Shown one piece after another: positions 1 through 53,864 of a stretch of 53,864 nt of DNA (within the stretch, counting starts at the first letter, position 1; each line of letters opens with the position of its first letter). Under the pieces are notes generated by a model, which did no database searches, was not told where the DNA came from, and saw only the letters and a program-made list of their open reading frames with translations. Made by a program: the position numbers and the translations under genes. The stretch is from a virus (taxonomy: Duplodnaviria; Caudoviricetes): the IMG/VR virus record IMGVR_UViG_3300034068_000313, positions 1-53,864 of that record, one strand, 5' to 3'.

Positions 1-15
1 CCAAACGAAGAACCA
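1..15. repeat. 15-bp terminal direct repeat (CCAAACGAAGAACCA), copy 1; circular assembly overlap
   Basis: Identical to 53850..53864; the tape measure reading frame is continuous across the join. Confidence 0.9.
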
Positions 16-2701
16 TGAGTGCCACTGATTGCATCGCGTCTTTGTTAGAACCACCGTACTGAGCCGTCTTTAGCAACAGTGTCGTGATCTCTTTCGCTTG
101 ATTACGATAAGCAGAACTGAGATCAAGCGCCGAACCCTTAGAGTCGCCAAGGGTGTCTGCGAGTTTGATGTTCTTATCGATTGCGTCCTGCGTACTGACG
201 ACCAATTCGTTAGCAAGCATCTCGTCGAGCAAACCAATTTTCGCTAAGAACGCGTCTTGAGCGACAGTACCTTTGTCACTCTCCTTCGCTAACTCGGCAT
301 AGATGTCCGCTAGTTCAGCGACCTTGTTACCAGCAACAGTTACCGCTTGAGGGAACACTCCAGCGAGTCCACCTAAGAACGCGTCCTGTGCGGCTGTAAC
401 GCTGACGGCTTTGTTCTGTAATTCTTGAAGTGTGAACGTGTAGATGTCTGTTCGCCCCGCGGCGGCTGCCATAGCAGCACCCGACCCGAGGATTGCGTTA
501 TACATTTCGGTGCCAAGTATTGAAGAGAAGTACAAAGCAGTGTCGGCACTTTGTAGGAGTTTCTTGTTCTCACTATCAAGAGCCTCTCTGTTGTCATCGA
601 AAGCATTAGACAGGTCATCAAGGTTGTACAACAGGTCTTTGACTTGATTGCCTGTCATCTCACCTGCCTTGACCGCTTCAAGCATTGCACCAGCGAAAGG
701 TGTACCAGCGTCTGCTGCCGCCTGTAGAGCACTAGAGACACTAATGGCGGCGTCGCCTGTTTGTACAAGTTGGTCGTACGACAGACCAAGTAGCACGTCG
801 CCAAGGTCACCGAACGCGTCGGTGCCTGTAGATACCACACCGCCGACCTGTTCCATTGTCAAATTGAGATTCGATATCTCGTCGTTGATACCGAGGGTGA
901 CTGACTCAGCGGTAGCGAAAGCAGTGGCAACGTTTGCGGCCGCTTGAGCAGTCGCGGGCAATGCACCTTGCAACTTGATGTACTCATCGACAAGACCCTT
1001 GACCTCATCGTGAAGTACGGCTGTCGGTTCTCCTGCTGCTTTGAACGCATCGGTCAAACGCTCTTGACGTTCTTTCGCTTCCTTCGCGTTCTGACTGAAC
1101 GTGTACCACACGGCGGCAATAGCGATCACCGCTACAGCAACACCAGCAATGATTGGACCAGCGGCGGCGAACTGTGCAATCGCGCTAGTGAACGCCTGCG
1201 TCGCCATAGCCGCTTTCAACGCGGCCCACGCCTTCGCAAGGGAGCCAAGCATGATCAACAACGGACCACCGACAGCAACAAGACCAGCCAGCACAACGAT
1301 GATCGTCTTCAAGAAGTTCGGTAGAGCATTGATAGCCGTCATGACCTTCTCAAACGCTGTGGCAAGCATCTTCAACGCAGGCACAACAATAGGTACAAGA
1401 ACTTGACCAAGGCTTATGAAAGCGTCTTTCATTTCTGCCATGACTTGCTTCATCTTGAAAGCACCCGTCTTGGACATGGCTTCGAACGCTTTGTCGGCGT
1501 CGCCCGAATTGTCTGTGAGGTTTGCGAATATCTTTGCTGTACTGTCCGTTGCGGCACCGAACAAACTCATGACACCTGTCAAGGCTCGAATGTTGCCGAA
1601 CACAATGCCTTGCGCTTCTTCGTTGTCACCGAACGCTGCCGTGAGTGTTTGTAAAGCAGAGAGCAAACCCTTCTGCTTGATCTGCTCACGTAACCCAGCA
1701 CCACTTAGACCAAGAGCATTGAGTTGTTCCTCTGCTTGTTTAGCAGGGTTCAACAACGACGCGAGTATGCCTCGTATCTGTGTAGCCGCCTCACTCGCGT
1801 CTGTACCGTTACGACTCATAGCGGCGAACGCGGCACCGACCTCTTCGAACGTAACGCCCATAGCAGAAGCGATAGGTAGCACACGAGGCAAAGCACCAGC
1901 AAGTGAGTCTGCTTCCATCTTGCCTTCACGTACAGCCGCAACCATTAGGTCGGTTGCTTGTGCAGCAGATAAGTTCTCTGCGCCGTAAGCGTTCAACGCT
2001 GACGAGATTGTGTCAGCGACGATCGCTGTTTGCCCCATGCCAATCGCAGAGGCTTTCAACGATGACTCAAGAACCTGCATGGCTGTAGCGCCGTCAATAC
2101 CTGCCGAGGCAACGAAGTACAAAGCGTCAGCGGCGTCTACAGCACTGCCACCAAACTCCTTAGCCATTTCACGGGCGGCTAAACCCATCTCGGCAACTTT
2201 GTTTTCGGACAAACCAACCATCGCAACGATTGACTGCATAGAGAACTCGAAGTCGTTAGCCGTTTTGATTGCTTGACCACCAGCGAGCAACATCGGCGCA
2301 GTCAACGCCATCGACATCTTTGTACCGACAGAGGTCATCTTGCTACCCATGTCAGTGAACTTGTTACCTACACGAGATGCACCCTCGGCGGCTTGTGTGA
2401 TCCTCTTAGAATCGTTCGCAACCTTGCGGGCCATCTCGTGATACGCAAGGGCGAAGTCGTCAACACCGTACGCGGCCTTCTGATAAGCGTTTTCAACTTT
2501 GGTGAGGGATTGTTTGGTCTCTTGGGCAACCTTTGTGACTGCTCGTTCGGCTTTCGCCATGCCAGCAGTTGCGTCTTGACCTAACTCATCAAACTTCTGT
2601 CCGAGTTGGTCAATTGTTTTGACAGCCTGAGCGACACCCTGTTTGAGTTTCGAGGCATCAGCACTGAGTTCTACATTGAGACTTCCGACTGATTGTGCCA
2701 C
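1..2701 (-). CDS. Tape measure protein, N-terminal part (continues at 53853..52150; about 1466 aa in total)
   Basis: GTG start MAQSVGSLNVELSADASKLKQG; Ala-rich helical TP901-like core; directly after the tail chaperones; frame matches ORF 52150..53853 through the 15-bp overlap. Confidence 0.92.
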   Translation of the reverse strand, partial: MAQSVGSLNVELSADASKLKQGVAQAVKTIDQLGQKFDELGQDATAGMAKAERAVTKVAQETKQSLTKVENAYQKAAYGVDDFALAYHEMARKVANDSKRITQAAEGASRVGNKFTDMGSKMTSVGTKMSMALTAPMLLAGGQAIKTANDFEFSMQSIVAMVGLSENKVAEMGLAAREMAKEFGGSAVDAADALYFVASAGIDGATAMQVLESSLKASAIGMGQTAIVADTISSALNAYGAENLSAAQATDLMVAAVREGKMEADSLAGALPRVLPIASAMGVTFEEVGAAFAAMSRNGTDASEAATQIRGILASLLNPAKQAEEQLNALGLSGAGLREQIKQKGLLSALQTLTAAFGDNEEAQGIVFGNIRALTGVMSLFGAATDSTAKIFANLTDNSGDADKAFEAMSKTGAFKMKQVMAEMKDAFISLGQVLVPIVVPALKMLATAFEKVMTAINALPNFLKTIIVVLAGLVAVGGPLLIMLGSLAKAWAALKAAMATQAFTSAIAQFAAAGPIIAGVAVAVIAIAAVWYTFSQNAKEAKERQERLTDAFKAAGEPTAVLHDEVKGLVDEYIKLQGALPATAQAAANVATAFATAESVTLGINDEISNLNLTMEQVGGVVSTGTDAFGDLGDVLLGLSYDQLVQTGDAAISVSSALQAAADAGTPFAGAMLEAVKAGEMTGNQVKDLLYNLDDLSNAFDDNREALDSENKKLLQSADTALYFSSILGTEMYNAILGSGAAMAAAAGRTDIYTFTLQELQNKAVSVTAAQDAFLGGLAGVFPQAVTVAGNKVAELADIYAELAKESDKGTVAQDAFLAKIGLLDEMLANELVVSTQDAIDKNIKLADTLGDSKGSALDLSSAYRNQAKEITTLLLKTAQYGGSNKDAMQSVALMVLRL

Positions 2702-2704
2702 GTT

Positions 2705-2917
2705 CTATCTCTTCCTTGACTTCGCTCGTTGTTGTGCTTGTTCTCTTTCGCTCGCTTCGATCTTGAACAAAGCACACCACTCAATGAACTCTGAACTGCT
2801 CATCTTGTCCATGAGTTCACCGACTGTCATACCGAGTTCTCGTGCTAGATGGAAGTACGATCGTCTTTCAGGTTGGCTTCGTCCGAAACGGTCGGGGAAG
2901 CCGAGTAAGACTTTCCC
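2705..2917 (-). CDS. Tail assembly chaperone, -1 frameshift extension (gpT-like)
   Basis: Slippery G GGA AAG at 2917..2911, in frame with the chaperone (EAGK). The -1 frame stays open (…YFHLARELGMTVGELMDKMSSSEFIEWCALFKIE…) to TAG at 2707..2705, just before the tape measure start. Confidence 0.85.
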   Translation of the reverse strand, partial: GKVLLGFPDRFGRSQPERRSYFHLARELGMTVGELMDKMSSSEFIEWCALFKIEASEREQAQQRAKSRKR

Positions 2918-3258
2918 GCTTCATCGATTGCCTTCTCTTTCAAGCCTGAAACCTCAAGACAACTTGTGACGAGTCGGTCAATAACCGCACCCGACTTCTC
3001 TGTCATGAGCCACGACAAGTCGTCCTCAGTGAACACAGGTGAGCCGTCGTTGGGGTCGAGGCAACACGTGACAAGGATCTGTCCGTAGACGTTCTCAATC
3101 TTGTCTCCGTTGTCCGACGTATCTTGACTAGCCGCAACAAACGACGCGCGCTGGCGAACAGTCATTGAACGTACCTCAATGGATACGTCCCACTCGGGAA
3201 CAGCAATAACCTCACGGTCGAGGTCTTGCGCTGAACGAATCTTGTCTTTGATGGACAC
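2845..3258 (-). CDS. Tail assembly chaperone (gpG-like)
   Basis: Between tail tube and tape measure genes; VPEWDVSIEVRSMT motif; GTG at 3258 fits the AGGAG spacing better than 3267. Confidence 0.85.
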   Translation of the reverse strand: MSIKDKIRSAQDLDREVIAVPEWDVSIEVRSMTVRQRASFVAASQDTSDNGDKIENVYGQILVTCCLDPNDGSPVFTEDDLSWLMTEKSGAVIDRLVTSCLEVSGLKEKAIDEAGKSYSASPTVSDEANLKDDRTSI

Positions 3259-3297
3259 TGTGGTCACACTCCTATGTTGGTTGGTTTGTTATTGAGA

Positions 3298-3708
3298 TCA
3301 GTACGTGGTACGAGTAACAGCACCAGTGACTTGAAGGTCAAGGCTATATGTCACTACGTCACCGACAGGGTTCGAGATCGAGTACGAAGTCACGATCGCT
3401 TCACCCGTGTACTTGACGTTGCCAGCGGTTGAGCCAGCAGGTCCGAACACGAACGAACGTGACGCAGGTTCAGCACCGCCTGCGATGTATCCGTCGACTG
3501 TTGCGTCCCAAATACCTGACACACTGAGGGTCGCATCTGCGAGTCCGACGATGTACGACTTCGCAGAAGAACCGAAGGCGGTGGTCTCGGCAGTGTCGAT
3601 CGTGTCGGGGAAGTCGACGCTCGTTACTGTGTCGCTGATATTGCGAACAGTACCGCTGGTGTCGTCGAGTGTGAAGTTAGTTGACTTACCGTGTACGAAT
3701 GTGGGCAT
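3298..3708 (-). CDS. Major tail (tube) protein
   Basis: 136 aa with ETTAFG…YIVGLAD…SVSG…YTGEAIVTSYS…LQVTG tail-tube pattern; upstream of the chaperone. Confidence 0.85.
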   Translation of the reverse strand: MPTFVHGKSTNFTLDDTSGTVRNISDTVTSVDFPDTIDTAETTAFGSSAKSYIVGLADATLSVSGIWDATVDGYIAGGAEPASRSFVFGPAGSTAGNVKYTGEAIVTSYSISNPVGDVVTYSLDLQVTGAVTRTTY

Positions 3709-3723
3709 GATTGGTCCTTTGTG

Positions 3724-4485
3724 TTAGAAGCGTGCGAATGAAAGATGATATGTAACTGCCCCACCTGTGGGATTAGCAGTGCCGATTGCTCGTAGGTAAC
3801 GGTTCACCGTTCCTGTGACTGCTGACTGTTGTGAGGTCGTGGTGCTTGCTACGAGAGCAGTGAACGTGATCAAGTCAACCCAAACAGAGTTGTCCACTGA
3901 GTGTTGAACTTTGATCTGTGTTGTAGGTCCAGTGAGCGTATTGGCTGTGACGTGAAGGTTAGCGAAACCGCCACTAGCACTTGACGCTGTGTTGTCGACG
4001 CCCGTCAGACCAGTGGCAAGAGCACCGAAAGCGATACTCGAACCTGCGGTCAACATAACTCCGCTACGCATACCGTACGTCACGTTGGAAGTTCCGTCAG
4101 TTGAGGCATTGAAGTCAACGCTCACTGACGACACGTCAGCGACAGGGTTGCTGATTGAGTAACTTGTTTCGTGGGCTTTCGCTACGATTGCTCGCCTGCC
4201 GATTGCGCCAGTTTCCATCGCCACAGTAATGATCGGCGTAGTTGCTGAACCAAGAATTGTTGATAACACAACGTCAGAGCCGACAGTTGCGTCTTGCGAA
4301 TACAGACCCGACAGACTCAACGTTGCGTCGTTGAGACCCGGCAGATAAGACTTAGCACTAGAACCGAACGAGGTGATCTCGGCTGTGTCGATCGTACTTG
4401 CGGTATCAACACTGTTGAAGTACGTACTCAAGTCAAACTGATTCAATAGAACGCCTGTCGACTTACCGTGAATGAATGTGGGCAT
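3724..4485 (-). CDS. Tail tube paralogue with C-terminal beta-rich extension
   Basis: N-terminal ~130 aa align by eye with the next gene (MPTF[IV]HGKST, TIDTAE.T.FGSSAKSY..GL.DATLS.SG, TSYSISNPV.DV). Confidence 0.75.
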   Translation of the reverse strand: MPTFIHGKSTGVLLNQFDLSTYFNSVDTASTIDTAEITSFGSSAKSYLPGLNDATLSLSGLYSQDATVGSDVVLSTILGSATTPIITVAMETGAIGRRAIVAKAHETSYSISNPVADVSSVSVDFNASTDGTSNVTYGMRSGVMLTAGSSIAFGALATGLTGVDNTASSASGGFANLHVTANTLTGPTTQIKVQHSVDNSVWVDLITFTALVASTTTSQQSAVTGTVNRYLRAIGTANPTGGAVTYHLSFARF

Positions 4486-4691
4486 CAGATAACCTCAGGT
4501 TCGATTGAAACTTCTTCGACGACGGGTGTGCTCTTGCTCTTCTTGGCATCTAACGCTTCGACATAACCTTGTTCAAGCAACCACTCTGACTGCTTCGCTG
4601 TGAGTTCAACTTCGTCGCTGGGTTCGTAACGCTTGTCGGCAACGTTCATACCGCTGACTCCGTCTGTTCCACCTGTCACTCTGTATCGCAT
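4485..4691 (-). CDS. Small virion-associated protein
   Basis: 68 aa with RBS AAGGA; RYEPSDEVEL…WLLEQGYVE pattern common in head-tail regions. Confidence 0.65.
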   Translation of the reverse strand: MRYRVTGGTDGVSGMNVADKRYEPSDEVELTAKQSEWLLEQGYVEALDAKKSKSTPVVEEVSIEPEVI

Positions 4692-4776
4692 TGAAGTCCT
4701 TTTGAGTCAACGCCGAATGACAGTCGCAAGACGGTCACACGGACACCTATGGCGACGAGCGCACTTCTGTGAACGG

Positions 4777-4785
4777 ACTGTATCA
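4777..4785 (-). promoter_or_regulatory. Candidate extended -10 promoter (TGATACAGT) for the tail genes
   Basis: The same TGA-TAnnnT form occurs at 14422..14414, 19839..19831 and 27625..27617, each upstream of a minus-strand gene block. Confidence 0.45.
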
Positions 4786-4871
4786 GGCACTGCGCGTGGC
4801 ACGTTGTAAGTCACGGGCTACGGGCGAGCCTTACAGGGCCAACCCCGAAAACGCGTGTCAAATATGGCCTC

Positions 4872-4943
4872 TATGCAGGGGATATAGAAACTTTGATTGG
4901 GTAGTTGATTCTTGTCAAAGGGTGCTTGTAGTGTGGGGGTATG
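4872..4943 (+). promoter_or_regulatory. Promoter P1 (TTGATT-18-TAGTGT), leaderless, with upstream TATGCAGGG box
   Basis: -35 at 4905..4910, -10 at 4929..4934, ATG 6 nt later; GCTTGTAGTGTGGGGGTATGA is shared with the promoter at 33.1 kb. Confidence 0.8.
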
Positions 4944-5144
4944 ACAAACACCACGACAACGCAAGTTTACAACATCCGCACAGGCTTGATCATTGGCAGT
5001 TGGGAGAGCCGCTATATCGCAACACAGATATGCCGTTCGTACAACGACATGGTCGGTTCGAGCACTTTCAAGACTCGCACCCTGTACGCAAGCAGGGCAG
5101 CACGCCAACAGCAGCAGCAACTCAACAAGGAGTCAGCACAATGA
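4941..5144 (+). CDS. Hypothetical protein (first gene of cassette 1)
   Basis: ATG directly behind P1; stop overlaps the next ATG. Confidence 0.7.
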   Translation: MTNTTTTQVYNIRTGLIIGSWESRYIATQICRSYNDMVGSSTFKTRTLYASRAARQQQQQLNKESAQ

Positions 5145-5317
5145 GAAACATCAAAGAAGTAATTGAGACGGTCAAGGTTTACAAAGCCAAGCAAGCGTTC
5201 TTGACCGCACCCGAGCGTGCAGCACTGGCTGGCCTCGCAGACGATGACCTCGTATGGGTCCTTCGTGAAGTCACCCCGTTCGGCACGTACTCACTGGAAG
5301 TGAAGGCAGTCAAATGA
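5141..5317 (+). CDS. Hypothetical protein
   Basis: AAGGAG RBS; ATGA overlaps at both ends (MRNIKEVIETVK…). Confidence 0.7.
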   Translation: MRNIKEVIETVKVYKAKQAFLTAPERAALAGLADDDLVWVLREVTPFGTYSLEVKAVK

Positions 5318-5655
5318 GCGACACGACAATGAAAGCAACCTGCTCGTGCTGCAAGCGCAAGCGTTCAGTCCTCGACCTCGTGTCCGTGTCCAAGCGCCGC
5401 AGCGGTTCATACAACCGCGCAGGCTCGGGCGGGCGCGGCAAGGTTTGCCGCCAATGCACAATCGACGCAGTGCGTAACACAACTGAAGCCCGTTACCGCG
5501 ACGGCAAGTTGTGGGGCGTTCACCTCGACGACAATGGCATCGCATGGTCCGACGCAGCCGACTACTTCGGCATCGACTGGTCCGACGTGCCGCGCACTTA
5601 CTACCACGCCAAGCGTTGCCCCGATCAGTTCCTCGCCCCGAAAGCAGGTAAGTGA
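5314..5655 (+). CDS. Hypothetical protein with CxxC pairs
   Basis: CSCC…CRQC; translationally coupled to the previous gene. Confidence 0.7.
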   Translation: MSDTTMKATCSCCKRKRSVLDLVSVSKRRSGSYNRAGSGGRGKVCRQCTIDAVRNTTEARYRDGKLWGVHLDDNGIAWSDAADYFGIDWSDVPRTYYHAKRCPDQFLAPKAGK

Positions 5656-5656
5656 A

Positions 5657-5902
5657 ATGAACAGATTCACCGTACAGAAAGACATTGAATACTCGCCTTG
5701 CGAGCACCCCATGTGCGATCAACTTCATCGACGCTTTATGGAACGAACCATTCATGGCGGTTGGTTCCACGAGGTCAAGACAACTTGGTGGATCGTTGTT
5801 GACTCGACGACAGGCTTTCAGGCTCACAACGCAAAGAGCAACAAAGAGTGCAAGCAAATGGCAGACCGCCTCAACAACAACACAACGAAAGCAGGTAACT
5901 GA
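5657..5902 (+). CDS. Hypothetical protein
   Basis: MNRFTVQKD…; AGGT RBS in a repeated junction sequence. Confidence 0.65.
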   Translation: MNRFTVQKDIEYSPCEHPMCDQLHRRFMERTIHGGWFHEVKTTWWIVVDSTTGFQAHNAKSNKECKQMADRLNNNTTKAGN

Positions 5903-5903
5903 A

Positions 5904-6140
5904 ATGCACCCCAACTCACCACACGTCATTCCAATGGACGGAGCAGTCCGCGGGACGCTCTACTGGAGCACTGGCTGGCAAGATAGCCGAGAAGCAAGTC
6001 AAGAGGGTTGGTTCCAACTCAACGAGCGCGGCAACGGTTTGGTCAAGTGCCGCAAGGTCGGCGGCCGCCGTTGGTTCGCCCTCACCGACATTGAGCGTTG
6101 CACCCTGTTCATTCCATACGTGAAGGCGGTCAAAGCATGA
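5904..6140 (+). CDS. Hypothetical protein
   Basis: MHPNSPHV…; same junction sequence as the previous gene. Confidence 0.65.
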   Translation: MHPNSPHVIPMDGAVRGTLYWSTGWQDSREASQEGWFQLNERGNGLVKCRKVGGRRWFALTDIERCTLFIPYVKAVKA

Positions 6141-6325
6141 GCCGCCCACGTAACGACCGATGGATTGACCTTGTGTTCACACTCAACGGCTTGGCGTTCT
6201 TCTGTTGCCTACTGATGGCACTAGGCGAAAACAAGTTCCCGATCCTGCCAGCCTTCATGAACCTTGGAGTCATGGCACTCATGATTCGTTTCGTAAACAT
6301 CAACCACAAGGAGCAAACCAAATGA
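6137..6325 (+). CDS. Small membrane protein
   Basis: Two hydrophobic segments; ATGA coupling. Confidence 0.65.
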   Translation: MSRPRNDRWIDLVFTLNGLAFFCCLLMALGENKFPILPAFMNLGVMALMIRFVNINHKEQTK

Positions 6326-6834
6326 AAGACGAAATCCTCACACTCAGCGAGTTCTATGACCGCGCCACACCGTTCAAACGAACACTCGGCGGGCAAGAGT
6401 ACGAGTTCATCAACGTGGCGTACTGGTACGAAGGCGAACTCAAGCACGGAGTGGTGAACCTAAGCGCGTCAACCCCCGAGGACATCGAAGCGAACGTTGA
6501 ACTACAGCAGTACGACGAGCAGGAGGTCGTATTCGTTTCGTACGGCTTAGTCGATCTGTACGAGGTGTTCATGGAAGCAGGTCAGTTCTGTGACGGCACG
6601 TTGAGTTACGTCGACGGAGTAAACCCTGACCCTGAAACTTGGTTCAGTGACTCTGTTGGCGGTCACGCCAAAGACGGACTGATGTTGTTCACGTGCGAAG
6701 TTGAGATACTGGTCAGTGTGTACGCAACAGACGGAGACGCGGCTTACGACCAAGCGCAGAAGTATTTGCAGAAGCAGTCCGAGGAGTTGTGGGAGATGGG
6801 CAACCTTCATCACGTAGAAGTGACGAGAGGATAA
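6322..6834 (+). CDS. Acidic hypothetical protein
   Basis: AAGGAG RBS; MKDEILTLSEF…. Confidence 0.7.
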   Translation: MKDEILTLSEFYDRATPFKRTLGGQEYEFINVAYWYEGELKHGVVNLSASTPEDIEANVELQQYDEQEVVFVSYGLVDLYEVFMEAGQFCDGTLSYVDGVNPDPETWFSDSVGGHAKDGLMLFTCEVEILVSVYATDGDAAYDQAQKYLQKQSEELWEMGNLHHVEVTRG

Positions 6835-6902
6835 GTCCAGCGTATGGCACAACATTCGTTCCCGCCAACACATTCATCGTTCACTGTTGTAAAGTAACTG
6901 AC

Positions 6903-7448
6903 ATGATTCGACGAACGAGCCTTGCGCTCGCAACGTTGTCGCTGATCGCTTCGTGCGGTGGCGGTGTGAAAGACACGACGTCCGTACCCCCACAGACGAC
7001 CCCTATCTTGCTCTCGCCCGTCACTGCACAAGCACCAGCCACAACTACATCAACAACATCGACAAGCACAACGACAACGACCACAACAGAAGTTCCGTTG
7101 GAGTCCGACCCGCTTGATTACATTGACGAGCAACGTATGTTGCACGGACGGTGCGGAGAGTGGCACGACCTAGCAATGGAAGTCGGTTGGCAAGAAGAGC
7201 AATGGCCTACCCTCAGTACCGTTCTGTTTACCGAAAGTCGCTGTACTGTCGACGCTTGGAACGGACATGACGCAGGCCTGTCTCAGATAAACCAAATTCA
7301 CTCATCGTGGTTGAATGAGATGGGTCTGTCTCACCCTGAAGATATGTTCGACGCTCGCAACAACTTATGGTTCGCGTACAAGTTGTACTCCTCACGCGAA
7401 GAGAAGGGTCAGTGCGGCTGGAAGCCGTGGAGTGAACCCTGTCGCTAA
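6903..7448 (+). CDS. Lipoprotein with Thr-rich linker and lytic transglycosylase (lysozyme-like) domain
   Basis: Signal peptide with lipobox LIASC; poly-Thr linker; ESRC…GLSQIN…GWKPWS SLT-type motifs. Confidence 0.75.
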   Translation: MIRRTSLALATLSLIASCGGGVKDTTSVPPQTTPILLSPVTAQAPATTTSTTSTSTTTTTTTEVPLESDPLDYIDEQRMLHGRCGEWHDLAMEVGWQEEQWPTLSTVLFTESRCTVDAWNGHDAGLSQINQIHSSWLNEMGLSHPEDMFDARNNLWFAYKLYSSREEKGQCGWKPWSEPCR

Positions 7449-7612
7449 CTAGCGGACTCGTTGATCTCTTTACAACGAGGACAACGAACACGCCACGGAG
7501 CAGTCACCAGTTCAGCGAGTAACTTCCCACAGTTGCCACAACGAACAGACGTACGAGTAATTCGCTCATGCTCGGGTACAAGCCTTGTCTCTGCGTAAGG
7601 GTCAAGGCTCAT
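7445..7612 (-). CDS. Mu Com-like zinc-ribbon protein (55 aa, not in the ORF track)
   Basis: MSLDPYAETRLVPEHERITRTSVRCGNCGKLLAELVTAPWRVRCPRCKEINESAS; ATG overlaps the stop of the tail terminator gene. Confidence 0.8.
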   Translation of the reverse strand: MSLDPYAETRLVPEHERITRTSVRCGNCGKLLAELVTAPWRVRCPRCKEINESAS

Positions 7613-8007
7613 TGGTACGTGCGTGTCACGTTGAAGTTCTGTACGAAGATGATTCGATCTTGTGAGTCACGCTCTAACGGGAACGGAGATTGAATTGCGG
7701 ACACTCTGTTGTAGCGAGTACCCGACAACGACTCATCGACAATACCCTCAAGGCTTACCCAACAAAGGTTGATGAGTGTTTCGGCTGCTGCGTACGTTCC
7801 CGCTCGTACGGCTATTTGTACGCTTGGATTCTGTAGCACAGGCAAACCACCACCCATCGTGTTGTCGGGTGCTGTGCCGCCGTACTCGTACAACGTGACA
7901 CAAGTGGACGGAGTGTCGGGCATACGACCGACAAACAGGTTCGTCCCAAGAGTCAATGACCCTTGTTGCGCGTCGAGGTATGTGGCGATGTCAATGAGGG
8001 TGCTCAT
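7609..8007 (-). CDS. Tail terminator / minor capsid-type protein
   Basis: LFVGRMPDTP…YEYGG…PSVQIAVR…QSPFPLERD…NF pattern; position in the neck module. Confidence 0.8.
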   Translation of the reverse strand: MSTLIDIATYLDAQQGSLTLGTNLFVGRMPDTPSTCVTLYEYGGTAPDNTMGGGLPVLQNPSVQIAVRAGTYAAAETLINLCWVSLEGIVDESLSGTRYNRVSAIQSPFPLERDSQDRIIFVQNFNVTRTYQ

Positions 8008-8465
8008 CTGCTTGTGCCTGCCTGATAATGCTTACGCACATACGCAGTCAAGACGCGGGCGTAGTTCTTGGTGAACTTTTGGAACGGTCGCTCAAGGTAC
8101 TTCGGTCCACGGCCCGTCGCAGGGTCAATACCCGGACCTGTACCTGAACGCTTGCCGACTTTGCTTTTGTTCGGTGGCTTCGGCGGGTGGTAGAAGTCAA
8201 GCCGCTCGTGTTGAACGAGTGCGTACTTGGCGTCGTAACCAACTGCGATCGAATACTTGCTTGCACCTTTGACCTCTAGTTGAGTTTTGCTACCCGCCAA
8301 GATGCCCTCGTCGAACGGTACAAGGTTTTGACTCTCGGCGAGTATGTCCTCAGCCATGTTGTACAGCCCAGCGTTCAAAGCACGAGTGATACCGTCAGCG
8401 TCAGCAATCAACGCGAGGCGTATCTCTTTCATACCCCTGTCTGAGAGTTTGACTGTGACGCTCAT
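8004..8465 (-). CDS. Neck protein (HK97 gp10-like)
   Basis: SQNLVPFDEGILAGS…YALVQHE…KYLERP motifs. Confidence 0.75.
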   Translation of the reverse strand: MSVTVKLSDRGMKEIRLALIADADGITRALNAGLYNMAEDILAESQNLVPFDEGILAGSKTQLEVKGASKYSIAVGYDAKYALVQHERLDFYHPPKPPNKSKVGKRSGTGPGIDPATGRGPKYLERPFQKFTKNYARVLTAYVRKHYQAGTSR

Positions 8466-8815
8466 TAGAAAGACCGCGCAACACCAAGACCAAGTACCGC
8501 ACATTGCTGCCCGTACTCGTCTCTGCGTATGTCTACTTCCATGACAGGCCGTGTGAAGCCGTCAGCAGTTGTTACGGTGTCGTCAACATTCGCCGCCACT
8601 GTGGTCGATGGAATGTAGATTCGGTATTCAATCTTTTGATCGTTAGTCGTGAGGTCACGTTTAGAACCTGTGATGCGATGAACGAACGCGGTATAAGAAG
8701 TACCCGACCCGTACTGGAGTTCTCCGTAAGTGTTATATGAAGTCTTAGCAGTGAGCGTCACCGACTCATTGCACATCGCTTTCATCTCTAAAGAGAAGTC
8801 GTTAGCGGCCGTCAC
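8465..8815 (-). CDS. Head closure / stopper protein
   Basis: Beta-rich 116 aa between the adaptor and neck genes. Confidence 0.65.
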   Translation of the reverse strand: MTAANDFSLEMKAMCNESVTLTAKTSYNTYGELQYGSGTSYTAFVHRITGSKRDLTTNDQKIEYRIYIPSTTVAANVDDTVTTADGFTRPVMEVDIRRDEYGQQCAVLGLGVARSF

Positions 8816-9303
8816 GTGTCAGCACCCGGTCCAAAGAGTTGAACACCCGACGCGAGGTTCATGTTGCCGCCGTCGGCTACGTCTTGGAATTGTCCTGACG
8901 CAAACCAACTACGGAAGAGGTCACTGTTGTCTTGGTCGATTTCTTTGTCACTGATCGATATGCCACCAGCGTACGGAATAGGTGTGAAGTTCTGTGATAC
9001 AGCCAACGAGTTGAAGTGTGCTGCTTGTGTGAGATAACCCTGAGCCTTCTGACTGAACTTGACGTTGAGGTCACCGATCTGCTTATCAGCGAGGCGTGCC
9101 AACTTAGAAGCAATGGTCAAGCAGCAACGGTACGCGGCGTCATACAAAGCGTTGACGCCTGTTGATGTACCTGATGCTTCAGTATTGACCCAAAGAATCT
9201 CCTCGTTGCTTAGGAGTTGGTCTGTTGTGTCAGTATCACCGATGAGGAATCGGATTGCGTCTTTAGCGTTAGCCGACGGGTCGCCACCATAAGTCCATGT
9301 CAT
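8812..9303 (-). CDS. Head-to-tail adaptor
   Basis: WTYGGDP…IRFLIGDTD…LLSNEEI…IGDLNVKFSQ pattern. Confidence 0.8.
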   Translation of the reverse strand: MTWTYGGDPSANAKDAIRFLIGDTDTTDQLLSNEEILWVNTEASGTSTGVNALYDAAYRCCLTIASKLARLADKQIGDLNVKFSQKAQGYLTQAAHFNSLAVSQNFTPIPYAGGISISDKEIDQDNSDLFRSWFASGQFQDVADGGNMNLASGVQLFGPGADT

Positions 9304-9309
9304 TAGTGA

Positions 9310-9612
9310 TCACCGATACAGAATCGAACCAGTGGGCGTACCTGTAACTACGTCGACATAGACACCGTTCGGGCAAGCGACACCGTTCGGCCCATACCAT
9401 ACGTTGCCAGCAGTCAAAGTTGCTTGAGACAAACCTGCGATGATTGGATTCGCCGCATCAGCAGATGCACCATTATGAACGTGAATACGATTAGCCGCAC
9501 CCGACTCGTTGACAAGAACGACACCGAGAAACACCTTTGCGTCAGCGATCGCCTGATCACTACCCGTAAGAGCGACTGACTTGACGGGGCTTGTGTTGCT
9601 TGTGTTGTTCAT
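9310..9612 (-). CDS. Putative virion structural protein
   Basis: GGAG RBS; small beta-rich protein in the head module. Confidence 0.65.
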   Translation of the reverse strand: MNNTSNTSPVKSVALTGSDQAIADAKVFLGVVLVNESGAANRIHVHNGASADAANPIIAGLSQATLTAGNVWYGPNGVACPNGVYVDVVTGTPTGSILYR

Positions 9613-9634
9613 GAGTTATCTCCGTGAATGACTA

Positions 9635-9672
9635 AGGCCGAGACTGATGCGTTCTAGCACCAGTCTCGGCCT
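9635..9672 (-). terminator. Strong hairpin downstream of the capsid genes (terminator or attenuator without U-tract)
   Basis: AGGCCGAGACTG / CAGTCTCGGCCT 12-bp perfect stem, extendable with a G-U pair on the minus-strand RNA. Confidence 0.65.
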
Positions 9673-9693
9673 GAGTGCCGTAGTTGAGTTGTA

Positions 9694-10119
9694 TTACTTG
9701 CGGTAGAAGGTAACGCCTGATGTCGAGTCGTAGCGAACGTACCAAGTACCTGACGTTGCCGCAGGTACAGTCGCAGCACCAACAAGGGTCACGCCCGTTG
9801 CACCAGCAACAAGAGTGATCGTTGCGGCTGATGCGGCAAGGTTCACAATCGTGAACTCTGTGCAGTCGCCTACTTGTTCACCAGCGAGCAGAGCAATGAT
9901 GTCAGCACCAATCGCAGTTGTTACGTTGCGAGCAGTCGTTGGTGTTGAAGTGACAAGAGTGTTCGTAACGATATGAGCCGCAGTAGCAACCATCGACGCA
10001 CCATCAGCGATAGTTGCCGCAGTGCGCTTGACGCTGGCAGTGCCACGCAAACGTGCTGGACCTGTTACATCAAGAGCACCAACGAGAGCAGTACCACGAG
10101 TGAGTCGATTGAAAGCCAT
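9694..10119 (-). CDS. Putative capsid decoration / head fibre protein
   Basis: Ala/Thr-rich, directly after the major capsid gene; AGGAG RBS. Confidence 0.6.
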   Translation of the reverse strand: MAFNRLTRGTALVGALDVTGPARLRGTASVKRTAATIADGASMVATAAHIVTNTLVTSTPTTARNVTTAIGADIIALLAGEQVGDCTEFTIVNLAASAATITLVAGATGVTLVGAATVPAATSGTWYVRYDSTSGVTFYRK

Positions 10120-10131
10120 GTCAGTCTCCTA

Positions 10132-11082
10132 TCAGGCCGAAACAGGGTTGCTGAAGAAGTAGCCGAGTGAAGTTGAAACGGCCTTGAAGTCCCAAGCCGA
10201 TTCGATTTCAAGACGGTCAGCACGGAGATGGTCCATACGGAAGCGGCTCACAGCAGTTGAAGTACCGAGGCCACCGCCAACACCACTCCACACGAAGTTG
10301 TATCCAGCAGAAGCGGTCATCAAACCAGCCGACGGTGCGACGTAGCACAACAGTGCGTCCTTGTCACCCATCTGTGCGTACGATGCCGAAGCACCTTCTT
10401 GCGCCGAGTTGTACACGCCCTTCATGACCATCACGCGAGGCACATCGAGCACCTTGCCGATGAGTTCAGGAGTGATGCTGTCTGCTGAGGTGTACTTGTA
10501 ACGGTCGACGAAGTCGCTGTGGTTACGGAGAGTCTTGTAGGCAGCGTATGAAAGCACCAACGTGTTAGGCAGGTAGCCAGTGTTGCTCAAGACGGTGTTG
10601 ACACCAGTCTGAATGTCACCGATTGGGTCGGAGCCTGAAGCGTCCCACAACGTCGACGGAGTGTTGTCAGTTCCCCAAACAGAGGTGGTGAAGAACTTGC
10701 TAGCCCAATCGCGTTCCTGACGGATCATCATTTGATGAGCCAAGAACTTGGTGGCGTCCATGTCGGGGTTCAACGGTGAATCGCTGTTCGCACGAACTTG
10801 GTCGCCGATGTCCTTGTGCAATGCCCACACCTGTGAGGAGTAGGTCGAAGTCGACAAGGAGTAACCGCTACCTGCGGACTCGGTTCCGTCTGCACGGTAC
10901 TGAGCCTGATCACGGTAGAAGTCAGCCTGCGAGTACGTGAAGTACAAGTCGCTCTGCTTCGTAACGGGAACAGTGGGGAACACCTTTGACGCAACGAAGT
11001 TGTCTGCCTCGTTCATGAAAGCGACGCTCAAGTTGGTGAGCACCGCATCAATATGGACTTGGTTCTGAGTGGGCTGTGCCAT
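10132..11082 (-). CDS. Major capsid protein
   Basis: HIDAVLTNLSVA…FPTVPV…SDPIGDI…PNTLVL pattern of HK97-fold capsids; 316 aa. Confidence 0.92.
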   Translation of the reverse strand: MAQPTQNQVHIDAVLTNLSVAFMNEADNFVASKVFPTVPVTKQSDLYFTYSQADFYRDQAQYRADGTESAGSGYSLSTSTYSSQVWALHKDIGDQVRANSDSPLNPDMDATKFLAHQMMIRQERDWASKFFTTSVWGTDNTPSTLWDASGSDPIGDIQTGVNTVLSNTGYLPNTLVLSYAAYKTLRNHSDFVDRYKYTSADSITPELIGKVLDVPRVMVMKGVYNSAQEGASASYAQMGDKDALLCYVAPSAGLMTASAGYNFVWSGVGGGLGTSTAVSRFRMDHLRADRLEIESAWDFKAVSTSLGYFFSNPVSA

Positions 11083-11102
11083 GACTGGTTCTTCTTTCTA
11101 GA

Positions 11103-11486
11103 TCAGACGAATCGTGAGTTGGTGATGTTGATGAAAGCAGTGACGGTGTTGCCAGCCGCGCCTGCTTCAATTGCTTGACCGCAGACGTACTTGGTTGTGT
11201 CGCTTGAGGTATACACAGCGGCTTGACCGTCAGCAGAGGTTCCGAGGAGATCGCCTGCGGCAGTGGTGCCGTCAGAACTCAACTTGGAGATACCGAAGAG
11301 AACAATCTCGGCGGCTTGACCACTCTTCGGGGTGTTCTGCAACACGCCGATCGGCTTGTCTGTAACACCCGAGCAAACGTTCACAGTCGTGGCAGAAGCC
11401 AACTTGACGAAGTAGAACTGCTTTGCAGATAGGTCGGCAGCGGCAACGAGGTTACCGAGTTTGATTTGTGCGCCTTCGTAAGCCAT
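11103..11486 (-). CDS. Capsid cement / decoration protein (DUF2190-like)
   Basis: AAADLS…FVKL…PIGVLQN.P..G..A motif; between scaffold and capsid genes. Confidence 0.75.
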   Translation of the reverse strand: MAYEGAQIKLGNLVAAADLSAKQFYFVKLASATTVNVCSGVTDKPIGVLQNTPKSGQAAEIVLFGISKLSSDGTTAAGDLLGTSADGQAAVYTSSDTTKYVCGQAIEAGAAGNTVTAFINITNSRFV

Positions 11487-11488
11487 GT

Positions 11489-12130
11489 TCAGCGGCCTTT
11501 CTCGATGAGGTATTGGTTGTAGAGGTCCTTGTTGTTCTCAGACACGATCGAAACAGCCTTCGCGAAAGAAGGTGCGCGACCGTCAGAGACGAGTTGCTGT
11601 GCCTGTGCTTGGATTGTGTCCCAAGCGGAGACGACGTCATTGCTTGACGACGTACCGATCTCCTTGAGCAACCCTGACTCGTTCAAGGCACGAGCCGAAG
11701 CGTCGAGGACCTTTTCGATGATGGTTGCTTCTAACGGCATGACTTCACGGATAGCGCAAAGTACAGGTGCGAATTCGGCTGGGTTCATTTCGGGCAAGTT
11801 CACCCAAGCGTTAGCGGTGTCGACAGCCTTTTCGAGTTCACGCTGCTTCTGCAATTCAACCTTCTCGGCGTTTGCGTCTGCGAGTGCTTTGCGAAGGTCA
11901 GTCAATTCCTTGCGGATGTCTTCGAGGTCGATGGCCTTCTCAACGGCATCGACGGCCTTTTCGGTGGCTTCAAGTTCCACAGGTATCTCCTTGGTTGTAG
12001 TCACTGCTTCGAGTGCGTTGTCAAGATCAGCAGACTTCATCACTAACCAACCCTCGTGAAGGTGAGCGGGGTGATCTACTCCGCTGGTTTCCTTCACCAT
12101 CAGTTCGGTGAGTTTCATTCGTCGTGCCAT
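11489..12130 (-). CDS. Scaffolding protein carrying an N-terminal prohead-protease strand
   Basis: MARRMKLTELMVKETSGVDHPAH resembles the E-v-S-l-V-D-x-P-A protease strand; coiled-coil body; upstream of the capsid genes. Confidence 0.75.
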   Translation of the reverse strand: MARRMKLTELMVKETSGVDHPAHLHEGWLVMKSADLDNALEAVTTTKEIPVELEATEKAVDAVEKAIDLEDIRKELTDLRKALADANAEKVELQKQRELEKAVDTANAWVNLPEMNPAEFAPVLCAIREVMPLEATIIEKVLDASARALNESGLLKEIGTSSSNDVVSAWDTIQAQAQQLVSDGRAPSFAKAVSIVSENNKDLYNQYLIEKGR

Positions 12131-12225
12131 TGCTTGATGACTGTAGCGAATGGGATCTTTGATCCGTTGTAAGTCCTGAAAGAAACTTCCAACGACGCAA
12201 CATGGTCGTGCGGTATCTTCTGTCA

Positions 12226-12438
12226 ATGCGACTGCCTAGGTACTTATGCCTTATCTCAACCATGAGCACCCTGTTCGTTAGTAGTGCGATGTTCACTGCT
12301 TGTGGTTTCAATGGCACTTACCGTTACTCGTGTCAGGACCCAAAGAATTGGGAGAAAACAGAGTGCAAGCCACCGACCTGCGTGCCATCGGGCGAGTGTT
12401 CAGAGAGCCTCGTGTGGGGTGAGCCTGATGGCCCGTAA
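12226..12438 (+). CDS. Small Cys-rich lipoprotein
   Basis: Lipobox FTAC, then YRYSCQDPKNW…C.PP.C…G.C; start uncertain. Confidence 0.6.
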   Translation: MRLPRYLCLISTMSTLFVSSAMFTACGFNGTYRYSCQDPKNWEKTECKPPTCVPSGECSESLVWGEPDGP

Positions 12439-12724
12439 GCGTTACGCGCCCGAGGAGATACACGCACGGCTCGTACTCACTGTAGGTGTTGCTCTGTGCT
12501 TCACGTTCGTAGTGATCGTCATTGCGGTGCTATGGGCTTTGGTGTTCGTAACGCAACCGATGACTCAATCACCTAACGACAAAGCCTTCCTCGACGGTGT
12601 ACTCGTACCCATCACCCTGTTCTTGACTGGCGCTTTGAGTGGCGTGCTGGCGAGCAACGGACTGAAGTCCAAGCCACAACCACAACGGCGGGACATGATT
12701 CCTGACGACGAGTTGTTCCGCTAG
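12428..12724 (+). CDS. Two-TM membrane protein
   Basis: MARKRYAPEEIHARL…; two hydrophobic helices; overlaps the lipoprotein gene. Confidence 0.7.
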   Translation: MARKRYAPEEIHARLVLTVGVALCFTFVVIVIAVLWALVFVTQPMTQSPNDKAFLDGVLVPITLFLTGALSGVLASNGLKSKPQPQRRDMIPDDELFR

Positions 12725-12999
12725 TCGTTGATTGTTTCAAGCGGTAGAAGTGTTGACACTTTCAAGCGGTCAATTCGTTTGACCATTCCGTTCGGTATCG
12801 CTATCACGTGGTCGATGTGGTTGCTTTCGTCCATGATGATTGACTGTGAGATCACAACGTGGTTCGCCTTGACGCCAGCGATGAGGTAACCAATCGAAGT
12901 AACGATGCAGGGTTCGTTGTCTAGGTCGTCACGGGTAGTCCACGTCTCCGACACGGCGTGAGCGTCGTGCCACGTCACTTGAATGAGTTGATGTTTCAC
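12721..12999 (-). CDS. Conserved hypothetical protein
   Basis: VTWHDAH…SIGYLI…IP.GMV pattern; coupled to the phosphoesterase gene. Confidence 0.7.
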   Translation of the reverse strand: MKHQLIQVTWHDAHAVSETWTTRDDLDNEPCIVTSIGYLIAGVKANHVVISQSIIMDESNHIDHVIAIPNGMVKRIDRLKVSTLLPLETIND

Positions 13000-14147
13000 G
13001 CCTTGTACTCCTTACCTCGATACATTGCCCAGCCGTCGTGAATCGCTATTTGCTCATAGCAGAAGCGACCCGACTCAGGGTCGTAGGGAATGACCGCCAG
13101 CCCTTGCTGCCAATCTTCGTATCGTGTGAGTGGTCGCCCGTTGAGGTCTGTTCCACCACGTGTGCTTGGTACTGCGCCGTCGACTCGGCATAGGCAACCC
13201 GGACTAGCGGCTAGGACTGTACGTGGTCCGTCGTGGTCCTCGCGTGTCCGTTCTGCCCATTCACGTCGATGAATGTGTCCGTAGATGACTGACGACTTTT
13301 CTTGACCGAGGTACTTGTGCGCTGTTGAGCCACCGCTCGCAACCCTGTCGCCGTGGATAACTCTTAGACGCTCGGTAATCCATACGCTTGACGCTGGGTA
13401 TCCGGGTCTGTACTCAATGTCGACCTCATCAAGACGACAGAGAAACGGTACAGACATCACAGGCCATGACTCGGGTAGCGCACCACGCTTGAGACCAAAC
13501 GCAGCAGAGGCGTTCTGTAGTAAGAACTTCGGCAAGCGTTCCTCGTGGTTGCCAGCCAGCCAAATGATCTTTGCGTTCGGGGCTGCGGCTCGAATCTGTG
13601 CGGCGAGTGTTGTTGCCCTGTCGATCGTTGCTTGTGTTGTTTGTTGGTAAGCCTTAGTCACGATGTACTTGCCGAGTTCAGCGAAGTCAAGGTTGTCGCC
13701 AACGAGCACAACAAGGTCAGGATTGACGTCAGCCAAGATGGACAACGCAACACTGATCGCGCGCTCATCGTGTATTGCCTCAAGTGAACCATCTACAGCG
13801 GAGAAGTATCCGCATTGAATGTCAGGGAGCACAACAGCGACAGGCCAACCCGACTTCGCTTTGGTTGCTTTCGCTGCGGGGAGTTTGACTGCTGGACCCT
13901 GTTGAACGACAGGCCACTCAGGACCCGTCTCCCATTTCGGTGAGAACTGAACGCCTGTGAGGTCGTGTACTGACGCTTCGCCTGTCTCTGTGTCCTTTGT
14001 GACTGCTTGATACAGTGACACCCTTTTGATCGCACCGATCTCATCGATGTCTATTCCGTTGCGTTCTAAGAGTTCCGCGATACGCCCTAACGACAGGCGC
14101 TTGGCACCCGCCGAGTTTTCTTTGTCGATGTCATCTCTAAGACTCAC
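12996..14147 (-). CDS. Calcineurin-like metallophosphoesterase
   Basis: PDIQ, GDNLD, GNHE, HGD and GHIH motifs. Confidence 0.88.
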   Translation of the reverse strand: MSLRDDIDKENSAGAKRLSLGRIAELLERNGIDIDEIGAIKRVSLYQAVTKDTETGEASVHDLTGVQFSPKWETGPEWPVVQQGPAVKLPAAKATKAKSGWPVAVVLPDIQCGYFSAVDGSLEAIHDERAISVALSILADVNPDLVVLVGDNLDFAELGKYIVTKAYQQTTQATIDRATTLAAQIRAAAPNAKIIWLAGNHEERLPKFLLQNASAAFGLKRGALPESWPVMSVPFLCRLDEVDIEYRPGYPASSVWITERLRVIHGDRVASGGSTAHKYLGQEKSSVIYGHIHRREWAERTREDHDGPRTVLAASPGCLCRVDGAVPSTRGGTDLNGRPLTRYEDWQQGLAVIPYDPESGRFCYEQIAIHDGWAMYRGKEYKA

Positions 14148-14385
14148 AAGCACAATCCCCTCGCCTGTGTCGCTTGAGCATTTCGATTGACACTGTGATG
14201 TCTCTGTCAGCAAGAGCGAGTGAGATTGACCTGTTGGTAATCGAACGATCTATCAACGCTGCCTTCAAGTCTTCGTTATCAACGCCGACCAATTTGTCGA
14301 GCGCGAGTTGAACACCGCAGACGCGTGGACCGTGTGACTTGCCGTAATCACGTATTGAACTAGACAGACTTTCTTTGTCAGGCAT
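14137..14385 (-). CDS. Small putative DNA-binding protein
   Basis: C…HRRGDCAC metal ligands around an HTH-like segment. Confidence 0.65.
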   Translation of the reverse strand: MPDKESLSSSIRDYGKSHGPRVCGVQLALDKLVGVDNEDLKAALIDRSITNRSISLALADRDITVSIEMLKRHRRGDCACES

Positions 14386-14447
14386 CTCAGTCCGATCTCT
14401 TCACGATTGGGTGAGCGTATCAAATCAGGACGTCAATACGCTTGATG

Positions 14448-14651
14448 TCAGTGACAGGCACACTCGTTGTCGTGGCAGTAATAGGCTCGGTCGTCGTTCC
14501 ATTTGTGAATGCGACTGTCGTGATCGCTGTCGGGGTAGTACACGTTGTTGATGTAGTTCACGACTTCGTTGATGGTTGCGTGCCATTCAGTTGCGTTGTG
14601 GTAGGCAACGCGGCTTGGGTCGTCGTCGTAGATGCTTCTTGTGGGAGCCAT
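14448..14651 (-). CDS. Possible small D/N/H/Y-rich protein
   Basis: GAGAGGGG upstream; competes with an overlapping Thr-rich frame. Confidence 0.35.
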   Translation of the reverse strand: MAPTRSIYDDDPSRVAYHNATEWHATINEVVNYINNVYYPDSDHDSRIHKWNDDRAYYCHDNECACH

Positions 14652-14864
14652 GCCGCCACCCCTCTCGTCGTCGTTGGCGGCTCAAGGGTAGTTGCGGACG
14701 CTGGCTCTGTGGTTGTAGCCGTTGCAGTGGGCGACGTACGTTGCTCTGTAGCACGCGTAGAACGCGCTGTACGCGCCGCAAGGGGACAGAGACGGGCATT
14801 AGGCCATTCGAGGACGCCCAGCGTACAGGGGCGAATATGGCTACCGTAGGTCAAATATGGGGGA

Positions 14865-14947
14865 TATGCAGGGCAAATACAAACATCAAAATTCTTTGCC
14901 GTAAAGGTTGAACTCCCGTACGCCCGTCGGCATACAATGGGGGTATG
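14865..14947 (+). promoter_or_regulatory. Promoter P2 (TTGAAC-19-TACAAT), leaderless, with upstream TATGCAGGG box
   Basis: -10 at 14933..14938, then GGGGGT ATG; TGGGGGTATGACAAACACCAC is identical to P1. Confidence 0.75.
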
Positions 14948-15781
14948 ACAAACACCACATCCAACACCGACCTATCCACAATGACCCCGAAGGCCATCGA
15001 CGAATTGCTACTTGAGTTGTGGCGCGAGCAGGACGCACTTGCTTACGCAATGAACAACCTGTTGTACAAGGCGACCCGCTTGGACAATTACAGCGACGAC
15101 AGCGACGGCGTCGTCGTGTACTTGAACCACACTGTGAAGAGCGTGGGCTGGGGTCCGACGAGCCGCAACAAGATGTACGTGCTTCGCACAGACTTCGATG
15201 CCTCGCCGTTCGAAGTCATCACGTACCACGACGGAAGCACCCGCAACTCACGACGCAACTCGAACAACGAAGTGAACGCCGCCGCTTACGAGTACCTCGC
15301 CGACAAGGCCATCACAGCCGAGGACGCAATCCACTTCATTGACAAGAACGACGCGCGCGCAGAGGGAATGGCAGTCACGGAGAACTTGAATCGTGGCGAA
15401 GAGATCAAGCACTTGATCATGATGATCAACAACGAGTTCAACGCACGTGGCGGCTGGAGCCGTTACTTCCTCGTGACCTCCAGCAACGGACACATTCACC
15501 AAAGCACCTCATGCCACACTTGCAACAAGGGTAAGAACGCCACGACGTTCGCCTTGGTGTACCACTTGAGCGGTGAGACAGCCGACCGCGCCGTTGAAGT
15601 GTTCGGACCAGCGTTGTGCTCGGCCTGCTACCCGCAAGCACCTGTTGAGTCACGCGAGCAGGGCAAGGTCACTACGAGCCTCGCAAGCGTGTACTACGAC
15701 GAAGGCTACGAAGGCTGGTTGCGTGCGAAGGCTGTTGCCGACGCTCGCAAGGCCAAGCGTGACGCAAAGGTCGGTGCCTGA
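14945..15781 (+). CDS. Hypothetical protein with C-terminal metal-binding domain (first gene of cassette 2)
   Basis: GHIH…CHTC…LCSACYP motif; 278 aa. Confidence 0.8.
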   Translation: MTNTTSNTDLSTMTPKAIDELLLELWREQDALAYAMNNLLYKATRLDNYSDDSDGVVVYLNHTVKSVGWGPTSRNKMYVLRTDFDASPFEVITYHDGSTRNSRRNSNNEVNAAAYEYLADKAITAEDAIHFIDKNDARAEGMAVTENLNRGEEIKHLIMMINNEFNARGGWSRYFLVTSSNGHIHQSTSCHTCNKGKNATTFALVYHLSGETADRAVEVFGPALCSACYPQAPVESREQGKVTTSLASVYYDEGYEGWLRAKAVADARKAKRDAKVGA

Positions 15782-15782
15782 G

Positions 15783-16154
15783 ATGAGCCACGTTGACGAA
15801 GTAGCCCGCGCGAACGAGGAGCGTCGCGCGGGACACATCAACATCTTCATTCCGCAGACTTTGGCTTCGTTGAAGATCAGGCCACAGACCGTCGTTCGAG
15901 TTTTGATGACCATCACGAACGGTCGCACGTACCGCTTGGAAGAAATGACATGGCAGGAAGTTGCGGCTGCTCTTGAGAACTTTGACAAGCGCGCACGGTC
16001 ACAACACAGCAAGGTCAAGCGTGAAGCGTTGAAGGCTGACGGCAAGTGCTTGCGTTGCGGCGGTGCTGGTCAGGCCGACAAGTGGACTCGTACTGGTCTC
16101 ACTTGCTACTCATGCAATGGGAGTGGCACAGCCACCCCCGAAGTAAAGTTCTAA
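15783..16154 (+). CDS. Hypothetical protein with DnaJ-type CxxCxGxG zinc finger
   Basis: CLRCGGAG…CYSCNGSG. Confidence 0.75.
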   Translation: MSHVDEVARANEERRAGHINIFIPQTLASLKIRPQTVVRVLMTITNGRTYRLEEMTWQEVAAALENFDKRARSQHSKVKREALKADGKCLRCGGAGQADKWTRTGLTCYSCNGSGTATPEVKF

Positions 16155-16185
16155 CAACACCACAAACACAAACAGGAGAAACATC

Positions 16186-16386
16186 ATGAAGTATGCAATC
16201 ACAATCACAAGTTCAAGAACAAAGAAGATCAAGTTCCTTCACTCATATCGATCAGGCTTACAAGCACGCATCACGACCACGACAGAGTTTGCGAACGCTC
16301 GCAAGTTTGCGACAGAGACTGACGCACAAGAGTTCATCAACAAGAACGCAGGGTACTTCGGGTGCAGATTCGAGGTCGCTTCATGA
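16186..16386 (+). CDS. Hypothetical protein
   Basis: ACAGGAGA RBS. Confidence 0.7.
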   Translation: MKYAITITSSRTKKIKFLHSYRSGLQARITTTTEFANARKFATETDAQEFINKNAGYFGCRFEVAS

Positions 16387-16952
16387 ATACCACAACCAAC
16401 AATCAACAACAGGAGAACACCATCATGACAGATGCACTGATAACGATTGCGATGAACAACATCGCACAGGAGACGGACAGGCTCGCACTTGACGTCGACG
16501 ATGCCAAAGCCACACTCACCCTTGAACAACTCACGACGTTGATGGATTGGTGTGACTCGCTACGAAAGACATTGAGCGTGATCTCACGTGAGGCACTTAT
16601 GGCGGCAGCGGACAAGTTCCCACGTGACGGCAAACAGATCACGTGGCACAACGCCAACAATGAGAAGTTCGTTACTGAACTGAAGCACTCGTCGGTACGA
16701 ACATCTGTTCAACGTGACGCCTTGTACAAAGCCGTGAAAGAGACCGCCCGAGTCATTGACACGGAGACAGGCGAAGTCACCGAGGACTTACGTGGCCTCG
16801 TGGACACGATCGAAAAGACCTTCCGCTTCGAGCCACGCTGGACAGAGATCCAAGCGTTAGGGATTGACCCCGACGAGTTCTGTACCACAAAGCGCGAGCC
16901 GAAGATAACAACCACCAAACTCAACGAAACAGAAACAGGAGAAGCGTTCTAA
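16383..16952 (+). CDS. Hypothetical protein
   Basis: Coupled ATG at 16383; second RBS-led ATG at 16425. Confidence 0.75.
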   Translation: MNTTTNNQQQENTIMTDALITIAMNNIAQETDRLALDVDDAKATLTLEQLTTLMDWCDSLRKTLSVISREALMAAADKFPRDGKQITWHNANNEKFVTELKHSSVRTSVQRDALYKAVKETARVIDTETGEVTEDLRGLVDTIEKTFRFEPRWTEIQALGIDPDEFCTTKREPKITTTKLNETETGEAF

Positions 16953-17176
16953 TGAAACACAAAGTATTCGAAGCCGAGCCGATCACGTACGTCGATGGAC
17001 GTGTCAAATGGATTGTGAGTGATGACCGTTGGGATATCAACGACATCACTTGCGCTAACAAAGAGCACGCCGTACGCGTAGCCGCAGCGTTGAACGCAAT
17101 GGTCAAACACGGGTTGTCACAGCAACACGCTGAACTGATCGCTCGCGAACTGCGTACACGAAAGGTTGGTGCGTGA
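16952..17176 (+). CDS. Hypothetical protein
   Basis: ACAGGAGA RBS; TAATG overlap. Confidence 0.7.
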   Translation: MKHKVFEAEPITYVDGRVKWIVSDDRWDINDITCANKEHAVRVAAALNAMVKHGLSQQHAELIARELRTRKVGA

Positions 17177-17664
17177 TGGGTCTCGACAACTTCCCTCACT
17201 CGTACCCGTGCCGTACTCAGGACACAGCCGTCATGGCGTACCGCTTGGACCGAAACGGTGACAAGATCAAAGACGAGAACGGTGTCTTTGACAAACAGAT
17301 TGACTGCAAGGCAACTCAAGCGGCGGGCGGCTGTCCGTTGTTCAACGATGAGACGCGGCCTGAGACTGGTGCTGTGTATGGAATGTTCTCAACTGATTGT
17401 TGGTACAGAGGCAAGTACGGGAACTTCTTGGTAGACGACCTTGGACTCGATACGAACGTTCTGTACGGCAACGACGAGTGCCATCTCGACGAGCAGTCGT
17501 GTGTTGAGTTCGCCGATGAGATACAAGTCGAACTCGACGCACGTATCGCCAAGGACGGTTTCGTGATGATCAATGACGAGGACCACACTGACGAGGTTCG
17601 CTATCTTGTTTGGTGGCTCAACTGGTGTGCCAAGTACGGAGATGGAATTGGAGCGTGGTACTGA
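17176..17664 (+). CDS. Hypothetical protein
   Basis: MGLD…WYRGK…WLNWC pattern; TGATG overlap. Confidence 0.75.
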   Translation: MGLDNFPHSYPCRTQDTAVMAYRLDRNGDKIKDENGVFDKQIDCKATQAAGGCPLFNDETRPETGAVYGMFSTDCWYRGKYGNFLVDDLGLDTNVLYGNDECHLDEQSCVEFADEIQVELDARIAKDGFVMINDEDHTDEVRYLVWWLNWCAKYGDGIGAWY

Positions 17665-18140
17665 TGGGCGCAGATGCTTTCTACACAATCGCCAAAGCCG
17701 ACACAGCCGAGGCAGCGTTTGACATTGCGAAGCAGGAAGCGTATTGGGACTTCGGTCATGCTGGGTACACAGGAACGATCGCAGAGAAACCCGGGTTCAT
17801 TGTTGCTTGGGATTACACGCACGAGCAACCTCACGCGCTCGCTTCGTTTGTTGGTGATGACGGTGATGCAATGATCTATGCGTTGCACGCCGTAGCCGAC
17901 ATCCGTCCGACAACACTTGACGACTTCAAGAATGAGTACGACGCAGGCAACAAGCGTTGGTGCGAAACGGAGTTGCAGTGGGAACAGAAGGGCTACACAA
18001 GCCTCGCTGCGTTGCTGTCGATTGTGCCTGCTCAGACTGTCGAGTATTGGTACAAAGTCTTTTGGTCGAAGTGGGACGAAGCGTTGTGCGTGCCACTGGC
18101 TAACGGGTCGTTTCTTTTCTGTGGGTACGCATCGTCCTAG
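17664..18140 (+). CDS. Hypothetical protein
   Basis: MGA…GHAGYTGTIAEK…KW..ALC…FLFCGYASS; TGATG overlap. Confidence 0.75.
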   Translation: MGADAFYTIAKADTAEAAFDIAKQEAYWDFGHAGYTGTIAEKPGFIVAWDYTHEQPHALASFVGDDGDAMIYALHAVADIRPTTLDDFKNEYDAGNKRWCETELQWEQKGYTSLAALLSIVPAQTVEYWYKVFWSKWDEALCVPLANGSFLFCGYASS

Positions 18141-18161
18141 TTCCCACGTCGGCGGGCAACG

Positions 18162-18224
18162 GCCCTGCATATTGTGGTGGTATGCAGGGCTTATGTCCGT
18201 ATAGCCCGTTTATTTGCGCCGTGT
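18162..18224. repeat. Inverted pair of the TATGCAGGG box plus a repeat shared with 33178..33231
   Basis: GCCCTGCATA-N9-TATGCAGGGC perfect inverted repeat; TATGCAGGGCTTATGTCC and CGTTTATTTGCGCCGTGT recur at 33178 and 33214. Confidence 0.85.
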
Positions 18225-18315
18225 GCGCCTGTACCTAGCGAATGGGGCAAACAGCCCCTAAGAGGCTTAGAGGCGCACAGGGCGCGATATAACGCGGGAT
18301 ACGCGCAAACTAGGG

Positions 18316-19824
18316 CTATATCAGGGCAGCGTCGGGCAAGTCGGCTTCCATGCGTTGAGCCATACCCCCGATGGAGTAGCCACGGAGTTTGCCCGCCTTG
18401 ACCAAGTCCCACGCCCACGGTTCCCACACGACGCCCATGAATGGGGTGTTGCTGGGGAACTTGTACATCGTTGTGCCTTCACCCGGAACAACAAGGTCGG
18501 CCTCGACAGGGAACGGCAGTGTCAGTATCTCAACCATCTCACCCGCGGGTCGTTCTCCGTGTTGCAAGTACACAGTGCGATCACCTTTGCGTACCCAATC
18601 CCACAGTGCGAGTTGCAATGTTTTCTCGTCTGTGAATTCGCCGTGTGCGTCCTCAACTCCGGGTACGTACCAAGGTCCAAGCGTGTATCGCTGCTCGTCA
18701 GCCTTAGCGACCACCGCTGTGGTGTTCTTCAAGATGAGATCAACTTTGTCGACTTGGGTCAATGAGTACGGTCGGGCGACGCCTCGTAGTTCGATGTCGT
18801 CCTCAAGGATGTCGTGAACCATCTTGTGCGCTGGTGAAACCTCATTCAGTTTGTGGAAGTCGTCGTGCCACTCAATGAGTTTCTCTGTTGTTTGAGGCAT
18901 TGCTCGGTCTTGTGAGAAGCGTTCAATCTGTGCGAGGCGGTCGGCGGCTTCGGCTTCACTGACGTAACAACCGAACGAACGACCTGTTTCACTGATGACA
19001 CAGAACTGACCGCCCACTTGCTGGACTGCTCGACGGACCATTCCCATACCGCTCATGCCGTCCATCACGGGTTCTTCGGCGTCGTCCATACCCTCGCCGC
19101 CTTCGGGCATAGCGAGGCTTTCACCTTTGTCGCCGTACACGACCATCTCGGCTTCGTGGATCAGTGTCATAACCATTGCGCGTAAGTCGCCGCGTGCGGT
19201 GTTCAACAGACCGAGGTACGCATGAGTCAAGCACTCGACAGGGTTTGAGTACCCGCCGTTCTTCTTCATACCCTTGTGCATTGTCTCATCGACGTACATT
19301 GCTCGTACTGCGTTGATGACTGTCATGATCTTGTCGAGCAGTTCGTCCGTCTTTGGACCCATCTTCACTGCGGCACTGTAAGCGTTCAACAGACTGTCAA
19401 GTGGGTCGTAGCCCTCGTCGTCGTCTTTCATTTCGTAGCCGTACATCTTGTCTGCGTCCATGCCTTGTCCTTTGTTTAGTTCTCCCGACTCAATGAGTTG
19501 GTCTCGTTTGCGTTCTGCCCATAGGCGCGCTCTGTCTCTATTCGCTGAACCGACGTCGCCGCCCCACAACAGCCAAGCAACTTGACCCGGAGTTGGTCGT
19601 TCACTGTCGCCTGCCTCGTATGCCTGTGCTTTGGGGCTGGCTAGGTCGCTCTCATGTCGTGCGAGCCATGCTGCCATTCGCATTACCTTGTCAGGGCTGA
19701 CACTGCCTGCGACCATTTGTCGTGCTTCACGTATCGTCTTTGGTACGAGTCCGTCGCCCGCATACTCAAGTAGTTCGAGACCACGCTTTGCGTTAGCGGA
19801 TACGAACGAGGGAACTGCGACCAT
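18316..19824 (-). CDS. Multidomain capsid maturation protease (XkdF-like C-terminal domain)
   Basis: N-terminal AWLLWGGD domain; central FCVISETGRSFGCY…RLAQIERF domain; C-terminal DAHGE…LQH…LRGYSIGG protease motifs. Confidence 0.85.
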   Translation of the reverse strand: MVAVPSFVSANAKRGLELLEYAGDGLVPKTIREARQMVAGSVSPDKVMRMAAWLARHESDLASPKAQAYEAGDSERPTPGQVAWLLWGGDVGSANRDRARLWAERKRDQLIESGELNKGQGMDADKMYGYEMKDDDEGYDPLDSLLNAYSAAVKMGPKTDELLDKIMTVINAVRAMYVDETMHKGMKKNGGYSNPVECLTHAYLGLLNTARGDLRAMVMTLIHEAEMVVYGDKGESLAMPEGGEGMDDAEEPVMDGMSGMGMVRRAVQQVGGQFCVISETGRSFGCYVSEAEAADRLAQIERFSQDRAMPQTTEKLIEWHDDFHKLNEVSPAHKMVHDILEDDIELRGVARPYSLTQVDKVDLILKNTTAVVAKADEQRYTLGPWYVPGVEDAHGEFTDEKTLQLALWDWVRKGDRTVYLQHGERPAGEMVEILTLPFPVEADLVVPGEGTTMYKFPSNTPFMGVVWEPWAWDLVKAGKLRGYSIGGMAQRMEADLPDAALI

Positions 19825-19849
19825 GCGGCGAGACTATCAACCGACCTAT

Positions 19850-20152
19850 TCAGTTGGTTGTACCGCGTGACTGTTTCGGGGGTGTCGGTGTGAAGGGTTC
19901 AACAGTAGTTACAACAATTCTAGGCGTCATATCGTAAACACTTTGCAACCACTCCATAGCGGTTCGTAGCGTGTTCGCTTTGTCTTTCGGGTTATAGGTG
20001 TACATGGTCCGATATGGCTCAGTGACTACTTCGTAATCGTTATCGGCTACCCATTGCTCGACCTGTTCTTGGTATGTGTATTTGCCGTCCTCAGAAACGA
20101 TCTCTATACCGTCTGCTTCTAATATCCAATCCATGTGGTCCTCACAGTCCAA
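19850..20152 (-). CDS. Small acidic protein, candidate immunity protein of the MuF toxin
   Basis: Overlaps the MuF stop by 11 nt; same AT-richer composition as the MuF C-terminus. Confidence 0.55.
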   Translation of the reverse strand: MDCEDHMDWILEADGIEIVSEDGKYTYQEQVEQWVADNDYEVVTEPYRTMYTYNPKDKANTLRTAMEWLQSVYDMTPRIVVTTVEPFTPTPPKQSRGTTN

Positions 20153-23100
20153 CCAAGATACCTAATAAGTACCTAATGTATTCATCACCATTTTTTCGCA
20201 TACCTGCCCAGCCTTCATAGAACAGTCGCTCAACTCCTCGCGTCGTCACCTCTGTTGAACCCCACGTGTAGAGGCGACCTGTGTACAGGTCGTTGACTCC
20301 TAAGTCCCAACCTACCTCACCTTTGGTAATTGTCTTAGGTTTGCTCGAACTTGTGAGACCGCGTTTCTTACCTAAGCGGTTGATGATTAGGTATTCACTA
20401 TTGGTGACACCTCGTACGTCCTGAACGCTGTGTTGGAACTCATGGGCTAGAGTCGAACGCCAACCTCTAATGCCTTTACCACTGTTCGTCTTATCACCAC
20501 TCAAAGCGATTGTTCGTTCTCTCGAACTGTTGTAACCACGCTTCGTAAACTTGAGTGTCCAACCTGAACCTCGTGTTTGCGTGATCGTGTCCTCAACCCA
20601 TTCCGCGGGCAACATTCCGTCAAGTTCCTCAATGGCGTCTGTCCAATCTTTCTTCTTCACACCAGTGGGCAGTTTCACGTCACGGAAGTAACTGGCTATC
20701 GACGCTCTCGGTTGTCCGTACCTTGGTCGTGATGCTCGCAGTACGTCCTTCAGTACAGCGTTGTGCATATCGACTACCCGCTTGGCGATCTTGCCCTTTT
20801 CGGCACGCAGTTGTAGCACTTTGTCGTTCACTTTACCCCTCGCGTCCATCGCTTGACGCCAACGTTCAATGGCCTCGTTTAGTTCGGGGACCTTCGCAAA
20901 TTCATCGAAGCGTGTTGAACTAAGACGGATATCACCAACACCTGCAAGGTCATCAATAATCCTTGCCCAAGTCTTCTCACCACCGAAGTAGTCCACCCTT
21001 AGAAGTTGCGCGAGTAAACGACCAGCGGACGTGTCGCCCTCTTCAACGATTGCTTCGAGTAAAGCCTTGCGGCTCTTGTCATCAAACACGAGAAGCGTGT
21101 TTGCTACTTCGTCCTGTACTGGTAGGTCAACATACGACATGAGGGCTTTGGTTCTAGGGCTAACTGCGTCACTCGTGATTCGATCTAATATGCTGGTCCA
21201 CGCTTTGCGGTATTCCGACGTCATGTTCAAAGCCATTTTGTCGAGTTCATACTTCGCCTCGTCAATCAATTTATCTATGGCTCGGATGTCGTCTTGGGCT
21301 GTTGGGTCCAGTCTGCGGACCTCCTGCTCGATCTTGGCTAGTACACGAGCGCCTGCTTTATCGATAGCGTCCATCGCCGCTGTGTCATTGGGGTGTTCGT
21401 CCCAACCAATCCAGTCCGACGTCGAGCGAGACTTCGCGCCTGACTTTGATATGAGTGCAATGTCGTCACGTAAGTCTTCAATATCGACAACAAGGTCGGG
21501 GCGAGCACCACTCAACGGACCTGCTGTAGGGCTTAGGCCTGTCGGTGTTTGTACGGTGGGAAGTTTCATGTCAGGTCGTTGGAACATCTCACCGACCTTG
21601 AAGTTGTGTTGCTTCAAGTTTTCCTCAACACGGAACGCGCTGCTACCCTTCAGCGGTACAAACTCTTCCATCATTCCCGTGTTCCTGTTTGCCCTAACCC
21701 ACCTGCCATCGTTGAGACGCAGTATTGGCTGACCCAAATACTGCTCACCCTCAAGAACAACTATTCCCTCGCGACTGATTTCGAAGCCGACGACATCTCC
21801 ACTCGGTGGAACGTACTGCGACGCGGGTGCTGGGATTGGTGTTGGCTCAGGGACTACGGGTTTCGGTTCAGGGGCTACGGGCTTCGGTGGCTTCACGCCT
21901 GTTGGTTTGAACTCTTCACCGGGTTTGAACTTGTTTCGCTTCAAGTGTCGTTCAAGTTGTCCCGCTGCACTGTTCTGTGATGGTGTGAACTCTGTGTAGT
22001 AGTTGCCGTTCGGTTCGGCGATGCGTTCCCACTTGCCGTCGGCTGTTCGTCTTATAGGTGACCCGTTGTGGTAGGTGTCGGGTAGTTGAATTGTGCCATC
22101 AGTGTTGATACGGAACGCGGGTATCTTGCCGTCTCTGTCGAACTCTTGACGGTCAAGCAGAGTTGGCTTCACAGGTGGCTCGGGAACAACGACTACAGGT
22201 TCGGGAACGATCGGTGGCGTTGGTTCAGGTACTACAGGCTTCGGCGGTGTTGGTACTCCACCTTTGACAGCGCGTTCGATTTTGCCTGCGGCACTGTTGC
22301 GTGACGGAATGAACTCTTCGCGTACGCCGTTCTTATCATTCCTGAACCAGCGTCCTGTTGGGTCACGTTCGATGTCTGTACCCGGAACTTGAACACGTCC
22401 GTCGGAGTGAACATGGAACTCTACGTCCTCGCCACTTACGACACGACGTTCAACGGAGAAGCCTTCGGAAGGTGTTGTTGGTCGGGGTGCCGACACGACA
22501 TCGCCCGCGTCTAAGTTGGGCAACGGTGGGAAGTCATCGAGGTTCGGTACGTCGGGTACTGACACACGGAACGGGTCGCCGGGTGTGCCTGTGCCTAAGC
22601 CTTGCGTCGGTCGTCCTTGTGGTGAAGCGTTGAGCACCATTGTGCAACGGCAGTTGGGGTGCGCTGGCGGTGTCATCTTCTTGATGCTGAACGGTTTGTT
22701 GATCGGTTGGTTCTGTCCGTTCAACGGAGCACAGATTGGACATACGTCCATCGGTCCAGTGACCCACACTTTGCGTGCTGTTTGTTTGTTGATGAGTCCA
22801 CGGTCGGCTGCTTGGTTCCATGCTTGCTGTTTGCCTTCGTTGTAGGCCATCATGGTTTCGGTACGTGCGATTGTGCGTGCTCGTTGGCGTCGTAGTTTCT
22901 CTGCGTATTTGTTTGTGTCTGTTTTGATCTTCTCTAAAGCCTTGGTGCCTTCGATGCCTTGTGCTGTCAGTGTGTTGGCAACTTGTGTTGCTCTGTTGAA
23001 CAGTGCTTGCTCATACCTGACTGTGAGACCGTTAGCGTTGACACCGAGTGTGCGTGCCATGAGTTTGCCTGCGTCTGTACCCGGACTCACTTGCGACAGT

Positions 23101-23648
23101 ATGGCTCGCAGGTTCTTTGATGTACCTGCACGTGTGTCGCCTGCGCCGAACGACTGACCAACAACACGCCTGACCATTGCTAGTTGGTCCTTCTTCATGT
23201 TGGTGACCAGTTTGCTTGACTCGTCTCTAGCCCACTTCAAGGCTTCGGGGCTTTGTGCGTTGAATGAGAACGCCATTGTGATCTCTGCTGGTGTTGGCAG
23301 TTCTGCTTTGGTCAATGCGTTGATGAATTGCTGCGACAGGTCTTTGGCTTCTGCTTTGGCTGACTCGACGAGTTGTTTGTGTAGTTCGCTTGCTAACTCG
23401 GACTCAATGACAGAGAAGGCACGTTCGACTTCTTTCTCATAGCCTGTGTAGTAGATGTTGTTGACTAACTTCTCAAACTCTTCGGGGCGTATCATGCTGA
23501 AGCCGTCAAGCAACGACTCACTCATTGCTCGCTCGGCGCTGTTCAATGCGGTGTCACCAATGTTGCGTGCGTTATTGAATTCGATAACGCGTTTAGCAAC
23601 GAGCGGTACAGCCGTCGTTCGTTTGATGTGACGCCCGAAGATGGGCAT
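20142..23648 (-). CDS. MuF-family minor head protein with repeats and C-terminal HExxH metallopeptidase-like domain
   Basis: RARTIARTET…KVWVT…CPICAPLNG…PPAHPNCRC; Pro-rich linkers; TLAHEFQH near the C-terminus. Confidence 0.88.
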   Translation of the reverse strand: MPIFGRHIKRTTAVPLVAKRVIEFNNARNIGDTALNSAERAMSESLLDGFSMIRPEEFEKLVNNIYYTGYEKEVERAFSVIESELASELHKQLVESAKAEAKDLSQQFINALTKAELPTPAEITMAFSFNAQSPEALKWARDESSKLVTNMKKDQLAMVRRVVGQSFGAGDTRAGTSKNLRAILSQVSPGTDAGKLMARTLGVNANGLTVRYEQALFNRATQVANTLTAQGIEGTKALEKIKTDTNKYAEKLRRQRARTIARTETMMAYNEGKQQAWNQAADRGLINKQTARKVWVTGPMDVCPICAPLNGQNQPINKPFSIKKMTPPAHPNCRCTMVLNASPQGRPTQGLGTGTPGDPFRVSVPDVPNLDDFPPLPNLDAGDVVSAPRPTTPSEGFSVERRVVSGEDVEFHVHSDGRVQVPGTDIERDPTGRWFRNDKNGVREEFIPSRNSAAGKIERAVKGGVPTPPKPVVPEPTPPIVPEPVVVVPEPPVKPTLLDRQEFDRDGKIPAFRINTDGTIQLPDTYHNGSPIRRTADGKWERIAEPNGNYYTEFTPSQNSAAGQLERHLKRNKFKPGEEFKPTGVKPPKPVAPEPKPVVPEPTPIPAPASQYVPPSGDVVGFEISREGIVVLEGEQYLGQPILRLNDGRWVRANRNTGMMEEFVPLKGSSAFRVEENLKQHNFKVGEMFQRPDMKLPTVQTPTGLSPTAGPLSGARPDLVVDIEDLRDDIALISKSGAKSRSTSDWIGWDEHPNDTAAMDAIDKAGARVLAKIEQEVRRLDPTAQDDIRAIDKLIDEAKYELDKMALNMTSEYRKAWTSILDRITSDAVSPRTKALMSYVDLPVQDEVANTLLVFDDKSRKALLEAIVEEGDTSAGRLLAQLLRVDYFGGEKTWARIIDDLAGVGDIRLSSTRFDEFAKVPELNEAIERWRQAMDARGKVNDKVLQLRAEKGKIAKRVVDMHNAVLKDVLRASRPRYGQPRASIASYFRDVKLPTGVKKKDWTDAIEELDGMLPAEWVEDTITQTRGSGWTLKFTKRGYNSSRERTIALSGDKTNSGKGIRGWRSTLAHEFQHSVQDVRGVTNSEYLIINRLGKKRGLTSSSKPKTITKGEVGWDLGVNDLYTGRLYTWGSTEVTTRGVERLFYEGWAGMRKNGDEYIRYLLGILVGL

Positions 23649-23650
23649 GA

Positions 23651-24997
23651 CTAGACTTCCTCAGCCTGTCCTTGCGGCAGTCCTGCCAGCCCTCTCAAGT
23701 AGTTCTCAAGGTCTATGTCAGGGAACAGTGGTGCGCCTGCTTGTGTCAGTTGCTGTATGTAACGACCGATCGAATCGAGGTCGACGTTCTTTGGTGGTGT
23801 GTACGTCAACGTCGGGCAGAGTTCCATAGGTACACCGTTGAGTCGCATGAGGCGAGGGATGCCGTGGTTGTTGAACGTCTCTGCAATGTTTGACAGGTAG
23901 GCATTGAGTGATGTCAAGAACAGTTCGATCTTGCTTACTGATAAGGCTTGAGTGCCAACACCTTCGTGACCGAGTAACAAGAAGTCAGCCAGCACAGTCA
24001 TCGCGATACGTTGGTCGTACCGTGTGATGATCTCGTTCGTATCGAATTGACGACGACCGCCAGTGGACAGCAACTTCAAGTCATACGCAAGTAACTTGGT
24101 ATCGGGGTCGTACGCCAACGGGAACACGATGCCTTCTTGTTCGTCGCGCTTGATGTTGCGAACGATTTGTTTGATTGCTTCTAACGCGGCCTTCTCATCT
24201 GCTGTCGCGTTGTTCGACAGCATCTGTGGCGGTACGTAAGCAACGGGCATACCAGCAAGGTCACGTTCAATACCGATTGCTTCGATCTCTTGGATACGAC
24301 GCTTGTAGTACCACGACACGAAAGCGTTACGCAGAATGGAACGACCTTGTGGGTTGTTCATCTTTGTTGTGGTGCGGAACAACATTGCTTTCTCAATGGG
24401 AATGAACACGAGGCCTTTACCTGCTGCGCTCGGGTCCATTTGGTACATACCTTGAATACCGCCGTTGTTATCGAACTCCCATTTCTGCACAGTGAGTTGT
24501 GAACGGATTGGGAGTTTGCGCCAACCGATACGACCGTCGTTGTACTTCGATCGTGTGCTTGCGTCGTCTGTGTAACCCTTGCGGTACTTGTAAACGATCT
24601 CATGGTATGAGAAGCCGTACACGAGGAAGGTCAAGATGGCGGCGAGTGTGTCGTCCCATGATTGGGTCATGTCGCTAAGGCACGTTGATACGAACGCTGC
24701 CTCTGCTATTGCTTGCTCGTTAGTGGGGTCGGAAGGCTCTACTGACCAGTCGACGCTACGAACGATCATCTCGATGGCTTGAAGCATTCCACCTACGACG
24801 GCGTCGTTGTCTGCCATCTCACGGAAGTTTGAGTACCCTTGCTTGCCTTGTAGTTGCCTGAGGAAGTCGTCGTTGACGATTCCACCGTTCTGTCTAAGGC
24901 CTGACGAACCAACTTCCATGAAGTCAGTTGATGACTTCGCTTTGGCTACCTTGTCGGGTGCCTTAGTTGTTCGACCGTTGTGCTGCACGTTGCTCAT
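23651..24997 (-). CDS. Portal protein (DUF935-like)
   Basis: 448 aa; LVYGFSYHEIVY…WRKLPIR…NPQGRSILR…GIERDLAGMP motifs; position in the packaging module. Confidence 0.9.
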   Translation of the reverse strand: MSNVQHNGRTTKAPDKVAKAKSSTDFMEVGSSGLRQNGGIVNDDFLRQLQGKQGYSNFREMADNDAVVGGMLQAIEMIVRSVDWSVEPSDPTNEQAIAEAAFVSTCLSDMTQSWDDTLAAILTFLVYGFSYHEIVYKYRKGYTDDASTRSKYNDGRIGWRKLPIRSQLTVQKWEFDNNGGIQGMYQMDPSAAGKGLVFIPIEKAMLFRTTTKMNNPQGRSILRNAFVSWYYKRRIQEIEAIGIERDLAGMPVAYVPPQMLSNNATADEKAALEAIKQIVRNIKRDEQEGIVFPLAYDPDTKLLAYDLKLLSTGGRRQFDTNEIITRYDQRIAMTVLADFLLLGHEGVGTQALSVSKIELFLTSLNAYLSNIAETFNNHGIPRLMRLNGVPMELCPTLTYTPPKNVDLDSIGRYIQQLTQAGAPLFPDIDLENYLRGLAGLPQGQAEEV

Positions 24998-25776
24998 CGT
25001 ACATCGTCCTCGTTCACTCTCATTGGTGCTAGCGCACTCATAGTGCGTCCGTCGAACCTCTTGTTGGCGACTGGCAGGTTGTTCGCAACGATGCCGATCT
25101 TGTTTGTTGGTGCTACTACTGCGAGCAGGTCGTTGTCTGACTGATCGAAGTACCCTGCTTCTTGTAACGCTTGAAGTGTTGGGAACACGTCGGCGTGACG
25201 ATGTTTGTCTCTGTTGATCAAACGGTCTTGCTTGCCACCATAGGAGAACACGATCCTCAAGTTGCTTGGCATAGTGCCTTGGTACTCAATCACCATTGCT
25301 ACCTCTTTGGTGTATGCGTAGAACAGAACGTGCGGTACTTTGCTTGCGATGTTTATCCAGCGCATCAAGTATTCGGGTGAGTAGAAGTCGCCTGCGTCGT
25401 GTATGCGTACTGCTTTGCCACCGAGTTCTACCCATTGACGCAACCACGTGTCGTCAGGGTCGACGGGTAGGTCGTGTGGTTTGCCTGTGTACATCATTCG
25501 CTTATGTCGTACTTCCCTAAGCATCTGTGACTCCCATAGGTCGCCGTCGTACAGCACGTACTCAAGGTTCTGTAGGTGTCGGGCTTTGACGTTGCTGAAG
25601 TTGTATGTACCGAACTTGGCGTAGCACACGCGACCGCATGACCCTGCGTTGGGACAACAGTTCATTCGCTCACCATTCGTAAGCGTTACAACGTGCGCGG
25701 GAATGGTCCAGTTCCACACGCCCACCTTCCTGAGTTCACTGTTCTGCGATAGCAAACGTTTCGGCGGGTTGATCAT
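24994..25776 (-). CDS. GP88-like protein with radical-SAM-like Cys motif
   Basis: CPNAGSCGRVCYA (Cx5Cx3C), RIHDAGDFYS and FYAYTK motifs. Confidence 0.75.
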   Translation of the reverse strand: MINPPKRLLSQNSELRKVGVWNWTIPAHVVTLTNGERMNCCPNAGSCGRVCYAKFGTYNFSNVKARHLQNLEYVLYDGDLWESQMLREVRHKRMMYTGKPHDLPVDPDDTWLRQWVELGGKAVRIHDAGDFYSPEYLMRWINIASKVPHVLFYAYTKEVAMVIEYQGTMPSNLRIVFSYGGKQDRLINRDKHRHADVFPTLQALQEAGYFDQSDNDLLAVVAPTNKIGIVANNLPVANKRFDGRTMSALAPMRVNEDDVR

Positions 25777-27108
25777 TTAGATTCTCCAGTGTGAGGTCTG
25801 CGGTATGGATATTGGCGCTACTGCTATTGCTTGCTTGTTGCCGTCGACCATGAGTTCGGTCAATGCCCATACGAGTGCGTCGAGTCGGTCAGGACTGTCA
25901 CCATAGTCGGGAACCCAGCCGCATAGTTGATCTTCAAGTTGTGGGTAGAAGCCGACGTGGTGTACTCGGCCTTGCTCGTATAGGGCTGCGACAGGTTCTG
26001 CGCGTGTTCGTTTACCTCGTGAGGCGTGTACGAGTTTGATTGGTGCGTTGCGTTCCACTGTTGCGATGGTGTGTCGTACCATGTCGCCGCCTTGGTTGGC
26101 TTCCAAGACGATGCGGTCTGCTTTGTACTTGTGGTAGGCGAGCACGACTGCTTGCGCCCATTCAGCAGGGCTACCCTTCATTGACAGGTCGTCGAGTACG
26201 TAGCCTTGGTTATCTAAGCCGATGCCTGCAACGATGATGCCTGTCTCTGCTGACTCGGCTCTGTTGCTTATTGCGGGGTCGACAGCGACGACGATGCGCT
26301 TCATCTCGATATGCTTGACCACCCGTAGTTCGTCGAGTTTGCTTCTTTGCCATAGAGCACCTTCGAGGTCGTCTAAGACTTCGGCGTGGAGTTCTTGGCG
26401 TCCGAGTGTTGTGCCTTCGTAACGCTTGAGGATTTCGTCGACGAACGCTGGGGCTAGGTTCTTGACGTTCTCGTATGTCGAGCCGCGTGTGAGGTGGACA
26501 CTGCCGTCGTCTGTACGCATGAGTCGGCGTATGACATCAACGGGTCTTGGTGTGGTCGTTACTACTGAACGCGGGTGTGTTCCGATTCTAAGTCCGAGGG
26601 TGAGTTGGTCCCACGCTTCGGAGTACCGCCACGCTGCGAGTTCGTCTGCCCACGCTAGGTCGTGGTTGGGTCCACGTAGGCGGTCGGGTTCGTCGGCTGA
26701 GTACGCTGACGCTTGCGAGCCGTTGTGGAACGTGACTCGACGCTTTGATGGTTCGTACTGTGGTCGTTGGTGTGGTGGGAACACAGTGAGCAGGCCTGAC
26801 TCGCCTTCGATCATGACGTCGCGTACGTCGGCGGCTGTTGCCCCGACTAGGGCAATATGCTTCGCCGTACCGTTGTTCACTTGCTCACGAACGAACTCTG
26901 CGCCTGTGCGTGTCTTACCGAACCCACGCCCCGCAAGGATTAGCCACGTGCGCCAGTTGCCGTCGGGAGTTGATTGCTTTGGTCGACGCCATAGACGCCA
27001 GTCGTACAGCACCTCACGTTGCTGTTCGGGCGACAGTTCACCTACGAGTTCTGTGAGTTGTTCAGGTGTTAGCCCTGCCAACACTTCAGCCCATGACTTC
27101 TCAGTCAC
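25777..27108 (-). CDS. terL: Terminase large subunit
   Basis: Walker A AGRGFGKT, Walker B WADE, VTTTP coupling motif, nuclease VAVDPA…SPDRLDA. Confidence 0.96.
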   Translation of the reverse strand: MTEKSWAEVLAGLTPEQLTELVGELSPEQQREVLYDWRLWRRPKQSTPDGNWRTWLILAGRGFGKTRTGAEFVREQVNNGTAKHIALVGATAADVRDVMIEGESGLLTVFPPHQRPQYEPSKRRVTFHNGSQASAYSADEPDRLRGPNHDLAWADELAAWRYSEAWDQLTLGLRIGTHPRSVVTTTPRPVDVIRRLMRTDDGSVHLTRGSTYENVKNLAPAFVDEILKRYEGTTLGRQELHAEVLDDLEGALWQRSKLDELRVVKHIEMKRIVVAVDPAISNRAESAETGIIVAGIGLDNQGYVLDDLSMKGSPAEWAQAVVLAYHKYKADRIVLEANQGGDMVRHTIATVERNAPIKLVHASRGKRTRAEPVAALYEQGRVHHVGFYPQLEDQLCGWVPDYGDSPDRLDALVWALTELMVDGNKQAIAVAPISIPQTSHWRI

Positions 27109-27580
27109 TCTCAGTGGACTCCACGTTGAGAACGTTTGAGAGGCTCATCACATTCTCAGGCGACCCCTCGGTGAGAGAACGGAGCCGCTCAATGAGCAAA
27201 GCCCCGACGTCGGTCTGTATTGGTCCACCCTGTGACCCAACGACCTCGACAACGTTGCGAGCCGAGTCCAAGCCCCACAGGTCCGCTCGACGCTTCTCAA
27301 TGGCGAGCACGTTTCGTACTTGATCAAGGTCGCCCGATAACACGGCCTGCAAACAACGCGTGACCATCATGTCCAGTCGTTCACTCTGTAGCAGACGTTG
27401 CTCACGTGCAGGCTCAACGAACGATCTGTCGAGCGCCGTCTTGACTGCCTTCCATGACCCTGACCTAGACGCGTACCCAAGTTCCTCGGCTATTTGGTCG
27501 TAACTGATTCCAAGGTTTCGCAGGCGTAATGCTTTGCGTTGCTTCTCTGCTGTTTCGATATCGAGTCGGCGCACGTTCAC
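27101..27580 (-). CDS. terS: Terminase small subunit (HTH)
   Basis: LRNLGISYDQIAEELGY HTH; RRADLWGLD…EVVGSQGGPI; directly upstream of terL. Confidence 0.85.
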   Translation of the reverse strand: MNVRRLDIETAEKQRKALRLRNLGISYDQIAEELGYASRSGSWKAVKTALDRSFVEPAREQRLLQSERLDMMVTRCLQAVLSGDLDQVRNVLAIEKRRADLWGLDSARNVVEVVGSQGGPIQTDVGALLIERLRSLTEGSPENVMSLSNVLNVESTESD

Positions 27581-27607
27581 TGTCCTTGGTTCACTCTTTT
27601 GTTCACT
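27575..27607 (-). repeat. Three direct AGTGAAC repeats at the terS start
   Basis: GTTCACT at 27575, 27589 and 27601. Confidence 0.6.
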
Positions 27608-27669
27608 GTTGATGTGAAGTTATCAGGTATACACCCGTTGCGCGAGTCTTTTCTTTATGCTGAGAACTT

Positions 27670-27972
27670 ATGCCGAACGATGACCTCAGTGTCTTTGACT
27701 GCGAGCCTGCTGGGGAGTGGGTTCGTGAGGGTGCTTGTCGTGGTGTTGATACACGGTTGTTCTTCCCTAATGCGGGAACGCGTCCTCTTGAGGCGTTGGC
27801 TATTTGTGCGTCGTGTTCAGTAAGGGTTGAGTGTGCTGAGTATGCGATGGATACTCATCAGCATTGGGGTGTTTGGGGTGGCCTTACTGAGCGTCAAAGG
27901 TTTACTGTGAAACGGTTTCGTCGTTCGGGTGTTGTTCACCCGCTTGACCCTCAGGCGACGGGTGACTTGTAG
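27670..27972 (+). CDS. whiB: WhiB-family transcription factor
   Basis: W…GAC…FFP…ICASCSVRVEC…GVWGGLTERQR. Confidence 0.95.
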   Translation: MPNDDLSVFDCEPAGEWVREGACRGVDTRLFFPNAGTRPLEALAICASCSVRVECAEYAMDTHQHWGVWGGLTERQRFTVKRFRRSGVVHPLDPQATGDL

Positions 27973-28175
27973 ACGTAGCGGTAGTGACTGCTGTCTAGTT
28001 TGGTTAGTCGGATACGTTTGTTGTTTCGCTTTGAGGCTATGAACTGTCGAGCGTGTTCAAGGCTTGTGAAAGCGAAGTTGTCTTGGCTTGTGTCTACGTT
28101 GTTTGTATGCGTGACTAGCCATGCACTACCCGTGCGGTCGTGTTTGCTGATTGTCCACGTGTGGTATGCGTTCAT
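27951..28175 (-). CDS. Hypothetical protein
   Basis: AAGGAG RBS. Confidence 0.65.
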   Translation of the reverse strand: MNAYHTWTISKHDRTGSAWLVTHTNNVDTSQDNFAFTSLEHARQFIASKRNNKRIRLTKLDSSHYRYVYKSPVA

Positions 28176-28204
28176 GAGACTCCTTCGAACGTCTCCTCAG
28201 CGTA

Positions 28205-28588
28205 TCACGATCGAGTGATTGCTATTGGATTCAAGACGATTGCTTTGAACTTGTCGACGTATGCGCCGCGTAGGAATGTTAGGTCTATCCATTGTTTGGC
28301 TTCTATTAGGTCCTCGAAGTAAACGTTGACGGTCTCGAAGTGTGGTTGTACACGGTAGAGCAGACCGTAGGGCTTGTTGTTGAACACGTCTTTTCTTTCG
28401 TAGATACGCACGCCGCGGAACTCTTCCACTGTGGGTCGGTCGATCTCTCTATCTTCTACTTCGAACTCGTAGTCCCTGATACGTATTTGACCTGCCTTGA
28501 TCATTTCAATGGCTTGCTCTTCGGCGTCGTCTTCATCTACTGCTTCGATGTTCACGCTTGCAAAGATGGCTACTCGGTAGTGTTTCAT
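28205..28588 (-). CDS. Hypothetical protein
   Basis: ACAGGAGA RBS; coupled to the methyltransferase stop. Confidence 0.7.
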   Translation of the reverse strand: MKHYRVAIFASVNIEAVDEDDAEEQAIEMIKAGQIRIRDYEFEVEDREIDRPTVEEFRGVRIYERKDVFNNKPYGLLYRVQPHFETVNVYFEDLIEAKQWIDLTFLRGAYVDKFKAIVLNPIAITRS

Positions 28589-29430
28589 TTCTTCTCTCCT
28601 GTTGTGGTTTGTTTGTAGATTCGGTTGGACGCGATGAGTGCGTACTCGGGATTGATTTCTGTACCGACGAAGTATCGTCCGTGCCTCACTGCTACTACTC
28701 CCACGGTGCCTGAACCTGTGAACGGGTCAAGGATTAGGTCATCGGGGTTGGTTGATGAGATGACACAAGGTTCGACGAGTGCTTCGGGCATGACGGCGAA
28801 GTGTGCTCCCCTGTAAGGCTTGGTCGGGATTGTCCATACGGATCTCCTGTTACGCAGTGACACCTCGTCAACGGCTTGCTCACGTATGTCCTTAGCGTTC
28901 ATCAAGTACGACGGTGACTTACTGAGCAAGAAGAGGTACTCGTGTGCCTTGACGCAACGGTCAGCGATGGGTTCGGGCATAGCGTTCGGCTTCGACCATA
29001 TGATGTCCTGACGTAGATACCAGCCGTCGGCCTGTAGTGCGAACGCGACCTTCCACGGTATGCCGATGAGGTCTTTACGTTTCAAGCCTTCGGGAATGGT
29101 TCGTCGTCGTGTGTCGTCGTTGATGCCTTGCTTCTGTTTGACCTTGCCGTATGTTCCGTTGGTGTTGCCAACTTTGTTCGACGCATAGTTGTCGCCAAGG
29201 TTTAGCCACAGCGTGCCGTCGTCTTTGAGGACACGCCACACCTCTTTGAACACTGCGACGAGTTGTTCAACGTACTCATCGGGTGATGCTTCAAGACCGA
29301 TCTGTAGGTCGTTGCCGTAGTTCCTCAGTCCCCAATACGGCGGCGAGGTAATACAGCACTGAACACTCTTGTCGGCTATCTCCTGTAGGCGTACGCGTGC
29401 GTCACCGACCTTGATGTCCGCAAAGGTCAT
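28585..29430 (-). CDS. DNA amino-methyltransferase (beta class, probably N4-cytosine)
   Basis: Motif IV TSPPY precedes motif I DPFTGSGT. Confidence 0.92.
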   Translation of the reverse strand: MTFADIKVGDARVRLQEIADKSVQCCITSPPYWGLRNYGNDLQIGLEASPDEYVEQLVAVFKEVWRVLKDDGTLWLNLGDNYASNKVGNTNGTYGKVKQKQGINDDTRRRTIPEGLKRKDLIGIPWKVAFALQADGWYLRQDIIWSKPNAMPEPIADRCVKAHEYLFLLSKSPSYLMNAKDIREQAVDEVSLRNRRSVWTIPTKPYRGAHFAVMPEALVEPCVISSTNPDDLILDPFTGSGTVGVVAVRHGRYFVGTEINPEYALIASNRIYKQTTTGEKK

Positions 29431-29930
29431 TTGCCTGTGCCGTCGTTCGACAGTTGTTGAAGCGTGAGTGCGATACGTTTGCGAGCCAGTGTGACTGACC
29501 CTTGTGCTAAGTCTTGATCAAGTTCTTCCAAGATTGTTTTGAGCAGGCGGGTGCTGACGTTCGGTTTGTATGGGGCGAGTTCCCTACCTTGGGCGTACTT
29601 GGGTAGCACGTACACTTGGCACTTGTTTCGGCGTTCCGTAAGCCTTACGACGTAGCCCGCCTTATGCAGCACAGACAGGACTCCAGACGCGGCTCCGTGG
29701 TGTAACCCCATTTCGTCCCCGATCTCGCCCCATATCGCGCCACAAGCGCCTTTGCGAGCAAGTATGTTGAGGACGCCCTGCTGGCGGTCCAGTGTGTAGC
29801 CCTTCTCAAGGTCACGGGATTCCCGCTCTTGGCTTGTCGCCGAGCCGCTCCAGCCCGCCGTTCCCGCGTACGGGAGAACGGGGTGGAGTAGGTCGTCCAC
29901 GACATCAAACAAGGTCGGGCGTTCGTTCAT
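29427..29930 (-). CDS. Winged-helix DNA-binding protein
   Basis: WGEIGDEMGLHHGAASGVLSVLHKAGYVVRL. Confidence 0.7.
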   Translation of the reverse strand: MNERPTLFDVVDDLLHPVLPYAGTAGWSGSATSQERESRDLEKGYTLDRQQGVLNILARKGACGAIWGEIGDEMGLHHGAASGVLSVLHKAGYVVRLTERRNKCQVYVLPKYAQGRELAPYKPNVSTRLLKTILEELDQDLAQGSVTLARKRIALTLQQLSNDGTGK

Positions 29931-30157
29931 GAGATACGCAACCAGTCGCCGCCGACGAACACTTCGGCAAACATCATGAAGTTCGATGACGTGGCGATGT
30001 CCATTCCATCGACCGTCATGTAGCGCAACGTGCCGTGGTATACGCGCCACGCGTGGACGTAGTGAAGGGTGTTCGCTGCATCGCCTCGGAAGTAGAACCG
30101 CACGGGACGACCACACTCTTGCCATTCTGTTGTCGAGGGTGTTGTCTCAATACTCAT
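29927..30157 (-). CDS. Hypothetical protein
   Basis: GAGGAG RBS; ATGA coupling. Confidence 0.6.
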   Translation of the reverse strand: MSIETTPSTTEWQECGRPVRFYFRGDAANTLHYVHAWRVYHGTLRYMTVDGMDIATSSNFMMFAEVFVGGDWLRIS

Positions 30158-30522
30158 TTCGTCAACTCCTCGTAAGCCTTGACTGCTTGTTCGCCAAGGT
30201 CCATCCACTCATCGAAGGTGTAACCGATGGGCGAGCCTTGAACTGCTTTGTACAACATTGCCGACACACGCTTCCACTCGTCGATGTCGTCACGCTTGTC
30301 CATGTACAACACGGAGCCTTCGACAGTGCGTACTTCTTCGCACATAAGTTTTGAGAACTCTTCCTCGGCGTGAATCTTCTTTAGCAACGTCTCAAGTACC
30401 CACGCGTGAACTTCAACGATTGAGAAGTCATCAAGGTCCTCGATGGTGTCGTAAGCGACTGCCTGTGCTTTGTCGACACGGCCTTTCATGTCGCGGATGG
30501 ATGGTACGGGTTGTTGTTTCAT
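30154..30522 (-). CDS. Hypothetical protein
   Basis: ACAGGAGA RBS. Confidence 0.7.
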   Translation of the reverse strand: MKQQPVPSIRDMKGRVDKAQAVAYDTIEDLDDFSIVEVHAWVLETLLKKIHAEEEFSKLMCEEVRTVEGSVLYMDKRDDIDEWKRVSAMLYKAVQGSPIGYTFDEWMDLGEQAVKAYEELTK

Positions 30523-30617
30523 TTGTTTCTCCTGTCATCTTCTTTTCGAATGATTATGTACACGCTGATGAACCACAGGGCAAAGAGTATGAACACGACT
30601 GACGCTGCCGAGATCAT
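30519..30617 (-). CDS. 32-aa membrane peptide
   Basis: MISAASVVFILFALWFISVYIIIRKEDDRRNK; ATGA overlaps on both sides. Confidence 0.55.
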   Translation of the reverse strand: MISAASVVFILFALWFISVYIIIRKEDDRRNK

Positions 30618-30889
30618 TTCGGTGGCCTTGCTGTGATTGTTCCGTCTGCGATTGCTTGGTCACGTTGCAGTTCGTTAGGTCCGTACGGTCCTAGTAGACG
30701 CATAGCGGTCATGCACGGGTCTGTTCCCGAATCCCAAAGGTCGAACTCCCAATCCTCAAGAGGTGCTCCCTCGTGTGGGTCGCAGTAAGGCTTGGACGCA
30801 AACTTCTTTTCGATACCGACGTTGAGCCATTCATAGAACTCTTTGAACTCAGCGTTGTGTTGTTCGGTGTAGTTGTCGTGGTCACTCAT
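30614..30889 (-). CDS. Hypothetical protein
   Basis: EWL..GIEK…PYCDPHEG.P…DPC…RL pattern; RBS present. Confidence 0.7.
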   Translation of the reverse strand: MSDHDNYTEQHNAEFKEFYEWLNVGIEKKFASKPYCDPHEGAPLEDWEFDLWDSGTDPCMTAMRLLGPYGPNELQRDQAIADGTITARPPK

Positions 30890-31190
30890 TGTGTTCTCCT
30901 GTTGCTTTGTCTAGGGCTGTGATTGCTATGTACGCCACATCGAAGAAGCGTTGTGCGGACAGTAGGTCGCTCGTGTTGGGCGCTGGGTCGTTAGGGTCGA
31001 ACGTGCTTTCGAACGTGGACTTGGTATGACCTATTGCCTCGTAGCGTGAGTAGGTTTCTTCATCTATTGCGTACTCAAGGGACTCGTGGTCGGGGTGGCG
31101 CTCCGTCCACTCTTGGCGTGCTTGTAGTCGTGCGCCTAGGTCGGCAACGTACCGCCTGATGCGTTCGGTGCTTGCAGTGACGTCGTTCAT
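30882..31190 (-). CDS. Hypothetical protein
   Basis: GAGGT RBS; coupled to neighbours. Confidence 0.65.
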   Translation of the reverse strand: MNDVTASTERIRRYVADLGARLQARQEWTERHPDHESLEYAIDEETYSRYEAIGHTKSTFESTFDPNDPAPNTSDLLSAQRFFDVAYIAITALDKATGEHNE

Positions 31191-31402
31191 TGTTGTACCT
31201 CTTGTTGGTTGGTCGGTCGTCCGACTCTGTTCTTACTTGGTCGGCGTAAGCGTCCTCTGCGGAACACGTAGCCGTCGGCGTACAAGGTTGCTCTGTACGT
31301 CCGTTGGTATTCTCGTTGTGCGACTGTGCAGTCCTCACACCGACAGCGGTGGGCTACGTACATGGTACGCGACCCGTGTGGCACAGTTATAGGCCGAGCC
31401 AT
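31187..31402 (-). CDS. Small basic zinc-finger protein
   Basis: HG…Y…CRCEDC motif. Confidence 0.7.
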   Translation of the reverse strand: MARPITVPHGSRTMYVAHRCRCEDCTVAQREYQRTYRATLYADGYVFRRGRLRRPSKNRVGRPTNQQEVQQ

Positions 31403-31686
31403 TAGTAGATCACCTCATGCAAAGATTCGCACATCACTTTTGGTTCTTTGTGTTCGTCGCACCACAAGTGCTCGGGTGACCAACAGTGCTCGCACCAGTC
31501 TTTCGGTTGCGATGAGTGGTACATGGCGAGCCTCTTTGTTCGGTGGGCGATGGCTGTTCCGTGCTCTTCGCAGATCGTGAACCAGTTGTATGTACCGTCG
31601 CAGTCGTCCAGTTCAAGGTCCACAGCCGACACGATCGTGACGAGCGTGCCTGTCTGTCGTACGCGCTTCGTGAGCATCTGTCCCAT
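31402..31686 (-). CDS. Cys/His-rich hypothetical protein
   Basis: WFTICEEHG…WCEHC…CDEH; start uncertain. Confidence 0.6.
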   Translation of the reverse strand: MGQMLTKRVRQTGTLVTIVSAVDLELDDCDGTYNWFTICEEHGTAIAHRTKRLAMYHSSQPKDWCEHCWSPEHLWCDEHKEPKVMCESLHEVIY

Positions 31687-31687
31687 G

Positions 31688-32038
31688 TCAGTCACACTCG
31701 CTGATGGTTGAAGTCCAGTCGTGGCGACCAACGAACAAGGTCGACAGGCTGGGTTCAAGTGCGACTGCCAAGTACTGCCACTTGTAAGCCTTCACCGTCT
31801 CAGGGAGCACGCGTAAGCCTCTCATGAGTTTCGGTTCGAAGTGGCCTCGTGACGTTTCATAGAACCGAACTTCGTCGTACGAGATCGAGCCGTCCGTACC
31901 GCCTGAGACGTTCGTGGCGAGGATTTGGATTGTGTAGTTGTCGCCTCGCTTCTGTGGGACGACTGCGGTGAGCACTCCCGTCTTCAGTGGCGGGAATGCT
32001 TCCGTGTCGTAGTTGATGTGGTATGTCATGTTGCTCAT
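31688..32038 (-). CDS. Hypothetical protein
   Basis: Coupled to the upstream gene. Confidence 0.65.
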   Translation of the reverse strand: MSNMTYHINYDTEAFPPLKTGVLTAVVPQKRGDNYTIQILATNVSGGTDGSISYDEVRFYETSRGHFEPKLMRGLRVLPETVKAYKWQYLAVALEPSLSTLFVGRHDWTSTISECD

Positions 32039-32592
32039 GCCTTTCGTGCGATCGCTTCGATGTTTTCGATGTTGATGTAAACCTTGCCGAAGGACTCTCC
32101 GTCGCCTTCAGGCTTGTTCTCGTCGTACGACGCTGTCTTGAATCCAACCTTGATGACGCCGTACTTGTCTTCCTCAGGGGCGACCCAAAATACTTCGCCC
32201 GATAGTCCTTTGGGGTACTTGCGACCCTTCGTAACAACGACCAGTGCGCCGCGTACGATCTCGCCTGCTGCGATTGCGTTGGCGTTGGCGTTGGCGATTG
32301 CTTCCTTGCGACGGAAGTGTGCTGCCTGTGCCTCAAGGGTGGGGACGCACTTGTGGGCTGGGTAGATGGTCTTGATGTGGCGACCACTTTCTCCGTGGAT
32401 TGACACCTCGACGGCGAGGTAGGTCTTGCCTGTGTTGTTGGATACCTTCCACATCACGAGCGACGAGCAGTCTTTGCAAAGAAACTCCTCACGGGTTTTC
32501 GACCTGTGCAATGGCTGGTACTCGGGAAGTGGGCTTACTGCTGTCATGGTGGTGTTCATGGCTTCTCCTGTGGTTGTTGTGGTGGTTGTCAT
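32035..32592 (-). CDS. Hypothetical protein with KOW/SH3-like C-terminus
   Basis: GALVVVTKGRKYPKGLSGEVFW motif. Confidence 0.7.
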   Translation of the reverse strand: MTTTTTTTGEAMNTTMTAVSPLPEYQPLHRSKTREEFLCKDCSSLVMWKVSNNTGKTYLAVEVSIHGESGRHIKTIYPAHKCVPTLEAQAAHFRRKEAIANANANAIAAGEIVRGALVVVTKGRKYPKGLSGEVFWVAPEEDKYGVIKVGFKTASYDENKPEGDGESFGKVYINIENIEAIARKA

Positions 32593-32593
32593 T

Positions 32594-32803
32594 TCAGTTG
32601 CCTTTCAAACTTTCAACGATGCAGACCACGCACTTGTGGCCCAACGGCGGCTCGCCTGCAACGGGCGACGGGATGTACATACCGCAGATTGCGAGGTCGG
32701 GGTACTGCATAATGTGGAACATCACGTTGTCTTTGTTTCGGTGCGTGTGCTTGTTTGTGTCTGTGTTCATGGTTGCTCCTGTTGTGTTTGTGGTGGTTGT
32801 CAT
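32594..32803 (-). CDS. Hypothetical protein
   Basis: 5' end nearly identical to that of the next gene; H…CG…CVVC. Confidence 0.6.
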   Translation of the reverse strand: MTTTTNTTGATMNTDTNKHTHRNKDNVMFHIMQYPDLAICGMYIPSPVAGEPPLGHKCVVCIVESLKGN

Positions 32804-32804
32804 T

Positions 32805-33119
32805 TCACTTGCCTGCCTTCATCATCACGCGAGCCAACATTGCGCTCAACGACTTGGCGATCAACTTGTTTGGCGCGTCTGCGATTGCGTACACGAGTGC
32901 GTCTTCAACTTCGTCTTGGAAGCACAGGTCCCACGCTGCGAGGCGGAGGCCGTGCTTGGTGGGGTTGCTCATCTTGATGAACGCTCCGCAGTCACGGGTC
33001 ATCACGTGCTCTGCCCACACGCGGGGTGCGCTGGGTCCATCGAGGTACAACGTCATGTCGGTGTACATGAATTCGAGTTCGAACTCGGCGGCTATTTGCT
33101 GTGCGGTGGTGTCGTTCAT
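32805..33119 (-). CDS. Hypothetical protein (first gene of cassette 3)
   Basis: Leaderless ATG 6 nt after the -10 of P3. Confidence 0.7.
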   Translation of the reverse strand: MNDTTAQQIAAEFELEFMYTDMTLYLDGPSAPRVWAEHVMTRDCGAFIKMSNPTKHGLRLAAWDLCFQDEVEDALVYAIADAPNKLIAKSLSAMLARVMMKAGK

Positions 33120-33195
33120 ACCCCCACACTACAAGCAGGGTGGTACAGGGATCAACGAATGATAGAAAAAGACCCTCTATGCAGGGCTTATGTCC
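33117..33195 (-). promoter_or_regulatory. Promoter P3 (TTGATC-18-TAGTGT), leaderless, with TATGCAGGG box upstream
   Basis: -10 at 33131..33126, -35 at 33155..33150; AAAAAGACCC..TATGCAGGGCTTATG shared with 44096..44122. Confidence 0.8.
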
Positions 33196-33331
33196 CCGAA
33201 TAAGGGGATCGGGCGTTTATTTGCGCCGTGTTGCGACGGGGGTTCGGGGTGGGGACTTTGTCCGTCTTGTGGGGGATTGCGCCTTACAGCGCGCCACAGC
33301 GCGTGATACGAGCGAACTGTCGTCGTGGGCG

Positions 33332-34237
33332 TCAGGGCGTGACAGGGGTTTGATGCAGGGACAGCAACTCGGCTCGGGCTTCGGGGTTGGTCCTGAACAC
33401 TCCACGCATGGCACTCGTGACTGTGTCGCCACTCTTCTTGATGCCACGCATACTCATGCACGTGTGCTGTGCCGACACGACAATGCCGACGCCCTTTGGT
33501 TGCAAGTGTTCCTCGATTGCGTCAGCGAGTTGGCCTGTCAATCGTTCTTGGACTTGCAACCTGTTTGCGTAGCAGTCAAGCAGTCGTGCCAACTTCGACA
33601 AGCCGACAACACGTGACGTCGGTATGTAAGCGATCGTCGCATGACCGATGAACGGCAGAATGTGGTGCTCGCACAGTGACGTGAATGGCAACTGCCGTAC
33701 GACGACCATCTCGTCGTAAGCAACATCGAACGTCTTGCTCAAGATCACTGCGGGGTTGTCGTTGTAACCCTTAGTGAGTTCACGCCAAGCCTTGGTCACG
33801 CGCCGTGGTGTTTCGAGTAAGCCGTCACGTGTGGGGTCTTCGCCGACGTGTTGAAGCAAACGGATAACGGCGTCAACAGGGTCGCCGTCCTCTTTCTCCC
33901 AAGGGAACGCGAGCCAACGGTCAGTGGTGGTTGCGTTGGGTGAATACATTGCGGGCGACCAAGGTTTACGGAACAACGTCTCCACGTGGATGCCACCGTC
34001 GGGGCGAACCAGTTTCATTGTTCGTCCTGTGTCAATGAGGTCGTCAACGATCAACGTGTGCGGGTCGTCAGGTGTTTCACACAGTGGGAGACCAAGTTTG
34101 TTCGCGACGAGTGTTGCGACTACAGCACCGCCCGTAGGGATACCGTAGACGCCTGTTGGGTTGTTACGTACGCGGGCGCATAGTTTGTCGACCTCTTGGT
34201 GAATGTCGTTCCAAGTGAGAGTCAGGATTGTTGTCAT
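33332..34237 (-). CDS. folE: Fusion of a type I phosphoribosyltransferase (Gpt-like) and GTP cyclohydrolase I
   Basis: N-terminal YGIPTGG…LIVDDLIDTGRT…WLAFPWE; C-terminal GEDPTRDGLLETPRRV…SLCEHHILPF…GLSKLAR…QVQERLT…HTCMSMRG. Confidence 0.92.
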   Translation of the reverse strand: MTTILTLTWNDIHQEVDKLCARVRNNPTGVYGIPTGGAVVATLVANKLGLPLCETPDDPHTLIVDDLIDTGRTMKLVRPDGGIHVETLFRKPWSPAMYSPNATTTDRWLAFPWEKEDGDPVDAVIRLLQHVGEDPTRDGLLETPRRVTKAWRELTKGYNDNPAVILSKTFDVAYDEMVVVRQLPFTSLCEHHILPFIGHATIAYIPTSRVVGLSKLARLLDCYANRLQVQERLTGQLADAIEEHLQPKGVGIVVSAQHTCMSMRGIKKSGDTVTSAMRGVFRTNPEARAELLSLHQTPVTP

Positions 34238-34238
34238 G

Positions 34239-34982
34239 TCATACTCCTCTTTGATCACCGAAGGCTAAGACGTGAAGGCGTGTGGTGACGTTGGTGCCTT
34301 CCGCTGTTGCGATGTCAAACAGATCGGGCAGACGCCGATTGATTTCGTCTGCGCTTCGACCCTCAGGCATCAAGTAAATATCTTTCATGGACAGGCCGTG
34401 GAGACGAACCATCTCTTTGATCTCTAACAGGTCACGTACAGGGTCGCAGATGACAAACTTGAACGAGTGTTGCGGACACTCGATGAAACGTTCAAGAGCG
34501 TTCGGTACGTAACGCTTCGCAACGTGGACCCCCGACGACGCAAGTTTCGGTGACACGTTCCACTGCACGAGTTCAAAGATTGCTAACGGCGGTTCAATCG
34601 TTCCGTTCGTTTCGATCTCAACGCGGTAGTCGGGGTTCACGTCGAGCAACAGGTGTACCAGTTTGACCAGTCCAGCCTTCTGTACCAACGGCTCGCCACC
34701 AGTAATGACGAGTCGGTTCGTACCGCTCGCGGCAAACCAATCAACAATCTCTTCAAGTGTTACGCGTGACAGTTGTTCGGCCTTGTCGTACTTGACTCCG
34801 TTCTTGCCTGTCCAATCCCATGTGAAGGGTGTGTCACACCACGTGCAGTCAAGGTTGCAAAGACCCAAGCGTAAGAACATGGCTGGCTTACCGAGTGATG
34901 GTCCTTCGCCTTGCAACGTAGGACCGAACTTCTCTGCAACACTTAGTGAGCGCCCGTTCTGTATCACGTAGTAGTCGGTCAT
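34239..34982 (-). CDS. queE: 7-carboxy-7-deazaguanine synthase (radical SAM)
   Basis: TLQGEG…FLRLGLCNLDCTWCDT…TGGEPL…IETNGT…SPKL. Confidence 0.95.
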   Translation of the reverse strand: MTDYYVIQNGRSLSVAEKFGPTLQGEGPSLGKPAMFLRLGLCNLDCTWCDTPFTWDWTGKNGVKYDKAEQLSRVTLEEIVDWFAASGTNRLVITGGEPLVQKAGLVKLVHLLLDVNPDYRVEIETNGTIEPPLAIFELVQWNVSPKLASSGVHVAKRYVPNALERFIECPQHSFKFVICDPVRDLLEIKEMVRLHGLSMKDIYLMPEGRSADEINRRLPDLFDIATAEGTNVTTRLHVLAFGDQRGV

Positions 34983-35425
34983 CAACTCGCCTGCCACGAC
35001 GCTGCATTCTTTTCGTTCTCCCAACAGGTCACACGAATGACCTTTGCGTTGGGGAATCTCATGGCGGTCAATGTAACTGCTTGGTCACGTACCCAATTGA
35101 CCATGCCTTCCATTGTTGGGTCCATGATGCGAAGGTCTAAAGCGTCGGCCGCACCTAGGTATTGGATCTGTTCGAGGCACGGGTCGTCCTCGCTCACTAG
35201 CACAGTGTGATCGAATTGGTATTCAAGAGCGTCCCGTAGAACTTTGAGGTCGGCGAAGTCAACTACCCAACCACGCTCGTCGCGTGTGCCTTCCCACTCA
35301 ACCTCGACCCAACGGTCGTAGCCGTGAAGGTAATGGCAGTGACCACGATCTCGCCATTGGCGGTGACAGCAGGGGAAGCCGCCGAAACGTTTGATCACTC
35401 TTAGGATTTCATCTTGGGTCGTCAT
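34982..35425 (-). CDS. queD: 6-carboxytetrahydropterin synthase
   Basis: CHRQW…CHYLHGY…VVDFADLK…FDH…E…WENEKN. Confidence 0.92.
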   Translation of the reverse strand: MTTQDEILRVIKRFGGFPCCHRQWRDRGHCHYLHGYDRWVEVEWEGTRDERGWVVDFADLKVLRDALEYQFDHTVLVSEDDPCLEQIQYLGAADALDLRIMDPTMEGMVNWVRDQAVTLTAMRFPNAKVIRVTCWENEKNAASWQAS

Positions 35426-36098
35426 AGTGTGGCCTCGCTAGGTAGTCGGTTGGATCTTCGATCCCTGCTAATTCAAATGCTTCACGGCGCTCAAAGCAAG
35501 TACCACATGACCCGCAATGAATTTCACCACCCTTGTAGCACGACCATGTATCAAGCCAAGGTACGTTGAGGTCGTTGCCGATGGTACAGATTCCGTCTTT
35601 GGGGATTTGTACGTACGGTGCAAACACTTTGAAGTCTTCGTCAATGAATCCTTCGTTGGCTACGAGTAGCAGGTTCTGTAGAGCGTCGATGAACTGTGGT
35701 CGGCAGTCGGGGTAGATGTAATGATCGCCTGAGTGGACAGCGGTAGCGAGTACGTTTGCGCCCACTGTGACGGCGTAGCCCGCAGCGATGTTGAGCATGA
35801 TGCTGTTGCGGTTTGGTACGACCGTCTTTCTCATGTTCTCTTCGGCGTAGTGACCGTCAGGTACGGGTGCATCGCTGGTCAGTGTGGACTTACTGATGAG
35901 TCCTGTGAGGTGTGTGATGTCAACGATCGTGTGGTTGAGACGGAGTTTGCCTGAAGTGACCTTGGCGTAGTCAAGTTCTTTCTTGTGTCGTTGTCCGTAG
36001 TTGAACGACATGAGATGAACGTCGTAACCCTTAGCCACAAGATCGTAGGTGAGAACTGTTGAGTCCATTCCACCGCTGACGATTGCTAACGCTTTCAT
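35409..36098 (-). CDS. queC: 7-cyano-7-deazaguanine (preQ0) synthase
   Basis: SGGMDS…YGQRH…VPNRN…YPDCR…TWSCY…CGSCGTC. Confidence 0.96.
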   Translation of the reverse strand: MKALAIVSGGMDSTVLTYDLVAKGYDVHLMSFNYGQRHKKELDYAKVTSGKLRLNHTIVDITHLTGLISKSTLTSDAPVPDGHYAEENMRKTVVPNRNSIMLNIAAGYAVTVGANVLATAVHSGDHYIYPDCRPQFIDALQNLLLVANEGFIDEDFKVFAPYVQIPKDGICTIGNDLNVPWLDTWSCYKGGEIHCGSCGTCFERREAFELAGIEDPTDYLARPHYDDPR

Positions 36099-37246
36099 TC
36101 TGTTTCTCCTTTGGCTGCTGTGATTAGGTTTTCTATTGACCCCTCGGCGAGGTGTAGGTGTAAACCTTTGTCGCCTTGTGACTTTGTTTCAGTACCCGTC
36201 GCACGGTAGTGATGCAACTTGTTTGCCCTAGTGGGCAGTGGTACCGCGCCGTGTTTCTTTCTTAGGAACTGTTCGTACGCACGCCAAGAGTTAGCCGCTA
36301 CGGGAATGATCTTTGTTCTGTGGTAGCGCGAGCGGTCGGCTATGTCTTCAGGGTCGCCGCCGTACTTACGAATGAACGGTGCCAACTTGTAGATCGACTG
36401 TGCGTCGCCTACGCCACACGTTTCGAACTTACGACCTGTCCACACTGCGAGTCGACCGAAGCGGTGACCCATTCCCCACGACGATGAGTCAACACTGAAC
36501 CAAGGTAACGCTTGAATGATGTCGTTGCGTGTTTGCCCGAAGCCGTGAAACACTGTGTCCTTACCCTCAACTCGTTTGAAGCAGGTTGCTGTCCACTTCA
36601 ACGCTGTAGGTCCGGGTACACCTACCATTCCACCGAGCGCGATGTAGCCGTAGTCCTTTGCCATGTCGTCAAGCACTTTGAGGTCGGTGCCAGTGTGTAC
36701 GACTGGCATTGGGTTCAAGCCTTGGTTCTCTAAGTACCGTTGATTGACCGCTGTTGCTTTCGCATCTCTAATGACGTCAAGGTTTACGTATGTCGTGAAC
36801 AGTGATTCCCATTGCTTCAACCAAGCCGCGTAGTCCGCAACCTTTACGTCGGCACCCTGTGAGTAAGCACTGAACGCACCCGAGTCGGCGAACACCATTG
36901 GGCGTGTTGGGAACTTTGCTAACACTGCCGCGATGTCGACCTTCTTGTAGTAGTGATATGAGATCAACATCTTGAAGGGTTGTGCTTGTGTTGCTTGTGC
37001 GGTGGGGAGTTGTTTCTCTTCTCCGCTTAGGGCTAAGTGAAGGTTGAGTCCTTCGGTGTGTTCTTTCATGTCTGCCTCTGCGATTGGGGGAACACTGTTG
37101 AGAGCACTGAGTACGAGGTACACGTGCGGACCTGTGTTGGTGATTGCATTGGCTTCATCGGTCTTTGTGACAAGGTATACGTGAGGTCCGTTACTCGTTG
37201 ATGAGTGGGTCGGCGTAGTCGAGGAGTGTGTTGATTCGTTCGTCAT
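36095..37246 (-). CDS. dpdA: DNA-guanine transglycosylase (TGT-like, DpdA)
   Basis: ISYHY…FADSGAFS…NLDVI…PVVH…IALGG…HGFG…SVDSSSW; located in the que cluster. Confidence 0.85.
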   Translation of the reverse strand: MTNESTHSSTTPTHSSTSNGPHVYLVTKTDEANAITNTGPHVYLVLSALNSVPPIAEADMKEHTEGLNLHLALSGEEKQLPTAQATQAQPFKMLISYHYYKKVDIAAVLAKFPTRPMVFADSGAFSAYSQGADVKVADYAAWLKQWESLFTTYVNLDVIRDAKATAVNQRYLENQGLNPMPVVHTGTDLKVLDDMAKDYGYIALGGMVGVPGPTALKWTATCFKRVEGKDTVFHGFGQTRNDIIQALPWFSVDSSSWGMGHRFGRLAVWTGRKFETCGVGDAQSIYKLAPFIRKYGGDPEDIADRSRYHRTKIIPVAANSWRAYEQFLRKKHGAVPLPTRANKLHHYRATGTETKSQGDKGLHLHLAEGSIENLITAAKGETE

Positions 37247-37793
37247 CGTCCTTGCCTTCTACTGTTGCGAACACTCGTTGCCAGCGTGCGTTGGTTTCGG
37301 GTTCGACCTTGATTGAGATGGTGGGGTTGAACACTGAGTCGTCGTCATGAGCACCAATGTTCTTGATGAGGTCATCAAGGTTCGGTGGAGTCAAGAGTCG
37401 TTCTAAGTCTTCAAGGTCGATGTCGTTGTATCCCGAACCCTCTAGCCCGCCTTCGGCTTGTGTTAGGCGTAGTAGGTCGATCAACAGGTCGTCATCGTAA
37501 GACGCGACGTCGTTTGAACGGTTGTCCACGAGCAGTAGTTTGCGAGCCTGTTGGTCATCTACATCAACCCAAAGCACGGGTATCTGTTCGATGCCTACAT
37601 TGACCGCAGCCTGATAGCGGTGGTTACCGACGACGATGTGGCGTGTTGCCTTCTGTACTACAAGCGCACCATAGAAGCCGTTGGTACGGATTGAATCCTC
37701 AAGTCGGTCTAGGTTGCCGCGGCGTGCGTTCTCAGGGTGGAGTTCGAGTGTGCTTACATCGACCAGTTCGTAATCACTTGGTAGCAGATTCAT
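37191..37793 (-). CDS. ParB/Srx-like N-terminal domain protein
   Basis: HPENARRG…SIRTNGF…IVVGNHRYQAA…LVDNR; directly upstream of dpdA. Confidence 0.88.
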   Translation of the reverse strand: MNLLPSDYELVDVSTLELHPENARRGNLDRLEDSIRTNGFYGALVVQKATRHIVVGNHRYQAAVNVGIEQIPVLWVDVDDQQARKLLLVDNRSNDVASYDDDLLIDLLRLTQAEGGLEGSGYNDIDLEDLERLLTPPNLDDLIKNIGAHDDDSVFNPTISIKVEPETNARWQRVFATVEGKDDDERINTLLDYADPLINE

Positions 37794-38022
37794 CGTTGTC
37801 CTTTCGGTGGATCTCATTCCACACTGTTTGATTCGTCAGGCCGAGGGCATTGGCGATTTGGCGTTGGGGAAGTTTGTCGTCCTTCCATGCTGACCGTATC
37901 AGGTTCCTGCGCTCATTGTTGCGATTCATGATCTCTTGTTCGAGCCGACGCATCTCTTCAGTGAGGTGTCGAGCCTTCTCAAGTTTCTCATTCATGGATT
38001 CAGTTGTGATTGTGTCTGTCAT
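37774..38022 (-). CDS. Small HTH DNA-binding protein
   Basis: LPQRQIANALGLTNQTVWNEI. Confidence 0.8.
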   Translation of the reverse strand: MTDTITTESMNEKLEKARHLTEEMRRLEQEIMNRNNERRNLIRSAWKDDKLPQRQIANALGLTNQTVWNEIHRKDNDESATK

Positions 38023-38023
38023 T

Positions 38024-38362
38024 TCAGCCTCCTACGGCACGTACATTGGCACAGATTGTTCTCATCGCGTCAAGCCTTGAACGGGAAGCGATGAGGGATT
38101 GTTGGGTTGCTTTCTCACGGCCCGTGAGTAGTTGCCATTGTCGAAACTCGTCCGCAGCGCGAAGGTGTGCCACTGCGTCTTTGGTTGCGACAGGTATTTT
38201 GCCTTCTTGTTCGAAGATGGCACGGGCGTGTTTGTAACGGTACGACGACTCCGCTTCGGCTCGTTCCGTAGAGAGTTGCAGTAGTAACTCAATGTCGGTC
38301 TCCATGCGTGTACAGATTCGAAGCATCTCTGCTTCAAGATCCATTTGAGATATGTTGTTCAT
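38024..38362 (-). CDS. Helical hypothetical protein in the recombination block
   Basis: MNNISQMDLEAEMLR…RLDAMRTICANVR; coupled to rusA. Confidence 0.7.
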   Translation of the reverse strand: MNNISQMDLEAEMLRICTRMETDIELLLQLSTERAEAESSYRYKHARAIFEQEGKIPVATKDAVAHLRAADEFRQWQLLTGREKATQQSLIASRSRLDAMRTICANVRAVGG

Positions 38363-38724
38363 TCTTCCTCGGTCACTATGAGCCGAAGTCCATCTCGTCC
38401 GCACACTTGCACAGCGTGAAAGGTTATTGACGATAGGTATTCGGGATTGTCGTCTTTGATAACGCCTGAGTCGACGATGCCATCTATTGCCGCTTTCACG
38501 GCTGGATAACAAGCACCAACGTCGGGTCGCCACCGTTTGTCTTTTGCTAATGGGATTACGTCGACTCTTATCTTCTTGAGTTTCGGTACGCCCGCTTGCC
38601 TTGCCAAGATCAACCATCGCTCGCGTGTGTCTTTGATCATTCGCGCACGCTTGTGATGATGCCATGTTCGTTCGGCGTTAGTTGTCCACGGACGAACCGT
38701 GTCCTCTATCGAATACCGAACCAT
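38359..38724 (-). CDS. rusA: RusA-like Holliday junction resolvase
   Basis: PD…YPAVKAAIDGIVDSGVIKDDN. Confidence 0.85.
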   Translation of the reverse strand: MVRYSIEDTVRPWTTNAERTWHHHKRARMIKDTRERWLILARQAGVPKLKKIRVDVIPLAKDKRWRPDVGACYPAVKAAIDGIVDSGVIKDDNPEYLSSITFHAVQVCGRDGLRLIVTEEE

Positions 38725-38748
38725 GTCAGGAGCATAGCCCCTGTTGAA

Positions 38749-39090
38749 CTAGGACAGGAGTAACCCTACCGACGATGCTAACGATGGCCTCGCGTGAATC
38801 CAGTTGTGACACCACCGACATACGACGACCATGTTGTTCGCATCGGTGATTGACCCACCACGAGCACGTGTCAATGGTTCGTGTACGTCGTGTGCTTCGC
38901 CTGAGCACCTGTGTTCACTGTCTACTACCGCTATCAACCGACCCGCTTCACACGTAAGCCTTGAACTCATAACGTCTTTGACGACCTTGGTTCGTACCCT
39001 GTTTTCTTTGGCGCGTTTCTTTGAGACCTTACGTGGAGGCTCGCCACGTTTGAGCGGAGTGTTTCGCGCAATAGGTTTGCGTTCTTTCAT
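38749..39090 (-). CDS. HNH endonuclease
   Basis: CE…C…DVHEPLTRARGG…NMVVVCRWCHNWIH. Confidence 0.85.
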   Translation of the reverse strand: MKERKPIARNTPLKRGEPPRKVSKKRAKENRVRTKVVKDVMSSRLTCEAGRLIAVVDSEHRCSGEAHDVHEPLTRARGGSITDANNMVVVCRWCHNWIHARPSLASSVGLLLS

Positions 39091-39298
39091 GGGGCAATGC
39101 TAACGCGTGCTCACTGATCTGTCTGACAGTCGGGAAGTGCTTTCGGTACACAGCGTGCCACACGATTGCGTTCATGAGATCGTTCTCATCTAACGAACTC
39201 CAAGCCTCGATGTACGTGTCCATGTCCATCACGCTTAGTTCCCTGTGATAGATACCTAGCATCGTCTCTAACGCGATGAACGCTTGTTCTCGGCTCAT
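39029..39298 (-). CDS. Putative helicase loader/inhibitor (G39P-like)
   Basis: Directly after the initiator; W..L…AI..H…FPTV..I pattern. Confidence 0.55.
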   Translation of the reverse strand: MSREQAFIALETMLGIYHRELSVMDMDTYIEAWSSLDENDLMNAIVWHAVYRKHFPTVRQISEHALALPHERTQTYCAKHSAQTWRAST

Positions 39299-40086
39299 TG
39301 TTTCTTATTTGCTTTCTCACGTAGTAATCGCAACGTGGACGTCGTCGTAGCAGTTGGGTTTCTAAAGCAGTCACGGAAGTATTCAAGGCGTTCACAATCT
39401 CTCAACAGCAATGTGATGTCGTTGTAAACCTTGCTCGCCTCGTTGTGGCCACAATGCCACGGCGACCTCTGCCAACCACGAACAGCATCAAGTACATCGT
39501 CCAGCGAGTAGTTATCTAACGCCCACTCAATCCGTTCACGACGCTTGTCATCAAGTTTGGTTCGTTTCGCTTGACGACCACTGCACTCAATCCATTCGTT
39601 GTACACAAGTCGAACATCACTTACGAAGAACTCTTGTTCAATTGGGTCTTGTTTATTGGTTCTAGTTAGTTCCGCATCTGTGCGGGTAGGGGTCGGGGCA
39701 TCTGTGCGGGTAGGGGTAGTCGCACCCGTGAGACCAGTACCCGCAAGCGTGCGGCTACCCTGTGCGTTGTCCTGTGTACGACGAACGATGTACAGATTGG
39801 ATTGCCACACCACTCCGTCACGACGACGAACAACAGTGAGCGCACCTATACCGACCAGTTCTTTGATGAACCTGTCGACCGTATCCGTCGACACTCTAAG
39901 TCTTGAACCAAGTGTTGCTCGGCTAGGGAACGCCTCACCTGTTGCGTAGTCCGCGTACCTTGAGATCAACGCATACAACCTGACAGCACCATGACTTACC
40001 TCAGCAACAATGACCCACTCAGGAATGATTGAGAACGGACCTGTATCGCTAACAACTTGATCACTTTGATATGCTTTGCTTACCAC
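39295..40086 (-). CDS. Replication initiator with N-terminal winged HTH
   Basis: FSIIPEW…AVRLYALI…AFPSRATL…TVDRFIKEL…SNLY; internal repeats. Confidence 0.85.
   Translation of the reverse strand: MVSKAYQSDQVVSDTGPFSIIPEWVIVAEVSHGAVRLYALISRYADYATGEAFPSRATLGSRLRVSTDTVDRFIKELVGIGALTVVRRRDGVVWQSNLYIVRRTQDNAQGSRTLAGTGLTGATTPTRTDAPTPTRTDAELTRTNKQDPIEQEFFVSDVRLVYNEWIECSGRQAKRTKLDDKRRERIEWALDNYSLDDVLDAVRGWQRSPWHCGHNEASKVYNDITLLLRDCERLEYFRDCFRNPTATTTSTLRLLREKANKKQ
39674..39717. repeat. Iteron-like repeats inside the initiator gene (candidate replication origin)
   Basis: GCATCTGTGCGGGTAGGGGT twice at 24-bp spacing, with degenerate copies to about 39762. Confidence 0.7.
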
Positions 40087-40104
40087 TGACTCTCCTGTCT
40101 GTGA

Positions 40105-40144
40105 GAAGGCAGGCCACGTTCATCGGGACTCGTGGCCTGCCTTC
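40105..40144 (-). terminator. 14-bp stem hairpin after the DUF932 gene
   Basis: GAAGGCAGGCCACG / CGTGGCCTGCCTTC. Confidence 0.65.
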
Positions 40145-40150
40145 GTCATT

Positions 40151-41149
40151 TCACGCGGGCTGTAGCCAACGGTCCATCACACGGTACACGCGATCGCTCG
40201 TCATGGTAACGGGCATGATGGATAGGTGCGAACCAAGTAACTGCTCTGACTGTTGAGCAGTTGGGTATTGGTCGCGTCCCCACTGTTCAAGTTCTGTGAT
40301 TGAGTTGTACAAGCCCCAAGCAGTTGAACGTTGACTGTTCGGGATTGTCTTGGAGTTCTGTAAGTTCACCAACACTTGAGCACGCTTCTCTTGACGACCC
40401 TCAAGTGCTCGACCTTCAAGTTCACGACCCTTTACAGTGAGCGGTGCGACGACATCCAACACCTGCTCGGTACGTTCACCTGTGAGTTCGGTGTTCAACA
40501 GTTTGTCGATTTGAATGTCGAGGTACTTGTAGTACGCCGAAGTCAATCCAAGAATGGACGCAACGTAATCAACACGGTCCATCACCTTCGACGTGTGACG
40601 CAATGACACCACAGGGCGTTCACTGTTCTTGCCGCGCTTCGTAAAGATGGCTCGTACTTGGTTTGTGCAGTGTGGGCGTAGTGGCGTGCAAGCAAACTTG
40701 ACTCCACTCGAACCATCAAACGAGTTCACAAAGCACAGGTACGGGTCGATCTCCCCTGTCTGCAATTCGACATCGAGTTTGCCTGCCATGAACACGGCAG
40801 CGCCACGGCGTAACACTCCACCGAACTCGGGTGACCAGCCAGTGAGACTCATGGCTTCGATCATTGATACTGCTTCACGTGTTTGTACTACGTGGTAGCG
40901 AGCGCCAACAGGTGCGATCGGTGTCAGTGTGTCCTTGCGGTAGGTGAGTTGATAGTTGCCAACCTTCTCACTCATACAGATCGGGTCCTCATCAGGCGAC
41001 GTCCACAACGTAGGGACTGACGCGTGCAATGGGTAGATGCCGACCTCAAAGTCGATACCTGCCTTAGCCATTCCTTCACTAATGCCTAAGCCTTGAATGT
41101 TCGAGCCTCGACGACTCCATGCTGGCTGACGTTCTTCTGCGGTAATCAT
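40151..41149 (-). CDS. DUF932 (DUF945) family phage/plasmid protein
   Basis: VGARYHVVQ…NSFDGSS…TPLRPHCTNQ…RHT…TAWGLYNSITE. Confidence 0.85.
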   Translation of the reverse strand: MITAEERQPAWSRRGSNIQGLGISEGMAKAGIDFEVGIYPLHASVPTLWTSPDEDPICMSEKVGNYQLTYRKDTLTPIAPVGARYHVVQTREAVSMIEAMSLTGWSPEFGGVLRRGAAVFMAGKLDVELQTGEIDPYLCFVNSFDGSSGVKFACTPLRPHCTNQVRAIFTKRGKNSERPVVSLRHTSKVMDRVDYVASILGLTSAYYKYLDIQIDKLLNTELTGERTEQVLDVVAPLTVKGRELEGRALEGRQEKRAQVLVNLQNSKTIPNSQRSTAWGLYNSITELEQWGRDQYPTAQQSEQLLGSHLSIMPVTMTSDRVYRVMDRWLQPA

Positions 41150-42072
41150 TGTTCTATCTCCTGTTGTGTTGTGGTTGTTTGTGATTTGCTTCCAAGCGTT
41201 GCGCGCTTTGGTTTCATTTCATCAAGCGCGGCGCGCATGGCGACGACGCTTTCGTGTGCGCCGAGGTCAATGTCTTGTACGACTTCGGCGTCAAAGATTT
41301 GTTCGACGTATTCGGTACTCGTTTCGATGGCAACTGTTTCAAGAGACAACAATGCTTCACGCATCATGGCGTCTAGTTCTTCACGGGCTACAGGGTTCGA
41401 GCCGCGCTCACCCCACAGTTCTTTCGCGAGGGTCTTGTTACCTTCACAGCACTCAAGCAGTTCGGTCTTCGCAACAATGGCACTGACCATAGGTACTGCG
41501 AACGGGTCGTCCTCAACCATCTCGCCTGTCTCATTGACGATGGCACCGAGTTCTTCGGGGACGTAGCCCGCACCAAGTACGACGTCGGGGAACAGGACAC
41601 GGCACAGAGCCGACACGGAACGCCACGTGAGCATCGCGTCCTCGTAGTTCTTCCAGTTCGTCTTGCCAGCCAGTCCAGCACGCTTGGCGTCAAGGGTTGT
41701 GAACTCGGCGATGTGCTCGTCTCCGTTGTCCTTACGATGACCAACAGCCTTAGCGATACGGCACGGCTGGTTATCTCGAACGCCGTCAAAGGTTGAGACG
41801 CTTACAGAGTGTCCGTGTTGCCGTACTAGACCGAGCATGGCTTCGGGACGTAACGACGCCGAGCCTTCGATCACGTGGTAGTTACGCATCGACGTCATGA
41901 TGTCCCAACCAAAGGACTGTCCAGCAAGGCCAGCCGCGATGATGTCGTAGTGCTTGCCTTGGTAGGCACGTGGAATGATTCGTGATTGAGCGAGTACGTC
42001 CGCTTGTTTCACCATGAGTGTGAACGCTGACGATGAGTCGGCGTACACAGTCAATGAGTTAGTGCTTGTCAT
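41146..42072 (-). CDS. recT: RecT-like single-strand annealing protein
   Basis: LAQSRIIPRAYQGK…HVIEG…DAKRAGL…NWKNY..AML..R…R.LFPDV.LG. Confidence 0.8.
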   Translation of the reverse strand: MTSTNSLTVYADSSSAFTLMVKQADVLAQSRIIPRAYQGKHYDIIAAGLAGQSFGWDIMTSMRNYHVIEGSASLRPEAMLGLVRQHGHSVSVSTFDGVRDNQPCRIAKAVGHRKDNGDEHIAEFTTLDAKRAGLAGKTNWKNYEDAMLTWRSVSALCRVLFPDVVLGAGYVPEELGAIVNETGEMVEDDPFAVPMVSAIVAKTELLECCEGNKTLAKELWGERGSNPVAREELDAMMREALLSLETVAIETSTEYVEQIFDAEVVQDIDLGAHESVVAMRAALDEMKPKRATLGSKSQTTTTQQEIEQ

Positions 42073-42165
42073 TTCTGTTCTCCTGTTTGTGTTGTCGGGT
42101 TGATGTGTTGATTGTACTGCGGGGGTGTAAGACTTATCGGGACAGGGAGTGTATTCATCTAAGCC

Positions 42166-42531
42166 TTAGCCGTTCCCTAGGACGATGAAGTTGGTCAAAG
42201 CCTGCAACGCACCACGGTCCTCTTGTTCGGCGATGTCAATGATTCGCTCGGCGTCGACCTTGAAGTCGAGGAAGTACGTGCCAGTGACTCCGGGTAGAGC
42301 CTCGGGTGGGCAGTCGGCGTCGTAATAGCCTTGGTCAATCCAACGTCCTGAGTCATCTTTGATTTCGATGTACGCAGTGTTGTCGAAGGGTTCACCGTCG
42401 GCGCTGTCGCAACGTGACAGGAGTAGGCGTACCTCTCCATCGTCGAACTTGAGGTCGCACGTGTGCGCGGCGACAAGTGTTGGCATCGCTTCGAGTTGCC
42501 GAGTGTTGGGGAGTTTGCGGTCGTTCCTCAT
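42166..42531 (-). CDS. Hypothetical protein
   Basis: AAGGAG RBS; coupled to the upstream gene. Confidence 0.7.
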   Translation of the reverse strand: MRNDRKLPNTRQLEAMPTLVAAHTCDLKFDDGEVRLLLSRCDSADGEPFDNTAYIEIKDDSGRWIDQGYYDADCPPEALPGVTGTYFLDFKVDAERIIDIAEQEDRGALQALTNFIVLGNG

Positions 42532-42794
42532 TCGCCTGACTCCTTGGGGTAGGGCAACACGTTGTTGTCGTCGTCCGTCAAGACGAGTGTGTACTCGGCT
42601 TGAAAGAGTTGTTCTTCGATGTCCTCAAGGACGAGTCGCTTGAACTCATTGAACAAACCCTTGCGACCCTCGGGGCTGCACTCGTCCCACTCTTCAGTGA
42701 AGGACCTGATCAAGTGATCTGTCATGATCATTCCTGTCGCCGCGAAATGGATTGCGTCAGGCCACGTGGACGGATTGTTTCGCTCACTCGTCAT
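42528..42794 (-). CDS. Acidic hypothetical protein
   Basis: AAGGTG RBS. Confidence 0.65.
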   Translation of the reverse strand: MTSERNNPSTWPDAIHFAATGMIMTDHLIRSFTEEWDECSPEGRKGLFNEFKRLVLEDIEEQLFQAEYTLVLTDDDNNVLPYPKESGE

Positions 42795-42795
42795 T

Positions 42796-43440
42796 TCACA
42801 CCTTCACTTTCTTGTTGTTCGTCACGACGACTTCGGTTGGGCGACACGCACGGCACGTACCGTCCGTAAGGCTTGTGAGCCAGTAGTCGCCGTTGGCGGC
42901 AACGCCTTTGACCTTTGCTGGGAACTTCTCAATCAAGTCAAGCCCGTAACGAGTCACGTGGCGCACGACCATGATCTCTGTACCAACTTCAAGTCCAACG
43001 ACGGCTTCGGTGGGGAGTTCGTCCCGCGTTGCTGTACCGTCGGCTCGCTTCGCCTTGACAGGCTGCTTGAGTTCGACGCCTGCGTATTCGGCTAACTCGT
43101 TGGCGATACGGAGTGAGTGTCGAAGGCTGTTGCTCTTGCGAGCCGAGTCGGCGAACACGCCCGCGAGCGATGCCCACTCACGGACACCGACGATGAACTC
43201 GGCTAACTCGCCTGCCTGCTCGCGGCTGTACACGGTGACGAGTTGGCGCGAAGCCTTATCGACACTCATTGCCCATACCGTCGGGGCTGACTCTTTCAAG
43301 GCGTGCAAGTAGTCGACGATCAAGTCGCGGACCATACCCGGAACGCTGAACTGCTTGACCTCTTGACCTGCTTTGTTGATTGGCTGCATGGCTATCTCCT
43401 GTTCTGTTGTTGTTGTGATTGTGAGATTCATTTCAGGCAC
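42796..43440 (-). CDS. Hypothetical protein
   Basis: Likely start at MQPINK behind ACAGGAGA; start uncertain. Confidence 0.7.
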   Translation of the reverse strand: MPEMNLTITTTTEQEIAMQPINKAGQEVKQFSVPGMVRDLIVDYLHALKESAPTVWAMSVDKASRQLVTVYSREQAGELAEFIVGVREWASLAGVFADSARKSNSLRHSLRIANELAEYAGVELKQPVKAKRADGTATRDELPTEAVVGLEVGTEIMVVRHVTRYGLDLIEKFPAKVKGVAANGDYWLTSLTDGTCRACRPTEVVVTNNKKVKV

Positions 43441-44011
43441 CGACCTTCATGTTGAGGAGTGCGTCGATCTGTGCGAACGACAAGGTGATGGTGACGCCTT
43501 CGCGTGTGCCGTGTGGGGCGTAGTCGTAGTCACTGAAGTTCATGGAGACCTTGGCGTCAAGACCAAGTGCTTCGCGGACGCTCTCGACAACTTGCTTACG
43601 TGCTGCCCAACGCTCTTCGAACTCTGCGTCGTCGCCAACGCCCATGACGCGTGCTTTGGCGTCGGCCTTGTAAGTGGCGTCCTGTAGTCGCTTGGTCGCC
43701 CACTTCACTTCGTCGGCAACAGTGCCACGCTCGGTCAATTCGGTAATCGGGATCGACGTGGTGCTGTCGCTCACTGTGTACAAACCGTTCTCGGCGTCGA
43801 TGGTCAAGGTGCGGCAAACCAAAACATTGATTTGACGGTAACGAGCGCGAGCGCCGTATGTGCCACGGACTTGCACTTCTTTCTTGTCGAGCAAGATGGG
43901 GACGTAGGTGCCGCCACCGTTGTATGCGCTGATCTTCACGGTACGAAAACCGCCGTATCCGTTTGCGACGTTTGCTTCGAGGAGTAGGGCTTGTGCTTCT
44001 TTGATGTTCAT
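43433..44011 (-). CDS. Hypothetical protein (first gene of cassette 4)
   Basis: AAAGGA RBS behind promoter P4. Confidence 0.75.
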   Translation of the reverse strand: MNIKEAQALLLEANVANGYGGFRTVKISAYNGGGTYVPILLDKKEVQVRGTYGARARYRQINVLVCRTLTIDAENGLYTVSDSTTSIPITELTERGTVADEVKWATKRLQDATYKADAKARVMGVGDDAEFEERWAARKQVVESVREALGLDAKVSMNFSDYDYAPHGTREGVTITLSFAQIDALLNMKVGA

Positions 44012-44056
44012 GATGTGGTGTCCTTTGTTGTGTTGGTTGAGTTGCTTACAAGTGAC

Positions 44057-44126
44057 ACACTACAACCGTAGTTTGACAATGATCAACCTATCCTCAAAAA
44101 GACCCCGTATGCAGGGCTTATGCAGG
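44057..44126 (-). promoter_or_regulatory. Promoter P4 (TTGATC-18-TAGTGT) with tandem TATGCAGG boxes upstream
   Basis: -10 at 44062..44057, -35 at 44086..44081; TATGCAGGGCTTATGCAGG at 44108..44126. Confidence 0.8.
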
Positions 44127-44246
44127 CGCGCCAATGAGTTTTCGCTGTAGCCCCCACAGAATCGCCGACACGGTTTGCCCCTCGTAAGGCTAGGGCTGGG
44201 CCACGATCGCGCCCCACAGAGCGCGACAGCGTGGCATACGACGGAA

Positions 44247-44432
44247 CTACAGCCCGCGTATCAAAGCATCAACACGTGACTGCGCTACGTCCTCAGTCGT
44301 TTGCAACACTGCTTGCCACTGCGTACCACGCTTCGAGCAGTACCAACAATCGACGAACGCGTCAACAGACCACGTGACGTCACATGACTGACAGTGAAGG
44401 TCAGCGAGTGATGGTCGTGGAGTGGAACTCAA
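44247..44432 (-). CDS. Possible small zinc-finger protein
   Basis: CQSC…CWYC; start uncertain. Confidence 0.45.
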   Translation of the reverse strand: MSSTPRPSLADLHCQSCDVTWSVDAFVDCWYCSKRGTQWQAVLQTTEDVAQSRVDALIRGL

Positions 44433-44625
44433 GATGTCTGTCGAGCCGTTGTTGAATGACGCCGATGTCTTGACGCGCTAGAGACACTTCGGCGAACACA
44501 CGTTCTTGCTGACGCAAAGAACGCTCATGCTGGTCTGTGTTGCGTCGTTCAAGCCTTGTAAGAACGACAGTGAGTGGACCGCCTGCGCCTACGAAAGCAA
44601 CGACGACGGCAATCCACTGAGCCAC
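44401..44625 (-). CDS. Membrane-anchored coiled-coil lysis accessory protein
   Basis: N-terminal TM segment; RLDRHLEFH tail; follows the endolysin. Confidence 0.7.
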   Translation of the reverse strand: MAQWIAVVVAFVGAGGPLTVVLTRLERRNTDQHERSLRQQERVFAEVSLARQDIGVIQQRLDRHLEFHSTTITR

Positions 44626-44628
44626 AAC

Positions 44629-45378
44629 TCACGCACCAAACATCACTGACCAAGTTTGCTTGCCAACAATTCCGTCAGCAGGCTTCACGTTCTTCGATGC
44701 TTGCCAAGCCTTGACAGCAGTCGCAGTCTTTGCACCGAAGTCACCGTCAGCCTTCACACCGACCATCGCTTGCACAAGTTTGACTGCGTCACCTTTGCTA
44801 CCGACCTTCACGGCCTTACCCGGATATGCGAAAGACAAACTGCCCGACGCTGGGGCTGGGGCTACCTGTGCAGCGGCTGGTGCTGCGGAGTTAGGTTGAA
44901 TCGTTCCCGCTTTGATGCCAGCAAAGACTTGCTCGTAGTAGGCAGGGTCATCGGCGTGGTCGTTGGCGATCTCTAAGTGCCACCAATCTCCACCCGGTGT
45001 TCCGATGGTTGGCTTGTCGTAAACCTTCCAAGCCATACGGTCACACTTCCATCCACGACCGTGAGGTGCGAGGAAGTAGTCATGCAACTCTTCAATGAAC
45101 AACACTTCGGAGTACGCAACAAGAAAGTCAAGCACTTCCAAAGCGGCCTTGTAGTTGCCGTACCCTTTACCACTGCTCAGGCGACGCCAAGATATGTCTG
45201 CGGCACGACCTGTTCCGTGAACTGAGGGTCGACCTGAACCTCGTGATGCTCGAACAACCCACGTGCCGTTGTTACTGATCGCACCGTTGAAGTGAGCGCA
45301 CAAGAGTTGCACGAGTTTCTCTGTACCCATGCGCTTGCCTGTGGCGTCTTTGTCCCAGCCTGTATATTTGCGAGCCAT
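44629..45378 (-). CDS. Endolysin (M15-like Zn peptidase plus peptidoglycan-binding domain)
   Basis: SVHGTGRAAD…DWWHLEI; C-terminal GSKGDAVK…DGDFG..T..AVKAWQ…DGIVG..TW. Confidence 0.9.
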   Translation of the reverse strand: MARKYTGWDKDATGKRMGTEKLVQLLCAHFNGAISNNGTWVVRASRGSGRPSVHGTGRAADISWRRLSSGKGYGNYKAALEVLDFLVAYSEVLFIEELHDYFLAPHGRGWKCDRMAWKVYDKPTIGTPGGDWWHLEIANDHADDPAYYEQVFAGIKAGTIQPNSAAPAAAQVAPAPASGSLSFAYPGKAVKVGSKGDAVKLVQAMVGVKADGDFGAKTATAVKAWQASKNVKPADGIVGKQTWSVMFGA

Positions 45379-45379
45379 G

Positions 45380-45793
45380 TTATTTCTCTTTCTTTCCGGA
45401 CTGCTTCTTCACTGCTGGCTTCTTGGTAGCCGTCACAGGGGTAGTAGAGACCTTCTTGACAGGTCGTTTCTGTGTTGGTGCTGGTTCGACAACGCGTACC
45501 TCAAACGGAACCTCAACACGTTCGACAACACGCTTGACACGCTCGTAGCCGACACGTAGTACAGAAGCAGACGAGTCACCGACAGGAAGGTTGATAGCCG
45601 CAAGGCTTTTCACCACTGACAGTGCAGCGGGTAAAGCGGACAAAGCACACGTCTTCAAGACGGATAGGTCGGCAACCTCGGTGAAACCTGTGTTCGCGGC
45701 TACTAGCAGGCCAGCAAACACTTGAACGTACGTTGCGACGGCACGTTCAAGAACGTCCTGAACACTTCGCACTAATGGGGTCTTAGTGGTCAT
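45380..45793 (-). CDS. Holin (r1t-like) with basic tail
   Basis: LERAVATYVQVF…ALSVVKS; adjacent to the endolysin. Confidence 0.8.
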   Translation of the reverse strand: MTTKTPLVRSVQDVLERAVATYVQVFAGLLVAANTGFTEVADLSVLKTCALSALPAALSVVKSLAAINLPVGDSSASVLRVGYERVKRVVERVEVPFEVRVVEPAPTQKRPVKKVSTTPVTATKKPAVKKQSGKKEK

Positions 45794-45917
45794 AGCCCGT
45801 CACCCTAGCGGGTTCAGGGTTGTTCTCATTGGAACTATCGCACTCGCCAAGGCTTAGGAACAACACAAAGACTGCGAACCACCAACAGACCATCACAAGT
45901 CTGCTTTCTCTGCTCAT
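45783..45917 (-). CDS. Possible 44-aa membrane peptide
   Basis: MSRESRLVMVCWWFAVFVLFLSLGEC…; ATGA coupling. Confidence 0.4.
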   Translation of the reverse strand: MSRESRLVMVCWWFAVFVLFLSLGECDSSNENNPEPARVTGYDH

Positions 45918-46051
45918 GCAACCTGTTCCTCGGCGGGCTTATTTTCTTGACCGATGTACGCTTCAAGCAAAGCAATCTTGTGCGCTTGCTCTGCGATCTG
46001 TCGCAAGAGTGATTCGATAACTTTGTTTGCGTCTAATTGTTGGTCGCTCAT
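45914..46051 (-). CDS. 45-aa coiled-coil protein
   Basis: MSDQQLDANKVIESLLRQIAEQAHKIALLEA…; GGAG RBS; ATGA overlap. Confidence 0.65.
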   Translation of the reverse strand: MSDQQLDANKVIESLLRQIAEQAHKIALLEAYIGQENKPAEEQVA

Positions 46052-47211
46052 GTTGTCTCCAGTGCTTTGATTCTTTTGCGTAATTCTTTTACTTCAGCAA
46101 CGAGTACAGATACTACGCCGTGAAACTTCCAGCCAGCAGGTTCTAGCCCGCCGTTGCCGTTGTCACGGTATTGAGCCAAGAAACCTGTGCCTACTTCTGC
46201 GACTTCTTCTGCGATGAATCCGTACTCAAGGTCACGGTCTTTCCAACTTGCTGAGAGTTCGTCGTCTGTGTCGTCGATCTTTGCTTGATACGTGACAGGG
46301 TTCAGTTGATCTATGAGTGAACCGCTGTCTGTGATCGTGACGATGTTGCGCTTGCCAGCACGCATAGAAGTGAAGTGTGCATAATTCCCAAGCCCACCAG
46401 TTGAACGCACAACATATTGAAAGCCAGTGAGCGTTGCTGTTGCTGTTGAAGTGTTCCAAATGTTGTCAACTGTTAGAAGTCCGGTCACGTTCGTTGCTGT
46501 AGAAGAAACGGCGAGATACTTTGTAGCGTTCACACCGATCTGTACGTTCTGACCGCTTGCACCATCACCGAAACGAATGAACCCCATGTACGTTGAATCG
46601 ACGAGACGTTGAATCGTGTAAGCCGCTGACTCCCAATTTGTACCATTGGCAAGTCTGTTCGCTGTGAGTAACAAGAAGTCACCGTTGCTCGTCGTCGATG
46701 TCAACTTGAAATGGATAAGCGAGTTAGTAGCAGTCGTTCCCAAAGCACCGAGCGACGCTTCAACAGTTTGTGAACTCGTTACACCTACGAAAGTTCCCGT
46801 CACTTGTCCAGCAGGAATGAGGGTGCAGTTAGTCAACGCCCCGCTCGCTGGTGTACCAAGAACAGGTGCGGTGAAAGTAGGTGACGTGAGTGTGATACCA
46901 GCAAGCGTCAATGCGGCACTCGCTCGACTCAAAGCGACAGAAGTAGTACCAATGTTGACTGATGGAAGACGAGCCGAGGCAACAGTTCCGCTAGACAAGT
47001 TCGTTGCGTTGAGCGTCGTTAGGTTCGCACCTGACACTGCACCAAATAAGCCTGACCATGTACCTGTTGTAATTGTGCCAACACTTGTGAGTGATGACGT
47101 GACGATACTTGGTGCAAGAGTTGTGCCGACGAGTGTGCTGGCGTTGATATTTGCGAACGCTGTGTTCAGTGATCGTGTGCTGACTTGTGTACCTTGACCG
47201 AACGCTGTCAT
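46048..47211 (-). CDS. Tail fibre with C-terminal intramolecular chaperone (peptidase S74-like)
   Basis: SSLTSVGT fibre repeats; TS…KRNI…LNPVTY…GFIAEEV…LVAEVKELRKRIKALE. Confidence 0.85.
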   Translation of the reverse strand: MTAFGQGTQVSTRSLNTAFANINASTLVGTTLAPSIVTSSLTSVGTITTGTWSGLFGAVSGANLTTLNATNLSSGTVASARLPSVNIGTTSVALSRASAALTLAGITLTSPTFTAPVLGTPASGALTNCTLIPAGQVTGTFVGVTSSQTVEASLGALGTTATNSLIHFKLTSTTSNGDFLLLTANRLANGTNWESAAYTIQRLVDSTYMGFIRFGDGASGQNVQIGVNATKYLAVSSTATNVTGLLTVDNIWNTSTATATLTGFQYVVRSTGGLGNYAHFTSMRAGKRNIVTITDSGSLIDQLNPVTYQAKIDDTDDELSASWKDRDLEYGFIAEEVAEVGTGFLAQYRDNGNGGLEPAGWKFHGVVSVLVAEVKELRKRIKALETT

Positions 47212-47693
47212 TACGCAGGCCCAATATCTTCAACAAGCAAGAATGACGGGATAGTCGCTTGACGTTGCAGAACGGGAGTACCTGTAACTGCGCTCGAACT
47301 AGCCCCACCAATGATCGTCACAGAACTTGTACCCAACGCACTCGTCACAGCAGTTGTCACTACTGTTCCGTATATCTTCACAGCGGCAGAAGTTTGTATG
47401 ACACCCTGATTGAGTAACGTGCCTGCTGTAGTCCCCACAAATATCTTGAGAATCGTGCTACCCGAAGTAACAGAAGGGGTCTCTACGATTGGTTCATAGT
47501 ACGTGATCTTGTAGTTGCGATTTGCAGAAGGTACGAACGTGACAGTCATGCCCGTTGCTTGTGTCATTGTTGCAGTGAGCGTGTAGTTGCTCGCTGAACT
47601 TGCGTACGCCATAATTCCACGAGGGAATCGGTTGCTCTGATCTGCTGTATAGACAGCACCAGCAGTGAACGTTGTGTTGGGATTGATTGCCAT
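47211..47693 (-). CDS. Minor tail protein
   Basis: FTAGAVYTADQSN N-terminal motif; VEDIGPA C-terminus. Confidence 0.75.
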   Translation of the reverse strand: MAINPNTTFTAGAVYTADQSNRFPRGIMAYASSASNYTLTATMTQATGMTVTFVPSANRNYKITYYEPIVETPSVTSGSTILKIFVGTTAGTLLNQGVIQTSAAVKIYGTVVTTAVTSALGTSSVTIIGGASSSAVTGTPVLQRQATIPSFLLVEDIGPA

Positions 47694-47706
47694 AATTAGT
47701 CCTTTG

Positions 47707-48696
47707 TTACGTGTAGATCAGTTGAATCCAACCAGAGAAGTCTCTGTTGCCTAATAAGAACGCAGGCTGATTCGTGTGCGCCGAACCACCGATGCCTTGC
47801 ATTGAACCACTAGCCAAGCCCGCAAGTATCGAAGAGTTCAGAGCGACTGTTGCAGACGCACTGTCAACGTTCAACGCACCTGTCGACACACCTGTACCGC
47901 TGAACGTTGCCGCACCTGAGGCACTGCCGAGGTTGTGACCTTGAAGTGTCCACGAGCCTGAGTTGCCTCTGTTCGAGTCTGATGATGCCGCACGCTTCAC
48001 GAAGATCGTTCCGCTGTCTGCTTGCCAAGTCAAACACTTGTCATAGATCGTGTTCGAGCCATAGAACCAGCAACCGTACGCACGAGTGGTTGATGACAGA
48101 CCGACGATGCCTTCAACAGTTGTGCCAAGCCATGCAGTGTTTGCGAGGTTTCTAGAGTCAGCAACAGGTGTACCCGATGGGAAGAAGTTGTATGTACCAA
48201 GAGGCTTCGTATAAGTGAACGCAGAATACTGACCGTTCTGATCGCCGTTAGTTGTGAGACCAACGTTGTCTGTCGCACTGATCCAGTAGTACGTCTGAAA
48301 CACGTTGCCAGTAGGCGTGTTACGAATACCGCTAGGAACGCTGAACGTATGCGAACCAGCACCACCCGTACCGATAGAGATGCTTTGATAGTTGTTCGTG
48401 TAAGTGTTTGTCGTGACGTTGTATAAGCCTTGATTCAATGTTGCTGATGCAACACCTGAGTCAGCGTCAGTGACAGTAGCCCACGCAACAAGATCGCTTG
48501 AACCGCCAGCAGTGACCGTCGGCTTAGGTACGACAGGCGGTGTCGTGTCGTACTGATACACAGTCACGAACGAAGTACCGTTGTAAACCTTGATGAAGTT
48601 CACTCGTGACGTTGTTGAAGGACTCGTGTATGCGTAGACGTTCGTGCTCGAAGTGACAGTCGTCGGTGACCCGCTCTTGTAGATGTAAGAAGGCAT
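47707..48696 (-). CDS. Minor tail protein
   Basis: Ser/Thr/Gly-rich beta protein with a DTTPP Fn3-like segment. Confidence 0.7.
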   Translation of the reverse strand: MPSYIYKSGSPTTVTSSTNVYAYTSPSTTSRVNFIKVYNGTSFVTVYQYDTTPPVVPKPTVTAGGSSDLVAWATVTDADSGVASATLNQGLYNVTTNTYTNNYQSISIGTGGAGSHTFSVPSGIRNTPTGNVFQTYYWISATDNVGLTTNGDQNGQYSAFTYTKPLGTYNFFPSGTPVADSRNLANTAWLGTTVEGIVGLSSTTRAYGCWFYGSNTIYDKCLTWQADSGTIFVKRAASSDSNRGNSGSWTLQGHNLGSASGAATFSGTGVSTGALNVDSASATVALNSSILAGLASGSMQGIGGSAHTNQPAFLLGNRDFSGWIQLIYT

Positions 48697-48705
48697 CAGC
48701 AAGCC

Positions 48706-49182
48706 TCAGATCTGATACCAAATATCGCCAGCGGCAGGCGAACCCGGTGCTGTACTACTGATATGAACCTTAGAAGAAGTCGGTGTGAAGCCTGAGACAG
48801 TACCTCGTTGATACACCGTCGCACCGTCTGTCTGTGTTGAAGTAATAGTTCCGTTCACAAGTTTTGCACCTGTGATCGTCGTCGCCGCAATATCACCACC
48901 GACAATAGTTAGATCAGTGATCATCGCAGAAGTTACTTGACCCCACGCAATACCACCCGACGCTGTGCTGTCAGTAATAAGAACTCTGCTTGCCGCACCG
49001 ACAGCAGTCTTCACAAGAGCGTTCGCTGTAGCACTACCACTGAGTAGATCGCCTTTCGCTGTCACGAGAACTTGATTCGTGCCGTTCGACAAAGCGTTCA
49101 CAACTGTGTTCGTAGCGTTGATGTCTGCCGCATAGAACGTGTCACCGTTGAGATATGCGACGTTGAGTGTTGTAGTTGCCAT
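48706..49182 (-). CDS. Minor tail / fibre protein
   Basis: TAKGDLL…ITDLTIVGGDIA repeats; APGSPAAGDIWYQI end. Confidence 0.75.
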   Translation of the reverse strand: MATTTLNVAYLNGDTFYAADINATNTVVNALSNGTNQVLVTAKGDLLSGSATANALVKTAVGAASRVLITDSTASGGIAWGQVTSAMITDLTIVGGDIAATTITGAKLVNGTITSTQTDGATVYQRGTVSGFTPTSSKVHISSTAPGSPAAGDIWYQI

Positions 49183-49192
49183 AGTTTCTCCT

Positions 49193-52153
49193 CTAGTAGA
49201 CCAAGATGTTGGTGTCTAAGATTCCCTGATTCGCTGAGTCAAGAACTAGGCCGTCACCGCCGACGGGTTCTGCTAACTCGAAAGTCATATCCCAATTCGC
49301 AGGCGTAATCGAATGAGTGATGCCTTGAATTGTGAGAGTGCGTGAGATCGTTCCGTTGGCATAGTTCTTTGTGACTGTTACCGGGTCAAGCAGTTCGGCG
49401 TTCACAACTGACTCTGCGTCAGACAACATTGTTGAAGTCGAGCCGTGTGCTGTGCCTGTCCACGTAGTGAACCCACGAGGCGACACCGAACCATCAAAGT
49501 ATGTACCAGCAGTTGATGACTGCTCGAACATTGCAGAGTCTAGATACACCCTTTGTGCCGCAGTGATTGACGTTGAGTTGTTTACTGTGCCTGTCCAACT
49601 TGAGTCAGTTGTGTTCCCGTCGAAGTAGGTGTTCAGCGTTGACGAATCCTCGAACAGCACTGCGTCTATCCGATGACTGTCACTGAGAGCACCTGTGTTG
49701 GTACTTATTAGGCGTAGGTCTGCTCTGACTGCACCGGCTGGTGCTGTACCTGTAATAGATAGACGGGTACTCGTAGCGCAAGCATCGGCTGAACTATTTG
49801 CCAAACTAATAAAAACACCTGCGCTGTCGTACCAGTCGATGCGTGCGCTGTAAGTTCGTGAACCGACAAGCCTCAACACTTGTGCCGAGAAAGTGTAAGT
49901 CGCACCCGCATAAATGGGGAACACACCCGTACCACCGCACGACGGTCCGTACGCTGTCGTCACTAATGCGACACACACCATCGACCATGAACCACTACCA
50001 CCAGCAATAGTGCCAGCCGTTCTTGTATTGGTACAACTACCGCCCGTAGTATTCCAGTTCGCAACATCAGACTCGAACGACGGGTTCAAGATTAGGTTCG
50101 TGCGAGGAAGTATTGACGTTGAGTTGTTAGCAGTGCCTGTCCATGTTGCACCCGGTCTTGTTCCGTCGAAGTAACTGTTCAGTGTTGACGACTCTTCTAC
50201 AAGCACAGCGTCTATATAGGAGACGTTAGATAGAGACGGATTATTTACTTGCGTGAAAATAGAAATGTCAATGTTATTTGTACTCGCTACGGTAGTCCCT
50301 GAGACGGAGACTCTCGTCCAGCCTGCGCCGACGTTGATAGTGGTTGCCGTACCAGTGATAGTCCCAATTAGAAAGCCAGCGTTCCAGCATCGTATGTCTA
50401 TTCTGTGTTGCCTATTGTTGCCAGCGAAGTTATAGATATATGCGCTCGCTGTTACTTGTACGCCTGCGCCTACTGTGCTATTTGGGTCGTAGGAGAGTCT
50501 GACTAGAGGGTCCGTAGCAGAAGTTGATGTAACGCTTAGAGACGCTGTGCCTATATAAGACGCGCTGGTAATTCTTGCGAGAGTACATATCGCACCAGTC
50601 CAGCCTGTCGTGTCCGTCTCGAACGAAGGGTTCGGGCATAAGTTTGTACGATCACGAATAGTGAGTAGCGAACCTGACAAGCGAGCAACAAGCACAACAG
50701 TTCCAGCAACCGTGACATCTTTAGTCACTGAGAATCTCACCCACGAACCAGCAACGAGAGTCGCATTGCTTTGCGACACAGACGAAACAGTTGCAGTGCC
50801 ACCTTCTCTATCAACACTCACAGTACGACCAGCAAGAGTTGACGTTGCGGGAATGTAGACATACATCGAGAACACGTACCGCCCAACAGTTGATGCGGTG
50901 ACTGTTGCGTTCCCGATATTTGAGTCATACGATGACGACATTATTACTTGAAGAGACTTCGTACCTGAATGAGCGGCAACTGTTGAAACAGTATTAGAAC
51001 TCTGTGCTGATGACCAACTTGTTGTGTTCGTCTCGAACGATGGATTTGTAGAGAGATTCGTTCGAGATGTTTCAGCAAGGCTAGTGACATTGAAGTCGAT
51101 TGAGTCGAGAGTCACTTTCGGATTACGTCTGAATCCGAGAAGATAGTTTGCTTGATTCGTTGCTTCAGCATCACTCGTCAACAGTGAACCCGTCTTTGAC
51201 AGACTGCGGTTGAAGTAGTCAGTGATGCTCTCCGAGTCTGTCGCAAGACTTCCGCTGAGTGACTCACCCTCGATTGAAATATAGTTGATGATCTGCTGAT
51301 CGTCGAAACCAACTTGCACACCTGTGTACGGCAGTCCTGTCGTCTCGTTGAACGTCAACGGTGTTTCGGTTACTCCAGCGGCTAGAAGTTGTAAACCTTG
51401 ACGACTCTTGAATGTATAGAACCCTCGCTTGTCAACAAAGAACGCACCGACTTCAGCACTCTCCACCTGTTGTATCGCTTCAAGACCTGTGCGATCAGTA
51501 TCAGGGTCACTGTCGACTTGCGTGTTGCCTGTTGCGAGTTCACGGATATTGTTCGGCACGCTCAAGGCGTTCAAGATATATCCAATGCGAGTTCCCGTGT
51601 AGTCACCTGCGACTGCCGATGCGATCGTTGAAACTCTTGACATATTCAACACACGGAACGCATCTTCTGCTTCGATCGTGACCAGTGTTGCGTTGATACC
51701 CGGCTCGAAGTTGTACGTATAGCGTGTCGTGTAACCGTTGAAGAGTTGATACACAGTCGAGCCGACAGTCGCAACGATACGAAACTGACGCAACGGCAAC
51801 ACGAACGGATACAGACTCGATGACGTGTTGTCAGGATTGAACTGACCTGTCTCATCGATGAACGTACAAGTCGCTGTACCTGTATCGAAACTGTCAATCG
51901 CTCTTGTACGACCACGATGAATACTGACATCAGTGATTGAACCACTGATGCTGATGAACGCCGCTTGCGCTGGACCAAGTAGCATCGGTGTACCGATACC
52001 GAAGTATGCAGTGTTAGGTACACCCGTGTTCACACCAGCAGGCGTTGTCGCACCAAGCAAAGCACCTAACTTCACAGTGCCAAGAATTGATGTACCGTCA
52101 ACAGCGAAAGATGATGCAGGTCGAATCAGAACGTCGATATCAGGTAGCGTCAT
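49193..52153 (-). CDS. Tail tip / hub protein with three inserted carbohydrate-binding-like modules
   Basis: SIHRGR…F..G…F.P.N hub motifs directly after the tape measure gene; three RTNL..NPSFE repeats. Confidence 0.85.
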   Translation of the reverse strand: MTLPDIDVLIRPASSFAVDGTSILGTVKLGALLGATTPAGVNTGVPNTAYFGIGTPMLLGPAQAAFISISGSITDVSIHRGRTRAIDSFDTGTATCTFIDETGQFNPDNTSSSLYPFVLPLRQFRIVATVGSTVYQLFNGYTTRYTYNFEPGINATLVTIEAEDAFRVLNMSRVSTIASAVAGDYTGTRIGYILNALSVPNNIRELATGNTQVDSDPDTDRTGLEAIQQVESAEVGAFFVDKRGFYTFKSRQGLQLLAAGVTETPLTFNETTGLPYTGVQVGFDDQQIINYISIEGESLSGSLATDSESITDYFNRSLSKTGSLLTSDAEATNQANYLLGFRRNPKVTLDSIDFNVTSLAETSRTNLSTNPSFETNTTSWSSAQSSNTVSTVAAHSGTKSLQVIMSSSYDSNIGNATVTASTVGRYVFSMYVYIPATSTLAGRTVSVDREGGTATVSSVSQSNATLVAGSWVRFSVTKDVTVAGTVVLVARLSGSLLTIRDRTNLCPNPSFETDTTGWTGAICTLARITSASYIGTASLSVTSTSATDPLVRLSYDPNSTVGAGVQVTASAYIYNFAGNNRQHRIDIRCWNAGFLIGTITGTATTINVGAGWTRVSVSGTTVASTNNIDISIFTQVNNPSLSNVSYIDAVLVEESSTLNSYFDGTRPGATWTGTANNSTSILPRTNLILNPSFESDVANWNTTGGSCTNTRTAGTIAGGSGSWSMVCVALVTTAYGPSCGGTGVFPIYAGATYTFSAQVLRLVGSRTYSARIDWYDSAGVFISLANSSADACATSTRLSITGTAPAGAVRADLRLISTNTGALSDSHRIDAVLFEDSSTLNTYFDGNTTDSSWTGTVNNSTSITAAQRVYLDSAMFEQSSTAGTYFDGSVSPRGFTTWTGTAHGSTSTMLSDAESVVNAELLDPVTVTKNYANGTISRTLTIQGITHSITPANWDMTFELAEPVGGDGLVLDSANQGILDTNILVY

Positions 52154-53853
52154 ATCGTTGTCGTTCTTCCCGACTTCTGAATCTTCAACAAGCCGACACG
52201 TACTGCTTCAACAAGGTTGCGCTCAGAAGTGACAGAGCCGTTCACGTTCACAGTGACGTACGTGTCACCACCACCGCCGTAGTTGTTCATCTGCGACAAA
52301 GGAATGATCGCTTCAGGCCCGCTCTCACCGATTACACCGATACTCGGCTTCATAGCGATACCACCTTGACTGTGGAATCCACTGAAGTCAATACCCGGCG
52401 GCAAGTAGATACCGCCAACGATTGCGCCACCGTTCGCAAGCGCACCGTCAGCAAGGTTCGTCTGCTGACCCGCTGTGAAGTTCGAGTACGCCGATGCCGC
52501 AACAGGTGTCGTGAGTTTGTCGATGCCACCTTGAAAGCCTGCAAGGAACGTGAACATCGTGTCGTGAAGATCAACCTGAATTGCTGTGACGAGAGCCGCC
52601 ATCTGCGTGCTCACACTCTCAAGACTTGACTCAAGCCCGTTGACAAGTGTTTGCTGTTGTTCGAACTGTGCTTGTGCTTGTGCAACAGCGTCAGTGAACA
52701 GTTGACGCACGAGAGCGTTCTGAGTTGCTAGTGCGCTCTCTGCGCCAGCAATGTCAGCACCGAACACAACTTCGCCTACAAGAGCACCCGACTCTGTAGC
52801 GATCGCTGATATCTGTGATCGAACATTCAACAGTTCAGCGATGTCTCCTGCTGACATACTGAGAAGACTCTTGGCGATCTTGTTGCCTTCAAGAACGCCT
52901 GCTTGTGCGACCTGTGCGATGATGTCTGAACCGAATCCTGCATCACGCAACGATGTCAAGTTGTCACGGAACGTCGTCGCTTCAGCGAGCATCTTGCGTG
53001 CGTTGCCGAGCGGGTTCTTTGCTGTGATCGGTTGCACCACAGAATCCGAAACACTCTTTGCAAGATCACTTTGCTGTTGCTTGAGTGATTCACTCTTGGC
53101 GAACAGTTCGTCGTACTGCTTCTGTGCCGCTAACGCTTGATCGAGCAACGTATTCGACGGCGCTGTACTGCCTGTGATCGTTGCGTCGAACTTGCCTGCG
53201 GCAACTTGCACCTCTTCAAGTGTTGACTTGAATTCCTCTAGTGCTTTTGTTGCGTCTGCGAGTTGTGTTGTGAGTACGTCACGTACGTCAGCCATGTTGC
53301 TGAGTCGAGCGAACTGTGCCTTGATCTTGTCGATGAAGCCCGCGAACTGTGGCAACTTGTCTAGCCCGAGACGGACTGCTTCGTCGAGTGTTGCTTGTAA
53401 TGCTTTGCCAATTTCTTTTGACGAGCCATAAAGAAGCGCGTCGCGGAAGTCTGTTGACATCAGTTCATTCGCATAGCCCGCAAGGTCATTGACCATATTC
53501 TCAACGAAAGCCGCCAAGTCATTAGGTGCTTGAGTCTTTGTACTACCGCCACCGCCACCGCCACCACGACCAGTTGGACTGCCACCCGTAGTACCAATCG
53601 CAGACCTGATTGCCTTCAAGTCCGAGAGAGTCTTACTCAATCTCATCGTCGTGTCGCCAGTAGCAGCACCAGCAGCCCACAACATATTCCCTATAGCCGC
53701 CTGAACGTTGGCGATCTGTTTGTCAAGGTCGGCAGTATTGATAGCGAAGTTCACACCGAACTCTGCTTCAAGTCCATCGAGTATCCCCATCGAGTCAATG
53801 AGTCCACGTACCTCTTCATCGGTGTAGCCAGCAGCACGAGCAGCGTCACCCAA
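52150..53853 (-). CDS. Tape measure protein, C-terminal part
   Basis: In frame with 2701..1 across the overlap; C-terminal GGI…IGESGPEAIIPL and VTVNVNGSV motifs. Confidence 0.9.
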   Translation of the reverse strand: MGDAARAAGYTDEEVRGLIDSMGILDGLEAEFGVNFAINTADLDKQIANVQAAIGNMLWAAGAATGDTTMRLSKTLSDLKAIRSAIGTTGGSPTGRGGGGGGGSTKTQAPNDLAAFVENMVNDLAGYANELMSTDFRDALLYGSSKEIGKALQATLDEAVRLGLDKLPQFAGFIDKIKAQFARLSNMADVRDVLTTQLADATKALEEFKSTLEEVQVAAGKFDATITGSTAPSNTLLDQALAAQKQYDELFAKSESLKQQQSDLAKSVSDSVVQPITAKNPLGNARKMLAEATTFRDNLTSLRDAGFGSDIIAQVAQAGVLEGNKIAKSLLSMSAGDIAELLNVRSQISAIATESGALVGEVVFGADIAGAESALATQNALVRQLFTDAVAQAQAQFEQQQTLVNGLESSLESVSTQMAALVTAIQVDLHDTMFTFLAGFQGGIDKLTTPVAASAYSNFTAGQQTNLADGALANGGAIVGGIYLPPGIDFSGFHSQGGIAMKPSIGVIGESGPEAIIPLSQMNNYGGGGDTYVTVNVNGSVTSERNLVEAVRVGLLKIQKSGRTTTI

Positions 53854-53864
53854 ACGAAGAACCA
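53850..53864. repeat. 15-bp terminal direct repeat, copy 2
   Basis: Identical to 1..15. Confidence 0.9.

Follow-up and report, generated by a model that had tools for sequence, protein, structure and literature searches.

A compact Gpt-like phosphoribosyltransferase domain fused to GTP cyclohydrolase I in phage 7-deazaguanine DNA-modification clusters, a candidate for guanine salvage

In a complete 53.9-kb siphovirus genome (CheckV 100%), the gene that closes a ParB-like/DpdA/QueC/QueD/QueE operon encodes a compact phosphoribosyltransferase (PRT) domain joined to a complete GTP cyclohydrolase I (FolE). We propose, with a probability of roughly 0.55, that the PRT domain is an active minimal 6-oxopurine PRT that turns guanine expelled by DpdA into GMP and thereby refills the GTP consumed by FolE. 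The proposal builds on the observed domain architecture, on the conservation of ligand-contact positions and on linkage to FolE and DpdA across phages. The window referred to below is the whole stretch of DNA analysed, the 53,864 nucleotides of the uncultivated-virus IMG/VR record IMGVR_UViG_3300034068_000313, and the features discussed are collected in Table 1.

Table 1. Features of the fusion gene and its neighbours in the window (residue numbers refer to the 301-aa protein).
Feature	Position	Strand	Basis
PRT-FolE fusion gene, last of operon	33332..34237	-	301 aa plus stop codon
Compact type I PRT domain, residues 1-116, Gpt/XGPRT-like, without flexible-loop segment	33890..34237	-	Pfam PF00156
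PPi-loop Thr35-Gly36-Gly37	34127..34135	-	G36 and G37 invariant
PRPP-binding loop, residues 62-73, LIVDDLIDTGRT	34019..34054	-	Invariant residues and XGPRT alignment
Lys91	33965..33967	-	Invariant; aligned to Lys115 of E. coli XGPRT
Hood motif W108-LAFPWE114	33896..33916	-	Aligned to W134...P138-W139 of E. coli XGPRT
Linker, short and conserved, residues 117-122	33872..33889	-	G118, P120 and D122 each conserved in 90% of sequences or more
Complete GTP cyclohydrolase I (FolE, type IA), residues 123-301	33335..33871	-	PF01227, TIGR00063
QueE-like radical SAM enzyme (CDG synthase)	34239..35024, longest frame	-	Pfam Radical_SAM
QueD-like 6-carboxytetrahydropterin synthase	34982..35425	-	Pfam PTPS, 81.3 bits
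QueC (preQ0 synthase)	35409..36098	-	Pfam QueC, 204.5; TIGR00364, 187.9 bits (cut-off 150.3)
DpdA-like DNA/tRNA-guanine transglycosylase homologue	36095..37246, longest frame	-	phrog_7068, 6.3e-47; phrog_887, 1.7e-45
ParB-like N-terminal domain protein, head of gene row	37191..37817	-	ParB_N, 36 bits; phrog_723, 1.4e-35

The longest frame at the fusion gene spans 33332-34258 on the minus strand (308 aa, GTG start in the open reading frame list). The ATG at 34237 is the likely true start, preferred for an AGAGGAG sequence 8 nt upstream and for the overlap with the QueE stop codon, and the resulting 301-aa frame coincides exactly with the single ORF delimited in the original prediction, made from the letters of the window. 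The motifs named there (GIPTGG, IVDDLIDTGRT, and WLAFPWE) are all present in the translation, and its reading of the gene as a compact Gpt-like PRTase plus a complete FolE within a dpdA/que cluster was borne out by Pfam, NCBIfam, and PHROGs. Pfam places Pribosyltran and GTP_cyclohydroI on the same protein (33.7 and 235.4 bits, cut-offs 26.3 and 27), the former match spanning the PRPP loop only, while PHROGs return phrog_8995 "phosphoribosyl transferase" (2.3e-13) and phrog_2197 "GTP cyclohydrolase" (1.2e-67). Neither sequencing error nor stop loss accounts for the fusion, since the best 120 metagenome homologues are 288-333 aa long and cover 89-99% of the protein, and since both halves share one frame in all 80 IMG/VR loci fetched.

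The FolE half is complete by several measures. It matches TIGR00063 with 221.3 bits (cut-off 181.6) over profile positions 4-177 of 180 and PF01227 over positions 4-178 of 179, and solved FolE structures match it with target-normalised TM-scores of 0.86-0.94 (4uqf, Z 24.2; Foldseek, VIA). C189, H192, and C260, which we take to be the zinc ligands of FolE, are invariant in alignments of 40 and of 49 fusion proteins. The linker joining the halves is the lowest-pLDDT block of the predicted structure, with a mean of 75.

The PRT half is nearest to Gpt/XGPRT-type 6-oxopurine enzymes. Its best PDB sequence matches are 1vdm from Pyrococcus horikoshii (9e-9), 4z1o, the Sulfolobus GpT-2, and E. coli XGPRT at 7e-6, the first two being archaeal purine PRTs. 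In structural comparison it shares the type I PRT fold with these proteins and with the E. coli (1a95-1a98) and Y. pestis (6kp5/5xtk) enzymes at Z 13.2-13.6 (XGPRT-type matches at 13.6, 13.4, 13.2, and 12.4), and it superimposes on 1vdm with an rmsd of 2.6 over 116 residues. A Gpt-like protein crystallised with ppGpp (5vog) follows at Z 11.8, and the PRT-fold regulators PyrR (Z 9.1) and PurR (Z 7.9) score lower. The Gly-Gly of the PPi-loop, the DDLxDTGxT loop, the Lys/Trp pair (K115 and W134 in E. coli XGPRT), and the C-terminal FPWE hood are all kept. Unlike the Gpt/XGPRT enzymes, the domain is phage-encoded, joined to FolE, and reaches only 44.5 bits, in two stretches, against the NCBIfam Gpt equivalog NF006613, for which the cut-off is 138.

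It also differs from them after helix 2, the PPi-loop helix: about 24 residues that precede the PRPP-loop strand in those enzymes are absent. The gap recurs in the sequence matches to 1vdm, 4z1o, and 1a95, in which query residues 51/54 to 58 bridge residues 57-80 of E. coli XGPRT or 53-75 of the P. horikoshii protein, and in the predicted structure helix 37-48 is separated from strand 61-68 by only 12 residues. The missing segment presumably corresponds to the flexible loop that is catalytic in type I PRTs. A homodimer prediction with two copies of residues 1-118 (alignment A2) scored 0.10 and 0.15 against a mark of 0.42, values that are uninformative either way.

Conservation within the domain is concentrated at the positions expected to meet ligands. 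Both signatures of type I PRTs, VDDLIDTGRT and TGG, are found. In the alignments of 40 and 49 fusion proteins, G36 and G37 of the PPi-loop (unvaried across stand-alone relatives as well), D65, D66, L67, D69, G71, and T73 of the PRPP loop, and W108, F111, P112, W113, and E114 of the hood are invariant, as is K91, although the PRT halves have a mean pairwise identity of 49% and a minimum of 33%. Across 150 representatives of the family, the ligand-contact positions are at least 90% conserved at a mean column identity of about 11%. The PRPP loop aligns with D88, D89, D92, G94, and T96 of E. coli XGPRT, and K91, W108, and D69 align with its K115, W134, and D92. By analogy with XGPRT and HGPRT, we assume that K91 contacts O6, that W108 provides aromatic stacking, and that D69 holds the motif position of the Asp contacting purine N7. 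An N7 is absent from 7-deazapurines. An attempt to tell guanine from deazaguanine by these active-site residues failed, as D69, K91, and W108 are equally conserved in fused and stand-alone forms.

The genes for DpdA, FolE, QueD, QueE, and QueC lie in a single row (33332-37246), and the identities given earlier to the QueE, QueD, QueC, and DpdA-like neighbours agree with Pfam, NCBIfam, and PHROGs. Among NCBIfam models, TIGR03365 (QueE) matches the QueE-like protein best, with 98.7 bits, a score under its cut-off. The DpdA-like protein had no match in a Pfam search; its identity rests on two PHROG families, both named "queuine tRNA-ribosyltransferase," and on homology to the que-adjoining DpdA genes of 70 of 80 fusion loci, and its true start may lie further inside the longest frame. 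Homologues of the ParB-like protein accompany 35 of the 80 loci. The 66 ORFs searched with PHROGs or Pfam revealed no DNA polymerase, ribonucleotide reductase (RNR), or nucleotide kinase family, in keeping with the earlier remark that no phage polymerase is encoded. A scan for sigma-70 promoters and terminators across 32000-38500 gave counts within chance. No close cultured relative of the phage is known, and megablast of the 10 kb around the fusion gene against GenBank phages returned no match.

The fusion is widespread in phages. It occurs in 38 of 405 FolE-bearing GenBank phage records, where it is named only "GTP cyclohydrolase," and on at least 487 IMG/VR contigs. Cultured carriers include PaMx25 and NP1. 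QueE and QueD are each encoded at 78 of the 80 IMG/VR fusion loci, DpdA at 70, and QueC at 59; nine of the ten loci without DpdA are cut by a contig end, and 79 of the 80 hold que or dpdA genes. In cells it is rare, appearing in 1 of the best 80 GTDB bacterial-genome loci, there too beside DpdA, in a search that used one pattern inside FolE, so that ordinary FolE dominated the matches listed. The original prediction had named a fusion common in genomes without dpdA or que genes as evidence against itself, and this survey found the opposite.

Most members of the PRT family are free-standing proteins of 112-170 aa, and their sole recurrent fusion partner is FolE (16 of the 150 best representatives). 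A profile of the stand-alone mini-PRT found 79 viral loci, including 6 fused to FolE. At 44 of them the mini-PRT adjoins FolE with both genes on one strand, either of the two coming first, and of the 72 loci with at least one pathway gene, 51 have FolE as the one closest to the mini-PRT; que or dpdA genes are likewise present at 72 of the 79. DpdA3-like transglycosylases accompany 31 of these 79 loci versus none of the 80 fusion loci. The stand-alone proteins belong to the same family and share its conserved positions, its association with 7-deazaguanine-gene phages and, often, its adjacency to FolE, but they are separate genes, and some, such as those of CP220, phiST, and MaInes, retain the loop insert in part or in full. 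They are found in all three lineages for which full substitution is reported (CP220, phiST, and immuto_2-6A), near RNR, dNMP kinase, and polymerase genes. In CAjan, 9g, and Rosebush, FolE is unfused, and a search for a mini-PRT found none. A tree built from 150 PRT domains over 134 columns has poor resolution, 83 of its 147 inner branches being open. On it the fused label requires 11 changes, of which well-supported branches force at least 4, and 16.3 on average after shuffling; some rows counted as stand-alone may be truncated gene calls, and the pattern only hints at repeated fusion or fission of PRT and FolE.

In the cycle that we propose, DpdA would insert preQ0 into DNA and expel guanine, and the PRT domain would join free guanine, chiefly that expelled by DpdA, to PRPP to give GMP. 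Host guanylate kinase and nucleoside-diphosphate kinase would then carry GMP to GTP, which the FolE domain of the fusion protein takes as its substrate. For each deazaguanine made one GTP would be used, and for each one inserted one guanine would come out, so that the PRT would close the cycle and a turn would cost PRPP but no purine ring. By keeping free guanine low, it might in addition prevent the transglycosylase from putting guanine back in competition with preQ0. The domain would be catalytically active, with guanine as its substrate and DpdA as the source, and the phage would stand to benefit in modification level or burst size. As two host kinases are needed between GMP and GTP, the fusion would not channel the metabolite directly, a point against the proposal. 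The original prediction added that joining the PRT to oligomeric FolE would cluster the two activities.

Several of the observations above support guanine salvage. In fold and sequence the domain is nearest to XGPRT-type purine enzymes, with PyrR and PurR scoring lower; its ligand-contact positions are invariant despite the divergence of the PRT halves; the partner, in fusions and by adjacency, is specifically FolE; the fusion travels with DpdA independently of the final base, QueC being variably present; and the genome supplies no polymerase, RNR, or nucleotide kinase for a nucleotide-level route. Of the two models put forward in the original prediction, this is the one it favoured, and it is preferred here too, strengthened by the FolE linkage and by the retained Asp, Lys, and Trp, while we infer the steps of the mechanism. 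CAjan, 9g, and Rosebush are reported to reach 25-32% substitution (PMC10516641, PMC10484667), and they do so without a mini-PRT, which suggests that the PRT is accessory, as a salvage booster would be.

Other observations weigh against it. With the flexible loop missing, turnover may be slow or absent, and the score against the Gpt equivalog falls far below its cut-off. Hosts normally have a Gpt or Hpt of their own. Unfused relatives in phages with fully replaced G, near RNR, dNMP kinase, and polymerase genes, fit a deazapurine-nucleotide route as well, as does the nucleoside form of ADG that PMC10516641 describes in CP220-infected cells. With D69, K91, and W108 alike in fused and stand-alone proteins, substrates are not separable across the family.

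A related explanation, which we regard as unlikely, is that the domain is a general booster of purine salvage, supplying the GTP pool of FolE from guanine, xanthine, or hypoxanthine of the host, with DNA-released guanine unimportant. The structural and motif evidence applies to it just as well, the tightest linkage is to FolE rather than to DpdA, and host salvage enzymes are known (p)ppGpp targets, the ppGpp-crystallised protein 5vog being a structural neighbour. It is harder to reconcile with a PRT family almost confined to loci of the transglycosylase pathway (72 of 79 by the stand-alone profile, 79 of 80 for the fusion), with the single occurrence among the best 80 cellular loci, and with the unpaired FolE genes of cellular folate synthesis. 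What distinguishes the two forms of salvage is solely where the base comes from, and they are inseparable by sequence alone.

Less probable again is a non-catalytic module, in which the loop-less domain would only bind PRPP, GMP, guanine, or (p)ppGpp and thereby tune FolE activity or assembly, with ligand sensing of the kind seen in PurR and PyrR. The missing flexible-loop segment, the short conserved linker, which would suit a fixed regulatory geometry, and the presence of PRT-fold regulators and a ppGpp-bound PRT among the structural neighbours are all consistent with such a role. Yet the family is mostly free-standing and so must work without FolE in cis, XGPRT-type enzymes stand well above PurR and PyrR in structural score, and the full catalytic-type set, with both ribose-binding Asp residues and the Asp at the N7 position, is invariant, which exceeds what is usual for binding alone.

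The remaining explanation would make the domain a deazapurine PRT that ribosylates CDG, preQ0, or ADG with PRPP and opens a nucleotide-level branch, delivering modified (d)NTPs to a polymerase or leading to a different end product. Its best precedent lies in the deazapurine PRTs TubE and ToyH of tubercidin and toyocamycin synthesis, which are encoded with FolE, QueD, and QueE homologues; TubE is reported to be PRPP-dependent and specific for CDG (PMC6112128). Compared by description only, TubE differs from the fusion in being a separate 194-aa protein of a Streptomyces antibiotic cluster without DpdA. The stand-alone relatives in fully substituted CP220, phiST, and immuto_2-6A, near RNR or dNMP kinase genes, point the same way, as do the resistance to validation of the DpdA3 of fully substituted phages and the ADG nucleoside in infected cells, both reported in PMC10516641. 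In the original prediction this was the second model; its preQ0 version suffers from the 21 of 80 fusion loci without QueC, which argue that preQ0 is not a family-wide substrate, while its CDG version gains from TubE. We consider a deazapurine PRT the least probable of the explanations, given a source-phage genome without polymerase, RNR, or kinase, a DpdA type that suffices in related systems, an acidic D69 kept throughout at the N7-contact position, and linkage to FolE, the first enzyme, rather than to the base makers QueE or QueC. A family-wide version, in which mini-PRTs including the fused form act as 7-deazaguanine PRTs on CDG, preQ0, or ADG and make deazaguanosine nucleotides, appears just as doubtful.

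[quoted passage not shown] No PRT is listed for those systems. Words starting with "phosphoribosyl" are absent from the main texts of PMC6884629, PMC10516641, and PMC10484667, and the supplementary tables of the Hutinet papers may list the gene; in the literature searched, no paper on a PRT-FolE fusion was found. Published gene lists end at FolE, QueD, QueE, QueC and variants, DpdA, and a few tailoring enzymes. The PRT is a further conserved component, which hundreds of phages from at least two DpdA classes encode fused to the enzyme that opens the pathway or next to it, and it has been hidden by the annotation "GTP cyclohydrolase."

What this component means for the phages depends on its substrate. 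If mini-PRTs ribosylate deazaguanines, at least some phage DNA, above all the fully substituted DNA of DpdA3 phages, would be assembled before or during replication from nucleotides already modified, and not by post-replicative base exchange alone. Whether modification precedes or follows replication would again be in question, and such incorporation would contradict the present view, by which all these modifications are post-replicative. The fusion also offers a natural instance of a type I PRT working, or failing, without its flexible loop. If guanine is recycled, the pathway would form a closed, PRPP-driven purine cycle, which would account for the ability of phages to bear the cost of replacing up to all of their G and would offer a way to increase modification in engineered systems.

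The reading best supported by the sequence and model comparisons, a slightly sharpened form of one of the two mechanisms in the original prediction, is a guanine salvage loop. DpdA would swap a DNA guanine for preQ0, freeing one guanine, which the phosphoribosyltransferase (PRT) domain would convert with PRPP to GMP; host kinases would then carry GMP to GTP, from which FolE would begin the next preQ0. Transglycosylases of DpdA's superfamily can re-insert guanine, as is established for bacterial TGT. We suggest that guanine removal may also favor base exchange kinetically, with the greatest benefit expected in fully substituted phages, all of which carry the PRT.

The longest open frame spanning the PRT and FolE domains starts at a GTG codon. 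A downstream ATG has AGAGGAG 8 nt before it and shares bases with the stop codon of QueE, the gene that precedes it, so that the gene most likely encodes 301 aa, exactly the span originally given; residue numbers below follow this form. The protein contains the three motifs reported at first reading (GIPTGG, IVDDLIDTGRT, and WLAFPWE). Both domains were placed in this one ORF, as had been predicted, by Pfam (Pribosyltran, 33.7 bits, cut-off 26.3; GTP_cyclohydroI, 235.4 bits), by PHROGs (phrog_8995 'phosphoribosyl transferase' and phrog_2197 'GTP cyclohydrolase'), and by NCBIfam, in which the FolE half exceeds the equivalog cut-off (TIGR00063, 221.3 vs. 181.6 bits) and the front half matches xanthine phosphoribosyltransferase below threshold (NF006613, 44.5 bits vs. 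a cut-off of 138).

Coordinates of the fusion gene, other features of the window, and related phage loci
Feature	Coordinates	Strand	Remarks
PRT-FolE open frame, longest form	34258 to 33332	-	308 aa from GTG
PRT-FolE gene, most likely form	33332..34237	-	ATG at 34237
DpdA, longest frame	36095-37246	-	Starts with ~60 low-complexity residues, GPHVYLV twice; overlaps ParB-like gene by 56 nt
ParB-like N-terminal-domain protein	37191-37817	-	Directly upstream of DpdA; homologues in 35/80 fusion loci
N6/N4 DNA methylase and adjoining weak MarR-like protein	28585-30125	-	Methylase: Pfam, 165.3 bits; ~3 kb downstream of deazaguanine operon
Weak terminator-like hairpin, then T-run	33172-33187	-	~145 nt downstream of fusion stop codon
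1168-aa protein	20142-23648	-	Head-morphogenesis (MuF-like) families match only residues ~50-345; other ~820 residues without match
PaMx25 (JQ067084.3), fusion as split in GenBank	L001:5865-6795		PaMx25_38 and PaMx25_37
PaMx25, single frame with both domains	L001:5902-6795		297 aa
PA5oct (NC_071039.1), mini-PRT locus	L167:4995-6372		Annotated hypothetical protein; directly upstream of QueE-like radical SAM gene

The deazaguanine cluster expected around the fusion was identified, with QueE, QueD, QueC, a transglycosylase, and a ParB-like gene all upstream and co-oriented with it. Pfam has no match for the transglycosylase, which is considered DpdA-like because PHROG families named 'queuine tRNA-ribosyltransferase' match it clearly; these matches start at residues 66-90 of the longest frame, and the true start is probably further in. 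The ParB-like protein may also belong with this type of DpdA as a conserved companion. The virus record is rated complete, and the phage encodes a siphovirus-type tail, a replication initiator, RecT, RusA, HNH, and the DNA methylase, a second DNA-modification function. No DNA polymerase, ribonucleotide reductase (RNR), or nucleotide kinase family matched any of the 66 ORFs scanned, in agreement with the earlier statement that no phage polymerase is encoded. Terminator-like sites in the region numbered 10 vs. 7.5 expected, which is within chance.

Profiles built from the window's own proteins and first-round hits, uncurated and applied at E up to 1e-4, matched QueE and QueD in 78 each of 80 IMG/VR fusion loci, DpdA in 70, and QueC in 59; the fusion is therefore found with dpdA and que genes rather than being common without them. 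In nine of the ten loci lacking DpdA, the sequence stops no more than a few hundred bases upstream of QueC or QueD, DpdA's place elsewhere. The tenth, L080 (an IMG/VR contig of 13,996 bases), is the only one with room for DpdA and had no match to either DpdA profile in ~9 kb upstream and 3 kb downstream; its transglycosylase may be divergent, or there may be none nearby. QueC had no profile match in 21 of the 80 loci, and DpdA, QueD, QueE, and PRT-FolE occur without a QueC hit in L008, L016, L020, L023, L027, L029-L032, L034, L035, L041, L042, L049, L057, L060, L061, and others. Hence, the fusion does not require preQ0 as the final base, and in the QueC-less phages CDG or one of its derivatives may be inserted instead.

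Among GenBank phages, 405 records match the fusion protein, 38 of them over at least 80% of its length (both halves). These 38 come from Pseudomonas Nipunavirus phages (PaMx25, NP1, JG012, and others) and from Stenotrophomonas, Xanthomonas, Variovorax, Sphingomonas, and Vibrio phages, and all are annotated as plain GTP cyclohydrolase. For PaMx25, the GenBank annotation breaks the fusion up, giving a short folE and, in another frame, a 124-aa 'hypothetical protein'. The best 120 homologues in a large protein collection have 288-333 aa at 89-99% query coverage and, where named at source, are called GTP cyclohydrolase I or IA. In IMG/VR, at least 487 contigs had a PRT-motif match confirmed by tblastn, and both halves lay in one frame in all 80 loci fetched. 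When one genome per prokaryotic species was scanned, the fusion appeared in one of the best 80 loci (L086, a metagenome-assembled-genome contig with the row QueE-QueC-QueD-fusion-DpdA), ordinary FolE being dominant among the matches listed; this indicates, short of proof, that the fusion is rare in cells.

Searched on its own against 1.84 billion representative proteins, the PRT domain had 1892 matches with E no higher than 1e-3, of which 138 were at 1e-10 or below. The best 150 of these are mostly free-standing proteins of 112-170 aa, with Pribosyltran in 123 and GTP_cyclohydroI, the only other recurrent Pfam family, in 16. Unfused relatives include a stand-alone PRT in Campylobacter Firehammervirus (CP220 and kin), genes near RNR in Cellulophaga phages phiST, phi13:1, and phi19:2, a gene of Brevundimonas phage MaInes that immediately follows FolE, with a dNMP kinase and RNR alongside (QueD and QueC lying elsewhere in the genome), and a gene adjoining a QueE-like gene in the Pseudomonas jumbo phage PA5oct group, suggesting a deazapurine pathway there. 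Among 79 IMG/VR loci found with a stand-alone profile, 72 have FolE, QueE, QueD, QueC, or DpdA within 10 kb, and in 51 of these the pathway gene closest to the PRT is FolE. By approximate distances between stop-to-stop frames, the PRT is fused to FolE in 6 of the 79, adjoins it within 150 nt on the same strand in 44 (32 FolE then PRT, 12 PRT then FolE), and has it further off within 10 kb in 16; six have other que genes only, and in seven no pathway gene was found. A general salvage booster independent of DpdA is an unlikely explanation; the PRT occurs with DpdA whatever the final base.

The window-type DpdA profile matched 70/80 fusion loci vs. 9/79 free-PRT loci, and a profile seeded with DpdA3 of phage immuto_2-6A matched 0/80 vs. 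31/79; thus, the fused PRT goes with window-type DpdA and the free PRT with DpdA3-like enzymes. CP220, phiST, and immuto_2-6A, which carry DpdA3, are, according to Hutinet et al. (2023; PMC10516641), the three phages with complete G replacement. No mini-PRT, the compact family of the window's domain, was found in CAjan, 9g, or Rosebush, each with FolE (profile search at E up to 0.01; controls PaMx25 and immuto positive), yet about 25-32% substitution is given for these phages in excerpts of PMC10516641 and PMC10484667, which makes the PRT an optional accessory.

A PDB sequence search with residues 1-127 returned only purine PRTs at meaningful scores (P. horikoshii 1vdm, 9e-9; Sulfolobus GpT-2 4z1o, 2e-6; E. 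coli XGPRT, 7e-6). The AlphaFold model of the fusion protein, made from an alignment with 49 homologues, has high confidence (mean pLDDT 94.5). In an all-against-representatives structural search, its front half scored highest with Yersinia XGPRT (Z 13.6), Sulfolobus HGXPRT (13.4), 1vdm (13.2; rmsd 2.6 over 116 residues), and H. pylori XGHPRT (12.4), followed by a ppGpp-bound Gpt-like protein of N. gonorrhoeae (5vog, 11.8), PyrR (9.1), and PurR (7.9). Gpt/XGPRT-type enzymes are thus nearest by sequence and fold, but the window domain lacks a ~24-residue segment of theirs: each PDB match falls in two pieces (E. coli 57-80 and P. horikoshii 53-75 having no counterpart), the gap lying between the PPi-loop helix and the PRPP-loop strand, which we take to be the site of the flexible catalytic loop in type I PRTs. 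Its absence may cripple catalysis. A non-catalytic ligand sensor is about as unlikely as a general booster. Across 49 fusion proteins (mean pairwise identity 49%, minimum 33%, in the PRT halves and 62% in the FolE halves), G36, G37, A41, D65, D66, L67, D69, G71, T73, K91, W108, F111, P112, W113, and E114 are invariant, and the ~6-residue linker is itself conserved. D65, D66, D69, K91, and W108 align with D88, D89, D92, K115, and W134 of E. coli XGPRT; from XGPRT/HGPRT roles, D65 and D66 would bind ribose, D69 would sit by purine N7, K91 would contact O6, and W108 would stack. Fused and free forms cannot be told apart by their conserved residues.

That the domain ribosylates a deazapurine base is likewise unlikely for this gene: TubE, which ribosylates CDG, is a precedent (PMC6112128), and such a role would fit the free PRT of the fully substituted phages, for which DpdA3 could not be validated and an ADG nucleoside is reported (PMC10516641), but the Asp at the N7 position, useless to a 7-deazapurine, is kept with the other residues that read normal purines, the PRT is tied to the GTP-consuming entry step FolE (by fusion and by adjacency in both orders) rather than to enzymes making deazapurine bases, and the window phage lacks everything that a nucleotide-level route needs. 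These features, together with the nearness to guanine/xanthine enzymes and the co-occurrence with DpdA, favor the guanine salvage loop, and to this extent the original model stands as the preferred reading. The missing loop weighs against it, and direct channeling of GMP to FolE by the fusion is precluded, since two host kinases act in between. Hosts also have salvage enzymes of their own.

Full-text searches of the literature found no mention of a PRT in phage deazaguanine pathways, and supplements or Crippen et al. (2019) may list the gene; no word beginning 'phosphoribosyl' occurs in the main texts of Hutinet 2019, Hutinet 2023, or Olsen 2023, and among the papers searched 'DpdA' and 'phosphoribosyltransferase' appeared together in just one, where the PRT is the tubercidin enzyme. 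The free form is already named 'phosphoribosyl transferase' in database annotations, and the Campylobacter phage F379 record ties it to queuosine biosynthesis. The new element would be, judging from sequence comparison, the recruitment of a loop-less Gpt-type PRT into a known DNA-modification pathway, where it serves as an accessory module.
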